Source: Candidatus Latescibacterota bacterium (lineage in GTDB: Bacteria; Krumholzibacteriota; Krumholzibacteriia; WVZY01). From it: 64,000 bases of DNA. The position numbers were made by a program, and so were the translations under genes. How positions within the stretch are numbered: position 1 is the first letter of the stretch; the number at the start of each line of letters is the position of its first letter. Under the pieces are notes generated by a model, which had not been told where the DNA came from, searched no databases, and saw only the letters and a list, made by a program, of their open reading frames with translations. Below are positions 1 to 64,000 of the stretch, one piece after another. The DNA lies in assembly GCA_963791045.1 (NCBI GenBank), contig CAWBQK010000011.1, positions 224,001 through 288,000 on the forward strand, given 5' to 3'.

Positions 1-258
1 CACAGGCGTTTTTCGGGTTTGTGGCGGCCTTGCGCCACTGTGGTGTTTTTTTAGCTGTGAACAGAACCTAATTACCCATTGTTTCCAACTATCCCAAAGG
101 GTAACCGATTGCCTCCGATCGAATCGAAAGGAGAATTCGTATTGTTTCCAATGATTCCTCCATTGCGAGCTTCAGAGGTCTGTCGACGTGAGACGAGCGA
201 AGATAAATCGCAGATATTGATTCGAAGAGATTTGGCTTATTTCAGCAAACGAGAGTAC

Positions 259-336
259 TCAGCAATTTTCTTTGCGCGGAACACAGAGAACTTTGGTCCC
301 CCCTGGGGGTCGACGTGCTGCACATTCAATCCGCAT
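259..336 (-). CDS. possible 25-aa Cys-containing peptide (MRIECAARRPPGGTKVLCVPRKENC) on the sigma54 transcript
   Basis: GGAGG lies 5 nt before the ATG at 336, downstream of the sigma54 promoter at 489-504; a G6 run inside the ORF could hide a frameshift. Confidence 0.3.
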   Translation of the reverse strand: MRIECAARRPPGGTKVLCVPRKENC

Positions 337-376
337 CGCTGCCTCCGCATAGTCAGACCAAGTGAATCCCAGCAGA

Positions 377-466
377 TGTTGTGTGAGGCAACGAGCCCAA
401 ATCGTTCCCTCACACAACACGTTCAGCAAGTTGACGCCGAAAAACAAGCCGTTGTTTCGACGTCAA
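377..466 (-). ncRNA. two long tandem hairpins (431-466 and 377-419); structured leader or sRNA
   Basis: TTGACG..CGTCAA and TGTTGTGTGAGG..CCTCACACAACA stems; two mismatches become G.U pairs on the minus strand. Confidence 0.55.
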
Positions 467-488
467 TGTGTTAGTCGGATCTCCAATG

Positions 489-504
489 GGCAAGCTGCGT
501 ACCA
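489..504 (-). promoter_or_regulatory. sigma54 -24/-12 promoter
   Basis: reverse complement TGGTAC-GCAGC-TTGC, 1 mismatch to TGGCAC-N5-TTGC; lies next to a sigma54 activator locus. Confidence 0.75.
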
Positions 505-653
505 CGCTTAAGACTTCGTTAACTTGTGTGTTTTCAATGAGGTCATGGTTTTAAGGTACGGATTCGAGAATTTTTTATGTGACAAATTTTCTTTACACTA
601 TCGTATGTTAAGGGATTGTAATTGATTCGCTGAATCTATTGGCACTGACCGGT

Positions 654-669
654 TGTCAATATATTGACA
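654..669. promoter_or_regulatory. palindromic enhancer (UAS) candidate TGTCAATATATTGACA
   Basis: perfect 16-bp palindrome of TGT-N10-ACA type, ~150 bp upstream of the sigma54 promoter. Confidence 0.6.
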
Positions 670-794
670 CCGTTTCTCCAATCTTGGCAAAAATCAATTT
701 AACGGTTCATGTTATAGGCGTTGATGAGCGCACCCAAACTGATCGGCCAATATTGGGGCGTTAACTAGGCAGTTGCTCATTGTGCAAAATATTG

Positions 795-823
795 TTGAGT
801 AGAAGGTTACAGTCTGATATAAT
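795..823 (+). promoter_or_regulatory. sigma70-type promoter for the peptide/TPR-activator operon
   Basis: TTGAGT-17 nt-TATAAT with a TGn extended -10. Confidence 0.6.
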
Positions 824-1061
824 TCAATCCTCAGGGTGTCCTTCGATAGAGCTTTGACTTGACGGATATAAACGGATTACCAGAAATAAGCTGGGTTATT
901 CGCATGTTGAAGCGACCACCACAATTGACGAGACTTATGAGTACGGTGCCCAACCGGCTGAAGCTCATCTCGTTTCCGCAAACCTGCGGTTCACAATCAG
1001 AGTCTGTCCGATCCTGTCCTTCCCCCGGTTATCTCGTGTTAGTCAAAAGAGGTGTTACACG

Positions 1062-1379
1062 ATGATTTCGAAATTTGTACGGATATCGACAGGTGCCTTT
1101 GTGTGCGCTTTTATGACGATGTTCCTAATAACGATCTCAGGTCTAATCCCAGTCGATGACGCCTTGGCTAGGGACACAGAAACCAAGCCCTACGTTGTTC
1201 CGGGTGACGCAGATGGAATTGGGGGATACAAGGGCTATGAATTCGTTGAGGAGCCCTCAGGCGTTACAGGGAGTGCGCATGGAAAGGTGATGCCAGACCT
1301 AAGAGAGAAAAACATCTTGATTTACTGGACATGCTCCTCGCCCTGGCTGGCAAACCTTTGCATTTTTGTGACACCATAG
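1062..1379 (+). CDS. small secreted protein / putative signalling pro-peptide
   Basis: GAGGTG RBS, hydrophobic N-terminal signal ending ALA, GDADGIGG segment; abuts the TPR gene. Confidence 0.7.
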   Translation: MISKFVRISTGAFVCAFMTMFLITISGLIPVDDALARDTETKPYVVPGDADGIGGYKGYEFVEEPSGVTGSAHGKVMPDLREKNILIYWTCSSPWLANLCIFVTP

Positions 1380-1389
1380 GTTGCGGTTA

Positions 1390-4300
1390 ATGACAAGACC
1401 AATAACACACCAAGAGCGCCTTCAGACTGAGTCCATTATTAATGCGGATGATAAGTTCCGCGCTATTTTGGAGTGTCCAGACTTTTTTCAAGATGTACCG
1501 GCATACAGTAGGGCAAGAAACTTAGTGGAGCGGCTTGTCGAATTGAATCAACTGCACTACCTTGATATCGCGAGCATGAATCTGGCGTTACTGCGCGTAC
1601 AACGGATGCGGTCTAATCTTGATCAAGAACAAGCCAAAAAAACTCTCGATAGAATCACCAAAAAGGTCGGTGCTTCAACTCCGCAGCGTTATCAATGCGC
1701 ACTTCTGAGGGCGGAAATTGGCTTGTTCGGCCAGGGTGACTTTGTTTATGCGATGAGAGAGTATGAAAGATTGGAAAAAGAAATACGATCTACGAATCAG
1801 CACTTTTTGTATGGTCTTGTTGTAAACGGTATGGGGCTTGCGCTTTCGGCGTTGGGAGACGAGGCGTCAGCAGAGGATCGGTTTCATGATGCGATGAGTG
1901 TATTCAGACGTATGGATAATCACATGCAATACGCATACAGTCTGAACAATTACGGTGTTTTGAAGAAAAAGTGTTGTCGATATGCAGAAGGGGAACGAGC
2001 TCTAAAGAGAGCATTGAAAATATTCCGATCGTTGGGAATGCTGGAAGGGCAAACGCTCTGTTACAACAATTTGGGGGTTGTTGGGCTGAAGACTGGCGAG
2101 TGGCAAAGTGCTCGATACTGTTTTGACAAGGCAATTCAATGTAAACGGGATCTGTCCAAAGGTGCTGTTGAAGACGACAATAGTTTTATTCGAAATTCGA
2201 GTATGATTGGCGAGATTAATCGTCTCCATCTGGATTTATTGAAGAGACAGTTTGAGGGGATAGAAGGACGATTTGTTGATCTAGTAGCAGCCGCCAGGAC
2301 GCTTGATAACTCAAGGTATGTGGCTTTGCTGCAGGAATTCTTGGCCGACTATAAGATGGAAGTACAAGAGCATTCTGAGGCCAAAGAATGTCTCCAGAAG
2401 GCATTGTCGACGACCCAAAAAATAGCACCCACAAGCGACGTTATGACGGAGGTCAAACGTCGACAGGCCCAACTCCATCTCCTGCAAGACGAACCAGAAG
2501 ATGCCAAACGAGAAGCGCTCGAGTGTATCCGACTGTGTATCAAGATTCGAGACAAACATGAGATGGGAGCTGCGCTCCGGATTCTTGCGGAAACGAATTT
2601 TAAACTCGGCCTAACCCAAAAAGCTGTCAATGCTTTCGAAGCCAGCATCAACACACTTAAAAGCATCCACGAGTGCTACGAGTTGATGCGAAGCTGTATT
2701 TCCTACAGCAAGTATCTGATCGAAACCAAAAGCGATGATGCTGACATCTATCTTCTCGAAGCAAGACAGCTCTGCAAGAAGCTCAAAATCGACTTTTTCA
2801 CCGCTCAGGTTCTGATCCTCTATAGCAAATATGATTTCAACAATGGAGACTATGGTATCGGCGAGGAGCAATCTGAAGCTGGCAAATGAGTATGCAGACA
2901 GACTGGACCCGAATGACAAAAAGGCGATTGCCCCATTGATCCGCGATTGGTACAAGACGCTGGAAAAGGAAATCCTCCAAACAAGCCAGGAGTCTGCAAA
3001 GAGACTCAAATCCCTGGGAAGAATCTACGAAGAGGCGAGATTTCCTCTGGAAGAACTGAAGCCCGAGCTCGCGACAGAAGTTGCTCGAAACGTCGGGGCC
3101 GAGTGCCTGTTCCTCGCAAAGCAACAAAACAGCGGCTATCGAATCCCCCTCAAATACAATCTGTCGATCAACGATGCGAAGCAGATCCTCCGTCGACAGC
3201 TAAGATGTGACGCGAAGACCCTGTTCAAGGGAAGCGATCCCAGATTCTGTCCGATGATGAACGGCAAAACGCTTGTATCGGTGCCGGGACAGACCGGCCA
3301 GGGTTTCATTCTGTGCGCGGTGGTCCCGGACAAAAAGTCATTTACACCAAAGGAATTGGAGTTCTTGTTCGCAAGTGTGGAGGCAATGGAGCGGGTTGCG
3401 ACGGAGATAGGCGACGTTCCTTACCAACTGGACACGACAGATTTTCTGGACAGCGATGAGGAGACGCTCGCGCACCCGGGAGGCTCTTTTGAAGAGATCA
3501 TCACGATCGACCCAGAGTTGATCAAGGTCATCCGACTGGCCGAACGTGCGAGCCAGAGTTCCGTCCCGATACTTCTGGAGGGCGAAACAGGTGTCGGCAA
3601 AGAACTGTTCGCCCACGCAATCCACGAGAATAGCCGCCGGAAAGAAGGCCCCTTCATTGCAATCAATGCGGGGGGCGTGCCGCTGAATCTGCTCGAGAGC
3701 CAACTCTTCGGACACGTGAAAGGCGCATTCACGGACGCGGTGTCGGACCGCGTCGGACTGGTAGAGGAAGCAAAGGGTGGCACGCTATTCTTCGATGAGG
3801 TGGGCGATATGTCGGAGGAACTCCAGGTCAAATTGCTCCGCCTGCTGGAGAACGGGGAGTTTCGCCGTCTCGGCGAAAACGATGTTCGCCACACAAACGT
3901 CAGAGTGGTATCGGCGACCAACAAGAATCTGGAAGATCGAATCGCAAACGGCCTGTTCCGGGAAGACCTGTACTACAGGCTCGCAACGGTGAGTTTCAAG
4001 ATCCCGCCGCTGCGCGAGCGCCGGCGCGATATCGAGTTCTTGCTGAGACATTTTCTGACAAGAGGCATCGAGAAGCTGGGATTCTCCCGCCGCCGCCTTA
4101 ACGTCGATATGAAAGCACTGGAAGCCTTCGAACTTCACTCATGGCCTGGCAACGTTCGCGAACTCAGGAACGAGATCATGCGAATATTCTCACTCATCGG
4201 TGATGGCGAAGTGATACGGTTTGGAATGCTTTCAGAGAGGATAAAAGACGCCTTCAGATCAGGGAATGAAAGCGGCATTCTCACGCAGCGCGTGGAACGT

Positions 4301-4426
4301 TTCGAACGCCGGCTCATTCTAAAGGCGCTGGAAGACAACTCCTGGAACCGCTCCAAGACCGCCGAGCAAATCGGCATTCCACGGACGACCCTCTTATTCA
4401 AAATGAAAACCCTTAATATAATGTAG
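1390..4426 (+). CDS. TPR-repeat sigma54-dependent transcriptional activator (TPR + AAA+ + Fis HTH), split by a 1-nt frameshift at ~2854
   Basis: TPR motifs (YSLNNYG, CYNNLG); GETGVGKE, GAFTDA, FFDEVG, WPGNVREL and C-terminal HTH; removing one G of GG 2854-2855 joins the two ORFs. Confidence 0.9.
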
Positions 4427-4457
4427 CCTCTGAGACCCAACACCCCACCTCAAGACT

Positions 4458-4490
4458 AGTGAAGGCCTGGTAATTCGCCAGGCCTTCACT
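4458..4490. terminator. hairpin terminator between convergent genes
   Basis: AGTGAAGGCCTGG-7nt-CCAGGCCTTCACT. Confidence 0.65.
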
Positions 4491-4552
4491 TGCATAAATC
4501 TTTATTTATAAATCATATAGGGTTTTTCTGTTGAGGAGAATTCCGCCACATC

Positions 4553-4756
4553 TCAAAGTTTGATTTTTTGCTTTGGCTGAGCCTCACGCTCGAGGACGGA
4601 TTTGAGGCGGCGGCGGACATGCGGGCGATCCGAGAGGTCGATGACATTGAGCGCGATCATACGGCCGCACCCGGGGCACTTCTGCGCTCTCCCCATATCA
4701 AACAGTTGGAGAATGTGTTCTCCGCAACCTTCGCACTTGATGGTACACCCCGTCAT
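4553..4756 (-). CDS. small zinc-ribbon protein
   Basis: CEGC..CPGC pair; GAGGA RBS. Confidence 0.6.
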   Translation of the reverse strand: MTGCTIKCEGCGEHILQLFDMGRAQKCPGCGRMIALNVIDLSDRPHVRRRLKSVLEREAQPKQKIKL

Positions 4757-4977
4757 CCCGTTCCTCTTTCACGCCCGATCGAAACCTGGCTGGAAAACAT
4801 CACCACAGCGAAGCAGACTGGATTGAGTGCCTGAGAACCTATTATATCGTATAAATTGTGATAATTCCAGAAACGTTTGAGCAAATGTTGTCGAGCTCCA
4901 CGTGGTATAATTATAGATTGAGGCAGATGGGTCGCGCATCGATGGATCGCAAAACGGCTCTCTCGATTGGAAAGACC

Positions 4978-7491
4978 ATGACCGGCAGACACCTGCAAGC
5001 CCTCATCTTTTTCAGTATCACCCTTCTCTTGCTTACGTCCGCTCTCGCCGCGGCGGGCGAATACACCGAAACATTCACGAACACGACCCACTTGAACCCC
5101 GGGCAGACGACCGCCGTCTGGGACACAGCGTCGGGACAACTCACGATGCCCGTCCCCCCGATCCTCATCGGGAGCGCCGCGACCGGCGGGCACGCGTACG
5201 CCGTCAAGATCTGGGGTGACCGCGCCTATGTCGCCGCCGGGACGGCGGGGCTCGAGGTCTTCGACATCACGGATCCCTCGGCGCCTTTCATTATAGGAAG
5301 CTACGACACGCCCGGCGAGGCGCTCGATGTCGCGATAAACGGCGGTATCGCCTGCGTCGCCGACGGCGACTCGGGACTCGTGATACTCGATGTGACCGAT
5401 CCCACGGCGCCGGCGCTCTCGGGGCGGTTTCAGACGGGCGGGCGCGCGCAGGGCGTAGTCTGCGAGTCGGTCTTTCAGGCCTGGGTGGCGAGCGGAACGG
5501 CGGGTTAGAGATCGTCAGAATCATTGACCCGGCGAACCCGATCCTTGAAGCGAGCCACGACACGTCCGGTGATGCCGCGGCGGTCTTTTACGCGGGGAGC
5601 CGGGTGACGGTGGCCGACGGCGCCGGCGGGCTCGTGCTCGTCGATGTCACCGACCCCTCGAGTCCTTCTCAAATCGGTTCGACGATGACCGCCGAGGCGG
5701 GCGACGTCTTCACCGATGGCAATTACGCGTATGTCGCCGACACGGCGTACGGACTGCGTGTGTTCAATGTCTGGGCGTACGGACTCAATATGCGAGGGAC
5801 GTGCCCGACACCGGGGACGGCGAAAGGTGTTTTTGTCGCGGGCACGCGGGCGTATGTTGCCGACGGCGACGCGGGACTTCGTGTGATCGATGTGTCGGAC
5901 CCGTGGACCCCGGTTCCCGTGACGGACCGCGACACCCCGGGCGACGCCTGCGATGTCGTCGTCGACGGCGAAACGGCCTATGTCGCCGACGGCCCGGCGG
6001 GGCTCCAGGTGTTCAGTCTTCGCTCGCCGGTTGCGCCCACGCTCCTTGGCACATACAACACGCCCGGCGAATCCCAGGCGGTCACTGTAGTGGGTGAAAC
6101 CGCCTATGTGTCCGATCATGACTTTGGGCTGCGTGTGATCGATGTCGCCAGCCCCTCGGGCCCGTTCGAGATCGGAAGCTACGTGCCGTCGTGGTACACC
6201 AATGCCGCTGCGGTTTCCGGCGGCTACGCGTATCTCGCGAATTCGTACAACGGGCTCACGGTCGTCGATGTGAGCATGCCCCCGAGCTTTCCGTTCGTTG
6301 GGGGCCGCGGTACGGTGGGACGGGCGACCGATATCGTGGTGGGAGGGATCGTCTCGCACACAGCCTGCGGGGACGGCGGCTACGCGCTGAACGTCATCGT
6401 GGACCCCACCAACCCAGGACAAGCCGCATACTGCAGTACGCCGGGATGGGCGGAGGGTGTCGACTACGCGGGGAAATACGTTTACATCGCCGACTATGAC
6501 GAGGGACTCCAGGTAATCGATCTCACACCGCTTGCCGGTCCCGAGATCGTGGGGAATTACGACTCATCGGGGCGGTCGATGGACGTCGCCGTCGCCGGTG
6601 ATCACGCGTACGTCGCCGATCTCGACGACGGGCTAAAGGTGATCGACGTGTCCGACGCGACGGCTCCGATACTTGTGGGAAGCTACACGGAAAGTCGCGC
6701 GTTTGAGATTTGCGTTTCGGGAGATTACGCATTCGTCGCGGCGGGTCAATCACTAGAGATGTTTGACGTGAGCGATCCCACGTCGCCCGTTTTTCTCGGG
6801 AACCACACGACACCCGATGTCGGCGCCGGGGTATTCGCACTCGGGGATTATGCGTATTTCGCAGCGGGGTACACGGGGCTCGAGATCTACCGTGCTTTTC
6901 AAAGTGATGCCGTGGGCGGTGTTCTCGTCGGGCAATCGCTCCCGATAGACGACACCGAAGAGTCAATCGGGTACGCTCGCCTCACGGCGACGCAGACCGA
7001 TTCGGTTGCCTGGGAGCTTAGCGCCGACGGCGGCGCGCACTGGCATGCCGCCACACCCGGCGGCGGCTGGGCCACGCTCACCCCCGGGAGCGATCTTCTC
7101 TGGCGGGCGGCGCTCACGTGGTCGACACCCGGCGTTTGCCCAACCGTGTCGGAGGTGACAATCGAGTGGCTACCCGAGGATGCGTCGGGTGTTGGAGACC
7201 CCGCGCCCAGCGGTTGAATTCAAACTGCATCAAAACGTTCCCAACCCGTTCAACCCATCGACGTTGATTCGTTACGAGCTCGCCGCGCCGTCGTGGGTCG
7301 ACCTTCGCGTGTACGACGCGACGGGCGCCCTGGTGCGCGTCCTCGTCGCCGATGACCGGCCGGCGGGCCCGAATGAAGCCCACTGGGACGGTAGAAATCA
7401 ATACGGCGCGCGCACCGCATCGGGCGTTTACTTCTATCGATTGAAAGCGGCGGGGTTCGAGATGACGCGGAAGATGGTGCTGATCGAATAG
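4978..7491 (+). CDS. secreted LVIVD-repeat beta-propeller protein with FlgD-Ig/T9SS-type C-terminal domain; frameshifts at ~5503 and ~7200
   Basis: signal peptide; many AYVADG..GL.V.DV.DP repeats; QNVPNPFNP..WDG..GVYFYRL..RKMVLI tail. Confidence 0.88.
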
Positions 7492-7635
7492 AACGTGGAG
7501 CCAGTCGTTCTCCTCTACGGTTGACTTGTCACCCCCTATTCGACATTGCAGGGTGTTCCCCAAAATTGCTAGGATGACCCGCAAGCGTAGACCCGGGACG
7601 CCTCCGCGGCAAAATCCCAGAAATTAATCAAACCC

Positions 7636-8457
7636 ATGCAAACCTGCCCAAATTGTCCAACGAGCACGCCGACACGGTTGATGTTCGAACTCGAATCCGG
7701 TATCCGCGTGCTCAAGTGCCGCGGGTGCGGGATCCAGTTTGCCGAGGACTACCCGGAAATGGAAGCGGCCGATTCGGAGATCTACGGACACCGTTACTTC
7801 GCCGAGGCGATCGAACAGCGGCAGGCGCGCGAGGCTACTTTCAAAGAATTGATGGCGGAGATCGAATCGGTGGCCGGCGGCAAAGGCCGTCTGCTCGACG
7901 TCGGCGCCGGCGACGGGATGCTTCTCGAAGCGGCGATCGCGAATGGGTGGCGGGCCGAAGGAATGGACGTCGCGACGGCCGCCGTCAAATACGCGCGCGA
8001 GGAGAGGGGCCTCACCGTACACCACGGTCTGATTGAAGACGTCCCGCTCGAACCCGGATCGTTCGATGTCATCGTCCTCAACCACGTACTCGAACACGTG
8101 CGAAACCCCCGGGAGACCCTGGCGCACCTGCGGACCCTTTTGACGCCCACGGGGATCATTCGGATCGAGGTGCCCAATGTGGGAAGTCTCTCCGCAAGAA
8201 CACAAAACCTGCAAAGCCGCCTCAAGGTCAAAAAGAACCTGTGGCGGCACTACGAGACCGGTCATCATTTCTGGTTTTTCACACGGTCGACCCTCACACG
8301 GACAATGCGCGGCGCCGGGCTCACGCCCGTGCGCGTCACGGCCGGCACGGAACAGTGGGGGGAGAAGAGCCTCTACATCCGCACCTTGAACGCCATCTAC
8401 AAACTCACCTTCTGGGGCGGCCACCTCGTTGCCTACGCCCGTTCGGCCGATTCTTGA
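7636..8457 (+). CDS. class I SAM-dependent methyltransferase
   Basis: LLDVGAGDG, FDVIVLNHVLEH, EVPN; N-terminal CxxC pairs. Confidence 0.9.
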   Translation: MQTCPNCPTSTPTRLMFELESGIRVLKCRGCGIQFAEDYPEMEAADSEIYGHRYFAEAIEQRQAREATFKELMAEIESVAGGKGRLLDVGAGDGMLLEAAIANGWRAEGMDVATAAVKYAREERGLTVHHGLIEDVPLEPGSFDVIVLNHVLEHVRNPRETLAHLRTLLTPTGIIRIEVPNVGSLSARTQNLQSRLKVKKNLWRHYETGHHFWFFTRSTLTRTMRGAGLTPVRVTAGTEQWGEKSLYIRTLNAIYKLTFWGGHLVAYARSADS

Positions 8458-8534
8458 TTTCACAATAATGAATCCCAAAAGAAAACGGCCCCATAACGGA
8501 GCCGCTTTCTTGCCAGCTTGCGGATCTACAACGG

Positions 8535-9178
8535 TTATTCGTAGAGCGCTTTGATCTTGCCCCATGTCGCGGCGCCGGTGGGCACCTCGCGATCGGCATT
8601 GAGCGCGCTGGGGTAATTCGGTTGATCCCAGTAGATGTGCGTGTCACCGGACATCCCCGTATAGATGATCTTCACGATGAGCGACTCGTTGTTGAGAACA
8701 AGCGTGGGGATGACACCGAAGTTGAAAGTGTAGAGAGCGCCGGGCATCACGTTGGTCACGGTCCCCGTGGCCGACGCGATGAGGGTCCCCTGGTTCATCC
8801 ACGCGCCTCTTCGCAGTTCGACTGTGATGGTGTTCGCTCCGGCGTAGTTGTTGGCGAACCAGATGTCCGCCCAGAAATGGAAGCCGGAGTAATCCCCGAC
8901 ATCATGGCCGTGCACCCGTAGTACGGGTTCTGCGGATCGAGATCGTAGTAGGGGAGTGACCCGGCCAGCGGGCCCGCATCCATCCATTCCCACTGGGGTG
9001 GGCTTGCCCAACCGTTCTGTCCCCATCCAACAACACCGGAGTCATCGAAATACCATGTCGTCACTGCCGGCAGGGCACTCGCCGTCCCGGGACCGATTAT
9101 GGCGATGACGGCAAAGATCACGGCGATCGCCACGAAAACGCGACAACGCTCAACACCTGGTTTGCAGTTATGTGTCAC
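8535..9178 (-). CDS. secreted protein with C-terminal TWGKIKALY motif; frameshift at the C4 run 8894-8897
   Basis: AGGAGG RBS + GTG, signal peptide ending ASA; adding one G joins ORFs 8795..9178 and 8535..9026. Confidence 0.8.
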
Positions 9179-9476
9179 AACACAACCTCCTTTTAAGGGA
9201 TGCCATTTCGCGGGACGATGTGATTCGTCAAAATGTGTGGCTCAAATAGCGGAGCCGTTCATAGAGACCGGGTGTGTCAACAAGGTGCAAAGTCAAAGAG
9301 AGCGAGGGCGCGTTGTGTGGCGGCTGGTCAGTCTGTCCGCAATCGAAATGGCGGTGAGATATTTTGCGGCGGGCAGCAATCCGATTCCACCCGTCAAAAA
9401 GAGTATACACCACCTGGGAGCGGTTTTCCACATCACCCGCGCCGGCGAAGGGTCTACGGGCCCGCACCCTAAGTCC

Positions 9477-9506
9477 TTGCCAATCAACAAAAAATTGGAC
9501 TATAAT
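9477..9506 (+). promoter_or_regulatory. sigma70-type promoter candidate for the protease-kinase operon
   Basis: TTGCCA-18 nt-TATAAT. Confidence 0.45.
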
Positions 9507-9766
9507 ATGAGAGGTACGCCGATGGGGGTGTGACTCATTCTGGCAGCACGACTTCGGAGCTTCCGAATCCATCGCGCGTCCTCGTCCCAGGAGACGCGGT
9601 GCGGTCTCTTGTCCGGACATCTTTGAAAAACATCTCTGACCGCCTCATTATATAGACGAATCGATGCATCGGTCATCGTCTCCCGTGGGACCGCTCCGCC
9701 TTGGCGTCGCCAGGACGTGAGGCGGCAACACAGCACATAATGTGTGATCTCACAGGAGGTTGTGCG

Positions 9767-11230
9767 ATGCGGAGATACGTGACCCTCGCGATTCTGCTGG
9801 TCGTCTTCACTCTGGCCTTCTCAAGAGCACGGCCGCCCCAACAGGTTGCCCCCACAGCAGTTAAAGCCAAGCGCACCCTCAGGATTCCCCGGTCGGATTC
9901 CCTGACGTTGGATGACCTCAAGCCCAGGGTCGCCCGGCTGGCAATGCTCAGGACGGAGCTCAAAAACCGGCGGTTTCTCGCGAGTGTGGCCCGCAACCGT
10001 CCCGGAATCGATCTTCAAGCAGTTGCCCGGCAATTCAACATAAGACTCGCGCCGGACCTTCGCGAATTCAGTATCCGCGACATCGAGATCGAAGTGTATG
10101 AGATCGAGAGGGTGTTTATTACGGCGGGCCTGACATACGGATCCGAAGACATCGAGGATGTTTACGATGAGCCGCCCCTGGATCCCACCACCGCGGCGCC
10201 GTTTGTGGACAACGAGAAGGTTCTCTACGTCGCGCGCTCGGTCGTGGCGATCGTCAAACGAACGGCGATGACGAAGGTGGGCAGCGAATGGCACATGCAG
10301 CTCAAACCGTTCAACACTATTCTCGGCGGTTACGGGGATTACTGCGAATTCGAAACATCGTACAACGCGCCGGCGACCCGCGCCGCTGGCACCGGTTTTC
10401 TGGTAGCGCCGGACATTATTGCCACGGCGGGACACGTCATCGACAGGCTCAGCATAAATCCGGCGGCCGCGCTCGACTCGGTCTATTTTGTTTTTGATTT
10501 CGTATTGAAATCAGATGGCGAGACCAAAGCCGTGTTCACCGAAGATGAAGTGTACGAGGGCACGGAAGTCATCGAAAAAAGAACGGGGATGCAGGCGGAC
10601 TGGGCGCTCGTTCGGCTCAACCGTGCCGCCGTCGATCGCGACCCGCTGGAGTATCGGCAGTCGGGCAAGATAGACGACGAGTCGTCCATATACATGATCG
10701 GTCATCCGAATGGGTTGCCGCAGAAGTATTCCGGGCCCGCCAGCGTCACCGAAAACACGCCGTGCGCGTATTTCCTCGGCAACCTCGACACCGGCCCGTA
10801 CAACTCGGGCTCTCCAGTCTTCAACGTAGATAACCATACCGTCGAAGGGATACTCGTCCGCGACATCGGCAATTTCGAGGAGATCTGCGACTGTTTCAAG
10901 GCGGCGCAGTACTCGCCGCGCATGGGCATCCCCGGCGTCGATGTGGTCAGAACCACCGAGTTCGCCGGATACCTGTCGAACCCCGATTCGTACCTGGTCC
11001 GATGCGAAGTGGATGACGGCGACCTGGCGGCGATCATCTCGTTTCCCGCCGACACGGTTTATATGGAAAAAGGCGAGTTTGTGCGGCTGGACTACGATAA
11101 CTGGGGAATCGAGCTCCTGGTATCATCGACGTGCAGGATTCTCTATTACCCCGAGAGGGGAACCGTGTGGGACATCACAAGCGTCCCCGGAACCGATCTC
11201 ACTAAAATGGAACAGGCGTGCTATCCATGA
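9767..11230 (+). CDS. secreted trypsin-like (S1) serine protease
   Basis: signal peptide; TAGH, DWAL and NSGSPV catalytic motifs; AGGAGG RBS. Confidence 0.88.
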   Translation: MRRYVTLAILLVVFTLAFSRARPPQQVAPTAVKAKRTLRIPRSDSLTLDDLKPRVARLAMLRTELKNRRFLASVARNRPGIDLQAVARQFNIRLAPDLREFSIRDIEIEVYEIERVFITAGLTYGSEDIEDVYDEPPLDPTTAAPFVDNEKVLYVARSVVAIVKRTAMTKVGSEWHMQLKPFNTILGGYGDYCEFETSYNAPATRAAGTGFLVAPDIIATAGHVIDRLSINPAAALDSVYFVFDFVLKSDGETKAVFTEDEVYEGTEVIEKRTGMQADWALVRLNRAAVDRDPLEYRQSGKIDDESSIYMIGHPNGLPQKYSGPASVTENTPCAYFLGNLDTGPYNSGSPVFNVDNHTVEGILVRDIGNFEEICDCFKAAQYSPRMGIPGVDVVRTTEFAGYLSNPDSYLVRCEVDDGDLAAIISFPADTVYMEKGEFVRLDYDNWGIELLVSSTCRILYYPERGTVWDITSVPGTDLTKMEQACYP

Positions 11231-13806
11231 TCGGTAAGACGATTTCGAAATACAAAGTCATCGAACGCATCGGCGCCGGTGCGATGGGCGAGGTGTACAA
11301 AGCGGAGGACACCGAACTGCGGCGCCCCGTCGCGCTCAAGTTTCTCTCGCGCGAAATGACCCTCGACGAAACCTACGCGAAACGGTTCATGCGCGAAGCC
11401 CAGGCCGCATCTGCACTCGATCACCCCAACGTCTGCACGATTTACGAAATCAACCACACGCGCGACAAGCGCATGTACATCGCGATGGCCTACTGCGACG
11501 GTTTGTCGCTCCGTGAGCAGCTTGCCAAGGGGTTGATGGATGTCGGTTCGGCTGTGGGGTACGCGCTCGGAGTCGCCGACTGTCTTGCTCAGGCGCACCG
11601 AAAGGGCATCATCCATCGGGATATTAAACCGGCGAACCTGGTGGTGACGGGCGAGAGTGTCGTCAAGGTTCTTGATTTCGGGCTGGCCAAACTCGCAGGC
11701 CGCTCGCAGGTGACGTCGAGCGGCACGACGCTGGGGACGCTTTCATACATGTCACCCGAACAGGCGAAGGCGATGGAAGTCGACAACCGGTCGGATATTT
11801 TTTCGCTCGGAGTGACGCTCTATGAAATGCTCACCGGAGAGAGCCCATTCTACGCGGACAACGAAGCGGCCGTCGTCTACAAAATATTGAACGTCGACCC
11901 TACGCCGGTTTGTGAGCTTCGTTCCGAGGTGTCGGAAGATCTTGAACGCGTCGTGACGAAAGCGATGGAGAAGAATCCGGAGGATCGGTACCAGAGCATG
12001 GAGGAGTTCAGAGACGAACTCTTCGACGTGCTCCACGCCATCGAGCCGAGCCGGGCCATGCGCTTCGAGTCGTTCCGGCGGACGGGGAAGCGCCAGGTTA
12101 AGAAGCGTTCGCGGCTTATGTGGCCCTCGGTTCTGGCGGCCATCGTCCTCGTCGCCGTCGTTCTCAATTGGAGTTCGATCAAGAGAATCCTCGGGTTCGG
12201 CGGTGTCGGCGATTCGAAAGGCATCGCCGTTCTCCAGCTCGATGCGTCCTCGGTCGGCGCCGGAGGGAACGCGTTTGCGAAGGGGCTTGCCGTCGATCTC
12301 ACAAGCCGCATCCAGCGTCTCTCCGAGTTCGATCCCGATCTCTGGGTTGTCCCCGATGGCCGCGTTCGAAATGCCGGGATTGACGATCCAGCGCGGGCGC
12401 TAAAGACGTTTGGTGTCGACGCGGTCATCGTGGGCTCGGTTTCGGAAACCGAAGACGCCTACGGATTCGAGCTCCGGCTTGTGGATCCGTACGCGGTGCG
12501 TCCGCTGGCCGTGTTCGAATCATCCACCGACGATTATTCCTGGCAGAAGGAAATGTACGAATGGATAGCCGGCGTGCTCGAAGTCGAAATGGACAGCACG
12601 CAGGTGGGGATGTTGACGGCGGGCGACCCCGGTGACTGGGAAGCGTCGGGATTGGTGGTGGTTGGGCTTGGATACCTCACCGAGACGGACCCCGTGTATG
12701 CCGATTCCGCGCTCATGACCTTTGGCGACGCCTTGCTCATCGAGCCTGAATATGCGAGCGCGCATGTCGGGCACGCGCGTGCGTTGTATAGGAAGAATCG
12801 GCAATCGGAAGGTTCGGGGTGGGTAGACGACGCGGTGTCTTCGTGCCGCGCGGCCCTCGAGATCGATAGCCTCAGGGGCGACGCTTACCGCACGCTCTCA
12901 AACATCCACGCGAATGTCGGCGAAAACGACCAGGCGGTGGAGGATCTACTTCGCGCGATCCGGGTAAACCCGAGGGATTCGCGGGCCAGACACGATCTTG
13001 CTTTCACATATCTTCGCAATGGACGATACGACAAGACCGAGCAAATGTGCCGTGCCGCCATCGTTGCCAACCCTTCGTACTGGGGCGGCTACGAGGACCT
13101 GGGTTATGTCTGCTATGTACTTGGAAAGTACGATGAAGCGATCGCGCAGTTCGAAAAGGCCGCCGAACTTACTCCCGACTTCGGCCCGAATTATAACTAT
13201 CTCGGCGCTCTCTATTATATAAAGGAGAGATGGCCCGAAGCGATCGCCAACTTCGAGAAATCGTTCGCGCTCAAAAAGAACTACGAAGCGTGCGCGAACC
13301 TCGGGACGTTGTACTACATGGAGGGCCGGTTCGCCGACGCGGCGCGGATGTACGAGTGGGCGCTCGAGTACCACCCCTCCGATCATCTTGTTGTCGGCAA
13401 TCTCGCCGTGGCGTACTACTACATACCCGCGGAGAGGGAACGCGCTGCGCCGCTCTTCGAGAAAGCGATCACGTTGGCGCGCGCGAAGCTCGCCGAAACC
13501 CCGGGAGATGCGGGGCTGATGGCCGTCCTTGCCGGTTACTACTCGATCGATCACCCAGACTCGGCGGTTTACTTTGCCGAACAAGCATTGGCCATCGCGC
13601 CGGACGACTCGGAAGTTCTCTTTCGGGCCGCCGGAGTTTATGAACAGATCGACGAGCGGCCGAGGGCCCTGGTGCTTCTCGGCGACGCGCTCGCAAATGG
13701 GTATTCGTTGAAAGTTGTCGAGAACGAAGAGCAGTTCGTCGAGTTGAGAAAGGATCCACGGTACGCGCTGCTCGTGGCGGAAGCAAAAGAGTCGAAGGAC
13801 GATTAG
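11227..13806 (+). CDS. Hanks-type Ser/Thr kinase with a TM helix and extracytoplasmic TPR domain
   Basis: GAGAMG, VALK, HRDIKPAN, DFG, YMSPE; TM at ~aa 300; TPRs; ATGA overlap with the protease stop. Confidence 0.95.
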   Translation: MIGKTISKYKVIERIGAGAMGEVYKAEDTELRRPVALKFLSREMTLDETYAKRFMREAQAASALDHPNVCTIYEINHTRDKRMYIAMAYCDGLSLREQLAKGLMDVGSAVGYALGVADCLAQAHRKGIIHRDIKPANLVVTGESVVKVLDFGLAKLAGRSQVTSSGTTLGTLSYMSPEQAKAMEVDNRSDIFSLGVTLYEMLTGESPFYADNEAAVVYKILNVDPTPVCELRSEVSEDLERVVTKAMEKNPEDRYQSMEEFRDELFDVLHAIEPSRAMRFESFRRTGKRQVKKRSRLMWPSVLAAIVLVAVVLNWSSIKRILGFGGVGDSKGIAVLQLDASSVGAGGNAFAKGLAVDLTSRIQRLSEFDPDLWVVPDGRVRNAGIDDPARALKTFGVDAVIVGSVSETEDAYGFELRLVDPYAVRPLAVFESSTDDYSWQKEMYEWIAGVLEVEMDSTQVGMLTAGDPGDWEASGLVVVGLGYLTETDPVYADSALMTFGDALLIEPEYASAHVGHARALYRKNRQSEGSGWVDDAVSSCRAALEIDSLRGDAYRTLSNIHANVGENDQAVEDLLRAIRVNPRDSRARHDLAFTYLRNGRYDKTEQMCRAAIVANPSYWGGYEDLGYVCYVLGKYDEAIAQFEKAAELTPDFGPNYNYLGALYYIKERWPEAIANFEKSFALKKNYEACANLGTLYYMEGRFADAARMYEWALEYHPSDHLVVGNLAVAYYYIPAERERAAPLFEKAITLARAKLAETPGDAGLMAVLAGYYSIDHPDSAVYFAEQALAIAPDDSEVLFRAAGVYEQIDERPRALVLLGDALANGYSLKVVENEEQFVELRKDPRYALLVAEAKESKDD

Positions 13807-13885
13807 CCGCGCCGGTTGTGTCGTCGAGTCGTGGACTGATTCGGCGCCCGCCGCGCGGTTCGAACCCGTTGAAAAGGAGGTCCCT

Positions 13886-14314
13886 GTGCTAAAACTCGTC
13901 AAACCAATGCGGACGTTGACCGCGGTGTCGCTCGGTCTCGTTGTGTTGATTGCGATTGGCATGAGCGGTATTGTGGGATGTTTTGGCGACGATGAGATTG
14001 AGCTGTTTATCGTGTCGGATGGCGGGCGGTGCACGATCGCCGATGCCGACGGCAACAACAGGATAGAGGTTAAACAGGGCCAGTGGATCATTTTCAATAA
14101 CGAGACGAGCACCGACGTCGAACTGGATTTGTCGCCCAATTTGAGACTGTTTGGCGTGGTCAAGTTGATCTCGTACCGTGGCGGCAGCAAACTCAAGCTC
14201 ATGGTTTTCCCGGATGCGGCGACCGGAGAACATCCGATCCGCACCAACTGCGGAACGACCGATCCTCCACCGGTTATTATCGTTAACCCGCCTGGTGGTG
14301 GTGGGGGTGGTTGA
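13886..14314 (+). CDS. small lipoprotein, possibly a cupredoxin-like beta-sandwich
   Basis: AAGGAGG RBS, lipobox IVGC, IEVKQGQWIIFNN, Pro/Gly-rich tail. Confidence 0.7.
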   Translation: MLKLVKPMRTLTAVSLGLVVLIAIGMSGIVGCFGDDEIELFIVSDGGRCTIADADGNNRIEVKQGQWIIFNNETSTDVELDLSPNLRLFGVVKLISYRGGSKLKLMVFPDAATGEHPIRTNCGTTDPPPVIIVNPPGGGGGG

Positions 14315-14350
14315 TCGGAGCAAGTAGTCAACCAAGTTAAGTCTTTTCAA

Positions 14351-14383
14351 GAACGGCCCGGAGACTCCGGGCCGTTTTGTTTT
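14351..14383 (+). terminator. intrinsic terminator
   Basis: AACGGCCCGG-AGACT-CCGGGCCGTT followed by a T-tract. Confidence 0.8.
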
Positions 14384-14568
14384 GACGATCGAGCCGACCG
14401 CACAGTCAATATTTTATCGGCAGAAATCCGTCCGATGCTTTCACCCCTAATTTGATATTTGATTCTCGTTTGTGTATACTTGACTGGTAGGCTTCCTACG
14501 GATAACCAGCAACTATGCCGCGCTTGTGCCTCATAACTACGTCGCCATGTGGCGACGGGGAGAAAATC

Positions 14569-17500
14569 GTGAAGACTTTCATCTGTGCCGTATTGACGCT
14601 TCTCGTAATGACATCGATTCTGCCGTCCATAGCGGACGCGCAGATGGACACCAACCAGATTGCGCTCAGGCAAATGGCGACGAGGCTTGACAAGAAATGG
14701 GAGGATGGGCGGACACAATTATACTTCGATCTTTTGAACAACCCGAGTGCGGCTCAGCAGGTGCTCAATGAGAGCCCGAACATCGAGTTGATGTTTATCC
14801 GCGAGTCGGGCGTACCCGCATTCTACGTGACGGAAAACCTCGCCGCTGCGATAACGATCAGCACCAACCAGGTGTGGCCCGGCGGAGACACCGGCCTGGG
14901 CCTGTCGGGCGCCGGCACGCCGGGGTATCGACTGGGCATTTGGGACGGCGGTGGTGTTCGTCTCACGCACCAGGAGTTTGGCGGACGCGTCACACAAATG
15001 GACAGCCCATCGAGTTACAGCGATCACGCCACACATGTCGCCGGCACCATGGTTGCTGGTGGTTTCGTCGCAGGCGCCAAGGGAATGTCATACGCGGCCA
15101 ACCTGAACGCATGGGACTGGACGAACGACGAGTCCGAGATGGCCACCGCAGCCGCGGCGGGGATGCTCGCGTCGAACCACTCGTATGGATTTAGCACCGG
15201 ATGGCGATATGACGGCGCCAACTGGTACTGGTATGGCGACATCGGAGTCAGCCAAACCGAAGACTGGGGATTCGGGTTTTACAGCTCCGATACGCAGGAC
15301 ATGGATCAGATGACATACCTCGCACCATATTACTTGATGTGCCGGTCGGCCGGAAACGATCGGAACGAAAACGGTCCCGGCGTTGGTGGTGGTCATTACG
15401 TGTGGAACGGAGGATGGGTGTGGAGTACGACCACCCGCGATCCTGATGGCGGCGCCGATGGGTATGATTCGATCGGTTGGAAAAAGAACGCAAAAAATAT
15501 TTTGACGGTTGGTGCGGTGCTGGATATTCCGGGTGGCTACACGCAGCCCAGCGACGTCGTGCAGACGGCGTTCAGCAGCTGGGGCCCGACCGACGACGGC
15601 CGTATCAAACCGGATATCGTTGCCAACGGTTACGGACTTCTATCATCGATCGCCACCGGCGACGCGAGTTATTCGTCGTACAACGGAACATCGATGTCGA
15701 GTCCCAACGTGACCGGATCGGTAAACCTCCTCAACGGCCATTACATCGCGACAAAGGGTGCCAATCCATTGTCATCGACGATGAAGGCGATTCTCCTCCA
15801 CACGGCGGATGAAGCGGGCGCCGCGGACGGACCCGATTATCAGAATGGTTGGGGCCTCATGAACACGGCCAAGGCGGCCCTTGCGATTTCAGGCTCGGCA
15901 AATATCACCGAGGCCACTTTGGCAAACTCGACAACGCACACATATCTCTGCACGCTCGCCACGGCGTCGGATCTGCGGACCACCATGGTGTGGACCGACC
16001 TTGCGGGAACCCCTCCAGGGACGTCATTGAATCCGACCACGAAAATGCTCCGCAACGATCTCGACGTCCGCGTGGAACACCTCGTGTCGGCGACGGTGTA
16101 CGAGCCGTGGATTCTCGACGGCGCCAACCCGGCGAATCCGGCGACCACCGGCGACAACTCAGTGGACAATGTCGAACAGGTGATGATCGCGAACGCACCG
16201 GCGGGGATCTATGAAATTACAGTATCGCACAAAGGCAATATCGGCAGCGGTCAGACTTACTCGATCATTTGGGATAAGACGGCCGGCCCGGTTGTCAATG
16301 TCGTCATTCCGTCCTCCGGTTATGCGGATACCGGTATTCTGGTGACGATCGGCGGCGAGAACTTTGCCTACGGCGCCACGGTTGATATGGGCGCAGGAAT
16401 CACGGTCAACAGTGTCGTGACGGAAAGCCCCGACACGCTTCGCGTCGACATTTCGATCGACGCCGCGGCCGCGCTGGGAACCAGGGACGTTATCGTCACC
16501 AACGGCGGAACAATTGCGGACACGCTCTTTGCGGGCTTCATCGTCAAGACAACGACCCTTCACTATGTATCTCCCAGCGGCGGCAATGTGTATCCGTACG
16601 TCACGCCGGCCACGGCCGCGCTTGCCATCGCCGATGCGATCGGCGCCGCGGTTGAAGGGGATTCAGTCCTGGTAGAGACGGCCACCTACAGCGGTGTGTC
16701 ACTCTCGATCACAAAAGGCGTTGAACTCTACGGCGCCTGGGATGGAACGTTCACAAGTCGTGACCTCGCCACGGGTAAGTCCGTGATTTCTCTCAGCGGG
16801 GCGATCGCTATCGGTCCCGTTCCTTCCGGGACATGCATTGTGGACGGTTTCGAAATTCGGGATGGCACCGGAGTCACGTTGATCTCCCCGATTAGTGGAA
16901 AATATGGCGGCGCCATTTGGGTGTCGACTTCGAGCGTCGAAATCGCCAACTGTTATCTCCACGACAACAGCGCCGATAACGGTGCCTACGGTGCGGGCGG
17001 TGGGATTTACGCCACCGGCGCGACAATCGATATTATCGATACGGAAATCACTTCGTGCTCCGCCGTCCAGGGCGGCGCGATATTCCTCGAGAATTGCGAT
17101 GGCTCGATCTCAGGGTCGAACATTCACAATAACTCGCTCCTCTACAGTGGAAACCCGTCGAATGGCGGCGGTCTGTATATCGTCAACTCGTCGACGGTCG
17201 CGATGAGCGGCAATACCATCGATCAGAACACCGCCGATCCGGCATCTGGGAGCGGATTGAGCGGTGGTGGCCTCTACATCAAGAACACGACGTCCGTAAC
17301 GATGGACGGCGATGTTATTAGCTACAACGACGCGGGGATTTCAGGATCAAGCGGATCCGGCGGCGGGATACTCGTCGAGGCGTCAGGTCTGACGATGACC
17401 GGAGTGACACTCGAGGGGAACGAGGCCAAGACGTTTGGCGGCGGACTCAGTGTGGATGCCGCCTCAACCCTGTCGATGACGGATGGAATCGTCAACGGGA

Positions 17501-18576
17501 ACTCCGCTCTTATCGCCGGTGGCGGCTACATCGCGAGTACGGAGACCACGATCAACTACAATCTCGTGGTCGGCAATACGGGCACGGCCCTGTATTTGCT
17601 TTCACCGACGAGCGGCAGCTTTATCGGCAACACGATGGACCAGAACAGTGGGTCGTTCGGCGCCGCGTACTTCTCGAACACGGCAATCCCCGTTATCAAC
17701 AACATCGTCACCAATACGACGGGAAGCGGAATCAAGGCTGCGGGCGCGACGGTACCGTCGGTGACCTATTGCAACGTGTGGAACAACTCCGGCGTGGACT
17801 ACGATGGTGTCACGGCGGGTACGGGTTGTATTTCTCTCGATCCGATCTATGTGAATCCGGCTACGCCAGACTATCACCTTGCGCTCCACTCGCCGTCGAT
17901 CGACGCCGGTGATCCCGATCCGGGTTACTACGATCCGGATGGGTCGCGCGGTGACATGGGGGTCTACGGCTCGCACGCGTTCACGATGGACCAGCCCGAG
18001 TATCCCAAAGATCTCGCCGCGGGTATCGTGTCGGGCGACGCCGTCCTGGTCTGGAACACAAATCCCGAACCCGATGTGACGCACTACGCGGTTTATAAGA
18101 ATGCCGATCCGGCCTTCATTCCGTCGTCGGCTAACTTTGTCACGCTGGTTGCAGCACCGGACACCACGTACAACGACGGTACGGCGGTCAGCGGCATGTA
18201 TTACAAGGTGAACGCCGTCGACGCGACCGACTATGCAGGCGGCTACGCCGGCCCGGTTGAGGCGGAAGCAACGGGTATCGGTGATGATGTTGTGTCGTTC
18301 ACCAACAACCTGTCGCAAAACCATCCCAACCCGTTCAACCCGACGACAAGGATCTCGTACGAGATCCGGTCGCGTGTCCACGTCTCGCTCTCCGTGTACG
18401 ACGTGCAGGGCCGGACGATTAAGACTCTCGTGAACGAGGTCAAGAGTCCCGGGCAGTTCACCGCCCAGTGGGATGGAACCAACAACAACGGTTCGCGCGT
18501 ATCGACAGGCGTGTACTTCTACCGGTTGAACGCCGGGTCGTTCGTGCAGACCAAGAAAATGGTAATGCTGAAATAA
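14569..18576 (+). CDS. secreted S8 subtilase with Ig-like, right-handed beta-helix, Fn3-like and FlgD-Ig/T9SS-type domains
   Basis: IWDGG, HATHVAG and GTSMS triad; GGGIY beta-helix repeats; QNHPNPFNP..KKMVMLK tail. Confidence 0.93.
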   Translation: MKTFICAVLTLLVMTSILPSIADAQMDTNQIALRQMATRLDKKWEDGRTQLYFDLLNNPSAAQQVLNESPNIELMFIRESGVPAFYVTENLAAAITISTNQVWPGGDTGLGLSGAGTPGYRLGIWDGGGVRLTHQEFGGRVTQMDSPSSYSDHATHVAGTMVAGGFVAGAKGMSYAANLNAWDWTNDESEMATAAAAGMLASNHSYGFSTGWRYDGANWYWYGDIGVSQTEDWGFGFYSSDTQDMDQMTYLAPYYLMCRSAGNDRNENGPGVGGGHYVWNGGWVWSTTTRDPDGGADGYDSIGWKKNAKNILTVGAVLDIPGGYTQPSDVVQTAFSSWGPTDDGRIKPDIVANGYGLLSSIATGDASYSSYNGTSMSSPNVTGSVNLLNGHYIATKGANPLSSTMKAILLHTADEAGAADGPDYQNGWGLMNTAKAALAISGSANITEATLANSTTHTYLCTLATASDLRTTMVWTDLAGTPPGTSLNPTTKMLRNDLDVRVEHLVSATVYEPWILDGANPANPATTGDNSVDNVEQVMIANAPAGIYEITVSHKGNIGSGQTYSIIWDKTAGPVVNVVIPSSGYADTGILVTIGGENFAYGATVDMGAGITVNSVVTESPDTLRVDISIDAAAALGTRDVIVTNGGTIADTLFAGFIVKTTTLHYVSPSGGNVYPYVTPATAALAIADAIGAAVEGDSVLVETATYSGVSLSITKGVELYGAWDGTFTSRDLATGKSVISLSGAIAIGPVPSGTCIVDGFEIRDGTGVTLISPISGKYGGAIWVSTSSVEIANCYLHDNSADNGAYGAGGGIYATGATIDIIDTEITSCSAVQGGAIFLENCDGSISGSNIHNNSLLYSGNPSNGGGLYIVNSSTVAMSGNTIDQNTADPASGSGLSGGGLYIKNTTSVTMDGDVISYNDAGISGSSGSGGGILVEASGLTMTGVTLEGNEAKTFGGGLSVDAASTLSMTDGIVNGNSALIAGGGYIASTETTINYNLVVGNTGTALYLLSPTSGSFIGNTMDQNSGSFGAAYFSNTAIPVINNIVTNTTGSGIKAAGATVPSVTYCNVWNNSGVDYDGVTAGTGCISLDPIYVNPATPDYHLALHSPSIDAGDPDPGYYDPDGSRGDMGVYGSHAFTMDQPEYPKDLAAGIVSGDAVLVWNTNPEPDVTHYAVYKNADPAFIPSSANFVTLVAAPDTTYNDGTAVSGMYYKVNAVDATDYAGGYAGPVEAEATGIGDDVVSFTNNLSQNHPNPFNPTTRISYEIRSRVHVSLSVYDVQGRTIKTLVNEVKSPGQFTAQWDGTNNNGSRVSTGVYFYRLNAGSFVQTKKMVMLK

Positions 18577-18595
18577 TTCGTGCTTTGGTTAGTTC

Positions 18596-18639
18596 AAAAA
18601 CCCGGTCACCGATGACGAAGTCGGCGGCCGGGTTTTTTT
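18596..18639 (+). terminator. intrinsic terminator
   Basis: AAAAACCCGG..CCGGGTTTTTTT. Confidence 0.8.
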
Positions 18640-18819
18640 ATTTTCTTGTTCGTTCGCGCCGCGTAACCAGGAACCAATTCGATTCACCACCGCAATACGC
18701 ATTTCTTATCAACCAATTTGACAGTCGAATGTGAATCGTGTTGCCAAAATACGGGGTGGCGGTATGTGGCCATCTCTATAACTCGTTATATAACCACATA
18801 TACCGTCTGTCCTCCGAAG

Positions 18820-18835
18820 TGGCACGCCGGTTGCC
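18820..18835 (+). promoter_or_regulatory. sigma54 -24/-12 promoter
   Basis: exact TGGCAC-GCCGG-TTGC. Confidence 0.85.
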
Positions 18836-18845
18836 ATAGGACATT

Positions 18846-19117
18846 ACAACAATCAACTCGAGACCCCGCTAAGCCTACTGCTCAACGCGAACACGACACC
18901 TCGCGTCGCGGATGGCTAGCTCGAATCGTCCAGGGGTGGAGGGTTACAGGCATCCGAGAGGAGGTACTCACGACATTGTGCGGCATTGATTCCCCCAAGG
19001 CCACCCAAGGCCGCCAACTTGCACCAGCAGGCTTTGTTCGCGCAATATTGATGAGAAGGAAAGTGCAATCCAACGGATGACCTTAAAGCCCCGCGATGAC
19101 CGCGGGGCTTTTTATTT
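18846..19117 (+). ncRNA. putative sigma54-dependent structured small RNA (or short-peptide mRNA)
   Basis: bounded by the consensus sigma54 promoter and a terminator; nested stems ACCCC/GGGGT, AGCC/GGCT, ACGCGA/TCGCGT and ATTGTGCG/CGCGCAAT. Confidence 0.55.
19085..19117. terminator. bidirectional intrinsic terminator
   Basis: AAAGCCCCGCG-ATGAC-CGCGGGGCTTTTT. Confidence 0.85.
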
Positions 19118-19148
19118 GTGAAGACGAAGAGGACGCACTCGACATGAC

Positions 19149-19673
19149 TTACCTCTTTAACATTGAGAAACACGTGGGACAGAACTCGGGGTTCTTGACA
19201 TCAATGTCTTCGACAAACGTCGACGAGTGCATGACGCAGGAGTAGTTGTCGCAGTGCTTGAGATTGAAGGTGTGGCCGAGTTCGTGGAACACTTCTTTCT
19301 CGAGCCTGTGGAGTTCGGTGTCGGGATCGTCGGGAAGTCCATAAAAAGAATTTCGCAGACGATGACACGATGCCACGGCGACGGAGCCGTCGAGCTGAGC
19401 TTCGCCAAAAACATGGGTGAGAACGGGGATAAATAAATCCTGATCGGTGATCCCGATGAGTTTTGAGTCGGAGGGCACGACCTTGAGGAGTTCGAGGAGC
19501 AGAGACGTAGAATTATACTGCATCCGTCTATCGTCGAACGAGCCGCGAAGGTCGATGGCGGGTGCGAAAGAAGCGGACGGAACTCCGAAAACTTCGGGTA
19601 TCCGACGCAAGATATGACTCATGGAGCCTTCTTTTGGTGTTACAAGAGGCGCCACGTAGATTGTCGAGATCAT
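19149..19673 (-). CDS. archaemetzincin (peptidase M54)
   Basis: HELGHTFNLKHC..CVM..FCPTC and VFGEA; ATGA overlap with the regulator. Confidence 0.92.
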   Translation of the reverse strand: MISTIYVAPLVTPKEGSMSHILRRIPEVFGVPSASFAPAIDLRGSFDDRRMQYNSTSLLLELLKVVPSDSKLIGITDQDLFIPVLTHVFGEAQLDGSVAVASCHRLRNSFYGLPDDPDTELHRLEKEVFHELGHTFNLKHCDNYSCVMHSSTFVEDIDVKNPEFCPTCFSMLKR

Positions 19674-21022
19674 TCGCCTTGTTTGGTGAGTCCGAACTTC
19701 TTGATTTTGTTGTATAAGGTCACCCGGTCGATACCGAGTTTCTTGGCTGCCTGGGTAATGTTCCAGCCGGTCTGTTCGAGAACGGTAACTATATGATTCT
19801 TCTCAACAGATTCCAACGAGTCGTTCGGCGCGGGTTTCTCCACCTCTGGGCCGTGAAGCGCCAGGCATTCCGGACGAATCTCGGTGAACCGGCATGCGAC
19901 GACGGCGCGTTCTATGGCATTCTTGAGTTCGCGGACGTTGCCCGGCCAGTCGTGATGAACGAGCTCGTCCATCGCCTCATCCGTAATGGAGTCTATCGGT
20001 TTGTTGATCTGTCGCGCGTATTTCTGTACGAAATGTTCGACGAGCACTGGAATATCCGAACGCCGCTCGCGAAGCGGCGGAATCGTGATAGGGAACACAT
20101 TGATCCGGTAGTAGAAGTCTTCCCTGAAATCTCCACGCTTGATGGCCTCTTCGAGATCCTGGTTGGTCGCGCAGATCACGCGGAAATCAACCGAGATGAG
20201 CTGATTGCCTCCGAGCCTCGTGAACTGCCGGGTCTCGAGTGCGCGGAGAAGATCGATCTGTGTTTTCGCGCTTATCGTTCCGATCTCGTCCAGAAAGAGC
20301 GTTCCGCCGTCGGCAACCTCGAGCTTGCCTTTGTGCCTGTATTGAGCGCCGGTAAAAGAACCCTTTTCGTGTCCAAAAAGCTCGCTCTCGAGAAGCGACT
20401 CATTGAGAGCGCCGCAGTTTACCGGCACCAGGGGAAAATAGCGGCGGGGGCTCTTGGCATGGATGAGCCTGGCGACGAGTTCTTTGCCCGTTCCGCTCTC
20501 GCCGCGAATGAGAACCGTTACATCGGATTGGGCAACGGTGTTGCTGAGTTCCTTGAGTTTCTGAACGGCGGGGCTTTCCCCGATCAGGTCGTCCTCGAAG
20601 GCCAGCTCTTCGATCCGCTTTCTCAATTCGATGTTCTCTTTTTTGAGCATCCGCTGTTCGACGGCGCGCGCGACGAGACGGCTGAGATCGTCGGGGTCGA
20701 TCGGTTTGGTGACATAGTCGAATGCCCCCTCCTTCAACGCCTCGACCGCCGTATCGACCGACGCATACGCAGTGATCATAATCACGATGATGCTTGGATC
20801 GATCCGTTTGATTCGTTTTTGAAGCTCCATGCCGTCGATGTTGGGCATCATGATGTCGAGGAGGACGATGTCGAAGGATTTCTCGGAGAACTGTTTTAAC
20901 GCGTCGGCGGCATCTTCGGCCTTGTGCGCGTCATAACCGTCCTTGTTGAACCAGTCACAAAGCGAGTTGCGAACGGCAGATTCGTCGTCGACAACCAGAA
21001 TTGAGATCGCGTCGTTTTTCAT
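19670..21022 (-). CDS. NtrC-family sigma54 response regulator
   Basis: REC (VVDD, LLD, KP), GESGTGKE, GSFTGA, Fis HTH. Confidence 0.95.
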   Translation of the reverse strand: MKNDAISILVVDDESAVRNSLCDWFNKDGYDAHKAEDAADALKQFSEKSFDIVLLDIMMPNIDGMELQKRIKRIDPSIIVIMITAYASVDTAVEALKEGAFDYVTKPIDPDDLSRLVARAVEQRMLKKENIELRKRIEELAFEDDLIGESPAVQKLKELSNTVAQSDVTVLIRGESGTGKELVARLIHAKSPRRYFPLVPVNCGALNESLLESELFGHEKGSFTGAQYRHKGKLEVADGGTLFLDEIGTISAKTQIDLLRALETRQFTRLGGNQLISVDFRVICATNQDLEEAIKRGDFREDFYYRINVFPITIPPLRERRSDIPVLVEHFVQKYARQINKPIDSITDEAMDELVHHDWPGNVRELKNAIERAVVACRFTEIRPECLALHGPEVEKPAPNDSLESVEKNHIVTVLEQTGWNITQAAKKLGIDRVTLYNKIKKFGLTKQGE

Positions 21023-21111
21023 CTCGTCCCCTTGTACAAGAACTCAAAAACCGTCCAGATCGGTCTATTGCTTTATGTGAATACCCGGCGGCGTTGAGCC
21101 CGAAATCCGGC

Positions 21112-22746
21112 TCAAGCTCTTCTTATCTCATTCTCTTCTTGAGAATTTTTCTGTTCCGGTTCCCTGGGTAGTGTGACCTTGATGGTCGTACCCTTCCCTA
21201 TCGATGAGTCGACGTCGATTCGTCCCTGGTGCCGCCTGACGATTCCATAAACAACCGACAGCCCCAGGCCGAGCCCCGATTCGCCCTGCTTTCCTTCTTT
21301 TGTCGTAAAGAAGGGTTCGAAAATATGCGGGATCACATCGCTTGGAATTCCGCACCCGGTGTCGATAATATGGATCGACACCGTAGAATCGTCGCCCATG
21401 GTCCTGAGCGTGAGTTTTCCGCTTTCGGGCATGGATTCCACCGCGTTTATGCACGGAGCGATGAGTGCCTGCTGGATCTGTTTGGGATCGCAGTGAACCG
21501 TGTCATCTCCGGTCATAAAATCGGTTATTAATTCGATTTTTGCCATTTGGAAATGGTGGGCGAGAAGCGTTAGCGTCTGATCGACGATGTGGTTGAGGTT
21601 CTGTCTGGTGAATTCACCACCTGTTTGACGGGCAAAATCGAGGAGGTTCTTTACAATATCGCCGCAGCGGCTGGATTCCTCTTTGATGATGGACAGGTAT
21701 TTTTCGAAGTTTGGTACCTGCTCGGGCTTGATCCCCTCGGCGTCGAGCTCGCGGAGCGAAAGCTTGGCATATGTGAGTATTCCGAAGAGCGGGTTGTTGA
21801 TTTCATGAGCGATACTTGCCGAAAGCTTGCCCAGAGACGCCATTTTTTCCATATGGACGACCTGTGCCTGGACCTGCTCGAGCTCTTTTGTTTTCTGGTC
21901 TATTCGATCCTCCAGCGTACGGCCCCACTCGTGAAGCTCGTCCTGGGCGGTCTGCAGGTCGTCCGCCATACTGTTGAACGAGCCGGCGAGTTTGCCGAGT
22001 TCGTCGCCCGTTTGAATGGGAATACGCGTGCCAAGGTCCCCGGCGGCAATGGTGCTCATTCCCTGGCTGAGCTGCATGATCGGTTTTCTTATCGTTCGGT
22101 AGATGAATAATCCCGATAAGATCGAAATTATCAGCGCTGTTCCAAGCGACGAGATAATCAGCGCCCAGCGTCCAGCTGCGACATTCTTGTCAACGGACGC
22201 AAGTGACATCTTGACATCGAGAACACCGAGAACGGTCTGGTCGGGGGGGTGAGCGTGACACGGGTCGTTGATGCACGCCGGTTCGTTCTGGATCGGACTT
22301 ATCAGGCCCAGGACGTGGCCCTGTTCTTCTGATCGGAATACCCTCATTCGGTTGACCGTGGGGACCGATTTGAGCGGTTCATCGGAGTTGTGGCACATGT
22401 AACACGCTTCGGCCCGCATGTCGACCTGGTCGCCGATTTTCAATGTATCGGTTGAAAATATCACCTGGCCGGTCTTGTTATAAATATTGATGCCGACAAA
22501 ACCCAACTCGATGCCCAATGTTCCAATGATTTGCTGAACATCGTCCTTGCGGTTGACGAGCATGCTGTATCGGGTCGAACGCATGATGAGATCGCTGGCA
22601 CGGATGGCGTTTGCGTGGATGTAGTCGGTCATGAAGGCCGAAGTCATCCGGATGTTGATATAGGTGTGGATGCTGAAGATGACAAGCATCACGATAAGGA
22701 GAAGCAGGAAGAGCTTGGCGCTCAAGGTTCTTGCGGGGAATTTCAT
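21112..22746 (-). CDS. HAMP sensor histidine kinase with periplasmic heme-c-type motif(s)
   Basis: 2 TMs, CYMCH and CINDPCH, HAMP, AHEINNP, HATPase G boxes. Confidence 0.93.
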   Translation of the reverse strand: MKFPARTLSAKLFLLLLIVMLVIFSIHTYINIRMTSAFMTDYIHANAIRASDLIMRSTRYSMLVNRKDDVQQIIGTLGIELGFVGINIYNKTGQVIFSTDTLKIGDQVDMRAEACYMCHNSDEPLKSVPTVNRMRVFRSEEQGHVLGLISPIQNEPACINDPCHAHPPDQTVLGVLDVKMSLASVDKNVAAGRWALIISSLGTALIISILSGLFIYRTIRKPIMQLSQGMSTIAAGDLGTRIPIQTGDELGKLAGSFNSMADDLQTAQDELHEWGRTLEDRIDQKTKELEQVQAQVVHMEKMASLGKLSASIAHEINNPLFGILTYAKLSLRELDAEGIKPEQVPNFEKYLSIIKEESSRCGDIVKNLLDFARQTGGEFTRQNLNHIVDQTLTLLAHHFQMAKIELITDFMTGDDTVHCDPKQIQQALIAPCINAVESMPESGKLTLRTMGDDSTVSIHIIDTGCGIPSDVIPHIFEPFFTTKEGKQGESGLGLGLSVVYGIVRRHQGRIDVDSSIGKGTTIKVTLPREPEQKNSQEENEIRRA

Positions 22747-22903
22747 CGCTCGTTGCTTTGCCTTTTTCGGGGCGCTGGATGTCGAGAAATTGGAACTCGA
22801 ATTGTGGTACCAGTGTACGCCTGAATCGGGCCGCACTCAAGGACGAAAACCAATCGTCTTCAAGTACGGCCCGTTCGCAGGTTGTTATGCCAAATCCGTC
22901 TCT

Positions 22904-24466
22904 TTATTCGGATGAATGGCAGGTTTCACAATCACCGTCGGAGGCAAACGCGTCTTCACCATTGTGACATTTCCCGCACGACTTGCCTTCGTACATCGTC
23001 TCCATAAGATAGGAGGCTGCGTTCCTTGTTTGCTCGGGCACCAGAGCGAAATCACCCGTGTGACATGTCTCGCACGAGGGCGCCTTTGAATCGACATGCG
23101 TCTCGTGACTAAAGACAACCACGCCGGGGCTGTCTTCCCCGAGCGTCATCCGGATGTCTCCGATCTTCAGCGCTTCACGATACGCCAGATTGGGGATGTT
23201 CTCGGTCGAACCAACAACCGCTGCTTCAGAATCGCGGTTCTGGAGCTTCGTGCTGAATCCGAAAATCATGAAACCGATGATGAGAAAACCCCAGAGACCA
23301 AGAATAAGCCGGCCCTGAAACACCGGTTTGGTTCTCGGTGCCTGCGTGGGGAGCGCCATCGGTGAGGGTTTTTCTTCGGGAAACACTTCGAGATATTTGA
23401 CGGCAAGGCCAAACAGGGCAAACCCGGCTGCCACGATCGCCGCTGTAATTGCGAACTCCATCCACGATGGAATGTAGTCGACGCCCGACGCCCTGGCCAT
23501 GCCGGTTATCGCGACATTCAGCCGGTTGATGATAAAGCCCATGATGGTGAGCATCGCACCAAAGAAAAGCCCTCCTTCGGATGCGCGAATCCTTGGCATC
23601 ATGAAGAGAATCATCGGAAGAACGACTCCGAGGCCCATCTCACCCCAGAACATCACGCTTTCCTGGGTGAGCTTGAACATCAGGTGTAATTCGCCGCGGC
23701 CGTTCAAGTCCATGAATTTCCACACAAGAAGCACGGCGAGAATGACGACGATGGTTCGTGCGACGCCCTCGAGGAGATCGTGCTCGAGCCTTCTGCCAAA
23801 TGCCCTCCAACTCATAAACGATTCGAAGATCGTCATCGCGAGCCCCCCCGCGATGGCGGATAAGAAGAAAAACACGGGCAGGAGCGGTGTGTACCACAAC
23901 CCGTATAGCTTATCCGGGACGATCACATAGACTGTTCCCAGAGATGACTGGTGAAGGGTGGAAAGCAAGACGCCAAGGATGACCAGCGGAATATAGACCG
24001 CGTTGATGAACTTGAGCGGCTTCTGAAGATTGAATCTTTTCAGGACGAGTGGACTGAATTCGAGTGCGAGAACCGTTGTGTAGAACATCACGCACATCGC
24101 TACTTCGAACATCACCGAGTGGGGGTTGCCCATAACCATCGGATGCCAGATCCGATACGGCCGACCGATGTCGATAAGAAGCGCGACCACGACCAGGACA
24201 TAGCCGAGAAAAGCGGTCAAGATTGTGGGGCGTGCGATATCCTCGTATTTTTCGAGGTGAAAAATGTGGACGGTTGCCGCGATGACGAACCCGCCGGCGG
24301 CAAGACCGACACCCACAAGGATGTCAAACCCGATCCATAGCCCCCAGGGGAATTGATCGGAGAGGTTGGTTGCCGCGCCGAGTCCCTGTGCGAAGCGGAC
24401 GACGGTTGCGTAAATCCCGAGCGCCATTATTATCGCAAAGATGCCCTTCCATACTTTACCCATCAT
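22904..24466 (-). CDS. NrfD/HybB-like membrane subunit fused to a triheme c7-like cytochrome
   Basis: PWGLWIGFD, DIGRPYRIWHP, HQSSLG; C-terminal FSHETH, CETCH, CGKCH, CETCH. Confidence 0.9.
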   Translation of the reverse strand: MMGKVWKGIFAIIMALGIYATVVRFAQGLGAATNLSDQFPWGLWIGFDILVGVGLAAGGFVIAATVHIFHLEKYEDIARPTILTAFLGYVLVVVALLIDIGRPYRIWHPMVMGNPHSVMFEVAMCVMFYTTVLALEFSPLVLKRFNLQKPLKFINAVYIPLVILGVLLSTLHQSSLGTVYVIVPDKLYGLWYTPLLPVFFFLSAIAGGLAMTIFESFMSWRAFGRRLEHDLLEGVARTIVVILAVLLVWKFMDLNGRGELHLMFKLTQESVMFWGEMGLGVVLPMILFMMPRIRASEGGLFFGAMLTIMGFIINRLNVAITGMARASGVDYIPSWMEFAITAAIVAAGFALFGLAVKYLEVFPEEKPSPMALPTQAPRTKPVFQGRLILGLWGFLIIGFMIFGFSTKLQNRDSEAAVVGSTENIPNLAYREALKIGDIRMTLGEDSPGVVVFSHETHVDSKAPSCETCHTGDFALVPEQTRNAASYLMETMYEGKSCGKCHNGEDAFASDGDCETCHSSE

Positions 24467-25242
24467 TCCCCTCCCTTCTCGTCGAGCTTTGTGACCTCGC
24501 GATTGCTTGCCTCATTGCCGAGTTTTTCCAAGGTCATCCGCCGTTTGATGATCCAGTGGATTCCCACAAGCCCGACGCCGCCCACCGCAACTATGCTGGG
24601 GATCTTTGAAAGGATATTCCAGGTGAGATGCGGGTACGAGGTTCCCTGCTGGACTGATTTGAATCCCAGCTCCTCGAACGGCACCGGCGAGAGATAAAGG
24701 ACTCCCGTACCGCCGGCCTCGGTCTCGCCGTAAATGTGATTTACGTACCGGCTGGGACTCCCTGCGATCCGTCCCCGAGCTTCATGGAGGAGTTCATCAC
24801 GGTCGCCGAACTTCGTGGCGCCGGTGGGGCAGACCGATGTACACGCCGGCTCTTTGCCCTCTTTGACTCTTTTGTCGTAGCACATGATGCATTTCTGTAC
24901 CTTCGGCAGGGGGCTTCCCCACTCATAGGTTGGAATCTCGAACGGGCACGCCATCATACAATAACGGCACCCGATACACCGCCACTCATCATAGATGACG
25001 GGTCCTTCGGGTGTTTTCCTGAGTGCTGTGACGGGACAAACAGACACACAGGTCGGTTCGTGGCAGTGCATGCACTGCTGGCGTATGTTGATCCCCTTTT
25101 CCTGCCGGATGGCTGTCCAGGCATTGTCAGACAGTTTTGATGGCTTGTGTTGCGTGGGTAGCTCGTTGATCTCCTGGCATGCAAGCGTACAGGCGCCGCA
25201 GCCGATACACTTTGTGAGATCAGTTAAGATCGCAGCTTCCAT
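24463..25242 (-). CDS. 4x[4Fe-4S] electron-transfer protein (HybA/FdnH-like) with C-terminal TM anchor
   Basis: CIGCGAC, CMHCHEPTC, CIGCRYC, KCIMC; no N-terminal Tat signal seen. Confidence 0.92.
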   Translation of the reverse strand: MEAAILTDLTKCIGCGACTLACQEINELPTQHKPSKLSDNAWTAIRQEKGINIRQQCMHCHEPTCVSVCPVTALRKTPEGPVIYDEWRCIGCRYCMMACPFEIPTYEWGSPLPKVQKCIMCYDKRVKEGKEPACTSVCPTGATKFGDRDELLHEARGRIAGSPSRYVNHIYGETEAGGTGVLYLSPVPFEELGFKSVQQGTSYPHLTWNILSKIPSIVAVGGVGLVGIHWIIKRRMTLEKLGNEASNREVTKLDEKGGE

Positions 25243-25367
25243 GTGTCACATCCTCCTCCCCTGATGGTGACGTTCTGGTTATCGAGAAAAAGCCGTTCGA
25301 GAAAACGGCCATGAAGGGTTAGTTGAGTTTACTGAAAATCCGTCCGGTTGTCACCAGACGTTCAGAA

Positions 25368-25399
25368 CTCGTGCGCGCCCCTTCGAGGGCGCGCACGAG
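25368..25399. terminator. strong intergenic hairpin (attenuator, processing or stability site)
   Basis: 13-bp perfect stem CTCGTGCGCGCCC/GGGCGCGCACGAG; weak U tract. Confidence 0.55.
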
Positions 25400-25442
25400 A
25401 TTTTCGCCGGCGTTCGTCACGCCGATTGCTTGACCACGAACC

Positions 25443-26135
25443 TTAGTCAAAGAACTTCTCCTGAATCTGCTTCCACTCCGTCTCGTTCAGGAAGTCGATC
25501 AACCCGTAAGCGGGCAGACCGCCATCCTGGAGCGTTTGACCCAGAACAGGGTTGGCGGGAGCGACCGTAGCGAGGATCACCTTGAGGCGCTGAACCTCGC
25601 GGCTGAGCCAGTCTTTGGCTGACTCGCCCAGAAGCAGACTTTTCTGGAACACTGCGGTGCTGGCGGGCTTGATCCGGTAGACCCAGCCAGCGGCGAACGG
25701 CTCGGTGCCGTACATTTCGTGACTTTCGAGCAGTTCGGAGTTCACATCTTGAATTACGCCGTCGACCGGGGCACGGAATGTCGCGGTCCGGTCTCCGTGG
25801 CGAAGCTTCAGTAGAACGTCGCCTTTCTTGACCCGGTCGCCGAGGGCGCGGGTCTGAACGCTGTCGACTTTGCCGAGGATTGACTGGGCAAAATCATTAA
25901 TACCGACCCGTGCGGAGCCGGATTCTTCGAGGAAGAGCCATGTGTGACCCGGATCGAAGAATACGCCATTGGGGGTCCGATACCTGAGCTGAGCGGCCGG
26001 GTGCGCCATCGCGCTTACCGCGCCCATCTGGCCAGCCATCTGGGTAACCGCCACCGTGGCGGTCTGCCGACGCTGAACGAGATAATCGATCGTCAAGAAG
26101 CAGAGAATCGAAAGAAGTACGAGTAGAGCGACCAT
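25443..26135 (-). CDS. membrane-anchored glycine-cleavage-H-like protein lacking the canonical lipoyl motif
   Basis: HTWL..ARVGINDFAQ..G, APVDG, GWVY; N-terminal TM; RHGDRT in place of ESVK; GGAGG RBS. Confidence 0.85.
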   Translation of the reverse strand: MVALLVLLSILCFLTIDYLVQRRQTATVAVTQMAGQMGAVSAMAHPAAQLRYRTPNGVFFDPGHTWLFLEESGSARVGINDFAQSILGKVDSVQTRALGDRVKKGDVLLKLRHGDRTATFRAPVDGVIQDVNSELLESHEMYGTEPFAAGWVYRIKPASTAVFQKSLLLGESAKDWLSREVQRLKVILATVAPANPVLGQTLQDGGLPAYGLIDFLNETEWKQIQEKFFD

Positions 26136-26238
26136 TTGTTGAACCTCCTCAAGGTGTCCGAAAAAGAATCTTTACTGTTTCTGTAGCCATTTTCATCACT
26201 TTGTAACCGTGTGTATGTTGTCTACGCTTACTTGTATA

Positions 26239-26255
26239 GGCATAGACCGGACCGA
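26239..26255 (-). promoter_or_regulatory. sigma54 promoter candidate for the GcvH-like operon
   Basis: reverse complement TCGGTCCGGTCTATGCC (GG-N10-GC); IHF-like site at 26292-26304. Confidence 0.45.
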
Positions 26256-26371
26256 AAACGCAAAGAAAGCGTGAAATTTTTAACAAGCTTTTAACTCATT
26301 GAATGTATATATGTTATGAGGGTCGATCGCGAGGTTGTGGGGCGTGGTTCAAGGGACGGCCAGGAGGGTGT

Positions 26372-26531
26372 TGTTGAAGAACTCAACAGGTGTTTTTGGG
26401 GATTTCAGTATTCAACGACCCTATGTGTTTGTTATGACTTCGATTAAGTGGGTGTTTAATAATTAAACACCCGCTGTTGAATAGTTAAACAATTCAACAC
26501 TTGTGGTGCAGGGGCGTTGACTATTTATACA
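26372..26531. promoter_or_regulatory. array of TGTTGA-N5-TCAACA-type palindromes (UAS candidates)
   Basis: TGTTGAAGAACTCAACA (26372), TGTTTAATAATTAAACA (26453), TGTTGAATAGTTAAACA (26475), AGTTAAACAATTCAACA (26483), CGTTGACTATTTATACA (26515). Confidence 0.7.
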
Positions 26532-26609
26532 GCCCTCTGTAACGGCCTTTAGTATGGAGCGATTACAGAGGCCTCTCGGAGATTAGCCGGTGAGTCCTGC
26601 GTTCCCGGT

Positions 26610-28848
26610 CTACAGGTTCTCTTCGAAGAATCGTGTCATCTTTGTGAAGAGGTGGGCGCGGGCGGTGTTCCCGCCAATACCATGCCGACCCCTGGGGTAG
26701 ACCATCAGATCAAAGTCTTTCCCCGCATTTATGAGCTCGCTCACCAAAACCATGGTGTTCTGGGCGTGGACGTTGTCGTCCGATGTCCCGTGAGCGAGGA
26801 AAAAAGCGCCCTGAAGGTTGGCGGCGAAGTTCGCCGGAGACGATTCATAGTAACCGTCTTCATTGTCCTGGGGCCGTTTCATATACCGCTCGGTATAAAT
26901 GAGATCGTAGAAGCGCCAATCGGTGACCGGCGCCACGGCCGCCCCGGCCTTGAACACGCCGGGGGTTTTGAGCATTGCCATCGCGGTCATGGAACCGCCA
27001 CCGCTCCAACCCCAGATTCCGATTCGCGACCCATCGACATAGGGTAGAGATTCGAGATACTTCGCGCCCGCCACCTGGTCGTCGAGTTCTCGCTGGCCCA
27101 TCGTTTCGAGCGCCGCCTCCTCCCACGCTTTCCCCCGGCCGAAAGAACCGCGGTTGTCGAGACTGAATACGATGTACCCGCGCTGGGTCATCATCGAGTG
27201 CCACAGGTAGAGCATGCGACCCCATGTATTGCGTACCACCTGGCCGTTGGGATAGGCATAGGTGTATACGATCACCGGATATTTTTTTGAAGGATCAAAG
27301 TCAACTGGTTTGAGCATTGAACAATAGAGGTCGTGCCCTTCACCCGAGGTGATTGTGAGAAACTCCGGTTCGGGGAGATTGTACTCATTGAGTTCGGTGA
27401 TATCAGCCTCGTCGAGGGTGAACAGCATCTTGCCGTCCGCTTTGTGGACCGTGATCACCCGCGGCGTCGTCGTATTCGAAAACCGGTCTATATAATACTG
27501 ATTGTCGGGTGACATCGTTATCCCATGCGATCCCGCGCGTTTTGTGATTCTTTTTGGAGAGCCGCCTTTTTCGGTCGTACGGTAGAGGTGGCGTTCGAGA
27601 ATCGATTTCTCCAGCCCTGTAAAGAAGATGTGCCCTTTCTTTTCATCCACACCGCTGAGCCCATACACTGTCCAGTCGCCTTCCGTCAGTTGGCGTACCA
27701 GCGTGCCGTCGGTCTTGTACAGAAACAGGTGCAAAAACCCGTCGCGGTCCGAACTCCAGACAAAGAGATCCTTCGTCTCATAATAGTGCTTTATGTATGT
27801 CGGTGTGATCCATGCCTGTGATGTGTCCGCGAAAAGCTCGCGGATGTCACCCGTCGCGGCATCGGCAAAGAGGAGTTTGAGCTCGTCCTGGGCGCGGTTG
27901 AGCTTCTCGATCGCGAGACGCTTGCTGTCGCCCAGCCAGTACAGACGCGGCAAAGTACGAGTCGTCCGCAGTATCCACATTCATCCATGATGTCTCTGCC
28001 GGCTGCGATGTCGATCACACCCACACGAACGATCGGCGCACGGGTCTCCCGGCTAGCGGGTAGCGCTGCATCTCCGCGGTGTTGTGACGGGGATGAAATC
28101 GACGATGGGGAATTCGGGAATGGCGCTTTCGTTGAACTGGAGAAAGGCGATTTTTTTGCTGTCCGGCGACCACCAGTACGCGCGGACATCACCGCGCGTA
28201 AAAAGCTCCTCCATATAGACGTAGTCAAGAACGCCATTGAGAAGTGTATCGCTGCCGCCCGTCGTGAATTGTGTTTCCTGATTTGTGTCGAGGTCGACCA
28301 TCCAGATATCGTTGTCCCGGGTGAAAGCGATTTTTGTGACGTCAGGCGAAAGCACCGTGTTGTCTTCGTAAGCGTCGTTGTGAGTGCGCCGGATGACCTT
28401 TCCGGTTTTGCCGTCGAATGTGAAAATCTCGTCCCGGAAATGGATCAACATGAGATCGCCGGTCTCCGACCACCGGTAACTTCCAAAGCTGAAGTGATCC
28501 TCCTCAGTTTCCGCCAGATCCGGCCGGGACCGTGATGGTGTCCGCGATGCAAAGTGTTCTCTGTTTGCCCGAGGGGATGTCGCGAACGACAAGATGGGTC
28601 TCGTCATCCACGTCTTCGAGGTAGGAGATCCCCCGGCTGTCGGGGAGCCAACGGATACCCGACGGTGCCGCTCCCGTAAGCGAAGGGGTCGCAAAAATGC
28701 GCTCGATCGTCAGCATCTTTTTAACGGGGGTGGTCTCGCCGGTATCGTCCGAAGCGGCTCCCGCGGAGGCGGAACCGTAAAAAACCGACAAACCAATTAT
28801 CAACGCAAGCGCCGTCAATATGATGCGCGACGATGTGACCGCTCTCAT
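26610..28848 (-). CDS. secreted S9B dipeptidyl-peptidase IV-like enzyme; several frameshifts (~28520, ~27960-28080)
   Basis: signal peptide, DPPIV_N motifs (NGVLDYVYMEE, WWSPD), GWSGGG, DDNVH, catalytic His. Confidence 0.9.
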
Positions 28849-29275
28849 TTGTTTCCTCCTAGGGGCATCTTTCTGTGCAGGCGGGGTTTGTGCGAAATCA
28901 ATTAGTAGCGATTCTAGCACATGCCGTGAGCCAATTAAATCGAATAGTCGCACCGGCTTGGGGGTTGGAAGGGTGGTTTTTGGCTTGATAATCGCGCACC
29001 GACGCCACATTATGTGGGGGACGCGGAATGTGGTTGATGCGGCACGGGGCCGCTCCTCACTGAGCCATCAATTTGAGCCATCCAAATTTCGCTTTTTCAA
29101 ATACCAAATTGCCCCCATCCAGGGGCATCCGGAATCCGGGCGAGTGACGGGGATTATCGCGTAAATCCCGCCCAAATCTGCCGGTTCGGGACAGTTCGGT
29201 GTAACGATCGTCAGTTTTTTTCGTATAAATCCTTATAATCTCCAATCCATGTGTTTCATCAGGAGGTGCCACAGC

Positions 29276-32111
29276 ATGCTCAGGTTACGGATTTTGGCTA
29301 TATTCGCGCTTACACTGGCCGTAATTGGCAGTTACGCGTTTGTCACTCCGTCCTCCGCCAGCACCGGCGACGCGGCCGCAGTAACCATCAGTGATGGTGA
29401 CGGCGGTTCGGTTCAGGGTGACCCGGCCGGTGACGGCGAAGAGAAGGAACCCAAGGCGAAGCGGGAAAAACGACCCTCATACAGGGACAAGCTCGAGGGA
29501 CGGAACAAATCCCAAGCTCCTCCCAAGCCCAAGCAGAAACCCAAGTACAAGAAATGGAAAGAGGTTCTCAAGGATGCGGAGGCCCAGGAAGGTCTCTTCA
29601 CGGTCCACACAAAACGTGAAGACGTATTCTTCGAACTCAAGGAAACCGACCTGGACAAGCCTTACCTGGCCATCCTGACCCTCTCCCAGGGGATGGGGAC
29701 CCGAATGGTGTTTGGCGGCCTCGTCATTACCGAGATGATGTTTGATTTCCATCGCGTTGAAGACCACGTTCAGCTACGGATGCTTAATACGCGGTTCCGG
29801 GCGAGCGACGATCCCGAACTCCAGAAGGCGCTTGAGCTCTCCTACGGCAACTCGATCCTCGCGAGCTCCCGATCATGAGTGAGAACGAGAAGGACAAAGC
29901 CGTTCTCGTCCAGATGAACAAGTTTTTCCTCTCGGACATCTCCGATGTGGGTTTCTTCCTGCAGCTGGTTCTTCGCAAACCCGTGCGGATGGATCCCAAA
30001 AAAGGCGTATTCAGGAAAATCAAATCGTATCCCAATAATATCGAGATCGACGCGCTGCTCACCTATTCTCCGGCCGACCGGAGAGGGTTGAACCTTCCGT
30101 CGGTTCCCGACAGCCGCTATATCGAAATCGGCGTGCATTACAGTCTTCACACACTCCCCGAAGAGCCAATGAAACCGCGGCTCGCCGACGACCGTGTCGG
30201 TTACTTTCTGACTCCGCACAAAGATTTCACAAGGGATGAGAAGGAAAGCTTCTTCGTCCACTACGTCAACCGGTGGAGACTCGAAAAGCAGGATCCGAGC
30301 GCGGATCTTTCCGAACCGGTCGAACCCATCGTCTACTATGTAGACAGCACGGTTCCCATGAAGTACCGCAAGTATGTAAGAGAAGGAATCGAGATGTGGC
30401 AGCGCGCGTTCGAAAAGGCCGGGTTCAAGAATGCGATTATCGCGAAGGACGCGCCGACACCCGAAGAGGATCCCGAGTATGATCCCGAAGATGCCCGGTA
30501 CAATACGGTTCGATGGATCGTGTCCGACCAGCCGTCCTTCGGCGCGATCGGACCGTCGAGTGTCGATCCGAGGACCGGGGAGATTCTTGACGCCGACATC
30601 CTTATCGAGCAGAGCATGATCATGGGATTCCGGTTCAACTACCGCCGGTTTGCCGGTCCGGACGCGATCAGCATGCTGGATCCAATGCTCCAGTATCTCG
30701 AAAATCCGGAAGAAAACGCTGAAGCCGCCGAACGTATCGAGCTCCATAAGACATGGGGCACCGCTGCTGCGCCCACTTTGGCGTCGGGTTTGCCAACGGC
30801 TTTGATTTCATGAGCCTCGCACTTCTCGCCGACGGCGTCATGGAGCCGGGCATGGAAGTTCCCAAAGAGTTTATCGGCGAGGCCATCAAGTTTGTGGTGT
30901 GCCACGAGGTTGGTCACACGCTCGGTCTCCGTCACAACTTCAAGAGCAGTGCCGCGACACCTTTCGCACAACTCAACGACCGTTACAAAATCGGTGAAAT
31001 CGGCATGGCGGGTTCGATAATGGATTATCCGTCACCGAACGTGTCACGCGACCGTACGCGTCAGGGTTTCTACTATTCGCCGACCGTCGGGACATATGAT
31101 CAGTGGGCGATCGAGTGGGGTTACACCACGGTTCCTGGCGACAAGAGCGTTGACAAGGAAGCCATCGCTCTCAGGGAGATTGCCGATCAGTCTTCGCTCA
31201 AAGCGCACACTTATGCGACCGATGAGGACACTTATCCGGCCGGCGCGCTCGATCCGCTTTCCGCGATCTGGGATCTCAGCGATGATCCGCTCGCATGGGC
31301 GCAGGAGCGCATCGGTGTCTGTGAGGATATCGTCGCCAGCGGCAACCTCGAAGAACGCGTCGTCGGCGAAGGCAGCAGCTATGTCCCGCTGCGCGGGGCC
31401 GCGACGACAATTATCATGCAGAAGTACATTGCGGTGTCCAAGTCGATCAAGTACATCGGCGGACAGTACACGGCGCGGCCGCACAAAGGCGCCAACGACG
31501 GGGAAATGCCGCTGATGCCGGTGCCCGCGGCCAAACAGAGAGAGGCCTTCGACTTTATCGTGGCGAACGGTTTCTCGAACGGCGCGTTTGCGCTTCCTCC
31601 TGAAATGATGAACATGCTTGCGGACGACAAGATGCGTGACTGGCAGAACCCGATCTGGGCCTACGGCCGCCGGTTTGACTTCCCGATGATCGGTTGGGTC
31701 GGCGCCGTCCAGAACGCGCTTCTCCGCCAGATGCTCCAGCCGATGCTGCTTCAGCGCATTGCCGAGGCGGAGTACAAGGTGGAGGACCCGTACCGTTTGT
31801 CCGAACTCTTTGGCGGGCTCACCAAGACCATCTGGTACGACAACCTTGTAGCCGATGGTCAGACGGCGATGCTCGAACGAAATCTGCAGCGCATATACCT
31901 CCACCATCTCATCGCGATGACGGTGAGTCCGGCGGGCGGTACGCCGCACGAAGCGGTCGCGTTGGCACGATTGCATTTGACGCGCCTGCAGTCGCAGCTT
32001 GATACCGCTTCCAAGGCGAACGGACTGAGCGACGAGACCGCCGCGCATCTTCTCGAGTCAAAAGCCCGGGTCGATCGCGCACTCGATGCGAAACTGCAGT
32101 CGTCATTCTGA
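29276..32111 (+). CDS. secreted zinc metalloprotease (DUF5117/DUF4953 Met-zincin type); frameshifts at ~29868 and ~30751
   Basis: PRLADDRVGYF, DPRTGEILDAD, HEVGHTLGLRHN, SIMDY; AGGAGG RBS. Confidence 0.9.
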
Positions 32112-32187
32112 TTGGTGCTGTCGGCGGGTGGACTGCACGCCTAGCCTTTTTGCGAGCGAGCGGTTCTTAGCTATTGGCTGGCAGTCG

Positions 32188-32222
32188 AAGGCCCCCCTTG
32201 GAAACGAGGGGGGCCTTTTTTG
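32188..32222. terminator. intrinsic terminator
   Basis: AAGGCCCCCC..GGGGGGCCTTTTTT. Confidence 0.75.
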
Positions 32223-32284
32223 TGGGTGGTGGAAGTCGTCGAGACGGTCGCCGTTGCGGAGTTCGGAGTGTGAACTGATTTCAA

Positions 32285-32926
32285 CTAATACCATTCAGAA
32301 AAATAAGCGCCCGCGCCCAGGCCGTGGATCTGTTCTTTGAGCTGGTTCATGAATGACAGTCGGTCGCCCGTCCACTTTATCGGCTCACCAATGAACACAT
32401 CAAGAAAGAGCGGGACGGGAAGCCACGCTCCCTTTGGCAGGGCTTTTCCCGTACCGTGGAGGAAAATCGGAACGACGGGTACATTGGGATGTTTTTCGGC
32501 AACAAACGAGACGCCTTTTTTGAAATCAATCATCTGCTCGGGTTCTCCGCGCGTTCCTTCAGGATAAAGAATAACAATATCCCTGTTGTCGAGCGCTTCA
32601 TGCACGCCGACCAGCGGATCTTCACCCTCTTCTCTTTTTGTTCGCGCGATCGGGATGATTCCGATGACATTGAGCGAAAACCACGCCCACGCCTTGCTCT
32701 TCAGAAAATAGTCCGCCGCGGCGATCGGCCGCAGTTTGAACAACTGCCGGATGGGGAAGAGCGATATAAGCGCCATGGTATCGAGATGACTGTTATGGTT
32801 GGCGACGATGATGGCCGGGCCTCGTTTGGGGAGTCGCTCCCCGTGCCGGACATTGAGGCCAAAGACTATCAACACGAGCGGTCGCATGATCAGTACGAAG
32901 AAGAGTATGCGGAGAAGCCAGGCCAT
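32285..32926 (-). CDS. PlsC-family lysophospholipid acyltransferase
   Basis: NHNSHLD, YPEGTRG. Confidence 0.92.
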   Translation of the reverse strand: MAWLLRILFFVLIMRPLVLIVFGLNVRHGERLPKRGPAIIVANHNSHLDTMALISLFPIRQLFKLRPIAAADYFLKSKAWAWFSLNVIGIIPIARTKREEGEDPLVGVHEALDNRDIVILYPEGTRGEPEQMIDFKKGVSFVAEKHPNVPVVPIFLHGTGKALPKGAWLPVPLFLDVFIGEPIKWTGDRLSFMNQLKEQIHGLGAGAYFSEWY

Positions 32927-32938
32927 GATTCCGTTTCT

Positions 32939-33880
32939 TTAATAGTAGAAGTACCGCGTGAAATGAAGGAATAGCGGCGCCGAGTAAATAAGGCTGTCTA
33001 CCCGGTCGACTATCCCGCCGTGCCCGGGGAGCATCCCGCTGAAATCCTTGATCCCCAGGTCGCGCTTGAGCGAAGACATCGTCACATCTCCAAAGAATCC
33101 GGCGATTCCAATTATGGCGCCCGAGACGATCGCGCCCACCAGGTCAAACGGCGTGAGCATGGGAGCGAGAAGAACGGCAAGAGCGACTGTTGTGATCACG
33201 CCACCCACGAAGCCCTCCCAGGTTTTGCCCGGGCTCACCCGCCACAGGATCTTTCGCCGCCCCACGAGTTTTCCCCATACATACTGCGCAACATCGTTGG
33301 ATTGCGTGAGAACGACGAGATACAAAAGCAAGCCGGCGCCCTCCCACGCGGGCCTCGCGTCGCCGGGGACGGCGAGGAGATACGCGGCATGGCTCAGGCT
33401 GAATACCATCATCATCAAGCCCCAGTGAAGAGTTCCGGTCGAACGCAGGAACCCCGATGTCTCGCCCGAGAGGAGCATGCGGACGGGGAGGAAGAGGAAC
33501 ATATATACCGGGATGAAAATTATAAACATCCCGTACCACTCGATTGCGACCCACAGGTACTGGAGCGGGTTCGCGAGGTACGTCCAGAACAACACGCCAC
33601 GGTCCGCCTTCCGGAGCGGGATGAGCGAGAGATACTCTTTCAAAGCGAGATAGCTAATGAAGGCGAAAAAGACGAGCGAGACTATCCTGTTGACCGAAAT
33701 CGCGATGGCGAAAATGATCGCCATCACCCACCACGAGCGGACGCGAAGCGTGAGTTCGGTGTAATCACGCCTGGGGTTCAATCTTCCGAGTACAAATGTA
33801 AACAGCGTCCATGCGATGAGGACGACGAGGACGCCCATGAGTACTTTCGCCACTTCTGTATCCAGGAATCTAACTTCCAT
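32939..33880 (-). CDS. phosphatidate cytidylyltransferase (YnbB-like)
   Basis: SPGKTWEG, GDVTMSSLKRDLGIKD, PGHGGIVDRVDS. Confidence 0.92.
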   Translation of the reverse strand: MEVRFLDTEVAKVLMGVLVVLIAWTLFTFVLGRLNPRRDYTELTLRVRSWWVMAIIFAIAISVNRIVSLVFFAFISYLALKEYLSLIPLRKADRGVLFWTYLANPLQYLWVAIEWYGMFIIFIPVYMFLFLPVRMLLSGETSGFLRSTGTLHWGLMMMVFSLSHAAYLLAVPGDARPAWEGAGLLLYLVVLTQSNDVAQYVWGKLVGRRKILWRVSPGKTWEGFVGGVITTVALAVLLAPMLTPFDLVGAIVSGAIIGIAGFFGDVTMSSLKRDLGIKDFSGMLPGHGGIVDRVDSLIYSAPLFLHFTRYFYY

Positions 33881-34484
33881 CTTCGGCTTCTTTCAATGCG
33901 CCGCGCGCCCGGTTGAAAATCGTTATCGCGAGAAGGACGATCATGATACCAAGAACGGCGTTCAGCCAGAACGTTTTTTGAACTTCGAACGCGATAAGAA
34001 GCGCGAGGACTCCAAAAGCGAACGCCCGGTCGCTCTTGCCCATCGGTCCATCGTACCGCCGTGTCGCGCCGATCTGAACGCCAACGACGCCGGTCATTTC
34101 GCTGATGATCGCGAGAATGTTTACGATGACGACGAGTGGGGCTGACAAAGCCGGGATGAGGGCGAAGGGCAAGTACATCGCCGTATCCGATACGACATCG
34201 CCGACCTCGTTAAAAACCGCGCCGAGTTTTGTCATCATATTGTGTTCACGGGCGAGCATTCCGTCAATCGCGTTTAGCGCCATGCGTAGGAAGAGCGCGA
34301 CGGGAATGAAGAACAAAGGCCATCTCTCGAGCGGCCACACGGCGACGAATATACCGGCGGCCACCGACAAGATGAATGCGGAACATGTTATTTGATTGGG
34401 GGTTACACCGATGCGTGCAAGGCTCCGGACGATGGGCCGGAGTGTGTTCTGGAATGCTGGTTTGAGATCGTAGATGCTTGGCAT
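33870..34484 (-). CDS. CDP-alcohol phosphatidyltransferase (YnbA-like)
   Basis: MPSIYDLKPAFQ, NAIDGMLARE..G...NEVGD, GPMGKSDRA. Confidence 0.92.
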   Translation of the reverse strand: MPSIYDLKPAFQNTLRPIVRSLARIGVTPNQITCSAFILSVAAGIFVAVWPLERWPLFFIPVALFLRMALNAIDGMLAREHNMMTKLGAVFNEVGDVVSDTAMYLPFALIPALSAPLVVIVNILAIISEMTGVVGVQIGATRRYDGPMGKSDRAFAFGVLALLIAFEVQKTFWLNAVLGIMIVLLAITIFNRARGALKEAEDGS

Positions 34485-34543
34485 ATCACCTCGCATGAAG
34501 TCTGTCACACGCCGCCACCCGCGCCTGTCTCAAAACGAACTTG

Positions 34544-35255
34544 TTAGCGCCAGTAGCTGCCCGAGACTATGTAGAAAGCCCAGTCGTCAGGGCCTCTTGC
34601 GACGTCGATCCCGGCCTGCATCCCAAACAGTCGCGCCAGCAAGTATCTAAAACCGGCGCCGCCCGCGTACTTCGGGTTCGTGTCGTTGAGGTCGCTTAGC
34701 GACATGACCGCGCGTCCGCCGCCGGCGAACCCGACCAGGCTCCATCGACCCTTGACATTCCAGCGGGCTTCGACCTCGCCGGTGATGGTGTGTTTCCCCT
34801 GGTAGCGCATCGCCGGGATGCCTCGAAGACTGATGTAGGGGAGTTGAAAGAACGGAACGTCACCATCCGTGAATTTACCGTCGAGTCTGAATCCGAGTAC
34901 GACACGCTTGTGAACCGGCACGTAGCCGTATCCGTAAATCTTGAGTTTTGTGAAATCATAATCGCTGCCGAAATATTTTTCGAAGAACTGCCAATTCCCA
35001 ATCAATCGCACGGTCTTTTTTCGGGTGGAAAAATGTCAAAAACAATCCGCCGCCATAACCCACCGCGGGTTCGGTGATGATTATGGGAACGGGGAAGAAA
35101 CCAGCGCGGCCGGCAAGCCACGTGCTCATGTCGAACTCGCCGGTTTCGGGGTCCTTGAACTTCGATTTGAAATCCTCGGTTTGAGCCGAGACGGGAAGCA
35201 CGAGCAATATGGCGAACAACGCGACGATGACGCGTCGGGAGATAGGTGTATTCAT
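34544..35255 (-). pseudogene. Omp85/BamA-type outer-membrane protein, apparently internally deleted
   Basis: signal peptide and PIIITEPAVGYGGG N-part is joined out of frame at ~35011 to the C-terminal barrel strands (LRG..RYQG..GAGFRY..GSYW). Confidence 0.65.
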
Positions 35256-35309
35256 GATCGGCGATGATATCACGACACCGTTGCGGTGGCCACAAATGAT
35301 TGGGGGTAA

Positions 35310-35375
35310 GGGTCCTATCGCCGGGGCCCCCTCAGCGAGCGAAGCCTTAGTGCGGGGTGTCATGCTCAGAGGCTT
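35310..35375 (+). repeat. REP-like palindromic repeat, copy 1
   Basis: GGGTCCT..GAGCGAAGC..GTGCGGGGTGTCATGCTCAGA.GCTT matches the reverse complement of 37682-37741. Confidence 0.75.
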
Positions 35376-35412
35376 TAACAACCCAGAACGCGAGCCGCCA
35401 TCCGTGCCAAGT

Positions 35413-36429
35413 TTACGGCTTCTGGAATTTGAAAATGATATTGAAGCGCGAGCTTTCGTAGTACGCCTGGCTGCCGCGGGGTGAGGTGTACATCGTGGGG
35501 TTCAAGAGGTCTTCGTACGGGCCGGTAAAAGCGAATTCGCCGTTGGTCCACTCCTCCACAAGATCGGCGGGTGGATCGAAGGGGGTCAGGCATGGGAATG
35601 TGAGCAGTCCGCGACCGAGATCGATTGCGTCCGACCCAAGATCGACTTTGCCGTCGGGCGGCCCAGTCCCGGTGTCATCGGTCTGGTCGAGGCCGAAGAT
35701 CTGTATCCACGGGATCGAGGAACCTTCCGGGCGCCATGTGCTATCGCGGTTGGCGATTTCGTGGATTTCGATCTCGAGAGTGCGTGGATCGATATTAAAA
35801 ATGCCAAGATTGTAGGTGTTCCGTATCATGTAGGGCCAGGTGTAGGCGAAACGGTCCGTTGGGGTGGCGCCGCCGGGACGGATGAGTTCGAGGTGCAGGG
35901 GGGCTCTAGCATCGTCCGATGGCGATTGGTCATAATCGCCTATCGTATCGTCCTCCTCGTTTACATAGGTGACGGCGAGGACTTCTCCATCGAGAAGTGG
36001 TGTCCCCAGCCAGAGCCCGATCACTTCTTCGGTAGCCGGATCGAGAATGAACCCGAAGTCGTCGTCATATGTGAGAAGTTTGAAACGGCGGAATTCAAAG
36101 TCATCCCCCACGCCAATCCCCGAACCGTCCCCCAGCGAATCGACCCAAGCGGCGCCCCACGTGACGATTGTTTCCGGCGTATAGAAATCGGCAATAGACC
36201 GCCAGACGTTAACCGTTTCCGGGCGGGGAATGAAAAACCGATCGGGGTATGTCTCATCGGGTGGACGGTCAAAGAAGAAATAAGTATTCCAGATGTTGTC
36301 GATGGACGCGATGATCCGGGTCTCTTTTTCGCCGTCGTCGGGGCAGTTGCATGGACCCGTCGAGTCATCGCTGCACGAGACAAGAGAAACAACGAGTATG
36401 GAAGCGATCAACCAAACAAACAGCCGCAT
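35413..36429 (-). CDS. lipoprotein resembling an N-terminal segment of SprA (T9SS translocon)
   Basis: lipobox LVSC; RNTYNLG..IQIFGLD..PDGKVD..GLLTFP.LTPF recalls SprA motifs. Confidence 0.65.
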   Translation of the reverse strand: MRLFVWLIASILVVSLVSCSDDSTGPCNCPDDGEKETRIIASIDNIWNTYFFFDRPPDETYPDRFFIPRPETVNVWRSIADFYTPETIVTWGAAWVDSLGDGSGIGVGDDFEFRRFKLLTYDDDFGFILDPATEEVIGLWLGTPLLDGEVLAVTYVNEEDDTIGDYDQSPSDDARAPLHLELIRPGGATPTDRFAYTWPYMIRNTYNLGIFNIDPRTLEIEIHEIANRDSTWRPEGSSIPWIQIFGLDQTDDTGTGPPDGKVDLGSDAIDLGRGLLTFPCLTPFDPPADLVEEWTNGEFAFTGPYEDLLNPTMYTSPRGSQAYYESSRFNIIFKFQKP

Positions 36430-36434
36430 CTGTC

Positions 36435-37385
36435 TCACATGCCCCACGGATACTCGGAGCGGTCGACACAATACGTCCCCAGTGGCGCTGATTTCAGATC
36501 GACCGTGAATTCCAGCTTGGGGTCGCCTTCTTTGACATACGGTTCGTATACCTGAATGATGTACTCGCCCGGTTGGAGATTACGTATTTCGTAATCGAGA
36601 TCGAAGAGACAAGAACAGTCACAAAGTCCTTCGACTTCATTTTCTTCGATACGGATGATGTTTTTTGCGATCGTTATCACTGGATCGATTACGGGACAGC
36701 AGTTGAAACCGGCATTCAGATGCGTGAGCCGGAGGGTGCTTTCACCATCAAAATCATAATCGACGCAATCTTTGGTGGACGGTATAACCTCGATCGCACC
36801 GTTGTCCACAAAATCCTTGCAGTCCGAGGCGTTCAGGAGAAGGCCGTAGGGATTGTCCTGGATAACGCCAATATCCCATGGGTAGTGGTCACGGTCGAGG
36901 CAGGTGACACCCGATGGCCTGGTGTAGAGGTTGACGTCGACTTCGAGGGCTGGATCAGATTCGATCGTGTAGAGTTCGGCGATCCGGATCGTGTATTCGC
37001 CCGGCGGGAGATCGGTGATCTCATACTCGACGTCGTAGAGACAAAGACAATGGCAGGCGGGTTGAGACTCAGCTTCAACGATAAGAATGAGACCGTCCTC
37101 GACGGTGATCGTCGCCGACAGGTCGCCGGGGCAGCAGTTGAACGCCGCGTTGACGTGCGTAATGTTTAGCGTCCCGACTCCGTCCCAGCGGTGCATGATA
37201 CAGTCCGACGTGACGGGCGTGATATCGAGAGGAGGAATTGTCTCAAGTGTCTTGCAACCAGTCGAGCTTATCAAGTCGCCCGAAGGGATTCCCGGACCGG
37301 TCTTGATAACACCGTCATTGTCGCCGCCGCAACCCGCGGCGAAAAGAAGCGCGATTGCCACGAACGCCACAAATCTGGGAAACAT
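36435..37385 (-). CDS. Cys-rich lipoprotein with two tandem repeat domains
   Basis: lipobox AAGC; two copies of H.NA.FNCCP..C.CL.D..YEI..L.PGEY.I..DR..YPW. Confidence 0.8.
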   Translation of the reverse strand: MFPRFVAFVAIALLFAAGCGGDNDGVIKTGPGIPSGDLISSTGCKTLETIPPLDITPVTSDCIMHRWDGVGTLNITHVNAAFNCCPGDLSATITVEDGLILIVEAESQPACHCLCLYDVEYEITDLPPGEYTIRIAELYTIESDPALEVDVNLYTRPSGVTCLDRDHYPWDIGVIQDNPYGLLLNASDCKDFVDNGAIEVIPSTKDCVDYDFDGESTLRLTHLNAGFNCCPVIDPVITIAKNIIRIEENEVEGLCDCSCLFDLDYEIRNLQPGEYIIQVYEPYVKEGDPKLEFTVDLKSAPLGTYCVDRSEYPWGM

Positions 37386-37681
37386 TTGAAGACCTCCAGA
37401 GCGCTTGACAGCCAAGGGTCAAGTGGGGATCGGTTGAAAGCAGGGAACTCGGCGGGCAATCCAACGTCCCGCGCACCCCCGTACTATAAATGTAGCGGAT
37501 ATTTCAGATGCTGCAACTTGATACCACGTGATTTTTTGAACTCACCTGTGGGCGCGGTGGGAGCGTTCGATGACCCGGCGCGGGTTGTGTGGGTGGATTC
37601 CCGGCACGGGTGGCATCGGTGGGGCCCCCGACGCGAGCGGAGCGTAAGCGAGCACGCGCGGGCTTACCGTTGAGGTGACTG

Positions 37682-37741
37682 AAGCATCTGAGCATGATAC
37701 CCCGCACCTCGCTTCGCTCGGGGTATCCGATGACAGGACCC
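37682..37741 (-). repeat. REP-like palindromic repeat, copy 2 (inverted); related motif at ~37620-37662
   Basis: aligns by eye with 35310-35375. Confidence 0.75.
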
Positions 37742-37756
37742 GTGCCGAGCAATACA

Positions 37757-37782
37757 AAAGGGGGCCCTTGTTGGGCCCCCTT
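37757..37782 (-). terminator. intrinsic terminator of hflKC
   Basis: AAGGGGGCCC..GGGCCCCCTT with a T run on the minus strand. Confidence 0.75.
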
Positions 37783-37809
37783 CGTTGATGCGACTTGCAG
37801 TAACTTGCT

Positions 37810-38730
37810 CTACTTGAGGTACTTGTAGAATTCCCCGTCCGTGGTCAGAATCAGCGACGTTTCCGCATCGATCGTATTCTGGTAGATCTCCATCGTTTTG
37901 AGGAATTCATAGAAATCCCTCGTCGAGGGTGATCTATCATAGGCTGCCGCATAAATCGACGTGGCCTGGGCGTCGCCCCGGCCGGTGATCTCGCGGGCCA
38001 AACGATACGCTTCCGATTGGATCTCTTTCAGATCCCTGTCCTTCTCGCCGCGGATCCTCGATGCTTCACCCTGGCCCTCGGACCGGTATCGATCGGCGAT
38101 CCGCCGGCTCTCGGCGACCATTCGTTCGTAGACCTTGCGGCGGACCTCTTCGACATAGTTGATCCGTTTGAACTGGACATCGAGAATTTCGATCCCGAGA
38201 TCGCTCGTTCGGGTCTGCGCTTTGGCGAGAATTTCGTACCGGATCACATCGCGTCCGTACGAAATCGGAGCGAGCATCGCCTCATCGGCCGATTCGAGTT
38301 CCGACCGCTCCGGTTCTCGGTTCGAGGTGCGAATCACCTCGACGAGATTGTGATTCGCGATGGAGTTTCTTGTCTCGCCATCGAGAATATCATCGAGACG
38401 TGTCTGCGCTCCCCGTTCGTCACGAAGCCGCTGGAAGAACAGGAGCGGATCTGTAATCCGCCAACGCGCATACGTGTCGACCCAGATAAAACGCTTGTCC
38501 TTCGTCGGGAGCTGATTCGCGTCACCATCCCATTCGAGAAAGCGTTTGTCGAAACGGTGCGCTTTCTGGACGATCGGGATTTTGAACTTGAGCCCCGGTG
38601 TGTCAACTGGGTCGCCAACTGGCTTTCCAAACTGAGTGATGATCACTTGTTCGGGTTCCTGAACGACATAGAAGGCACCGCGGAGCACGATGATGGCAAG
38701 GAGTGCGATTACGATAAATGCTATTCTCAT
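37810..38730 (-). CDS. hflC: FtsH modulator HflC
   Basis: SPFH domain, TQFGKP, TKDKRFI.VD.YARWRI, RSEG. Confidence 0.93.
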   Translation of the reverse strand: MRIAFIVIALLAIIVLRGAFYVVQEPEQVIITQFGKPVGDPVDTPGLKFKIPIVQKAHRFDKRFLEWDGDANQLPTKDKRFIWVDTYARWRITDPLLFFQRLRDERGAQTRLDDILDGETRNSIANHNLVEVIRTSNREPERSELESADEAMLAPISYGRDVIRYEILAKAQTRTSDLGIEILDVQFKRINYVEEVRRKVYERMVAESRRIADRYRSEGQGEASRIRGEKDRDLKEIQSEAYRLAREITGRGDAQATSIYAAAYDRSPSTRDFYEFLKTMEIYQNTIDAETSLILTTDGEFYKYLK

Positions 38731-39746
38731 TTGTCATCACCGCCTTTACTTCTGCCGGGAGGTTCTATGTTGAGCAGTGGAATGATTCCTTTTAAATCCT
38801 CGTCCAAGATAATTTTCTTGGAAACCTGCGGCAGAATAATATTCATCGTTTCGAGATAGATCCTCTTTTTTGTGACTTCAGGGGCTTTTTGATACTCCTG
38901 GAACACGACAACGAACCGTGCGGAGTCGCCTCGCGCGGTGTTGACGCGCTGGAGCGCATAGCCCTCGGCTTCATTGATTGTCTGCTGCGCTTCGCCCCTC
39001 GCCCTTGGGATCACCCTGTTGTAATCGGACTGGGCTTCGTTGATGAGTTTTTCGCGTTCTTGTTGTGCTTCGTTGACCTCGTTAAAAGAGGGTTTCACCG
39101 CGTCGGGCGGGTTGACGTCCTGGAGCACCACCTGGTCGACATTGATTCCAGTTTCATATTGCACGCAGAGCTCCTGGAGCTGCTCTTCTACGAGCGTGGC
39201 GATTTCCTGACGACCAACCGTGAGGACTTCGTTGACCGTGCGGTCACCGACGACACGTCTTACGACTGCCTCAGACATATCACGAAACGTACTTTGCACA
39301 TTCCTTACCCTGAAAAGGTACTGGTAGGGGTCGACGATCCGGTACTGGACCACCCACTCGACAACAGCGGCGTTGAGATCGCCCGTGAGCATATTGGATT
39401 CAGACGCCCGCCCCTTTTCGGTGTACGTGCTACGCGCACCCGAGGACGACACCGTTTGAAATCCAAACTCCTCCTTTAGCTGTCGCTGAACCGGAACCTT
39501 TGTCACCCGTTCGATGCCCAGCGGGAGCTTTATATGAAGACCGGGGTCGCTGTTCCGCGAGAATTTCCCAAGACGGAGGACGACGCCGATCTCTTCAGGT
39601 TCAATGGTGTAGAACATCGAAAGGGCAAGAAGACCAATAATCACAAGGATGATGATCGTTCGCGCCCCACCTCCAATCCCACGCCGGAGCCGCATGCGCG
39701 CGGCGTTCACGAATTCACTGAATTCGCCAAATTCGCCTTCGGCCAT
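38727..39746 (-). CDS. hflK: FtsH modulator HflK
   Basis: MLTGDLN, VIPRARGEA, APEVTKKRIYLETM. Confidence 0.93.
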   Translation of the reverse strand: MAEGEFGEFSEFVNAARMRLRRGIGGGARTIIILVIIGLLALSMFYTIEPEEIGVVLRLGKFSRNSDPGLHIKLPLGIERVTKVPVQRQLKEEFGFQTVSSSGARSTYTEKGRASESNMLTGDLNAAVVEWVVQYRIVDPYQYLFRVRNVQSTFRDMSEAVVRRVVGDRTVNEVLTVGRQEIATLVEEQLQELCVQYETGINVDQVVLQDVNPPDAVKPSFNEVNEAQQEREKLINEAQSDYNRVIPRARGEAQQTINEAEGYALQRVNTARGDSARFVVVFQEYQKAPEVTKKRIYLETMNIILPQVSKKIILDEDLKGIIPLLNIEPPGRSKGGDDK

Positions 39747-39997
39747 AATGACTCAACTCCTTTCTTTTCAAAATGTTTTGATCTGATTTCACGCTATCAC
39801 AAATCGAAAGGCCTACAAAGGAGTAATACCCGTCCCGCGGGAAAACATTCAACGGCCACGCCGAAGGTCGGATGTCCTCGATGGCTCGGCGTGGCCGCAG
39901 GAGACGATTGACACGTTGGCCGCCCGGAATCTATATTGGCTCAGAAGCACCGCCGTTAAACGGCACTCCAGAAGCGAGTTGTCTCATGACCAATAAA

Positions 39998-40612
39998 ATG
40001 AAGCAGATTCTTGTGCTCTTTGCCCATCCGACGTACAGGCAATCGCGGGCGAGCAGAGGGCTGGTCTGGGCCGTCCAGAATCTCGATGGGGTGACGTTTC
40101 ATGATTTATATGAGGCGTATCCGGAGTTCGATATCGATGTTTCCGCGGAGCAGGAACTTCTCATCAGACACGATATCATCATTTTTCACCATCCTTTCTT
40201 CTGGTACAGCACGCCGGCGATCCTCAAAGAGTGGCAGGATCTCGTTCTCGAACACGGTTGGGCGTACGGCAAAGATGGCCACGCGCTTCGCGGCAAAATG
40301 TTCTTCAATGTGATTACGACGGGCGGCGGGGAAGAGGCCTATCAACGAAACGGACACAACCGTTTCACGATTCGTGAACTTCTTGCGCCGATGGAACAAA
40401 CGGCGAATTTGTGCGAGATGACATACCTCCCGCCCTTTGTGGTACACGCGACGCATACGCTGGCGGGTGCGGATATCCGTGGGCACGCGGAGGATTATCG
40501 CCGCATCGTGGAAGCGTTTCGGGATGGGTGTATCGATATGAAAGCGCTGCAAAAACAACCACGGCTCAACAAGAACCTGGACGCAGTGGTTATAAATCCG
40601 GCGGGCGATTGA
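39998..40612 (+). CDS. KefF/KefG-like NAD(P)H oxidoreductase
   Basis: FAHP, HDLYEAYP, HPFFWYSTPAILKEWQD. Confidence 0.9.
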   Translation: MKQILVLFAHPTYRQSRASRGLVWAVQNLDGVTFHDLYEAYPEFDIDVSAEQELLIRHDIIIFHHPFFWYSTPAILKEWQDLVLEHGWAYGKDGHALRGKMFFNVITTGGGEEAYQRNGHNRFTIRELLAPMEQTANLCEMTYLPPFVVHATHTLAGADIRGHAEDYRRIVEAFRDGCIDMKALQKQPRLNKNLDAVVINPAGD

Positions 40613-40613
40613 T

Positions 40614-42506
40614 ATGCACGGAGAAGGATTCTTTTTTCAGGCGTTTATCTATCTCACCGCGGCGGTGGTTTCGGTGCCGATCGCCAAGCGGCTCGGCCTG
40701 GGGTCGGTGCTTGGATATCTTTTTGCGGGAATGATTATCGGGCCGTTCGGGTTCGGGCTGGTCGGTGAAGAAGGTCAGGATATCATGCACTTCGCTGAGT
40801 TTGGCGTGGTGATGATGCTCTTTCTCGTAGGCCTCGAACTTCAGCCGTCGCTCTTGTGGCGGCTTCGCGGCCCCGTCATTGGACTGGGAGGGCTTCAGGT
40901 TGGAATAACCGCGGGTATTGGGATGGGGATCGGTATGGCGTTTGGTCTCGACTGGAGGCCCGCGCTGGCCATCGGTATGACCCTTGCGCTTTCATCGACC
41001 GCTATAGTGCTGCAGACGCTATCCGAAAAACAATTGATGCGGACAGACGCCGGACAAAGTTCGTTCGCCGTACTGCTGTTTCAGGATATCGCCGTGATCC
41101 CAATGCTCGCTCTCTTTCCGCTCCTTGCGATTGGGGCTGTCGGCCACGGACACGGAGCGTCGGGCGGCGGTACATGGGTCGCCGGCTTGCCCGGTTGGGC
41201 TCAGACCCTCGCCGTTCTTGCCGTTGTCGCCGCGATTGTTCTCGCGGGGAGATTTCTTGCCCGGCGTGCGTTTCGGTTGATCGCTCAGACCCGGCTGCGC
41301 GAAACTTTCACCGCAACCGCGCTTCTTCTCGTTATCGGCATCGCCCTTCTTATGTCCAAAGTTGGCCTGAGCCCCGCGCTTGGGACATTTCTTGCGGGCG
41401 TGGTTCTCGCCAACAATGAATATCGGCACGAACTCGAAAGCGATATCGATCCTTTCAAAGGGTTGCTTCTCGGGCTTTTCTTTATCGCCGTCGGCGCATC
41501 GATCGATTTTCACCTCGTTGCCGCGCGTCCGGTCTTGATCGCCTCCGTTGTGGGCATACTGATCCTGGTCAAATTTGCCGTTCTCTTCTTTTTGGGCCGC
41601 GTGTTCAAGATGGGTCTTGACCAGAACGTGTTGTTCGCCTTCGCGCTGGCTCAATCCGGAGAATTCGGTTTCGTCCTTTTTTCATTCGCCGTGCAGAACG
41701 GGGTCATCTCCCCCGAAGTGACGAACATTCTAATGGCGGTCGTGGCTTTGTCGATGGCCGTCACGCCGTTCTTGATGCTCTTGAACGAGAAACTCGTTCA
41801 ACCCCGGTTCGGAACCAAAGAACGTGCCGAGCGCGACGCGGATGAATTCGATGAACGAAACCCCGTAATCATCGCCGGATTCGGGCGTTTTGGAAACATC
41901 GTGGGCCGGTTGCTCGCCGCGAATAACATAAAGGCCACCGTTCTTGAATACGATTCGGATCACGTTGAGGTTCTCAGGAAGCTCGGCTTTGAGGTTTTCT
42001 ACGGCGATGCTTCACGGCACGACCTGTTGCTGGCCGCGGGTGCCGAGGACGCGAGGATCATTGTTCTGGCGCTCGATGATCCTTCGAAAACACTCGGGAT
42101 GGTTGGGACGGTCAGAAAACATTTTCCGCATTTGCAAATAGTGGCGAGGGCGAACGGTCGCCCTGAGGCCTATGATCTTTATTGCGCCGGTGTCGACCAC
42201 GTTTATCGTGACACGCTGGATACGTCTCTGCGAATGGGGATCGATGTGCTCAGAATGATGGGACTTCGCGGTTTCCACGCGCACCGTTCAGCGCGGTTGT
42301 TTCGCAAGCACGACGAGCAATCGGTCCGCGAACTCGCCTCGATGCGTCATGATCAAAAGGCGTATTTTACGGTGGCCCGGCAACGAATCAAAGATCTCGA
42401 GCAAATACTGCTGTTGGAGCTCGAGGGTAAAGGCCAGGAAAGGGACGTTGGGTGGGACACCGAGGCTCTCCGCAAAGAATTCGGCGGAAAGTCAACCGAC
42501 GATTGA
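40614..42506 (+). CDS. KefB/KefC-type K+/H+ antiporter with KTN domain
   Basis: CPA2 TMs, LLFQD, GFGRFG, FYGDA. Confidence 0.93.
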   Translation: MHGEGFFFQAFIYLTAAVVSVPIAKRLGLGSVLGYLFAGMIIGPFGFGLVGEEGQDIMHFAEFGVVMMLFLVGLELQPSLLWRLRGPVIGLGGLQVGITAGIGMGIGMAFGLDWRPALAIGMTLALSSTAIVLQTLSEKQLMRTDAGQSSFAVLLFQDIAVIPMLALFPLLAIGAVGHGHGASGGGTWVAGLPGWAQTLAVLAVVAAIVLAGRFLARRAFRLIAQTRLRETFTATALLLVIGIALLMSKVGLSPALGTFLAGVVLANNEYRHELESDIDPFKGLLLGLFFIAVGASIDFHLVAARPVLIASVVGILILVKFAVLFFLGRVFKMGLDQNVLFAFALAQSGEFGFVLFSFAVQNGVISPEVTNILMAVVALSMAVTPFLMLLNEKLVQPRFGTKERAERDADEFDERNPVIIAGFGRFGNIVGRLLAANNIKATVLEYDSDHVEVLRKLGFEVFYGDASRHDLLLAAGAEDARIIVLALDDPSKTLGMVGTVRKHFPHLQIVARANGRPEAYDLYCAGVDHVYRDTLDTSLRMGIDVLRMMGLRGFHAHRSARLFRKHDEQSVRELASMRHDQKAYFTVARQRIKDLEQILLLELEGKGQERDVGWDTEALRKEFGGKSTDD

Positions 42507-42549
42507 TTTCATGACCGCAATGGAACGCCTGGGTGTCGCCGCGATTTGT

Positions 42550-44136
42550 CTAACGCCGCCGATTCGGCCGCGGTGAGGATGGTCCGGGGGGATCGATCGC
42601 CCATTCGCCCGCGGCGAGCCGAGAGAGAAGCGGTTGGATGATCCGGTAGGTGGCGCCCCAGAGTTTGTATTCGCCGATCCGGTAAAACGCGACTTTCCTT
42701 GGTTCGGGCCATTCGGGGAAGGTCCACATTTCTTCATCGTGATTGTCGGGGTTGAGGTCGGTGACGCTTATGTCGAGGATTTCTTCGATTTCTCTCTCAT
42801 CGCGCCGCCACGGGTTGGCGGGGCGAATCTTCCCAAGGAAGGGATGGATCTGGAAGCCGGTTGTCACGGTGTCGACGATTGGGAGTGTCGAGAGGATCTT
42901 GACCGCCGTGGGGTTGATTCCGATTTCTTCATACGCTTCGCGTAGCGCCGTGTCAAGCAGTGACGTATCCTCGTCGACGGGTTTGCCGCCGGGGAACGCG
43001 AGTTGTCCGCCGTGGACGCCCTCGTTGGATCTTCGGACGAGGATGATTCGAAGATCACCGTCCTCCGTCCGATAGACGGGTACGAGCACGGCTGAGTCCT
43101 GACGTGTCTTTTGCGTGAAGAGTTGTTCGACGCCGGAACGGATCACGGTCCACTGGAGATTCATCTGATCGACGACGGGCACCGGTCGCAGATCCGACGC
43201 CTCGATCTCGGATTCAACCGCGGTGGCGTCGCCATCGCGCAGTCGCGATTGCCAATCGATGATCTTCTCCCGCCAGCTGTCCGCCGCCGGATCGGTTGGG
43301 TCGATGGTCTCGCCGACACCGGGAAGAATAAACAACGGCACCTCGGTAACGATTGTCAACGGGTCTCCGCCGTACGAGCGGATTGTTTCCATCGAACTCG
43401 GACGAAACCTTCTTGCCGTGTCGGAGTCTCCGAGCTTGTTGAAATACGCGACCATCGCTTTTGAATCGGGTCTCGTGCAAAAACCCCTCTCGATTCGCTC
43501 AAATCCCTTTTCGCCGTTACGCTGAACGTCGTGGAGCGCGTATCCCATTCTCCGTACGGCCGCGCCGCAGTTGTTTCTTATGGCTTCGCAGCGCATCGCC
43601 CAGGCGGAATCGATTAGAAACCACGGGCCGCCGCCAAACGCCATCCCGTGGAGCGACACGTGAAGGTCAAAGGGTGCTTCCGCGGTCTGCCACCATTCGA
43701 AGATGGCGCGGTTTTCGGGCCGTGCGCCGTCATCGTTTTGAGCGCGTGGAAACGCGAATTCGATATCGTCGCCAGGAAGCTCCCGGACGACATGACGAAG
43801 GTAGGCGGCGAGATCGTATCGATCCGGATCTCCGTCGAACCATGCGCGGTTCCGTTCCGCCCCATCGGGGTTTGCGTTCGGGACGATCCACCACTCGAAT
43901 TCAGAAAGGACAGAAGAGGAGGGAGAAGCCTGCGAGAGATACCTGACGAGGTTGTCGAGCAGACGCGGGCCGACGGGTTCATCCGCATGGCAACCGGCGA
44001 TGAGACTGACTCTGGTCAGCCCGGAGCCAAACCGGTAGCCCGTTACGGATCGACCGTCGCGTGAGCGCCCAAGATCAATCGCGTTGGAAAGTTTTGTTCT
44101 CTCCCCGGCGAGCAACTCTTCAAAAGATGGCAGCAT
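42550..44136 (-). CDS. M14-like zinc carboxypeptidase fused to a CoA-pyrophosphatase Nudix domain
   Basis: HADE, NPDG, SLH; GQLAFPGG..ALREAYEEIG, LWGAT. Confidence 0.82.
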   Translation of the reverse strand: MLPSFEELLAGERTKLSNAIDLGRSRDGRSVTGYRFGSGLTRVSLIAGCHADEPVGPRLLDNLVRYLSQASPSSSVLSEFEWWIVPNANPDGAERNRAWFDGDPDRYDLAAYLRHVVRELPGDDIEFAFPRAQNDDGARPENRAIFEWWQTAEAPFDLHVSLHGMAFGGGPWFLIDSAWAMRCEAIRNNCGAAVRRMGYALHDVQRNGEKGFERIERGFCTRPDSKAMVAYFNKLGDSDTARRFRPSSMETIRSYGGDPLTIVTEVPLFILPGVGETIDPTDPAADSWREKIIDWQSRLRDGDATAVESEIEASDLRPVPVVDQMNLQWTVIRSGVEQLFTQKTRQDSAVLVPVYRTEDGDLRIILVRRSNEGVHGGQLAFPGGKPVDEDTSLLDTALREAYEEIGINPTAVKILSTLPIVDTVTTGFQIHPFLGKIRPANPWRRDEREIEEILDISVTDLNPDNHDEEMWTFPEWPEPRKVAFYRIGEYKLWGATYRIIQPLLSRLAAGEWAIDPPGPSSPRPNRRR

Positions 44137-44188
44137 TTTTCCTGTGTTGTCTGTGCTCGAGCGAGGGGATGAGGGACTAATTGTCTGG

Positions 44189-44683
44189 TCACTCTTCTGA
44201 AATCGTCACGAAGAACGTCAGATTAACCTCGCTCTCGAGGTGGCCGCTAAATATTCCTTTTTTGGAATCCCAGTCCTGGATCTTCAGTGTGCCGTTGAGA
44301 GCGGTTTCAACTGTGGTCGCCGGACCGAGTGCGCCGCCTTCGTCGGTTATTGCCGTTGTCGCGGACACAAATCCGGGGCAATCTCCCGATAGGCCGGAGA
44401 GAACGATCCGATCTTCAAACGCACATTCATCACCACACATCCCCCGCCGCGTAAGCACAAGCCTGTCTTCTTCGACAGCGGCGATCCAGGCCTGCTGGAT
44501 ATCGTTCCAGTCTACCACAAAACCGGACCGTTCCGTAAGCTTAAGATCTACATCGCATTTGACGTCGATCTGGGGGCTCTCTTCACTTTTCGATCCGGCG
44601 ATGTTGCAGCCGACGATACAAAACGCCAAAGAAAGCAAAGCCGTACAACTCGAAAGCAAAATACATCGTGAGATTCTTCTCAT
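44189..44683 (-). CDS. hypothetical lipoprotein
   Basis: signal peptide with lipobox IVGC. Confidence 0.6.
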   Translation of the reverse strand: MRRISRCILLSSCTALLSLAFCIVGCNIAGSKSEESPQIDVKCDVDLKLTERSGFVVDWNDIQQAWIAAVEEDRLVLTRRGMCGDECAFEDRIVLSGLSGDCPGFVSATTAITDEGGALGPATTVETALNGTLKIQDWDSKKGIFSGHLESEVNLTFFVTISEE

Positions 44684-45189
44684 TAACTTCTCCAATTTCG
44701 GTCAAGGCCTCTGCGTCAAAAAATTCTTTGAACGTAATGAGTATGTTATACCTGGTTCAATATTAACAACGCATGGTGTCGGGCCACAAATATTCTACAA
44801 CATAAAAATTTGGTTATCCAAGCATACTTCTAACAATCAGAGGTTCACAATAGTGAAAACACTACGACAAAGTAATTCGTCGTTGTGTTTGTGAAATGTT
44901 TCTCCATGGAGTGTGAGTTTGTTGCATTAGAATGCGGTTAATCACGTGTTTTGTGTTGACACTCGCAAAATATAAAGTGTAGCCTCCCTCCACCATATCA
45001 ATGGTGCAGCTCTTGACCGATCAAAAATATTTCATTGCTTTGCCGAACTCCGGGTTTTGAGGGGATGGGCAACGTTGTCTCTGCGAAACCTTTTGTGGAA
45101 TGTTTTGGCAGCGCGTTATTTTATTTTTGTCGGTTGTATCGCCCAACACTCATCGTCAACCCCCACCCTCTTTGTAAGGAGGAAAGCGC

Positions 45190-47745
45190 ATGCGCTTGAG
45201 ATTCAAAATTGGACTCATTGCACTCGTAGCTTTCATCGTATTCCTGGCGCCCGCGTGGTTTACACCACAGAACGCGGTGTCGGAAGTTCCGTTTCTTGAC
45301 TGTGGATCGGCCGTAACACCCGAAGAAGCGGCGGCGTTCAAGGCTCGATGGGCCAATGAACCCCCGATGCTGGCTCCCCCAGTGGTCCCGGCATCGATGT
45401 GCGTGCCGATTGCCGCGCATATCGTTCGTACGGACGAAGGAACCGGCGGTCTCCCGATGTCGCAGCTGGACCAGGCGATGCTCGATGCCAACGCCTATTA
45501 TGCGAACACGGGAATTTCGTACTATGTTTTGAGCGTCGATTACATTGACGACGATGATTACTACTACAACATCAACACCAATGCGGAAATCGCCGCGCTC
45601 AAAGGCGAAAATGTTGTCGCCGACGCGATCAACATCTATTTCACGCCGAACCTGAGCAACGAAAATGGTGGGCTCTGCGGCATTTCTTCGTTCACAACGA
45701 ACCCGGTTCAGGGAATCGCGATGGCGAATGGTTGCACCGGTGTCTCCTCCAATCCGTCGAGTTTTCCACACGAGATAGGCCACTACTTCGATCTCTACCA
45801 CACACACGAGACGGCGTTTGGAGACGAACTCGTCGACGGTTCAAATTGTGGGACCACAGGCGACCTTCTCTGCGACACACCAGCCGATCCGACGCTGAGG
45901 ACTTCCGGTGGAAGTCAGAACATTGGCGCCGACTGCGTCTACTACGGTACGGAGACAGATGGTAACGGGGACTCTTACACACCCGACACGAGTCAACTCA
46001 TGTCCTATGCGCCGAAGGCTTGCCGTACGACGATCAGCCCTCAGGGCGAGGCCCGTGCGCTCAGCACGCTTCTCGTTCTCCGTCCGAATCTGCTCACCCG
46101 CGGGTGTCCTCCGGAAGCGGACGCCGGCCAGGACAAGACGGTTGAATGTGCCTCTCCGACGACGACCGATGTGACGCTCGACGGCACTGGTTCGAGCGAT
46201 CCCGAGGGCGTTTCGCTTAGCTTTGTTTGGGTGGCTACCGGCGTGACTTTTGATGACGCGACGTCGGCCACGCCGACCGGCGGTTTCTCTTTTGGACAGA
46301 CCATGGTAGTTCTCACCGTCTCGGACGGCGCATTGACGGACAGCGACACGATGTATGTCGATGTCGTCGACACCACGGCCCCGTCGATCACTTGCGCGCC
46401 CGCCGACACGGTTGAGTGTGTCGGTTTCTGCGGTGTGCCAAAGGATGACGCGCAACTCACCGCTTTCTTTGCCGGCGTGTCGGCGAGCGACGTGTGTTGC
46501 GGAGGCGACGTGACGATTACCAACGACGCCCCGGATTGTTTCCCCATGGGGACCACTGACGTGATATTTACGGCAACGGACTGCAATGGGAACGCGGCGG
46601 CGTGCACGACATCGGTAACCGTCGAAGACACAACGCCGCCGGAAATCACGGTGACACTCGACCGCGATCGCCTCTGGCCACCCAACCACAAAATGGCCGA
46701 CATCGGAGCCACGGTGGTTGCTACGGATATCTGCTGTGAATTCCCAACATTCGTGCTCACTTCGATAACAAGTAACGAGCCGGACAACGGTAAGGGCGAC
46801 GGCAACACCGTCGATGACATCCAGGCCGCGAATTTCGGCGCCGACGACACCTCGTTCCAGCTTCGTTCGGAGCGGAGCGGCAAGGGTGACGGCCGTATCT
46901 ACTCGATCGTTTATACGGCGAGTGACTGCGTCGGAAACACGGCCAGCGATACCGTCGAAGTTCATGTCCCGCACGATCAGTCGGGCTTTGCGTGCGCTTC
47001 GTCAGGATTTGAAACCACGGGCCTCGGGTTCGACCCGGCGCTTGACAAGTTCGTACTTATAGTTCCGTCACGGCAGCAGAGCGACGACGGTGTCCAGGCG
47101 TTCGACGCGACGACCCTCGATGTGTCCAGGATGTACGTTGGAAACGTCAAGGGCGTCACGACTCCCATCGAACACAAGCTCATTGACAACAATGTCGATG
47201 GTATGATGGACCTCGCCGTGTATTACTCGGCCCAGGCCGTCAATTTGATTCTCGATGATTCGACACCGACGACAGACGGTTCGGTTGCCATCGACGAGAA
47301 CTATGGCGCGATTGGTCTTCACTATGTCGGCGCCGACGGCACCGATTACCTTGTGCCGAATATCTTCGAGTTGGGTGAGCCGGTGCCGCTGGTGCCGACA
47401 GTTACACTGGGCCGCACGGGTGGTCTCGGTGGCGGCACGCCGGGTGACCGCGATGCGGACACCCCAACGGTGACGGCGCTGGGTGAAGCCTACCCGAACC
47501 CGTTCAACCCGACGACGACCGTTCCGTTCACCCTGTTGACTTCGGAGACCGTAACGCTCCGAATCTATGACGCCACGGGCAAGCTCGTTCGCACGCTCAA
47601 GAATGAAAGCATGCCGGCGGGTGTCCACCAGGCCGTATGGGATGGACGCGACGATGTTGGAAGCCAGGCAGCCACGGGTGTGTACTTTGTGCGCCTTGTT
47701 GCCGGCAGCCAGCAGATGACCAAAAAGGTCGTGATGCTCAAGTAG
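45190..47745 (+). CDS. secreted M43 metalloprotease with PKD/HYR-like repeats and FlgD-Ig/T9SS-type domain
   Basis: HEIGHYFDLYH, CDTPADP, LMSY; LWPPNHK; AYPNPFNP..KKVVMLK. Confidence 0.92.
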   Translation: MRLRFKIGLIALVAFIVFLAPAWFTPQNAVSEVPFLDCGSAVTPEEAAAFKARWANEPPMLAPPVVPASMCVPIAAHIVRTDEGTGGLPMSQLDQAMLDANAYYANTGISYYVLSVDYIDDDDYYYNINTNAEIAALKGENVVADAINIYFTPNLSNENGGLCGISSFTTNPVQGIAMANGCTGVSSNPSSFPHEIGHYFDLYHTHETAFGDELVDGSNCGTTGDLLCDTPADPTLRTSGGSQNIGADCVYYGTETDGNGDSYTPDTSQLMSYAPKACRTTISPQGEARALSTLLVLRPNLLTRGCPPEADAGQDKTVECASPTTTDVTLDGTGSSDPEGVSLSFVWVATGVTFDDATSATPTGGFSFGQTMVVLTVSDGALTDSDTMYVDVVDTTAPSITCAPADTVECVGFCGVPKDDAQLTAFFAGVSASDVCCGGDVTITNDAPDCFPMGTTDVIFTATDCNGNAAACTTSVTVEDTTPPEITVTLDRDRLWPPNHKMADIGATVVATDICCEFPTFVLTSITSNEPDNGKGDGNTVDDIQAANFGADDTSFQLRSERSGKGDGRIYSIVYTASDCVGNTASDTVEVHVPHDQSGFACASSGFETTGLGFDPALDKFVLIVPSRQQSDDGVQAFDATTLDVSRMYVGNVKGVTTPIEHKLIDNNVDGMMDLAVYYSAQAVNLILDDSTPTTDGSVAIDENYGAIGLHYVGADGTDYLVPNIFELGEPVPLVPTVTLGRTGGLGGGTPGDRDADTPTVTALGEAYPNPFNPTTTVPFTLLTSETVTLRIYDATGKLVRTLKNESMPAGVHQAVWDGRDDVGSQAATGVYFVRLVAGSQQMTKKVVMLK

Positions 47746-47773
47746 CGATCGGATCTTATTGCTTCGATAGCTG

Positions 47774-47807
47774 AAAAGGGAGCGGGCGAAGAGCCCGCTC
47801 CCTTTTT
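47774..47807. terminator. bidirectional terminator
   Basis: AAAAGGGAGCGGGC-GAAGA-GCCCGCTCCCTTTT. Confidence 0.85.
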
Positions 47808-47841
47808 GTTGGCCCAGTGCGATGGAACGCACAAATGAATG

Positions 47842-48837
47842 CTAGAGCGATTCGAGTATTGTTTCAGCCAGCATGTGCCCGCTCATAAAAGCGTCCTCAA
47901 CACGATCGCCGAGGCACCAGTCCCCGCAGACACCGATTCCAAGAGCAGGATCGTAGAGATTCTCCTCCCCCAGCGCTTTTTTGGTTTTGGCAAACCGCCA
48001 ACGATGAATGGCCAGGAATTCAGGTGTCACCTGCGGCAAACCGATCGCCTCGAAGAAAGCGGTAGCGAGCTCTCCGCCCACAGTCTTGGCATCGGTTTCG
48101 ATGTGGGCCTCGGACCATTCGGGAGATCCGTGAATCACCCATGTTTCTTTGTCAGGGCGGCCTGGTTTTGATCGATTTCGCGCGACCCATGAAATCGGTG
48201 ATTCGAAGGCGAACGCGGCGTCCCAGTCAACATCGATGCGATCATTGAATGCGATCATCACCGTCCAACAGGGGAGCATCTCGGCCTTTGCGACCCGGTG
48301 TGAAAGACTGCTAGCACCTGGGAGCAAATCGAGTGTTTGTTCCGGAGGCGCCGTAATGATAATGCGATCAAAACGTCCAGGTTCACGCTGCGTCTCCGAA
48401 AAGACAATCCAGGCTCCGTCCGTCCGTTTGATCCTGGACACCCGTGTGTCAAAAGTGACGGGCACAGAATTCGATAGTTCGCGGCACAACGCGTTCATTT
48501 TCGGCACCGGCACAAGCCTCTCCACTTCGACGAAATCGGATCGAACCACGCCGCTGGTTATATTGACAATCCGGCCTCGCCAAACGTCAACCATCCCCAA
48601 GGAGCGCCACCGGTTGACCGTGTCACGAAACGTCTCGCCGCGGACGGTGAAGTACTGCGCTCCATGGTCAAATTCATAACCGTCCTGCCGCCGGGTGGAC
48701 ATTCGCCCTCCTGGCCCCCGGGCCTTGTCAAAAACGTGAACCCTGCAACCGGCGTCTGAGAGATGACGTGCCGCAGTGAGTCCCGAGAGTCCTGCGCCGA
48801 TGACGGCGATCGCAGAGTCAAAGGATTTTTGGACCAT
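47842..48837 (-). CDS. renalase-like FAD-dependent oxidoreductase
   Basis: GAGLSG, GGRMSTRR, FDHGAQYF, CGDWC. Confidence 0.92.
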   Translation of the reverse strand: MVQKSFDSAIAVIGAGLSGLTAARHLSDAGCRVHVFDKARGPGGRMSTRRQDGYEFDHGAQYFTVRGETFRDTVNRWRSLGMVDVWRGRIVNITSGVVRSDFVEVERLVPVPKMNALCRELSNSVPVTFDTRVSRIKRTDGAWIVFSETQREPGRFDRIIITAPPEQTLDLLPGASSLSHRVAKAEMLPCWTVMIAFNDRIDVDWDAAFAFESPISWVARNRSKPGRPDKETWVIHGSPEWSEAHIETDAKTVGGELATAFFEAIGLPQVTPEFLAIHRWRFAKTKKALGEENLYDPALGIGVCGDWCLGDRVEDAFMSGHMLAETILESL

Positions 48838-48906
48838 CGAATTAGTTTCCGTTCTTTCCTGTGAGTCAAAAAGTTTTTTTGAATAGGTTCCGCGTGTTGC
48901 GGGGGA

Positions 48907-51201
48907 TCACGATCCCTCAATGATTCCGGTCTCGAGATCGAATTCGGGTGGACCAATTGTCACGATTCCGAGATGCCCGTCGACCGTTACGATTTCACCG
49001 TTGGTGATTGCGAGAATATTGTCGCTCACGCCGTTGACGCACGGAATCCCAAGTTCTCTTGCGATAATCGCGCCGTGAATGAGCATTCCCCCTCGACGTT
49101 CGACGATAGCGGCCGCCAACGGAACAACGTGTGACATCGTTGGCTGTATTGCATCGCATACCAGAATCTCTCCGGCGTGGAACGCTTTGAGATCTCCGGG
49201 GCCGAGAACGCGGCGAGCCTTTGCGGTGGCGAGCCCGGGCGCCGCCGGCTGTCCCACGATCTGGCGGGGTTTCTCTCCCTTTTTTGCGGTACGCGACTGA
49301 GCAGCAGTTTTGCCCGGTTCTTCAAGAACGATCGTGCCGCCACTATCGTCTCGAAGCGCCGCGCTCAATGCCGGCGATGATTCTAAGGTTATTGTCGCCC
49401 CGTGCGCGAGACGGCCAGATTTCTTGAGCCTTTTGGCTGCGGTGCCTGCCGCACGCAGGAGTTGTTTTTCGACACGGCCAAGAAGAACGTTATCGTCATC
49501 GCGCAGTTTCCAACTCAACCGCGCGATCTCGATGACCGATTTGGCTTCTTCGTGGCGAGACGGCCCGACAGCGTCAAGCAGACGTTTTTCGAGCTCACCT
49601 GCGCTGCCCGCGTTATGCGGCACGCCGGTGCCGGTTGCGGCTTCCGTTTGGGTCAACTCGACCACGGTATGAAGTACAATATCCGGTCTGGTGTCGAGGG
49701 CCTCTCCACCATAAACGACGCCCATAAATTGATTGCAGAATCGATCGAATTCGTCACCGAACTCCAGGCCACCTTCGAGACCACTTAGTGTTTTTCGAAA
49801 CGATGCCCAGGTTTCCGGTGTAAGTGACTCGGCTGATTCCGCTGCGCGTTCAAGTTTTTCGAAGAGTGCTGGATGTTTTGTCAGAATCATCGCGAGTTTG
49901 TTCAGGGCCGCGTTTCGCTCCGCCGCAATCATTGGTTGGTTTCGCAAGATGCCGATAAACTCATACGAGTCGCTGGGCTTGACGACGTCATTGTAATACT
50001 GCCCCAACTGCCGGACACCGTGGGCAAAGGGAATGAACTCGTCCCAATAAATCTTTTTCCAACGCGCGTGTGTTTCGAAACGGGAATCGATGGCATCGGC
50101 GAGCGCTTCGTCATCGAAGTCTTCGATCGGATCTTTAGCGAGCCGCAGCCCCTCGGCTTCGAGCGCAGGAATCAACTCCTCCGTTACCCGCGCACAAAGC
50201 GCTTTGAGCTTTGACTTGCCCGGACGGAGCGACAGATACCATTCGCGCTGATCATCCTTGTCCTGGGGATGCGAGGCCGTTACCGGGCGTGCCTGGAGCA
50301 CGGTGAAATCGTTCCTTCTTCCGGTCCATTCGATGTCAGGGGGCCAACCGAATTGCTTTTCGATGTCTCGGAGCGTTTGGTGAACCAGAGAGACATCCCC
50401 ATTATCGAGAATCGGAGCGGCGTTGGTGTCGCCGCGTTCGCCCCGTCGGTACTCGATGATCTCGCCGTCGGACCGGCGCACAAACCATCGGTCGGGATCG
50501 ACGGCGCCGTCGACCAGGTCCTGGCACAGCCCAGGAACCGCTTCGATAATTTGTTTATCCTCTCCCGGATTTCTGGGGTCTCTCCCAAAACCCACTCCGG
50601 ATCTGTCTGTGGTCACGAGTGTTTGCACGACGACGGCCATGGCGCTTTCCCCTGCGTCGAGCTCGATCTCCCGACGGTAGAGAAGCGCTGCGTCAGACCA
50701 CAACGACGCCCATACAATTCGAACGGCATCGAGCAGGGCTTCGTCACCCATTACACCAACGACGGATTCATGAAGTCCCGCATACGATTTTGTCTCAGAG
50801 TCCTCTCCAATGGCGGACGAACGAACGGCGAGCGAGACACGAGGTCCGCTGCCAGGAGAGATTTCAGCGAGTTCCCGGTACGATTTCAGGATCATTCGCG
50901 ACACATCTTCGGGAATACCACTTCGCAAAAAAGCTGTTCTGATTCTGAGCGCGGCATCCCATATTTCTTCCCACCGCATGTTCGACATTGATTTGCGCCG
51001 GATCTCCATTTCGATCACTTTTTTGAGTTTTCCATGCTCGAGAAACCGGCGATAGGCTTCTGTCGAAATACAGAAACCATCAGGGACTTTGTAACCCGCA
51101 TCGATGAGTTTGGAGAGTTTAGCCGCTTTGCCGCCGATCCATTGTTCGCTGGTTGACGCGGCTTCCGCAAGAGGAATTACCCATGGGATGGGGGCACCCA
51201 T
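48907..51201 (-). CDS. PEP-utilizing enzyme (ATP-grasp + His swivel domain; rifampin phosphotransferase-like architecture)
   Basis: GGKA, AVRSSA..ED, DIEW, LQARP, GGMLIHGAIIARELGIP. Confidence 0.88.
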   Translation of the reverse strand: MGAPIPWVIPLAEAASTSEQWIGGKAAKLSKLIDAGYKVPDGFCISTEAYRRFLEHGKLKKVIEMEIRRKSMSNMRWEEIWDAALRIRTAFLRSGIPEDVSRMILKSYRELAEISPGSGPRVSLAVRSSAIGEDSETKSYAGLHESVVGVMGDEALLDAVRIVWASLWSDAALLYRREIELDAGESAMAVVVQTLVTTDRSGVGFGRDPRNPGEDKQIIEAVPGLCQDLVDGAVDPDRWFVRRSDGEIIEYRRGERGDTNAAPILDNGDVSLVHQTLRDIEKQFGWPPDIEWTGRRNDFTVLQARPVTASHPQDKDDQREWYLSLRPGKSKLKALCARVTEELIPALEAEGLRLAKDPIEDFDDEALADAIDSRFETHARWKKIYWDEFIPFAHGVRQLGQYYNDVVKPSDSYEFIGILRNQPMIAAERNAALNKLAMILTKHPALFEKLERAAESAESLTPETWASFRKTLSGLEGGLEFGDEFDRFCNQFMGVVYGGEALDTRPDIVLHTVVELTQTEAATGTGVPHNAGSAGELEKRLLDAVGPSRHEEAKSVIEIARLSWKLRDDDNVLLGRVEKQLLRAAGTAAKRLKKSGRLAHGATITLESSPALSAALRDDSGGTIVLEEPGKTAAQSRTAKKGEKPRQIVGQPAAPGLATAKARRVLGPGDLKAFHAGEILVCDAIQPTMSHVVPLAAAIVERRGGMLIHGAIIARELGIPCVNGVSDNILAITNGEIVTVDGHLGIVTIGPPEFDLETGIIEGS

Positions 51202-51695
51202 TGGCCTACCTCCTGAAATCGGGTCACGTGAAAGAATCGGAATACGTCGATTCGAAAAAGCGCGCACGACGACACCGTGACGAATGAACCGAGTTGGGGA
51301 TGACGATTTGTAAGTAGCCGAGCGTATTCTTCAAAAAGGGGTCCGCGGTCGACATTGGTCACCTTGCCCGTTGCCGTCACGGCCTCAACCTTCATCATGT
51401 CGTTGGGGTATAAAGGACGGTTATCCACGACAAGGGCCACGTGATCGCACTCGGTCAAAAGACGATATTTGCGTGTGGCGACCGGAGTGGTAAAAACAGC
51501 GTATGAAAGGTCCTCGGAGAATGCGAAAGCCACCATTGACCCATACGGTTGGCCGTGACCCTGAGTGCACAAGACGCCGTAAAGCTGATCCTTCACCAGC
51601 CGTTGGATTTTTGGGCCAAGCCCGGACTCGTTCTCGTCTGGATCCAGCTCATGCGGAGGTCTCCGCGGGAAAAGGGGTTCGTCTGCGATGGGCAT
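51177..51695 (-). CDS. pyridoxamine 5'-phosphate oxidase-like split-barrel protein
   Basis: GVLCTQ..GQPYGSMVAFA, TRKY, VALVVDNR. Confidence 0.85.
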   Translation of the reverse strand: MPIADEPLFPRRPPHELDPDENESGLGPKIQRLVKDQLYGVLCTQGHGQPYGSMVAFAFSEDLSYAVFTTPVATRKYRLLTECDHVALVVDNRPLYPNDMMKVEAVTATGKVTNVDRGPLFEEYARLLTNRHPQLGSFVTVSSCALFRIDVFRFFHVTRFQEVGQWVPPSHG

Positions 51696-51741
51696 ACAAG
51701 AACCTCGCCTGTGTTATAGGCCGAAATCTGATCCGTGACTC

Positions 51742-52566
51742 TCAGGCCACAAAAGAATAGGCAACCAGGCAGACGAACACTAAGGGGAAAAACCAGCGAC
51801 AAACGTCGTCCATTTTCTGCGCGAGAACGGGCTTGTTGCCTGCCGCCAATCGGCTCGTCACAATGGCCTGGAGGAGGGCAAAAAACACCATAATGGTGGC
51901 CCCGGTAATAAATATGTCCATACGGGTGAAATACGAAATTTTTGGAACCAGGTTCCCCAGTGCAAAGCGATAGGCGATCAAGGTGAGCATCGACGCCGTA
52001 GCGGCCCCGATTTGCGGCCCGAAAGCGCTCGGATCGATCCAGAAAACCGTCCACGACATGAACACAATCAGGGCAAGGGGAACGATCACCTTCCACAAAT
52101 AGAACGCAAAATACCTGGTCACGGCGATCTCATAAACGGCCGACGGGAGCTCCCGATCGACTATTTTATAAGTGCTGTTGTAGGCGTTCCCCTCACCGAC
52201 CTCCCAGTCGGCGACTGTGAGCGTGGAAGCTTTGCCGGTGCTTGACTGATCGATTTCTAATTCTACGGGTTCTCGGCTCCCCGCAACCAACTCGATTTTG
52301 ACAATTTGTTGGTCGAGCGGAAAATCGGTAAGGTTCATGCGAGAAGACAAAGAACCGACATATCTGGTTCGTTGCTCTGCCTTGCCGTCCGGTCTCACCG
52401 CTACCCAATCACCGGTGATTTCCCTCATCCCCTTGTTGCCGACCACCTGCAACCTGGGAGTCCAGAGCTTCTTGCTGTCCATATTGAGTGTTTCGCCGGA
52501 CTCGGCAGCCATTGATTTGTCTGTCCAGGCCGAGCGGACGACTAAGTCGATCACCACCTTTTGCAT
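51742..52566 (-). pseudogene. prokaryotic pentameric ligand-gated ion channel (GLIC/ELIC-like), 5'-truncated
   Basis: LWTP.L, DFPLDQQ Pro-loop and four C-terminal TMs; signal peptide and first strands are missing. Confidence 0.8.
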
Positions 52567-52713
52567 ATCGGTTGCCTCTTCCAGTGGTTCTTCAAAAACA
52601 GTGTAGTCCCAGGCGCAATAATATTACTTTCCCTGGCTCCCAAAGGTCAACGGGTTCGCGAACTTTTCCCCGTAAATGGAAGGGTCTTAGTGGGAGTCAG
52701 GAGGCAACTGACA
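52566..52713. mobile_element. ~148-bp MITE/IS-remnant-like element with terminal inverted repeats
   Basis: TATCGGTTGCCTC versus reverse-complement TGTCAGTTGCCTC (11/13); sits at the junction of two truncated genes. Confidence 0.55.
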
Positions 52714-52869
52714 AACAGGTTTCATTTCAATTTTACCGGGTGTGACAACACGGAAATCCAGCCATGGCGGCGTGATCTTTTGAAGATTGCCCGCGTCTGC
52801 AAAAAAGGGGAAGACTTCTTCAACTGGTCGCGGTAGCCATATCTCGGTGTTCAAGGTGTGGGTCTTCAT
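52714..52869 (-). pseudogene. SRPBCC-family protein, N-terminal fragment
   Basis: PVEEVFPFFADAGNLQKITPPWL; similarity ends at the element. Confidence 0.75.
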
Positions 52870-53868
52870 GCGCCATCCCTTTGCCTTATTAGTTTTGAAC
52901 CGAAATCAGGACGCGACAGTGGTCTAGTGCCATTTTTGTCTATTTGGATCCGGCGCGACGGGCCGTCCAATATGTCCTTGAGCGCTGCGTCCAGCTTAGG
53001 ATAGGCAAACGCGAACCCGTTGGCGAGCGGCTTTTCGGGGAGAACTCTTTTGCTGTTTAGGACTTCTGATGCTATCCCCCCGAAAAGCCTGAGAATGAAC
53101 CGCGGTATGTTGACCAGCGGCCGCTTTTCGATAGCGCGTGAAAGAGATTCAGTGAATTCGGCCTGACCCGACGGGATGGGGCGCGACTGCGTTGAGAGGC
53201 CCGTTTATCCCGCTTCCCAGAGCAAAAATAATCAATCGGGCAACGTCTTCGATGTGAACCCAGGGCCACCACTGCGCTCCGCCGCCCATGCGGCCGAACA
53301 ATCCGGCTCGAGCCGCAGTGAGCAGCGATTGGAGCATCCCGCCGCCCCGGCCAAGTACGAGGCCGATTCGAACGGGGACGACGCGTACGCCCATTTTCGT
53401 TGCTTTCATGGCCTCGAATTCCCATTCCTGGCAGACTTCGGACAGAAAATCTCCTCCGTGTGGAGACGAGTTTTCCGTCAGCCGGTCGTCGTCCCGACTG
53501 CCGTAGTAGCCCACTCCGCTCGCAGTGATCAGCACTCTCGGGCGAAGGGAGACTTTCCCGAGTGCCGAAACGAGCTTCATGGTTCCCGCAACCCGACTCT
53601 CTCTAATCGCACGCTTCTTCGCGGGGGTCCAAAGACCGACGACGCTTTCTCCCGCGAGATGAATTATTGCGTCCGCCCCCTCGAGAATTGAAGGGGACAG
53701 GTCCGCATTGATTGGATCCCATTCGACGAAACGGTCAACATAAGTGTTTTCGCGTCGTGTGACTTCGGCGTTGCGTGTCAAACCGGTTATCACATGCCCG
53801 GCCTCCGACAGCTTCTCGCACAAGTGTCTCCCGACAAAACCTGTTGCTCCTGTAACGATGATTTTAAT
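52866..53868 (-). CDS. TIGR01777/YfcH-like NAD-dependent epimerase; frameshift at ~53168; apparent ATT start
   Basis: IKIIVTGATGFVG after AAGGA, HLAGE, WPWVHIED. Confidence 0.82.
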
Positions 53869-54009
53869 TTTGTTCCTTTAGAATTGTTGCGATGCTCTTT
53901 ATCAATTATCAAAAGCCGGGCCTCGGATAGTCATCCCCACTGAGTTTTAAAACCCCATGACTAACCACAAACCCGGCCTTTGGATCGCGTCAAGAGGTGA
54001 AGAACTCGA

Positions 54010-54474
54010 TCAAGTACCCCTTGTTCTTAATGTTCCCAACCCTCCATCGACACCAAAAACCTGACCCGTCACCCAATCGTTTGTTGGCGCTAACAACCAT
54101 TCGATCATCGATGCCACATCATCCGGTTTTCCAATTCTCCCCAGTGCGTGCATCGCGGTGGAAGTCTTGAGCGCTCTTTCGCTCGTCGTGATTCGCGATG
54201 TCGCCGGGGTGTCTACCATTCCCGGAGCGACACAGTTCACGATTCCAGCGATTCCCCCAAGCGCTTCGGCGGATTCGGCGATCAGGCCTTCAACCTGGCC
54301 GGCGTCGGTGGCGTCGGCGACCATTGGAATTGACCCGGTGGCCTGCGCGAGCAACTCAATCTTCTCGGGGGCGCGTCCGGCGGCGACTACGTCGGCGCCT
54401 CGGGAACGGAGCCGTTGGGTGAGCGTTGTCCCAACTCCCCCCGAGGCGCCGAAAACCACATATCCAGCCATCAT
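54010..54474 (-). pseudogene. SDR oxidoreductase with an in-frame internal deletion
   Basis: GASGGVG N-part runs directly into VNCVAPG..VDGG; YxxxK catalytic segment absent. Confidence 0.75.
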
Positions 54475-54660
54475 TTCATCTCCAAGGGTTTATTTAGTAA
54501 CAACTTAAGGTATCTCGACTTTTAATTGGCCTTGATGCACAATCTGTGTACTGCTTATGAGTCGCACTTTTGTCTATTAAATTACATAGAAAATAATGGA
54601 CAAATCCTGGACAGAGTGGCTGCCGCAGCCTGTGCTGTAACGTAAACATGTGAATGCGGG

Positions 54661-56091
54661 CTATTGTTTGTTTGGAGCGATGGCGCTGAACAGCGGGTTT
54701 GCAACGAGGGAGACGAGCATACCAATGGTGCCTGCTTCGGGTGACGATGAACCATTTATGTAAAGCGCGAGGCAGGTGCCGAGACCGAGCACTGCGGATG
54801 CGATCGCACCGACCTTGTTGACCTTTTTTGTAAATAGCCCCCAAATAAATGGACCGAGAAATACGGATCCGATTGCGCCCCATGACACGGCAAGAATCGC
54901 GACGATCGTCGCCGGTTTGAAATACGCGAGCACGACAGAGAGTGCGATAAAAATTGTGCTGCAAATCCGCATCATCGTAGTGAGTTTCTTGTCGTCGGCG
55001 TTCTTGCCGATAAATCCCGCGTACAGATCTTTTACAACCGATGAGCTCGATACGAGAACCAACGCGGCGAGAGTCGACATCGATGCGGACAGGATGAGAA
55101 GCAGCATCAGCACGGAGAGTGACTCCGGGACAACCTGGACGAGAAGCTCCGGCATCAGCGCGTCAAACACGGGCTTTCCGTCGTTGAACGCGGCTGGCGC
55201 GTTTTCCGGCGACAAGAAAAGGCGCGTGGTCGCGCCCGCGAAGTACGCGATCCCCGCTATCAAGATCGCGAAAAGGGTCGACGCGATCATTCCGATTCGT
55301 ATCGAGCGTTTGTCCTTTATCGCGTAGAACTTTTGCACCAGTTGGGGCATCCCCAGCGGCGCGATACTGGTGAGAAAAACAAGACAGAAGAGTGGCCACC
55401 ATCCCGGGGGGCCGACGACGCGCGTCAGATCGGGATGAATTTGGGTAAGTCCCTGGGTAATGTTCGCGAGCCCGCCTCCATGGTGGAGCGTGTATCCGAA
55501 CAGGATAACGACACCGGCGATCATTATCTGTCCGAATACTACATCGATCATCGCCATCGACCGGTAGCCGCCCATCACCATATACATGGCGGTGAACCAG
55601 CCCATCAACGCCAGCGCCGACGTGTACTGTATATTAAAATTTGATTTGAAGAGATAGGACAGCCCCATGAAAACAGCGGCTGAGTAGGGGACAAAGAAAA
55701 CAAAGATGGCCAGCGCGGCGAAGAGTTTCAAGAACCGGCTTCCGTACCGTTTTTCCAGGAATTCGGGCATCGTGTGGACGTCGTACTCCAGCGACATTTT
55801 TTTGATCCGATGGCCAACGAGCCCCCAAACGGCCAGCACGCCGATCAACGAGTTCCCGACGGCAATCCAGAGGCCCGAATACCCGAAACCCCATCCGATT
55901 TTGCCCGCGAAGCCAATGAACAAGACGGCGGAAAAGTATGCCGTCGCGTACGTAAACGCCGTCATCCACGGGCCGACGTTACCGCCGCCAAGAAAGAAGT
56001 CCGAGAACGAACGCGTCCTTCGCATCCCAACCACGCCCACCGCGATTATCATCACCGCGTACAGGACTATAACAACCACTTTGACGATCAT
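54661..56091 (-). CDS. sodium:solute symporter (PutP/PanF-like)
   Basis: multi-TM, DFFLGG, SASMSTL. Confidence 0.92.
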   Translation of the reverse strand: MIVKVVVIVLYAVMIIAVGVVGMRRTRSFSDFFLGGGNVGPWMTAFTYATAYFSAVLFIGFAGKIGWGFGYSGLWIAVGNSLIGVLAVWGLVGHRIKKMSLEYDVHTMPEFLEKRYGSRFLKLFAALAIFVFFVPYSAAVFMGLSYLFKSNFNIQYTSALALMGWFTAMYMVMGGYRSMAMIDVVFGQIMIAGVVILFGYTLHHGGGLANITQGLTQIHPDLTRVVGPPGWWPLFCLVFLTSIAPLGMPQLVQKFYAIKDKRSIRIGMIASTLFAILIAGIAYFAGATTRLFLSPENAPAAFNDGKPVFDALMPELLVQVVPESLSVLMLLLILSASMSTLAALVLVSSSSVVKDLYAGFIGKNADDKKLTTMMRICSTIFIALSVVLAYFKPATIVAILAVSWGAIGSVFLGPFIWGLFTKKVNKVGAIASAVLGLGTCLALYINGSSSPEAGTIGMLVSLVANPLFSAIAPNKQ

Positions 56092-56164
56092 TCGTTAACC
56101 CTTCCTGGAATGTGCCCGCCCGCCGCCGCGTGTCGTCCAGTGAACGCCAACCCGTCCACAAGAA

Positions 56165-57463
56165 TCAAAAATCGAGATCGACTTCCCAGAACGCCTCGGT
56201 CGCGGGGTCATTCCGGTCGACAAACGCGCTTCCGGGGTCGATCATGGCGGCGTAAACAGCGACTGAGACGTGTTTTGAATATCGGTACTTTCCGAAGAAC
56301 TGATAGTAATCCCCAAAATCATCGCTGGTTCCCGCCGTGTACCGATCCACGAAGATTTTCGAATAAGACAGCCGCGCCGTCAACGATTCGATTGGCTGAA
56401 AGCCGATTCCGCCGCCGAACATATTGAAATTCGAATAGACCGCCTCGCCGCCGACCGTGCTCCCGGAATTGTACTTTGGATCATAGATCGCGATCGAGTT
56501 ATTCGAACCGACATTGACGTATTTCCAAACGAGAAGATCGCCGTACTGCGGCCAACCGCCATAGAACACGTCCCAAGCCTCGTTCTTGTCTTCCGTGCAC
56601 GAATGGTCCCCGGATAATCTCACAAACTGTCCCCACAGCCGAGGCCGAGTCGCGACTTCTTTGAACCGGAAACCGGCGTCGAGTTTGAAACCGTATGCGT
56701 CCTGATCGACTCCCGTCATGAATTTCCCCATCTGCCACGCGCCCTCGGCCTGGTAGTCAAATCCGATTCCGTAGGTCTTCGAGAGCCGAGCCCCGGCCAT
56801 GTAGATGTCCTTGCCGATCAGCTCGTCGTGTCGGTTGAGCGCGTAGACTTCCTGCTTACCGACAGGGTTGGAGTAGTCCGCCGTGAAATAGAGACCGGCC
56901 ATGGTGATGTCGTCGGGTGACGTGTTGTCGCGCGCTTTCTCTTTCTCCTTCAAATACATCGCATCGAGGCTCAAGCCTTCGCGAATTCGCCACGCGAGTT
57001 TGACCCCGTCAAAATACAATGAGGTGGAAGCAAACTGGGACTGCCCGTCGAAAAGCACCCATCCCGCACCGTACATCGCGGACTGTCTGCCGAAACGAAT
57101 GTCGATCGGTTTGTCGAATACATTGCGGATGTCGACATAGGCGGCGTCGACAAAAAACTTATTGCTGCGGTTGTCCGATTCCCACTGGCCGTCGTATGTC
57201 ACGCCCTCGCCGAAATTCTGATTTCCAAAACGAATGTATGCCTGAATATCCTCGTCGACGTCGACCGAAAAGAATATACGGGTCCGTTGCCGGAATGTGG
57301 TCCACTGGTCCCAGTTGTTCGAGTCGTCGAAGTCCCACATGTTATTGAGATAGTACCCGCGCATCCGTACCTCGCCGCCAAACTTGACATCCTTCATGTC
57401 GACCGCGAACGATGTCCCGCAGATGAAGAGCAGCAGCGCCGCACAAATATGTCGTGATTTCAC
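56165..57463 (-). CDS. outer-membrane beta-barrel, alginate-export (AlgE) family-like
   Basis: signal peptide, GEVRMR, GRQ...G.G, FDG, terminal Phe. Confidence 0.8.
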   Translation of the reverse strand: MKSRHICAALLLFICGTSFAVDMKDVKFGGEVRMRGYYLNNMWDFDDSNNWDQWTTFRQRTRIFFSVDVDEDIQAYIRFGNQNFGEGVTYDGQWESDNRSNKFFVDAAYVDIRNVFDKPIDIRFGRQSAMYGAGWVLFDGQSQFASTSLYFDGVKLAWRIREGLSLDAMYLKEKEKARDNTSPDDITMAGLYFTADYSNPVGKQEVYALNRHDELIGKDIYMAGARLSKTYGIGFDYQAEGAWQMGKFMTGVDQDAYGFKLDAGFRFKEVATRPRLWGQFVRLSGDHSCTEDKNEAWDVFYGGWPQYGDLLVWKYVNVGSNNSIAIYDPKYNSGSTVGGEAVYSNFNMFGGGIGFQPIESLTARLSYSKIFVDRYTAGTSDDFGDYYQFFGKYRYSKHVSVAVYAAMIDPGSAFVDRNDPATEAFWEVDLDF

Positions 57464-57654
57464 GGTTCCTCCCGGGTGTGAATGTCAAACAGCCTGAAAT
57501 GAGAGCGAGCGACAACCAGCGCCAGTCATCACGATTCGATCAATGAAGGCCATTGTTGAAAACGCAATCGTTCGCCGGTTTGTGCGGCGATGGCGGTGGA
57601 TGCCGCTCGCACGGGTTCGGGGCTTGACGAGCGTAAATCCCTACAGAGAATTAC

Positions 57655-59301
57655 TTAGAATTTTTCGTCGTACTTTGTCCAAAGCTCGTCGCCGAGTGTC
57701 CAGGCCCTCTCAACCACTCGATCTCCCCACTCGATTCCGTATTCGGTCAGATATTTTCGTGCTTTTTTGTCGTTCTTCTCCAGGAGTCGGACCGCTTCTG
57801 ACTCGACGGCCGCCTGGTTGTCGAACAGTTCTTTTTGCATCGGTCCCCATACGGCGGTGACGTCGTGGCGCATGTCGCCCCAACGCTGCGCGGTCAATGT
57901 GCCCAGACGGTTGAACGCCCACCACGCCGAATCATGGGTATATCCGGTTACCCTTCCCGGTGTCTTGTAGAAATCCGAGACATCGGTCACCGAACAGTAG
58001 ATCGGGACATAAATCGAAGACGCGACATTATCCATCCCTATCCATGAGACTCCGCCGACCTCGTCGGGGAGCCAGTCGCGCGACTGGGTGATCGTGGCAT
58101 ACATCGTGTACCAGCGTGCGATCGTTCTCTCGCCGCGCCAGCTCCAACCGCCGTTTATGTCGAATATCTTATTCATGTCGTAGGGCATGAACGGGTTGGC
58201 CAGCGGGGAGATTTCGTGTTTTCCATCCTCGTTTACCCACGTGATGTTTTTGACGAAATTATAATCGGTGCCCTCATAGTAATCCTGAAACATCCGGACC
58301 ATCTTTTCGAGGGTGATGAGCGTGTCCGGTTTGACCGAGAAAGGGAACAGGTTCGAATTGGCGTGAAGACCGGCTGACGGCGCGCTCAGGTCGAGAACGC
58401 GCCACTCCCGCCGCGTTGCGGCGTACGACCGCCGGCCATCCGGATCGTACGAGTAACAGTAACTAAACGGACCCTCTTCCGGATTCCACCATCCGCTGTC
58501 CTGCGCCATGGTTGTGACGTGTTTGGCCGCCATGAAATACTCGGTATCCTCGAAGTCGATTGTATGGATCCGGCTCGCGTTGGCGCTTACACACACCTCG
58601 TCATCGGGCACACGCTGAGCGGCCCAAATCGAGCCGCGGTTGCCCTTGCCGGCGCCTGTGACTTCGAAATGCCATGCCTCGTCGGGATCGCAGAACGAAA
58701 GACACTCGCCGACATCCGTCCATCCATATTTCTCGGTCAGTTCGCCCGCCATTTTCACTGCTTCCCTCGCCGTTTCACAGCGTTCGAGGAGAAGCTGAAC
58801 GAGCTGCTGGCAGTCGATAAGCCCGTTGTCGGATTGGAGCGACTCGCGCCCGCCAAAAGTGGATTCACCTATCGCGAGCTGTTTGTCGTTCATGCATGGA
58901 TACGCTGTATTTATAAACCCATGTGTATATTCAGCTTGTGGGATTTCTCCGACGGTCGGGTGCATGTAGCCGGGCATGGCCAGCGTATCGCATTTCATCC
59001 GCCTGACCATCGTCGCCATCGAGCCCTTCTTGTGCTTTTTTGCCGGGACAATGTTGAACCACGAACGCGTCCGATGGCTGTCACATGTGTGTGATGTCAT
59101 AACGGAACCGTCGGCGGACGCCTTTTTGCCGACCGTAATAATAGTGCATTCATCTACGCGTTTATCAACGGGGTACGGATTATTGGATTTTTCGGTTCCC
59201 CCGGCCGCTCCCGCGAAGAGGGCGACGGCCACGAATGCCGTCACCGGCCAGATCATGTTCTTGTGAAAGTCGAATGCGCGTTTGATGGTGAAGCCTCCCA
59301 T
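57655..59301 (-). CDS. secreted C69 dipeptidase (Ntn hydrolase); start uncertain
   Basis: CTIITVGKKASADGS, AIGESTF, WAAQRVPDD. Confidence 0.9.
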   Translation of the reverse strand: MGGFTIKRAFDFHKNMIWPVTAFVAVALFAGAAGGTEKSNNPYPVDKRVDECTIITVGKKASADGSVMTSHTCDSHRTRSWFNIVPAKKHKKGSMATMVRRMKCDTLAMPGYMHPTVGEIPQAEYTHGFINTAYPCMNDKQLAIGESTFGGRESLQSDNGLIDCQQLVQLLLERCETAREAVKMAGELTEKYGWTDVGECLSFCDPDEAWHFEVTGAGKGNRGSIWAAQRVPDDEVCVSANASRIHTIDFEDTEYFMAAKHVTTMAQDSGWWNPEEGPFSYCYSYDPDGRRSYAATRREWRVLDLSAPSAGLHANSNLFPFSVKPDTLITLEKMVRMFQDYYEGTDYNFVKNITWVNEDGKHEISPLANPFMPYDMNKIFDINGGWSWRGERTIARWYTMYATITQSRDWLPDEVGGVSWIGMDNVASSIYVPIYCSVTDVSDFYKTPGRVTGYTHDSAWWAFNRLGTLTAQRWGDMRHDVTAVWGPMQKELFDNQAAVESEAVRLLEKNDKKARKYLTEYGIEWGDRVVERAWTLGDELWTKYDEKF

Positions 59302-59309
59302 GGTTGAAT

Positions 59310-59660
59310 CTACTTGGACGATTCCGTGTTTTCGCCTTCCGGCGTATCCGCCCTTTTGATGGCGAGGGCGCGTGTCAGTTCGGTTATCGACTCCTGGAGT
59401 TCGCGTATTCGCGAATACAGCAGCATGCACACAAAGGCAAGACCGAGAATGGTCAGATAAAAAAACAAATCGACGCCGCGGCCGACGCCAACGGCGTTCG
59501 CCACTGTCGTGGTAAAATCGGGAACGACGGTCATAACAATACCCAGGGCCGCAAAAAATAAAACGATCAAACGATCGAGCACACCGGTGCGAAGGCGGCT
59601 GAAATACGCGTAAGTCCCGGCGATCAACAACACGATGAGAATAAATTGGACCGGTCTCAT
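59310..59660 (-). CDS. DUF2304-like membrane protein
   Basis: ANAVGVGRGVDL, ITELTRALAI; coupled to the GT2 gene. Confidence 0.85.
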   Translation of the reverse strand: MRPVQFILIVLLIAGTYAYFSRLRTGVLDRLIVLFFAALGIVMTVVPDFTTTVANAVGVGRGVDLFFYLTILGLAFVCMLLYSRIRELQESITELTRALAIKRADTPEGENTESSK

Positions 59661-60340
59661 CGAAAAATCCTCCTCAGCAACATGTCCATCACGATCTTGA
59701 TCGAGTTCCACATCGATTGGCCTTTGGCCCTGGAATAGTCAGTATAAACGATTGCCGTTGGGCGTTCGACAACTCTGAGTTTGTTGTGCCGGATCTGCGC
59801 AAGGATCTCCGAAGCGTGGGCAAAGCGATTCTCCTGAAGATCCAGTTTGCGGGCGGCATCGGCCGTCATTGCGCGAAAGCCGTTGTGAGCGTCGGTCAGC
59901 CGAACTCCGGTCAGAACCCAGTTTACAAAAACGCCTGTCTTGAGCAGCAGCCTCTTCACCGATGGGACCGCGGCGCGATCCTCGTCGCGAAGGAAGCGCG
60001 AGCCAAGAACGACATCCGCCTCGCCCTTCTCGAGTGGTTCAAGGAGAACGGGAATGTCGGCGGCGTTGTGTTGTCCGTCGGCGTCGAAGTGGACAAGGTA
60101 CGCGGCCTTTTTGCAGAGAGCGAATGACATCCCCGTCTGGAGCGATGCCCCCTGACCGAGATTTATGGCATGATGAAGCGAATAAACGGGAAGCGACCTG
60201 ATGACGGCGAGGCCGTTGTCGGTGGACGCGTCGTCAACACACACAACCGAGTACCCTTTATCGAGAAGGGACTCGAGGGATGATGCAATGACGGCGCCTT
60301 CATTGTAGAGAGGCACGACGATAAATACGGAACTGTTCAT
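59657..60340 (-). CDS. GT2 glycosyltransferase (DPM1-like)
   Basis: PLYNE, DDASTD, FDADGQH, GSRF, TDAHNGFRA. Confidence 0.93.
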   Translation of the reverse strand: MNSSVFIVVPLYNEGAVIASSLESLLDKGYSVVCVDDASTDNGLAVIRSLPVYSLHHAINLGQGASLQTGMSFALCKKAAYLVHFDADGQHNAADIPVLLEPLEKGEADVVLGSRFLRDEDRAAVPSVKRLLLKTGVFVNWVLTGVRLTDAHNGFRAMTADAARKLDLQENRFAHASEILAQIRHNKLRVVERPTAIVYTDYSRAKGQSMWNSIKIVMDMLLRRIFR

Positions 60341-60427
60341 ACCCCATCAGGATACACATTCCAAGCGTGTGGGTCAGTGATATTCTACGCCGGAGAAGAA
60401 GATTCGAAGAAGAGTTGAAATGCGGCG

Positions 60428-61147
60428 TTAGCGTTTGAGCGGTTTGAGGGCGATCTCGACGGCCTTTTTGTTTCGTTTGGGGTTTGTAAACAATTCCTGC
60501 CGGGGGACATTTTCAAAATCTTTCCCCGATATTCTCGATAGCGCCTCGATTCCGCCGGCGCTCGAATAAAGCTCGGTCCCGTCTTCGTCCCGGATGCTGA
60601 CGATAAGCGACAACGCACCGATAATTCCGCGCTGCGAACCGGAGAACACCGATGACATCGGTCCGCCGGAGTCAATCCGCTGCGAGGCGCCGTCCCAAAC
60701 AGCGTTGCCCGCGGCGAACTCCGCCTCGACCACAACAATATCCGGAATCAGTACGGCATTGAGCTCGAAACCTGCTTTCAACGTGTCGAGCGTCGCGAAC
60801 ATCGCCTGTGTCAATTTGACCTGATTGCGGAGCCCCGTATCCGGATCGTGAATTCCGCCCAACTGCGAACAGACTCTCTCCCAAACGGTCGTATATTCCT
60901 CCGGGCGGAGAACGGTATAGCCGTAACTCCTGAGGCGCTCCTCGATCATCTCCTCAAACTCGATCTGGATCGCCTCCGCATCGGGAAGTCCCTCGGTAAT
61001 TGTGACCGGGGCCAGCGCGATGATCTTGACCGTGTTCTTGAATTCCTTCTTGGGGACGAGATACGGATCGGTTTTGACAACCTTCGGTTTGGTCGAACAG
61101 CCGGCCACAAAAAAGGCCGCGAGCAGTATAATTACAATCGTTCGCAT
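60428..61147 (-). CDS. hypothetical lipoprotein
   Basis: lipobox VAGC. Confidence 0.75.
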   Translation of the reverse strand: MRTIVIILLAAFFVAGCSTKPKVVKTDPYLVPKKEFKNTVKIIALAPVTITEGLPDAEAIQIEFEEMIEERLRSYGYTVLRPEEYTTVWERVCSQLGGIHDPDTGLRNQVKLTQAMFATLDTLKAGFELNAVLIPDIVVVEAEFAAGNAVWDGASQRIDSGGPMSSVFSGSQRGIIGALSLIVSIRDEDGTELYSSAGGIEALSRISGKDFENVPRQELFTNPKRNKKAVEIALKPLKR

Positions 61148-61317
61148 CGACTGTCCTCTGGGAAACGAGACGGGGTTCTACCCAGCGGGTAGCTTAACGT
61201 GGGGTGACTGGCGTGTCAATGGTTTCAAAAATCGCTCGTCGACACGCGAAATCCGTTCTATATCAATGTGGTGAAAAGGGAAGCTCAGGTCAATGTCTTA
61301 TTCTCGCGTTTGTCCCG

Positions 61318-62763
61318 TTACGCGCGGCGAAAGGGCTGACGTTTGCCGTAGGTAAGCGATCGCCACACCCACTCCATAGGTCCGAACCGGAATTTCCCGA
61401 GCCAGAGGGGTGAAAGAACGAGCTGGCAGGCACAAATCGCCAGGACGATAAGCAATTGTTCGGTTCGTTCAACCCGTCCGTACAATCCAAAACCGTGGCC
61501 GTAGAATATTGTCGTGCAAATGATCGTTTGCATCAAATAGTTGGTCAGGGCCATTCGCCCCACGGCGGCAAGACGCGAAGTGAGTGGGGTCAGCACACCG
61601 TTGTTGACGAGGAGCATGATGCCGCCCGCGTATCCCAGGCACGTGAGAACACTCCCCCAGTAATTGTATTGTGTGCCTTTGAAAAAAGAATACTCAATCG
61701 CCCAGTCGTGTCGGAACTGCTGATGAATTCCAAAGCCGACCACGGGGAGCCCCACGAGGAGTCCCACACCAAGAAGAGCGAGATAGAAACTGTTGGATCG
61801 ACTTGCCGCCAGGACTCCCGACTTGAACAGGCCCATTCCGAGGAGCATCAGGCCGCTCACCCGCCAGATCCCCCAAAAAAAGAACACCGACGTCTGCATC
61901 CCCAGCGAGTAGGGGGCACGAAATGCAACCTGACTGAGCCAGCCGCCTCGGTGCGCCGCGATATCCCGCGCGATGTCTTCGGAAGTCGGGTTGAACCCTT
62001 TGACGAACTCGGCCATCGCCTCGGGCGGCCAATGCGGCATCGACCACCCGGAGACCACAAACAGGGCCGATCCGACCGCCAGCCCTCCGATACCCATGGC
62101 GATCAGGGTCGTCGCGCGGCGGTTTCTAAAAAGATAGACAAGCAAACCACACATCGAATACCACACGAGGATGTCGCCGTTCCAGAAAAGGTACGCATGG
62201 CACAGTCCGATCACCAGGAGAACGAGCATCCGCCTGTAGTGGAGGGGGGCGGACCGTACGCCCTTAGCCTCGGTCCGGCCGGACATAAGGAGAATGCCGG
62301 CGCCGAAGAGCATCGAGAATATCGCCATGAATTTGTATTCGAAGAACAGGTCGTTGGCATACCAGGCCCAGTAGTTCAAACCCTCGAGGCTGCCGTACGC
62401 GGTCGGATTCACCCATGTCGCGTCATTCATCGAAAAGCCTTCGATGTTGACAACGAGGATGCCAAAAAGCGCGAACCCCCTGAGGGCGTCAATGGCGGTG
62501 ATGCGCTCGGCTCCGCCGACCGGTGCGGCCGTCCTCTCAGCCGGTGCGTGTTCGGGCTTCGCCGTCGGCGTGTCGTCACTCGCCTCGAATCCCTCGCACA
62601 CACTCACGGGAAGCGGTGGGTATCTCAAAAAGCGGGGGTCGTTGGCCGCCCGCCGGCACATATAAAAGACGGATCCCTTCGAAGAACGGATAATCCGGAC
62701 GTGGCGGCACCGGGCGCACAGGCCCGCCTGCCTGTCGGCATCAGATGTCTGGTTGGCAGTCAT
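61318..62763 (-). CDS. DUF418/YeiB membrane protein with an N-terminal Cys4 domain
   Basis: IDALRGFALFGILVVN, GRMALTNY, GPMEWVWRSLTY; CARC..C..C extension. Confidence 0.88.
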   Translation of the reverse strand: MTANQTSDADRQAGLCARCRHVRIIRSSKGSVFYMCRRAANDPRFLRYPPLPVSVCEGFEASDDTPTAKPEHAPAERTAAPVGGAERITAIDALRGFALFGILVVNIEGFSMNDATWVNPTAYGSLEGLNYWAWYANDLFFEYKFMAIFSMLFGAGILLMSGRTEAKGVRSAPLHYRRMLVLLVIGLCHAYLFWNGDILVWYSMCGLLVYLFRNRRATTLIAMGIGGLAVGSALFVVSGWSMPHWPPEAMAEFVKGFNPTSEDIARDIAAHRGGWLSQVAFRAPYSLGMQTSVFFFWGIWRVSGLMLLGMGLFKSGVLAASRSNSFYLALLGVGLLVGLPVVGFGIHQQFRHDWAIEYSFFKGTQYNYWGSVLTCLGYAGGIMLLVNNGVLTPLTSRLAAVGRMALTNYLMQTIICTTIFYGHGFGLYGRVERTEQLLIVLAICACQLVLSPLWLGKFRFGPMEWVWRSLTYGKRQPFRRA

Positions 62764-62936
62764 GCTCCGAAGAGCGTACCAGATTGGCGTGGATCGCATC
62801 AATCCCTCCGACTCCCGATGTGCCGTTCTTAAACCGATTGTCACCGCCCATCATCTCTATTATGATGAAATCAAACACAGCGGCGATGCCGCGATAGCCA
62901 CCGGTTAAACACAGCTACCCATCGGAGAAATCACAG

Positions 62937-63461
62937 ATGCCCGAGCTTTCCCCTGCCGAACAGAAATTTATTCTCCATTGGGGAGAAATGGGCACCCGGT
63001 GGGGAATCAGCCGGACGGTCGCCCAGATCCATGCCCTCCTCTACCTCTCTCCCAATCCACTTACCGCTGAAGAGATTGCGACCACACTCTCCGTCGCGCG
63101 TTCGAATGTAAGCACAAGCTTGAGGGAACTCCAGACCTGGGGGCTGGTGAGCGTTGGGCACGTTCTCGGTGACCGCAAAGACCGCTACGAATCGATGCAG
63201 GATGTGTGGGAGCTATTCAAGGTGATCATCGATGGGCGAAAACGCCGCGAGGTCGATCCCACGCTGGCCGTCCTTCGACAGAGCGTCGCGGAGCTGAACG
63301 AATCTCCTTCGGCCGAGACGTTCACCAAGCAGAGGCTCCAGGAGATGCTCGAGTTCTTCGAAATCATGACGAAATCGTACGAACAAGTTCGCGAGATGCC
63401 AAAAGAAGAACTACTGAAACTTCTCAAGTTGGGGGACAAATTGAGAAAGCTGTTCGGCTGA
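62937..63461 (+). CDS. GbsR/MarR-family transcriptional regulator
   Basis: FILHWGEMG.RWG.SRTVAQIHALL, ARSNVSTSL. Confidence 0.92.
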   Translation: MPELSPAEQKFILHWGEMGTRWGISRTVAQIHALLYLSPNPLTAEEIATTLSVARSNVSTSLRELQTWGLVSVGHVLGDRKDRYESMQDVWELFKVIIDGRKRREVDPTLAVLRQSVAELNESPSAETFTKQRLQEMLEFFEIMTKSYEQVREMPKEELLKLLKLGDKLRKLFG

Positions 63462-63489
63462 GGGCGGCTGAGCACCTCCCCCTCGTATA

Positions 63490-64000
63490 ATGAAACTACC
63501 CGCACTCCTCAAACTCCCAATGTCCACTTTTGTGTCATTCTGTCTCTTGGCGTTCCTGGTAACGCTTTGTCCGGCGCGGGCCAACGCCGACCCGGACAAG
63601 AAGCCTTTCGAAACCATCACGCTCGGGGCGCACTTTATTACCGGCTCCGCCGATGACACCTTCGAACAATTTTGGAAACCGACAAATGGCGCGCGGTTCG
63701 AACTCTCGACGCCGTTCTATGCGGGGATCGTTCAGGCCGGCGTTCACCTTTTTAACAACGACAATGTTACGGACGATCTCCTGAGTTTTAGCACGGCGTT
63801 TTTGTATCTTGGTTGGGGATACGAATGGCGGCTACCGCTCGATGTCCGCTGGTTTGCCGGCGTTCAGGCGGGAGGATCCCACATGGACACCGAGGATCCC
63901 AACCTTCCCGAAGAAGGACAAAAAGAAAGCGAGATTGGGGTTGGGCTTCAAACGCGGTTCGACTATCCGCTCGGCCGCGGCTGGTCGGTCCTCGTCACCG
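63490..64000 (+). CDS. outer-membrane beta-barrel-like protein (partial, runs off the window)
   Basis: open frame MKLPALL.. with a signal peptide and amphipathic strands (YLGWGYEW, GLQTRFDY). Confidence 0.65.
   Translation, partial: MKLPALLKLPMSTFVSFCLLAFLVTLCPARANADPDKKPFETITLGAHFITGSADDTFEQFWKPTNGARFELSTPFYAGIVQAGVHLFNNDNVTDDLLSFSTAFLYLGWGYEWRLPLDVRWFAGVQAGGSHMDTEDPNLPEEGQKESEIGVGLQTRFDYPLGRGWSVLVT

Follow-up and report, generated by a model that had tools for sequence, protein, structure and literature searches.

Activators that work with sigma54 are well understood as machines, and most of what is known about their inputs concerns two-component receivers and small-molecule domains. In the LuxO-sigma54-Qrr system of Vibrio, the gene of the enhancer-binding protein lies beside a sigma54 promoter that drives a non-coding RNA. 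A different logic is found in secretion-coupled regulators such as FlgM-sigma28, IpgC-MxiE and ExsE-ExsC-ExsD-ExsA, which use TPR chaperones or exported anti-activators in connection with flagellar or type III export, and whose TPR modules bind amphipathic or hydrophobic segments of the export substrates. In none of these systems is a fusion to a sigma54 activator known. An AT-shifted composition is common among hypervariable signalling cassettes. For the RRNPP group of quorum-sensing systems, the signature as given in an excerpt of PMC10075063 comprises a Sec-secreted propeptide of 10-100 aa and a TPR-containing receptor of about 250-500 aa, encoded by directly neighbouring genes.

Here we describe a locus that combines elements of these systems, found in the window, that is, the whole 64,000-nt stretch of DNA that was analysed. 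An earlier note on this DNA had read the locus as an RRNPP-like circuit in a diderm with output through sigma54. The features of the locus are listed in Table 1.

Table 1. Positions of the features of the locus within the window
Feature	Positions	Strand	Basis
Two strong hairpins where the predicted P1 transcript begins (~431-466, 376-420)	376..466	-	RNA fold
Sigma54-type -24/-12 element P1 (TGGTACGCAGCTTGCC), left-pointing	489..504	-	2 mismatches to TGGCACG-N4-TTGCW
Perfect 16-nt palindrome TGTCAATATATTGACA, candidate enhancer (UAS) for HTH_8	654..669	.	Sequence; recurrence
Sigma70-like promoter TTGAGT-17-TATAAT for the small ORF and activator	795..823	+	Consensus scan
Small exported protein (predicted), 105 aa	1062..1379	+	ORF call; signal sequence, GD motif, aromatic tail
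N-terminal sensor of the activator, TPR superhelix of ~490 aa	1381..2889	+	TPR_12, TPR_2 and related families; model
Rest of the activator: helical linker with GAF-like domain, AAA+, AAA lid, HTH_8	2831..4426	+	Domain matches; model
Approximate frame change splitting the activator	2857..2866	+	Alignment to P0001
Hairpin GAAGGCCTGG-TAATTCG-CCAGGCCTTC, possible terminator	4461..4487	+	Read from sequence

Results

The small exported protein

The small ORF, which has AAGAGGTG 7 nt 5' of its ATG, encodes a protein with an N-terminal basic n-region followed by a hydrophobic core, in agreement with its earlier description as a signal-peptide protein. A GDADGIGGYKG motif occupies residues 48-58, and the protein ends in an aromatic/hydrophobic tail. 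It had no match in Pfam, NCBIfam or the Atlas, and a profile search with its family retrieved 141 clusters, nearly all of them labelled 'hypothetical' and none with a Pfam domain. By simple criteria only (one or more K or R residues ahead of a 12-residue core whose mean Kyte-Doolittle hydrophobicity is at least 2.4), a basic n-region and hydrophobic core were present in all 54 full-length members, which measure 91-119 aa (91-133 aa family-wide); A-x-A-like sites were noticed by eye in the family. The near-invariant motif of the family is G-D-x-x-x-hydrophobic-x-G: in an alignment of 45 sequences, G48 is invariant, and D49 and G55 are found in at least 90%. The C-terminal tail is usually aromatic, with a mean of 3.4 aromatic residues in the last 16 compared with 0.72 per 16 residues elsewhere.

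The TPR-sigma54 activator

The small ORF had been said to abut an activator of about 1000 aa with TPR, AAA+ and HTH parts. The domains and the abutment (a gap of 1 nt) are as described, but the activator is carried here by two overlapping ORFs in different frames. The first encodes 502 aa with TPR repeats (TPR_12, E 4.2e-18), its final ~10 codons being out-of-frame read-through, and the second encodes 531 aa with matches to Sigma54_activat (E 9.5e-64, residues 224-388), AAA_lid_14 and HTH_8 (E 3.4e-11). In the translation of the second ORF the Walker motifs are intact (GETGVGKE, FFDEVG). The sigma54-contact loop reads GAFTDA, a one-residue variant of GAFTGA, in the window activator and in its relatives P0001, P0005 and P0006, and GAFTGA in P0003. 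The translated activator showed no export signal.

The TPR part was modelled by AlphaFold2 as 26 helices (pLDDT 92.2, pTM 0.89; below 50 at residues 492-502). In a Foldseek search with this model, the best matches were peptide-binding TPR proteins (LGN/Pins, E 8e-9; APC/C; OGT), and phage Rap with its pheromone appeared only at rank 49, among generic TPR proteins. The model predicts a confident superhelix, and the solved structures nearest to it are those of proteins that bind extended peptides. The region 2861-3505 was modelled at a pLDDT of 83, and GAF domains were its best Foldseek matches (3cit_A, E 1.8e-4; TM 0.44-0.59), mixed with roadblock-like folds; no GAF match was obtained in the activator with Pfam. 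This GAF-like domain could be the true sensor of the activator, which would count against the small protein as its input.

The activators of the relatives have a single open frame of 1004-1075 aa. Alignment to the nearest, P0001 (1004 aa, 47% identity), locates the frame change: frame 1 reads ...YSKYDFNNGDYG and frame 2 ...SARSNLKLANEYADRL, whereas P0001 has SSKYAHNNEDYMAARAYLRKAEE in one frame. Because rpoB and rpoC of the same genome are also fragmented, into 9 and 7 pieces respectively, and the other activator paralogue of this genome is split as well, an assembly indel is the most likely cause of the split. The hairpin directly past the activator stop codon is a possible transcription terminator, as judged from its sequence.

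Conservation of the gene pair and two types of paralogue

How general is this arrangement? Among 60 relatives, a small ORF with a signal sequence lies directly upstream in 58 of the 59 assessable loci, which span eight families, and both activator copies in this genome are likewise preceded by a small ORF. The expectation that homologous TPR activators would have such a neighbour, with a conserved GD-type motif, was therefore borne out. The NCBI name for relatives of the host class is Candidatus Krumholzibacteria.

The copy in the window falls within a paralogue group (type 1) that evolves fast, is AT-shifted and is limited to two families, being present, by E-value, in 5 of 12 and 8 of 23 of their genomes and in none elsewhere. 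First, the type-1 activators lie on one side of a branch with support values of 93/98, recovered in 94% of bootstrap trees. Second, their end branches measure 0.96-1.75, compared with a median of 0.2. Third, the sensor part is AT-shifted in 8 of 8 type-1 loci. Fourth, the motif variant G-[DH]-x-[DE]-x-[ILVT]-x-G-[YFR] occurs in 11 of 11 type-1 loci and in only 3 of 46 type-2 loci. The gap between small ORF and activator ranges from -76 to 33 nt in type-1 loci. In the slow-evolving type 2, a sigma54 promoter past the activator drives a structured RNA of ~270 nt that is conserved and absent from Rfam, and paired sites and sigma54 promoters past the activator were found in 8 of 8 type-2 relatives as well as on contig C10 of this genome. 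On these comparisons, each type keeps its own small ORF, the unit being retained together, and the window locus appears to be one copy of a regulatory cassette that is conserved in an uncultured class.

Promoters, palindrome and base composition

The sigma70-type promoter that had been proposed ahead of the small ORF agrees with the consensus at 10 of 12 positions and has a TG ahead of its -10 element. The scanned region contains three such sites compared with 2.3 expected from shuffles, and therefore it is the position of this site, not the count, that matters. At three loci of one genus, reading the alignment by eye revealed a conserved TTGACG-N18-TAAACT about 200 nt 5' of the small ORF.

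The palindrome noted earlier is confirmed, and TGTC-N8-GACA recurs in six of seven orthologous type-1 loci, 296-482 nt before the small ORF, against a genome background of 0.033 per kb; it also aligns across three loci of one genus. This recurrence appears to be more than chance. In 8 of 8 type-2 loci, related sites occur as pairs, about 170-190 nt ahead of the Pb promoter.

P1, the divergent near-consensus sigma54 promoter of the earlier note, likewise held up. Sites with two mismatches number 169 in the 3.66 Mb of the genome (both strands). The distance from P1 to the palindrome is 150-165 nt. In five of seven type-1 loci, a divergent -24/-12 element with at most three mismatches is found 105-487 nt left of the first palindrome. 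Moreover, the CTTGCC ending of P1 is that of the Pa promoters in type-2 loci. A second sigma54 promoter, P2, lies farther on, ~65 nt 5' of a small lipoprotein gene that is located just left of the window; P2 and a downstream TCGCCTGACG box align with the promoter of a 57-63 aa lipoprotein at three loci of another family. The genome has one Sigma54_DBD match (rpoN, E 2.5e-65), and it encodes Omp85-family proteins, so that the host is taken to be a diderm, as had been supposed of a diderm with sigma54. From the sequence of these sites, the conserved palindrome adjoins a promoter that the activator probably switches on, and we infer binding at the palindrome with activation of P1 and P2. The predicted output genes encode exported proteins or lipoproteins. 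None of the loci scanned has a sigma54 promoter ahead of the small ORF, so that there is no visible autoinduction loop.

Behind P1, the minus strand from 478 to 250 folds at -84.5 kcal/mol (z -2.93; none of 200 shuffles as good) and contains an inverted repeat (377-394/402-419) that is 94% complementary. Three-frame translation revealed no ORF that combines a start, a ribosome site and a signal sequence, and no recognisable gene follows P1, which is not conserved in sequence. The hairpin region has no Rfam match, and neither the loci compared nor the genome contained a sequence relative. The block described earlier as AT-richer has a GC content of 0.42-0.48 over 251-3000, compared with 0.57-0.66 further right, and begins ~2.5 kb left of the window.

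Might the window copy instead be a decaying, non-functional paralogue, with a real frameshift and with P1 and the structured region as remnants? An activator in two frames, a promoter with no gene behind it and membership of an accessory, fast-evolving group would all fit. Nevertheless, the pieces of rpoB and rpoC and the split of the other paralogue make assembly indels the simpler cause, both activator halves are otherwise open and modelled with high confidence, and the Walker and loop motifs are intact; we consider decay very improbable.

Relationship between the small protein and the TPR domain

The gene pair looks like a signal and its reader. In 29 type-2 loci, the distances between small proteins correlate with those between TPR domains (r 0.72). 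The earlier note had expected the two to co-vary; once descent is proxied by a neighbouring NtrC-like gene, however, no co-variation remains (partial r 0.03; reached by 761 of 2000 permutations), so that the correlation tracks descent. No close alleles were found for a comparison of dialects. By the predicted topology, with a basic N-terminus followed by a hydrophobic core, most of the small protein lies outside the cytoplasm, while the TPR domain lacks an export signal; the two could meet only before export or after re-uptake.

These observations bear on the possibility that the activator does not sense its neighbour at all. It might use its GAF-like or TPR domain to respond to something else, such as a small molecule or a different protein, the small protein being an envelope protein co-expressed with it, for example as the first member or a feedback element of an envelope-related regulon. 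The separate compartments, the GAF-like domain and the lack of co-variation beyond descent are in keeping with this, as are the predicted exported and lipoprotein outputs, which match the envelope theme proposed for sigma54 regulons in an excerpt of PMC3162934. Against it, the two genes stay neighbours in 58 of 59 loci drawn from eight families, each paralogue type keeps its own small ORF, and the type-1 spacing is very tight, which together exceeds what co-expression usually preserves. We regard this as a serious explanation, with a probability well below even.

Strict RRNPP-like quorum sensing, in which the propeptide is exported and cut and the short peptide is re-imported to bind the TPR domain and trigger sigma54 transcription, seems to us unlikely. 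Three of the five signature features given in the excerpt of PMC10075063 are present (a Sec-type signal, a receptor with TPRs and directly neighbouring genes), the type-1 group has a patchy distribution, evolves fast and is AT-shifted in its sensor part, and the genome has seven matches to family-5 solute-binding proteins (Opp/Dpp-type) in at least four separate loci. In size, by contrast, the 105-aa small protein falls marginally outside the propeptide range and the activator of ~1000 aa falls outside the receptor range, its TPR part alone measuring ~490 aa. The mature part has two conserved segments, not one short variable tail. The earlier note had proposed GDADGIGG as a possible mature signal, but across the whole class no part of the family is more invariant than the GD segment; being invariant, the motif cannot encode specificity, and it fits a private signal code less well than a processing, structural or common recognition motif. 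The negative co-variation test, the lack of close alleles and the need for a peptide to cross the outer membrane twice add to these difficulties. In our searches, no literature linking RRNPP with sigma54 activators was found.

Discussion

We tentatively favour, at somewhat less than an even chance, a cassette that consists of an exported small protein and a TPR-sigma54 activator that reads it, with divergent sigma54 output. The sigma70-type promoter would produce a transcript of two tightly linked genes. The first would yield the small Sec-exported protein with its GD motif and aromatic tail, and the second the cytoplasmic activator of ~1000 aa, with TPR superhelix, GAF-like domain, AAA+ and HTH, which would sit on the TGTC-N8-GACA palindrome that precedes its own operon. 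The cognate input would be the small protein or part of it, contacting the TPR groove in the cytoplasm either as a processed fragment that is re-imported, in the manner of RRNPP systems, or as the precursor not yet exported, which would make the cassette an export-coupled switch. In its activated form, the activator would use ATP to open sigma54 promoters directed away from the operon: P1, leading into a structured leader, and, farther away, P2, leading into the small lipoprotein gene.

Peptide signalling by the cassette is possible. That it represents cell-to-cell signalling of the RRNPP kind in a diderm of the FCB-related candidate phyla we consider improbable. If this were true, a propeptide would be exported, cut and brought back into the cell, where the TPR groove of a sigma54 activator would read it; its output would be a small secreted lipoprotein, while the sister paralogue, in the manner of LuxO-Qrr, would control a structured regulatory RNA; and the AT-shifted, fast-evolving block, from the TPR part of a neighbouring kinase to that of the activator, would be a swappable 'dialect' cassette.

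In this family the sigma54 activator is fused to a sensor of a type that binds peptides and is preceded by a dedicated exported mini-protein, whose family of about 140 protein clusters contains none that is annotated. The locus raises the questions of whether genetically encoded peptides serve as signals read inside diderm cells, and of how an exported protein could report to a cytoplasmic transcription machine. Since the predicted enhancer and target promoters are legible from the sequence, it offers a concrete test case that can be reconstituted. In addition, the sigma54-driven structured RNA of type 2 is an undescribed RNA family tied to the same regulator.

The cassette resembles the RRNPP(A) pairs of Bacillota (Rap-Phr, NprR-NprX, PlcR-PapR and AimR-AimP) in that a small gene with a Sec signal lies beside the gene of a cytoplasmic TPR receptor that controls transcription, and in the patchy, fast-evolving character of the window's paralogue group. 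It differs from them in that the receptor is an ATP-driven sigma54 activator of ~1000 aa, predicted to act at an enhancer, instead of a 250-500 aa HTH or phosphatase protein, and in that the small protein has ~100 aa with two conserved segments and the host is a diderm. With the GAF enhancer-binding proteins NifA, NorR and FhlA it shares a sigma54 AAA+ domain, a Fis-type HTH, and a palindromic upstream site with a -24/-12 promoter 100-200 nt away, and its GAF-like domain may correspond to theirs; the window palindrome is of the TGT-N10-ACA kind and probably comparable to NifA sites. Unlike these proteins, the activator has a 490-aa TPR superhelix ahead of the GAF-like domain, a GAFTDA loop and a dedicated small exported protein encoded immediately upstream. 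The type-2 activator followed by a sigma54-driven structured RNA recalls LuxO-Qrr, and P1 of the window leads into a structured region without an ORF, for which an RNA product is a guess; the cassette, however, has no receiver domain or phosphorelay, and the type-2 RNA greatly exceeds Qrr in length and has no relative in Rfam. Finally, the cassette may share with the FlgM, IpgC and Exs systems the logic of reading the intracellular pool of an export-bound protein, whereas its small protein has a Sec signal and its TPR module is fused to a sigma54 activator.

A conserved pair of genes

What accompanies the TPR-sigma54 activator of the window in related genomes? Our survey covered 65 fetched loci, representing 63 distinct places in 60 relatives, and left out four (L013, L014, L016 and L045) in which the region was lost to a contig end or the N-terminus was fragmented. 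Of the 59 assessable loci, 58 have a small ORF on the same strand immediately upstream of the TPR ORF, which bears out the pairing proposed in the earlier note; the sole miss is G006:C316 (L011/L067), in which no small ORF was recognisable. Within the source genome, both activator copies have one. All 58 small ORFs encode an acidic GD motif and, at the N-terminus, a signal-like sequence, although three are truncated by a contig start, with the motif and tail still visible, and that of L059 is divided between two frames. When 45 of the small proteins are aligned, one glycine is invariant (G48 in window numbering), and D49 and G55 are present in at least 90%. The common core is G-D-x-[DE]-[DG]-hydrophobic-x-G-hydrophobic-[KR], which reads GDADGIGGYKG in the 105-aa protein of the window and GDADGLSGLKG in many type-2 proteins (see below).

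Most of the small proteins have an aromatic, partly charged C-terminal tail (e.g., ...ELWWKFMILWAR), with a mean of 3.4 aromatic residues in the last 16 versus 0.72 per 16 elsewhere; five loci (families f5 and f8) instead have the aromatic segment ahead of the GD motif. Over the final 18 residues, Kyte-Doolittle means run from -1.06 to 1.59 (mostly 0-1.4), and the tails are too weakly hydrophobic to span a membrane. An automatic cleavage-site rule was rejected because its sites fell inside the hydrophobic core, and cleavage positions are therefore limited to visual ones. A profile search with the small proteins returned 141 clusters at E <=0.001, and the relatives carry the NCBI name 'Candidatus Krumholzibacteria bacterium'. 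Of the 120 clusters listed, not one has a Pfam domain; the named ones are called 'hypothetical', save one with a JGI name. The small protein itself had no match in Pfam, NCBIfam or the ESM Atlas.

Reading frame and domains of the activator

The earlier note had described the activator as a protein of ~1000 aa. The activator is indeed present, but divided into two ORFs that lie in different frames, with an overlap of 59 nt. Its nine best relatives each have a single open frame of 1004-1075 aa, and comparison of both window frames with P0001, a 1004-aa protein that is the best match among 1.8 billion representatives, placed the frame shift at ~2857-2866. A split frame might be taken to mean that the window copy is dead. 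However, rpoB and rpoC of the same genome are in 9 and 7 pieces, respectively (C5:40912-48769), the second paralogue on contig C10 is likewise split, and to the right of the activator an LVIVD-like gene with a sorting-type domain at its C-terminus appears to be broken into three successive ORFs in different frames. Because these genes are also in pieces, the simplest reading would be an assembly indel, and we regard a dead copy as very improbable. A search of sequencing runs found eight with small shares, none of them an RNA run; contigs from four runs provided pieces of 35-336 nt, 90-99% alike, which cover parts of 2300-2743 and 3114-3400, and none over 2744-3113. The genome comprises 3.66 Mb in 21 contigs and is rated 80.9% complete; it contains one copy of rpoN, sigma54 AAA+ domain matches at ~18 places, 11 Omp85-family matches, and seven matches to family-5 solute-binding proteins at five places on four contigs.

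The TPR part was modelled as a 26-helix superhelix (pLDDT 92). The final 11 residues of this ORF are of low confidence, which fits out-of-frame read-through. Its closest structural matches are peptide-binding TPR proteins, and a phage Rap with its pheromone is found only at rank 49. Strict extracellular quorum sensing in the manner of the RRNPP family, as the earlier note had suggested, is one of two routes by which the small protein could be sensed directly, and seems to us unlikely. The segment between the TPR and AAA+ parts was modelled as a long helical linker and an alpha/beta domain, the best matches of which are GAF domains, although the match is weak. The activator has canonical AAA+, lid and HTH_8 domains, and its loop reads GAFTDA.

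Just downstream of the activator, a 67-aa ORF encodes four Cys-x-x-Cys-type pairs with a weak zinc-ribbon match.

Two types of paralogue

In a tree built from residues 1-300 of 51 TPR ORFs, one branch separates the window copy and nine others from the rest, with support of 93/98 and recovery in 94% of bootstrap trees. End branches in this group (type 1) are 0.96-1.75 long, with one of 7.1, compared with a median of 0.2. By E-value, type 1 was assigned to 5 of 12 f1 genomes, 8 of 23 f2 genomes and no genome among the 25 of f3-f8. Type 2, to which the C10 copy belongs, occurs in all families and tracks taxonomy, and usually has an NtrC-like response-regulator gene in front of it.

The low-GC block described in the earlier note is present. 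Its left edge falls within the C-terminal, TPR-rich half of the kinase-TPR gene upstream, and its right edge coincides with the end of the activator's TPR part. The GC content of the TPR part is lower than that of the AAA+ part in all eight type-1 loci (8/8), and the C10 type-2 copy has no such difference. A genome-contig search with the TPR ORF alone confirmed no relative, and one with P0003, another relative of the activator, returned only its own record. With the C-terminal 521 aa of the activator, a metagenome-contig search found no close alleles among the 80 loci kept, the best having 33-49% identity.

To the left of the window cassette lies a gene encoding a kinase-TPR protein. Three loci of another family have a similar gene next to the type-1 cassette, identified by Pfam in L069 and only by ORF size and N-terminal resemblance in L070 and L068; none was found beside the cassette in L071-L073.

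Coordinates of the features discussed (L002, fetched locus spanning the 12 kb left of the window; C, contigs of the source genome, in which the window is C11:224001-288000)
Feature	Position	Strand	Remarks
Kinase-TPR gene, 1286 aa	L002:7230-11090 = window -4770 to -910	+	Pkinase, AAA_16 and TPR_12 matches
Lipoprotein ORF, 141 aa, with the element before it	L002:11259-11751 = window -741 to -249	-	Lipobox LATIGC; ~65 nt after P2
P2, TGGTCCCCCGCTTGCC, then the same TCGCCTGACG box	249-264 nt left of window start	-	Sigma54-like; counterpart of the three-locus promoter
Terminator-like hairpins and T-run	window 21-46	+
Direct repeat ATTGTTTCCAA(C/T)	window 78-95 and 141-158		Two copies, 63 nt apart
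P1, -24/-12 element	window 489-504	-
Perfect palindrome	window 654-669
Sigma70-like site	window 795-823		Consensus scan
Small exported protein, 105 aa	window 1062-1379
Activator ORFs	window 1381-2889 and 2831-4426
67-aa ORF	window 4553-4756	-
LVIVD-like gene	window 4858-7491
Stricter palindrome sites	C11:215421, C15:179993, C16:19182, C17:358704, C18:24495
Type-2 structured RNA	C10:103699-103974 = L099:2200-2475	-	Also L091-L098

Enhancer sites and target promoters

The sigma70-like site, the palindrome and the minus-strand -24/-12 element (P1) that had been noticed upstream of the small ORF were all recovered. In six of seven type-1 loci, a TGTC-N8-GACA palindrome occurs 296-482 nt before the small ORF, against a genome background of 0.033 per kb. 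The stricter form TGTCRA-N4-TYGACA is found six times in the genome versus ~0.9 expected by our own estimate; the site on C15 immediately precedes another sigma54 activator gene. In five of the seven loci, a divergent sigma54-like element with <=3 mismatches is located 105-487 nt beyond the TGTC-N8-GACA site. In three loci of one genus, ~30 nt separate this promoter from a ribosome site and the gene for a lipoprotein of 57-63 aa; this gene has the cassette on one side and, on the other, a kinase-TPR gene resembling that left of the window. The window cassette has its counterpart in P2, a second sigma54-like promoter, and the lipoprotein ORF that follows it; the position of this lipoprotein, with matching promoter and leader box, is shared with three loci of another family. 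P1 is an extra element in the same direction as P2, at the classical distance from the palindrome, and leads into two strong hairpins with no convincing ORF behind it. The reading in which P1 drives a gene for a small protein was rejected as unsupported, in that the minus-strand frames after 478 hold only two TTG ORFs, one of 18 codons and one Cys-rich of 62 aa, both without a ribosome site.

Near the left end of the window are a direct repeat and terminator-like hairpins, the latter with no plus-strand gene end nearby. Rfam gave nothing meaningful in window 1-6000, and window 1-1061, compared by blastn with the genome and every fetched locus, matched only itself.

The targets of type 2 lie downstream of the activator. 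A sigma54 promoter, Pa (TGGCACG-N3-CTTGCC), follows the activator stop in seven of the eight relatives examined and in C10, where it reads TGGCACATGGCTTGCC and lies ~245 nt past the stop. Behind Pa is a conserved, structured RNA (~270 nt), the 3' end of which is formed by a long-range stem and a U-run; 16 of its 59 predicted pairs have compensatory changes, and its transcription is predicted to be driven by the sigma54 promoter. The RNA matches no Rfam family, and Rfam gave nothing meaningful in six type-2 loci. A model of the first 101 nt found one copy per genome in the source genome, 9 of 10 f1 genomes and 17 of 20 f2 genomes, and none in 90 genomes of f3-f9; wherever coordinates are comparable, the RNA and the type-2 TPR match share contig and strand, with the RNA 2-3 kb further on. 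Because an nhmmer search of the genome with the type-2 RNA profile found only the C10 copy, the P1 transcript is no sequence relative of this RNA. Two palindromic sites downstream of the RNA are followed by a second promoter, Pb, and a protein of ~290-320 aa in all eight relatives (8/8) and in C10. This protein has no Pfam match, and in C10 the next gene has a weak, sub-threshold DUF4384 match.

Is the small protein the input of the activator?

We consider it secure that these elements form a conserved cassette, consisting of a small exported protein, a TPR-GAF-like sigma54 activator, a palindromic enhancer and sigma54 promoters that are divergent in type 1 and downstream in type 2. We infer that the small protein is the input of the activator. 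First, the two genes are adjacent almost universally over eight families. Second, their spacing is tight. Third, each paralogue type keeps a separate small gene. Fourth, the sensor has a fold that typically clamps extended peptides. Against this we counted the differing predicted compartments of the two proteins, the class-wide invariance of the GD motif, the GAF-like domain as a second possible sensor, and a negative partial Mantel test for co-variation between small protein and TPR, which covered the first 255 TPR residues of 29 loci, with low-complexity linkers that align poorly. In the rival reading, the activator would not sense the small protein directly, which we rate somewhat below direct sensing. 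Direct sensing, by either route and with strict extracellular quorum sensing included, is the reading that we adopt tentatively, at somewhat less than an even chance.

No such cassette was found in the family libraries and the abstract-level literature searched, and the abstracts on sigma54 activators, Krumholzibacteria and RRNPP proteins described no such pair. Only demonstrated peptide sensing would make the cassette a system of a new kind. Compared with known systems, its sensor-plus-partner module is undescribed, its sigma54 activator core is standard, and its targets can be read.
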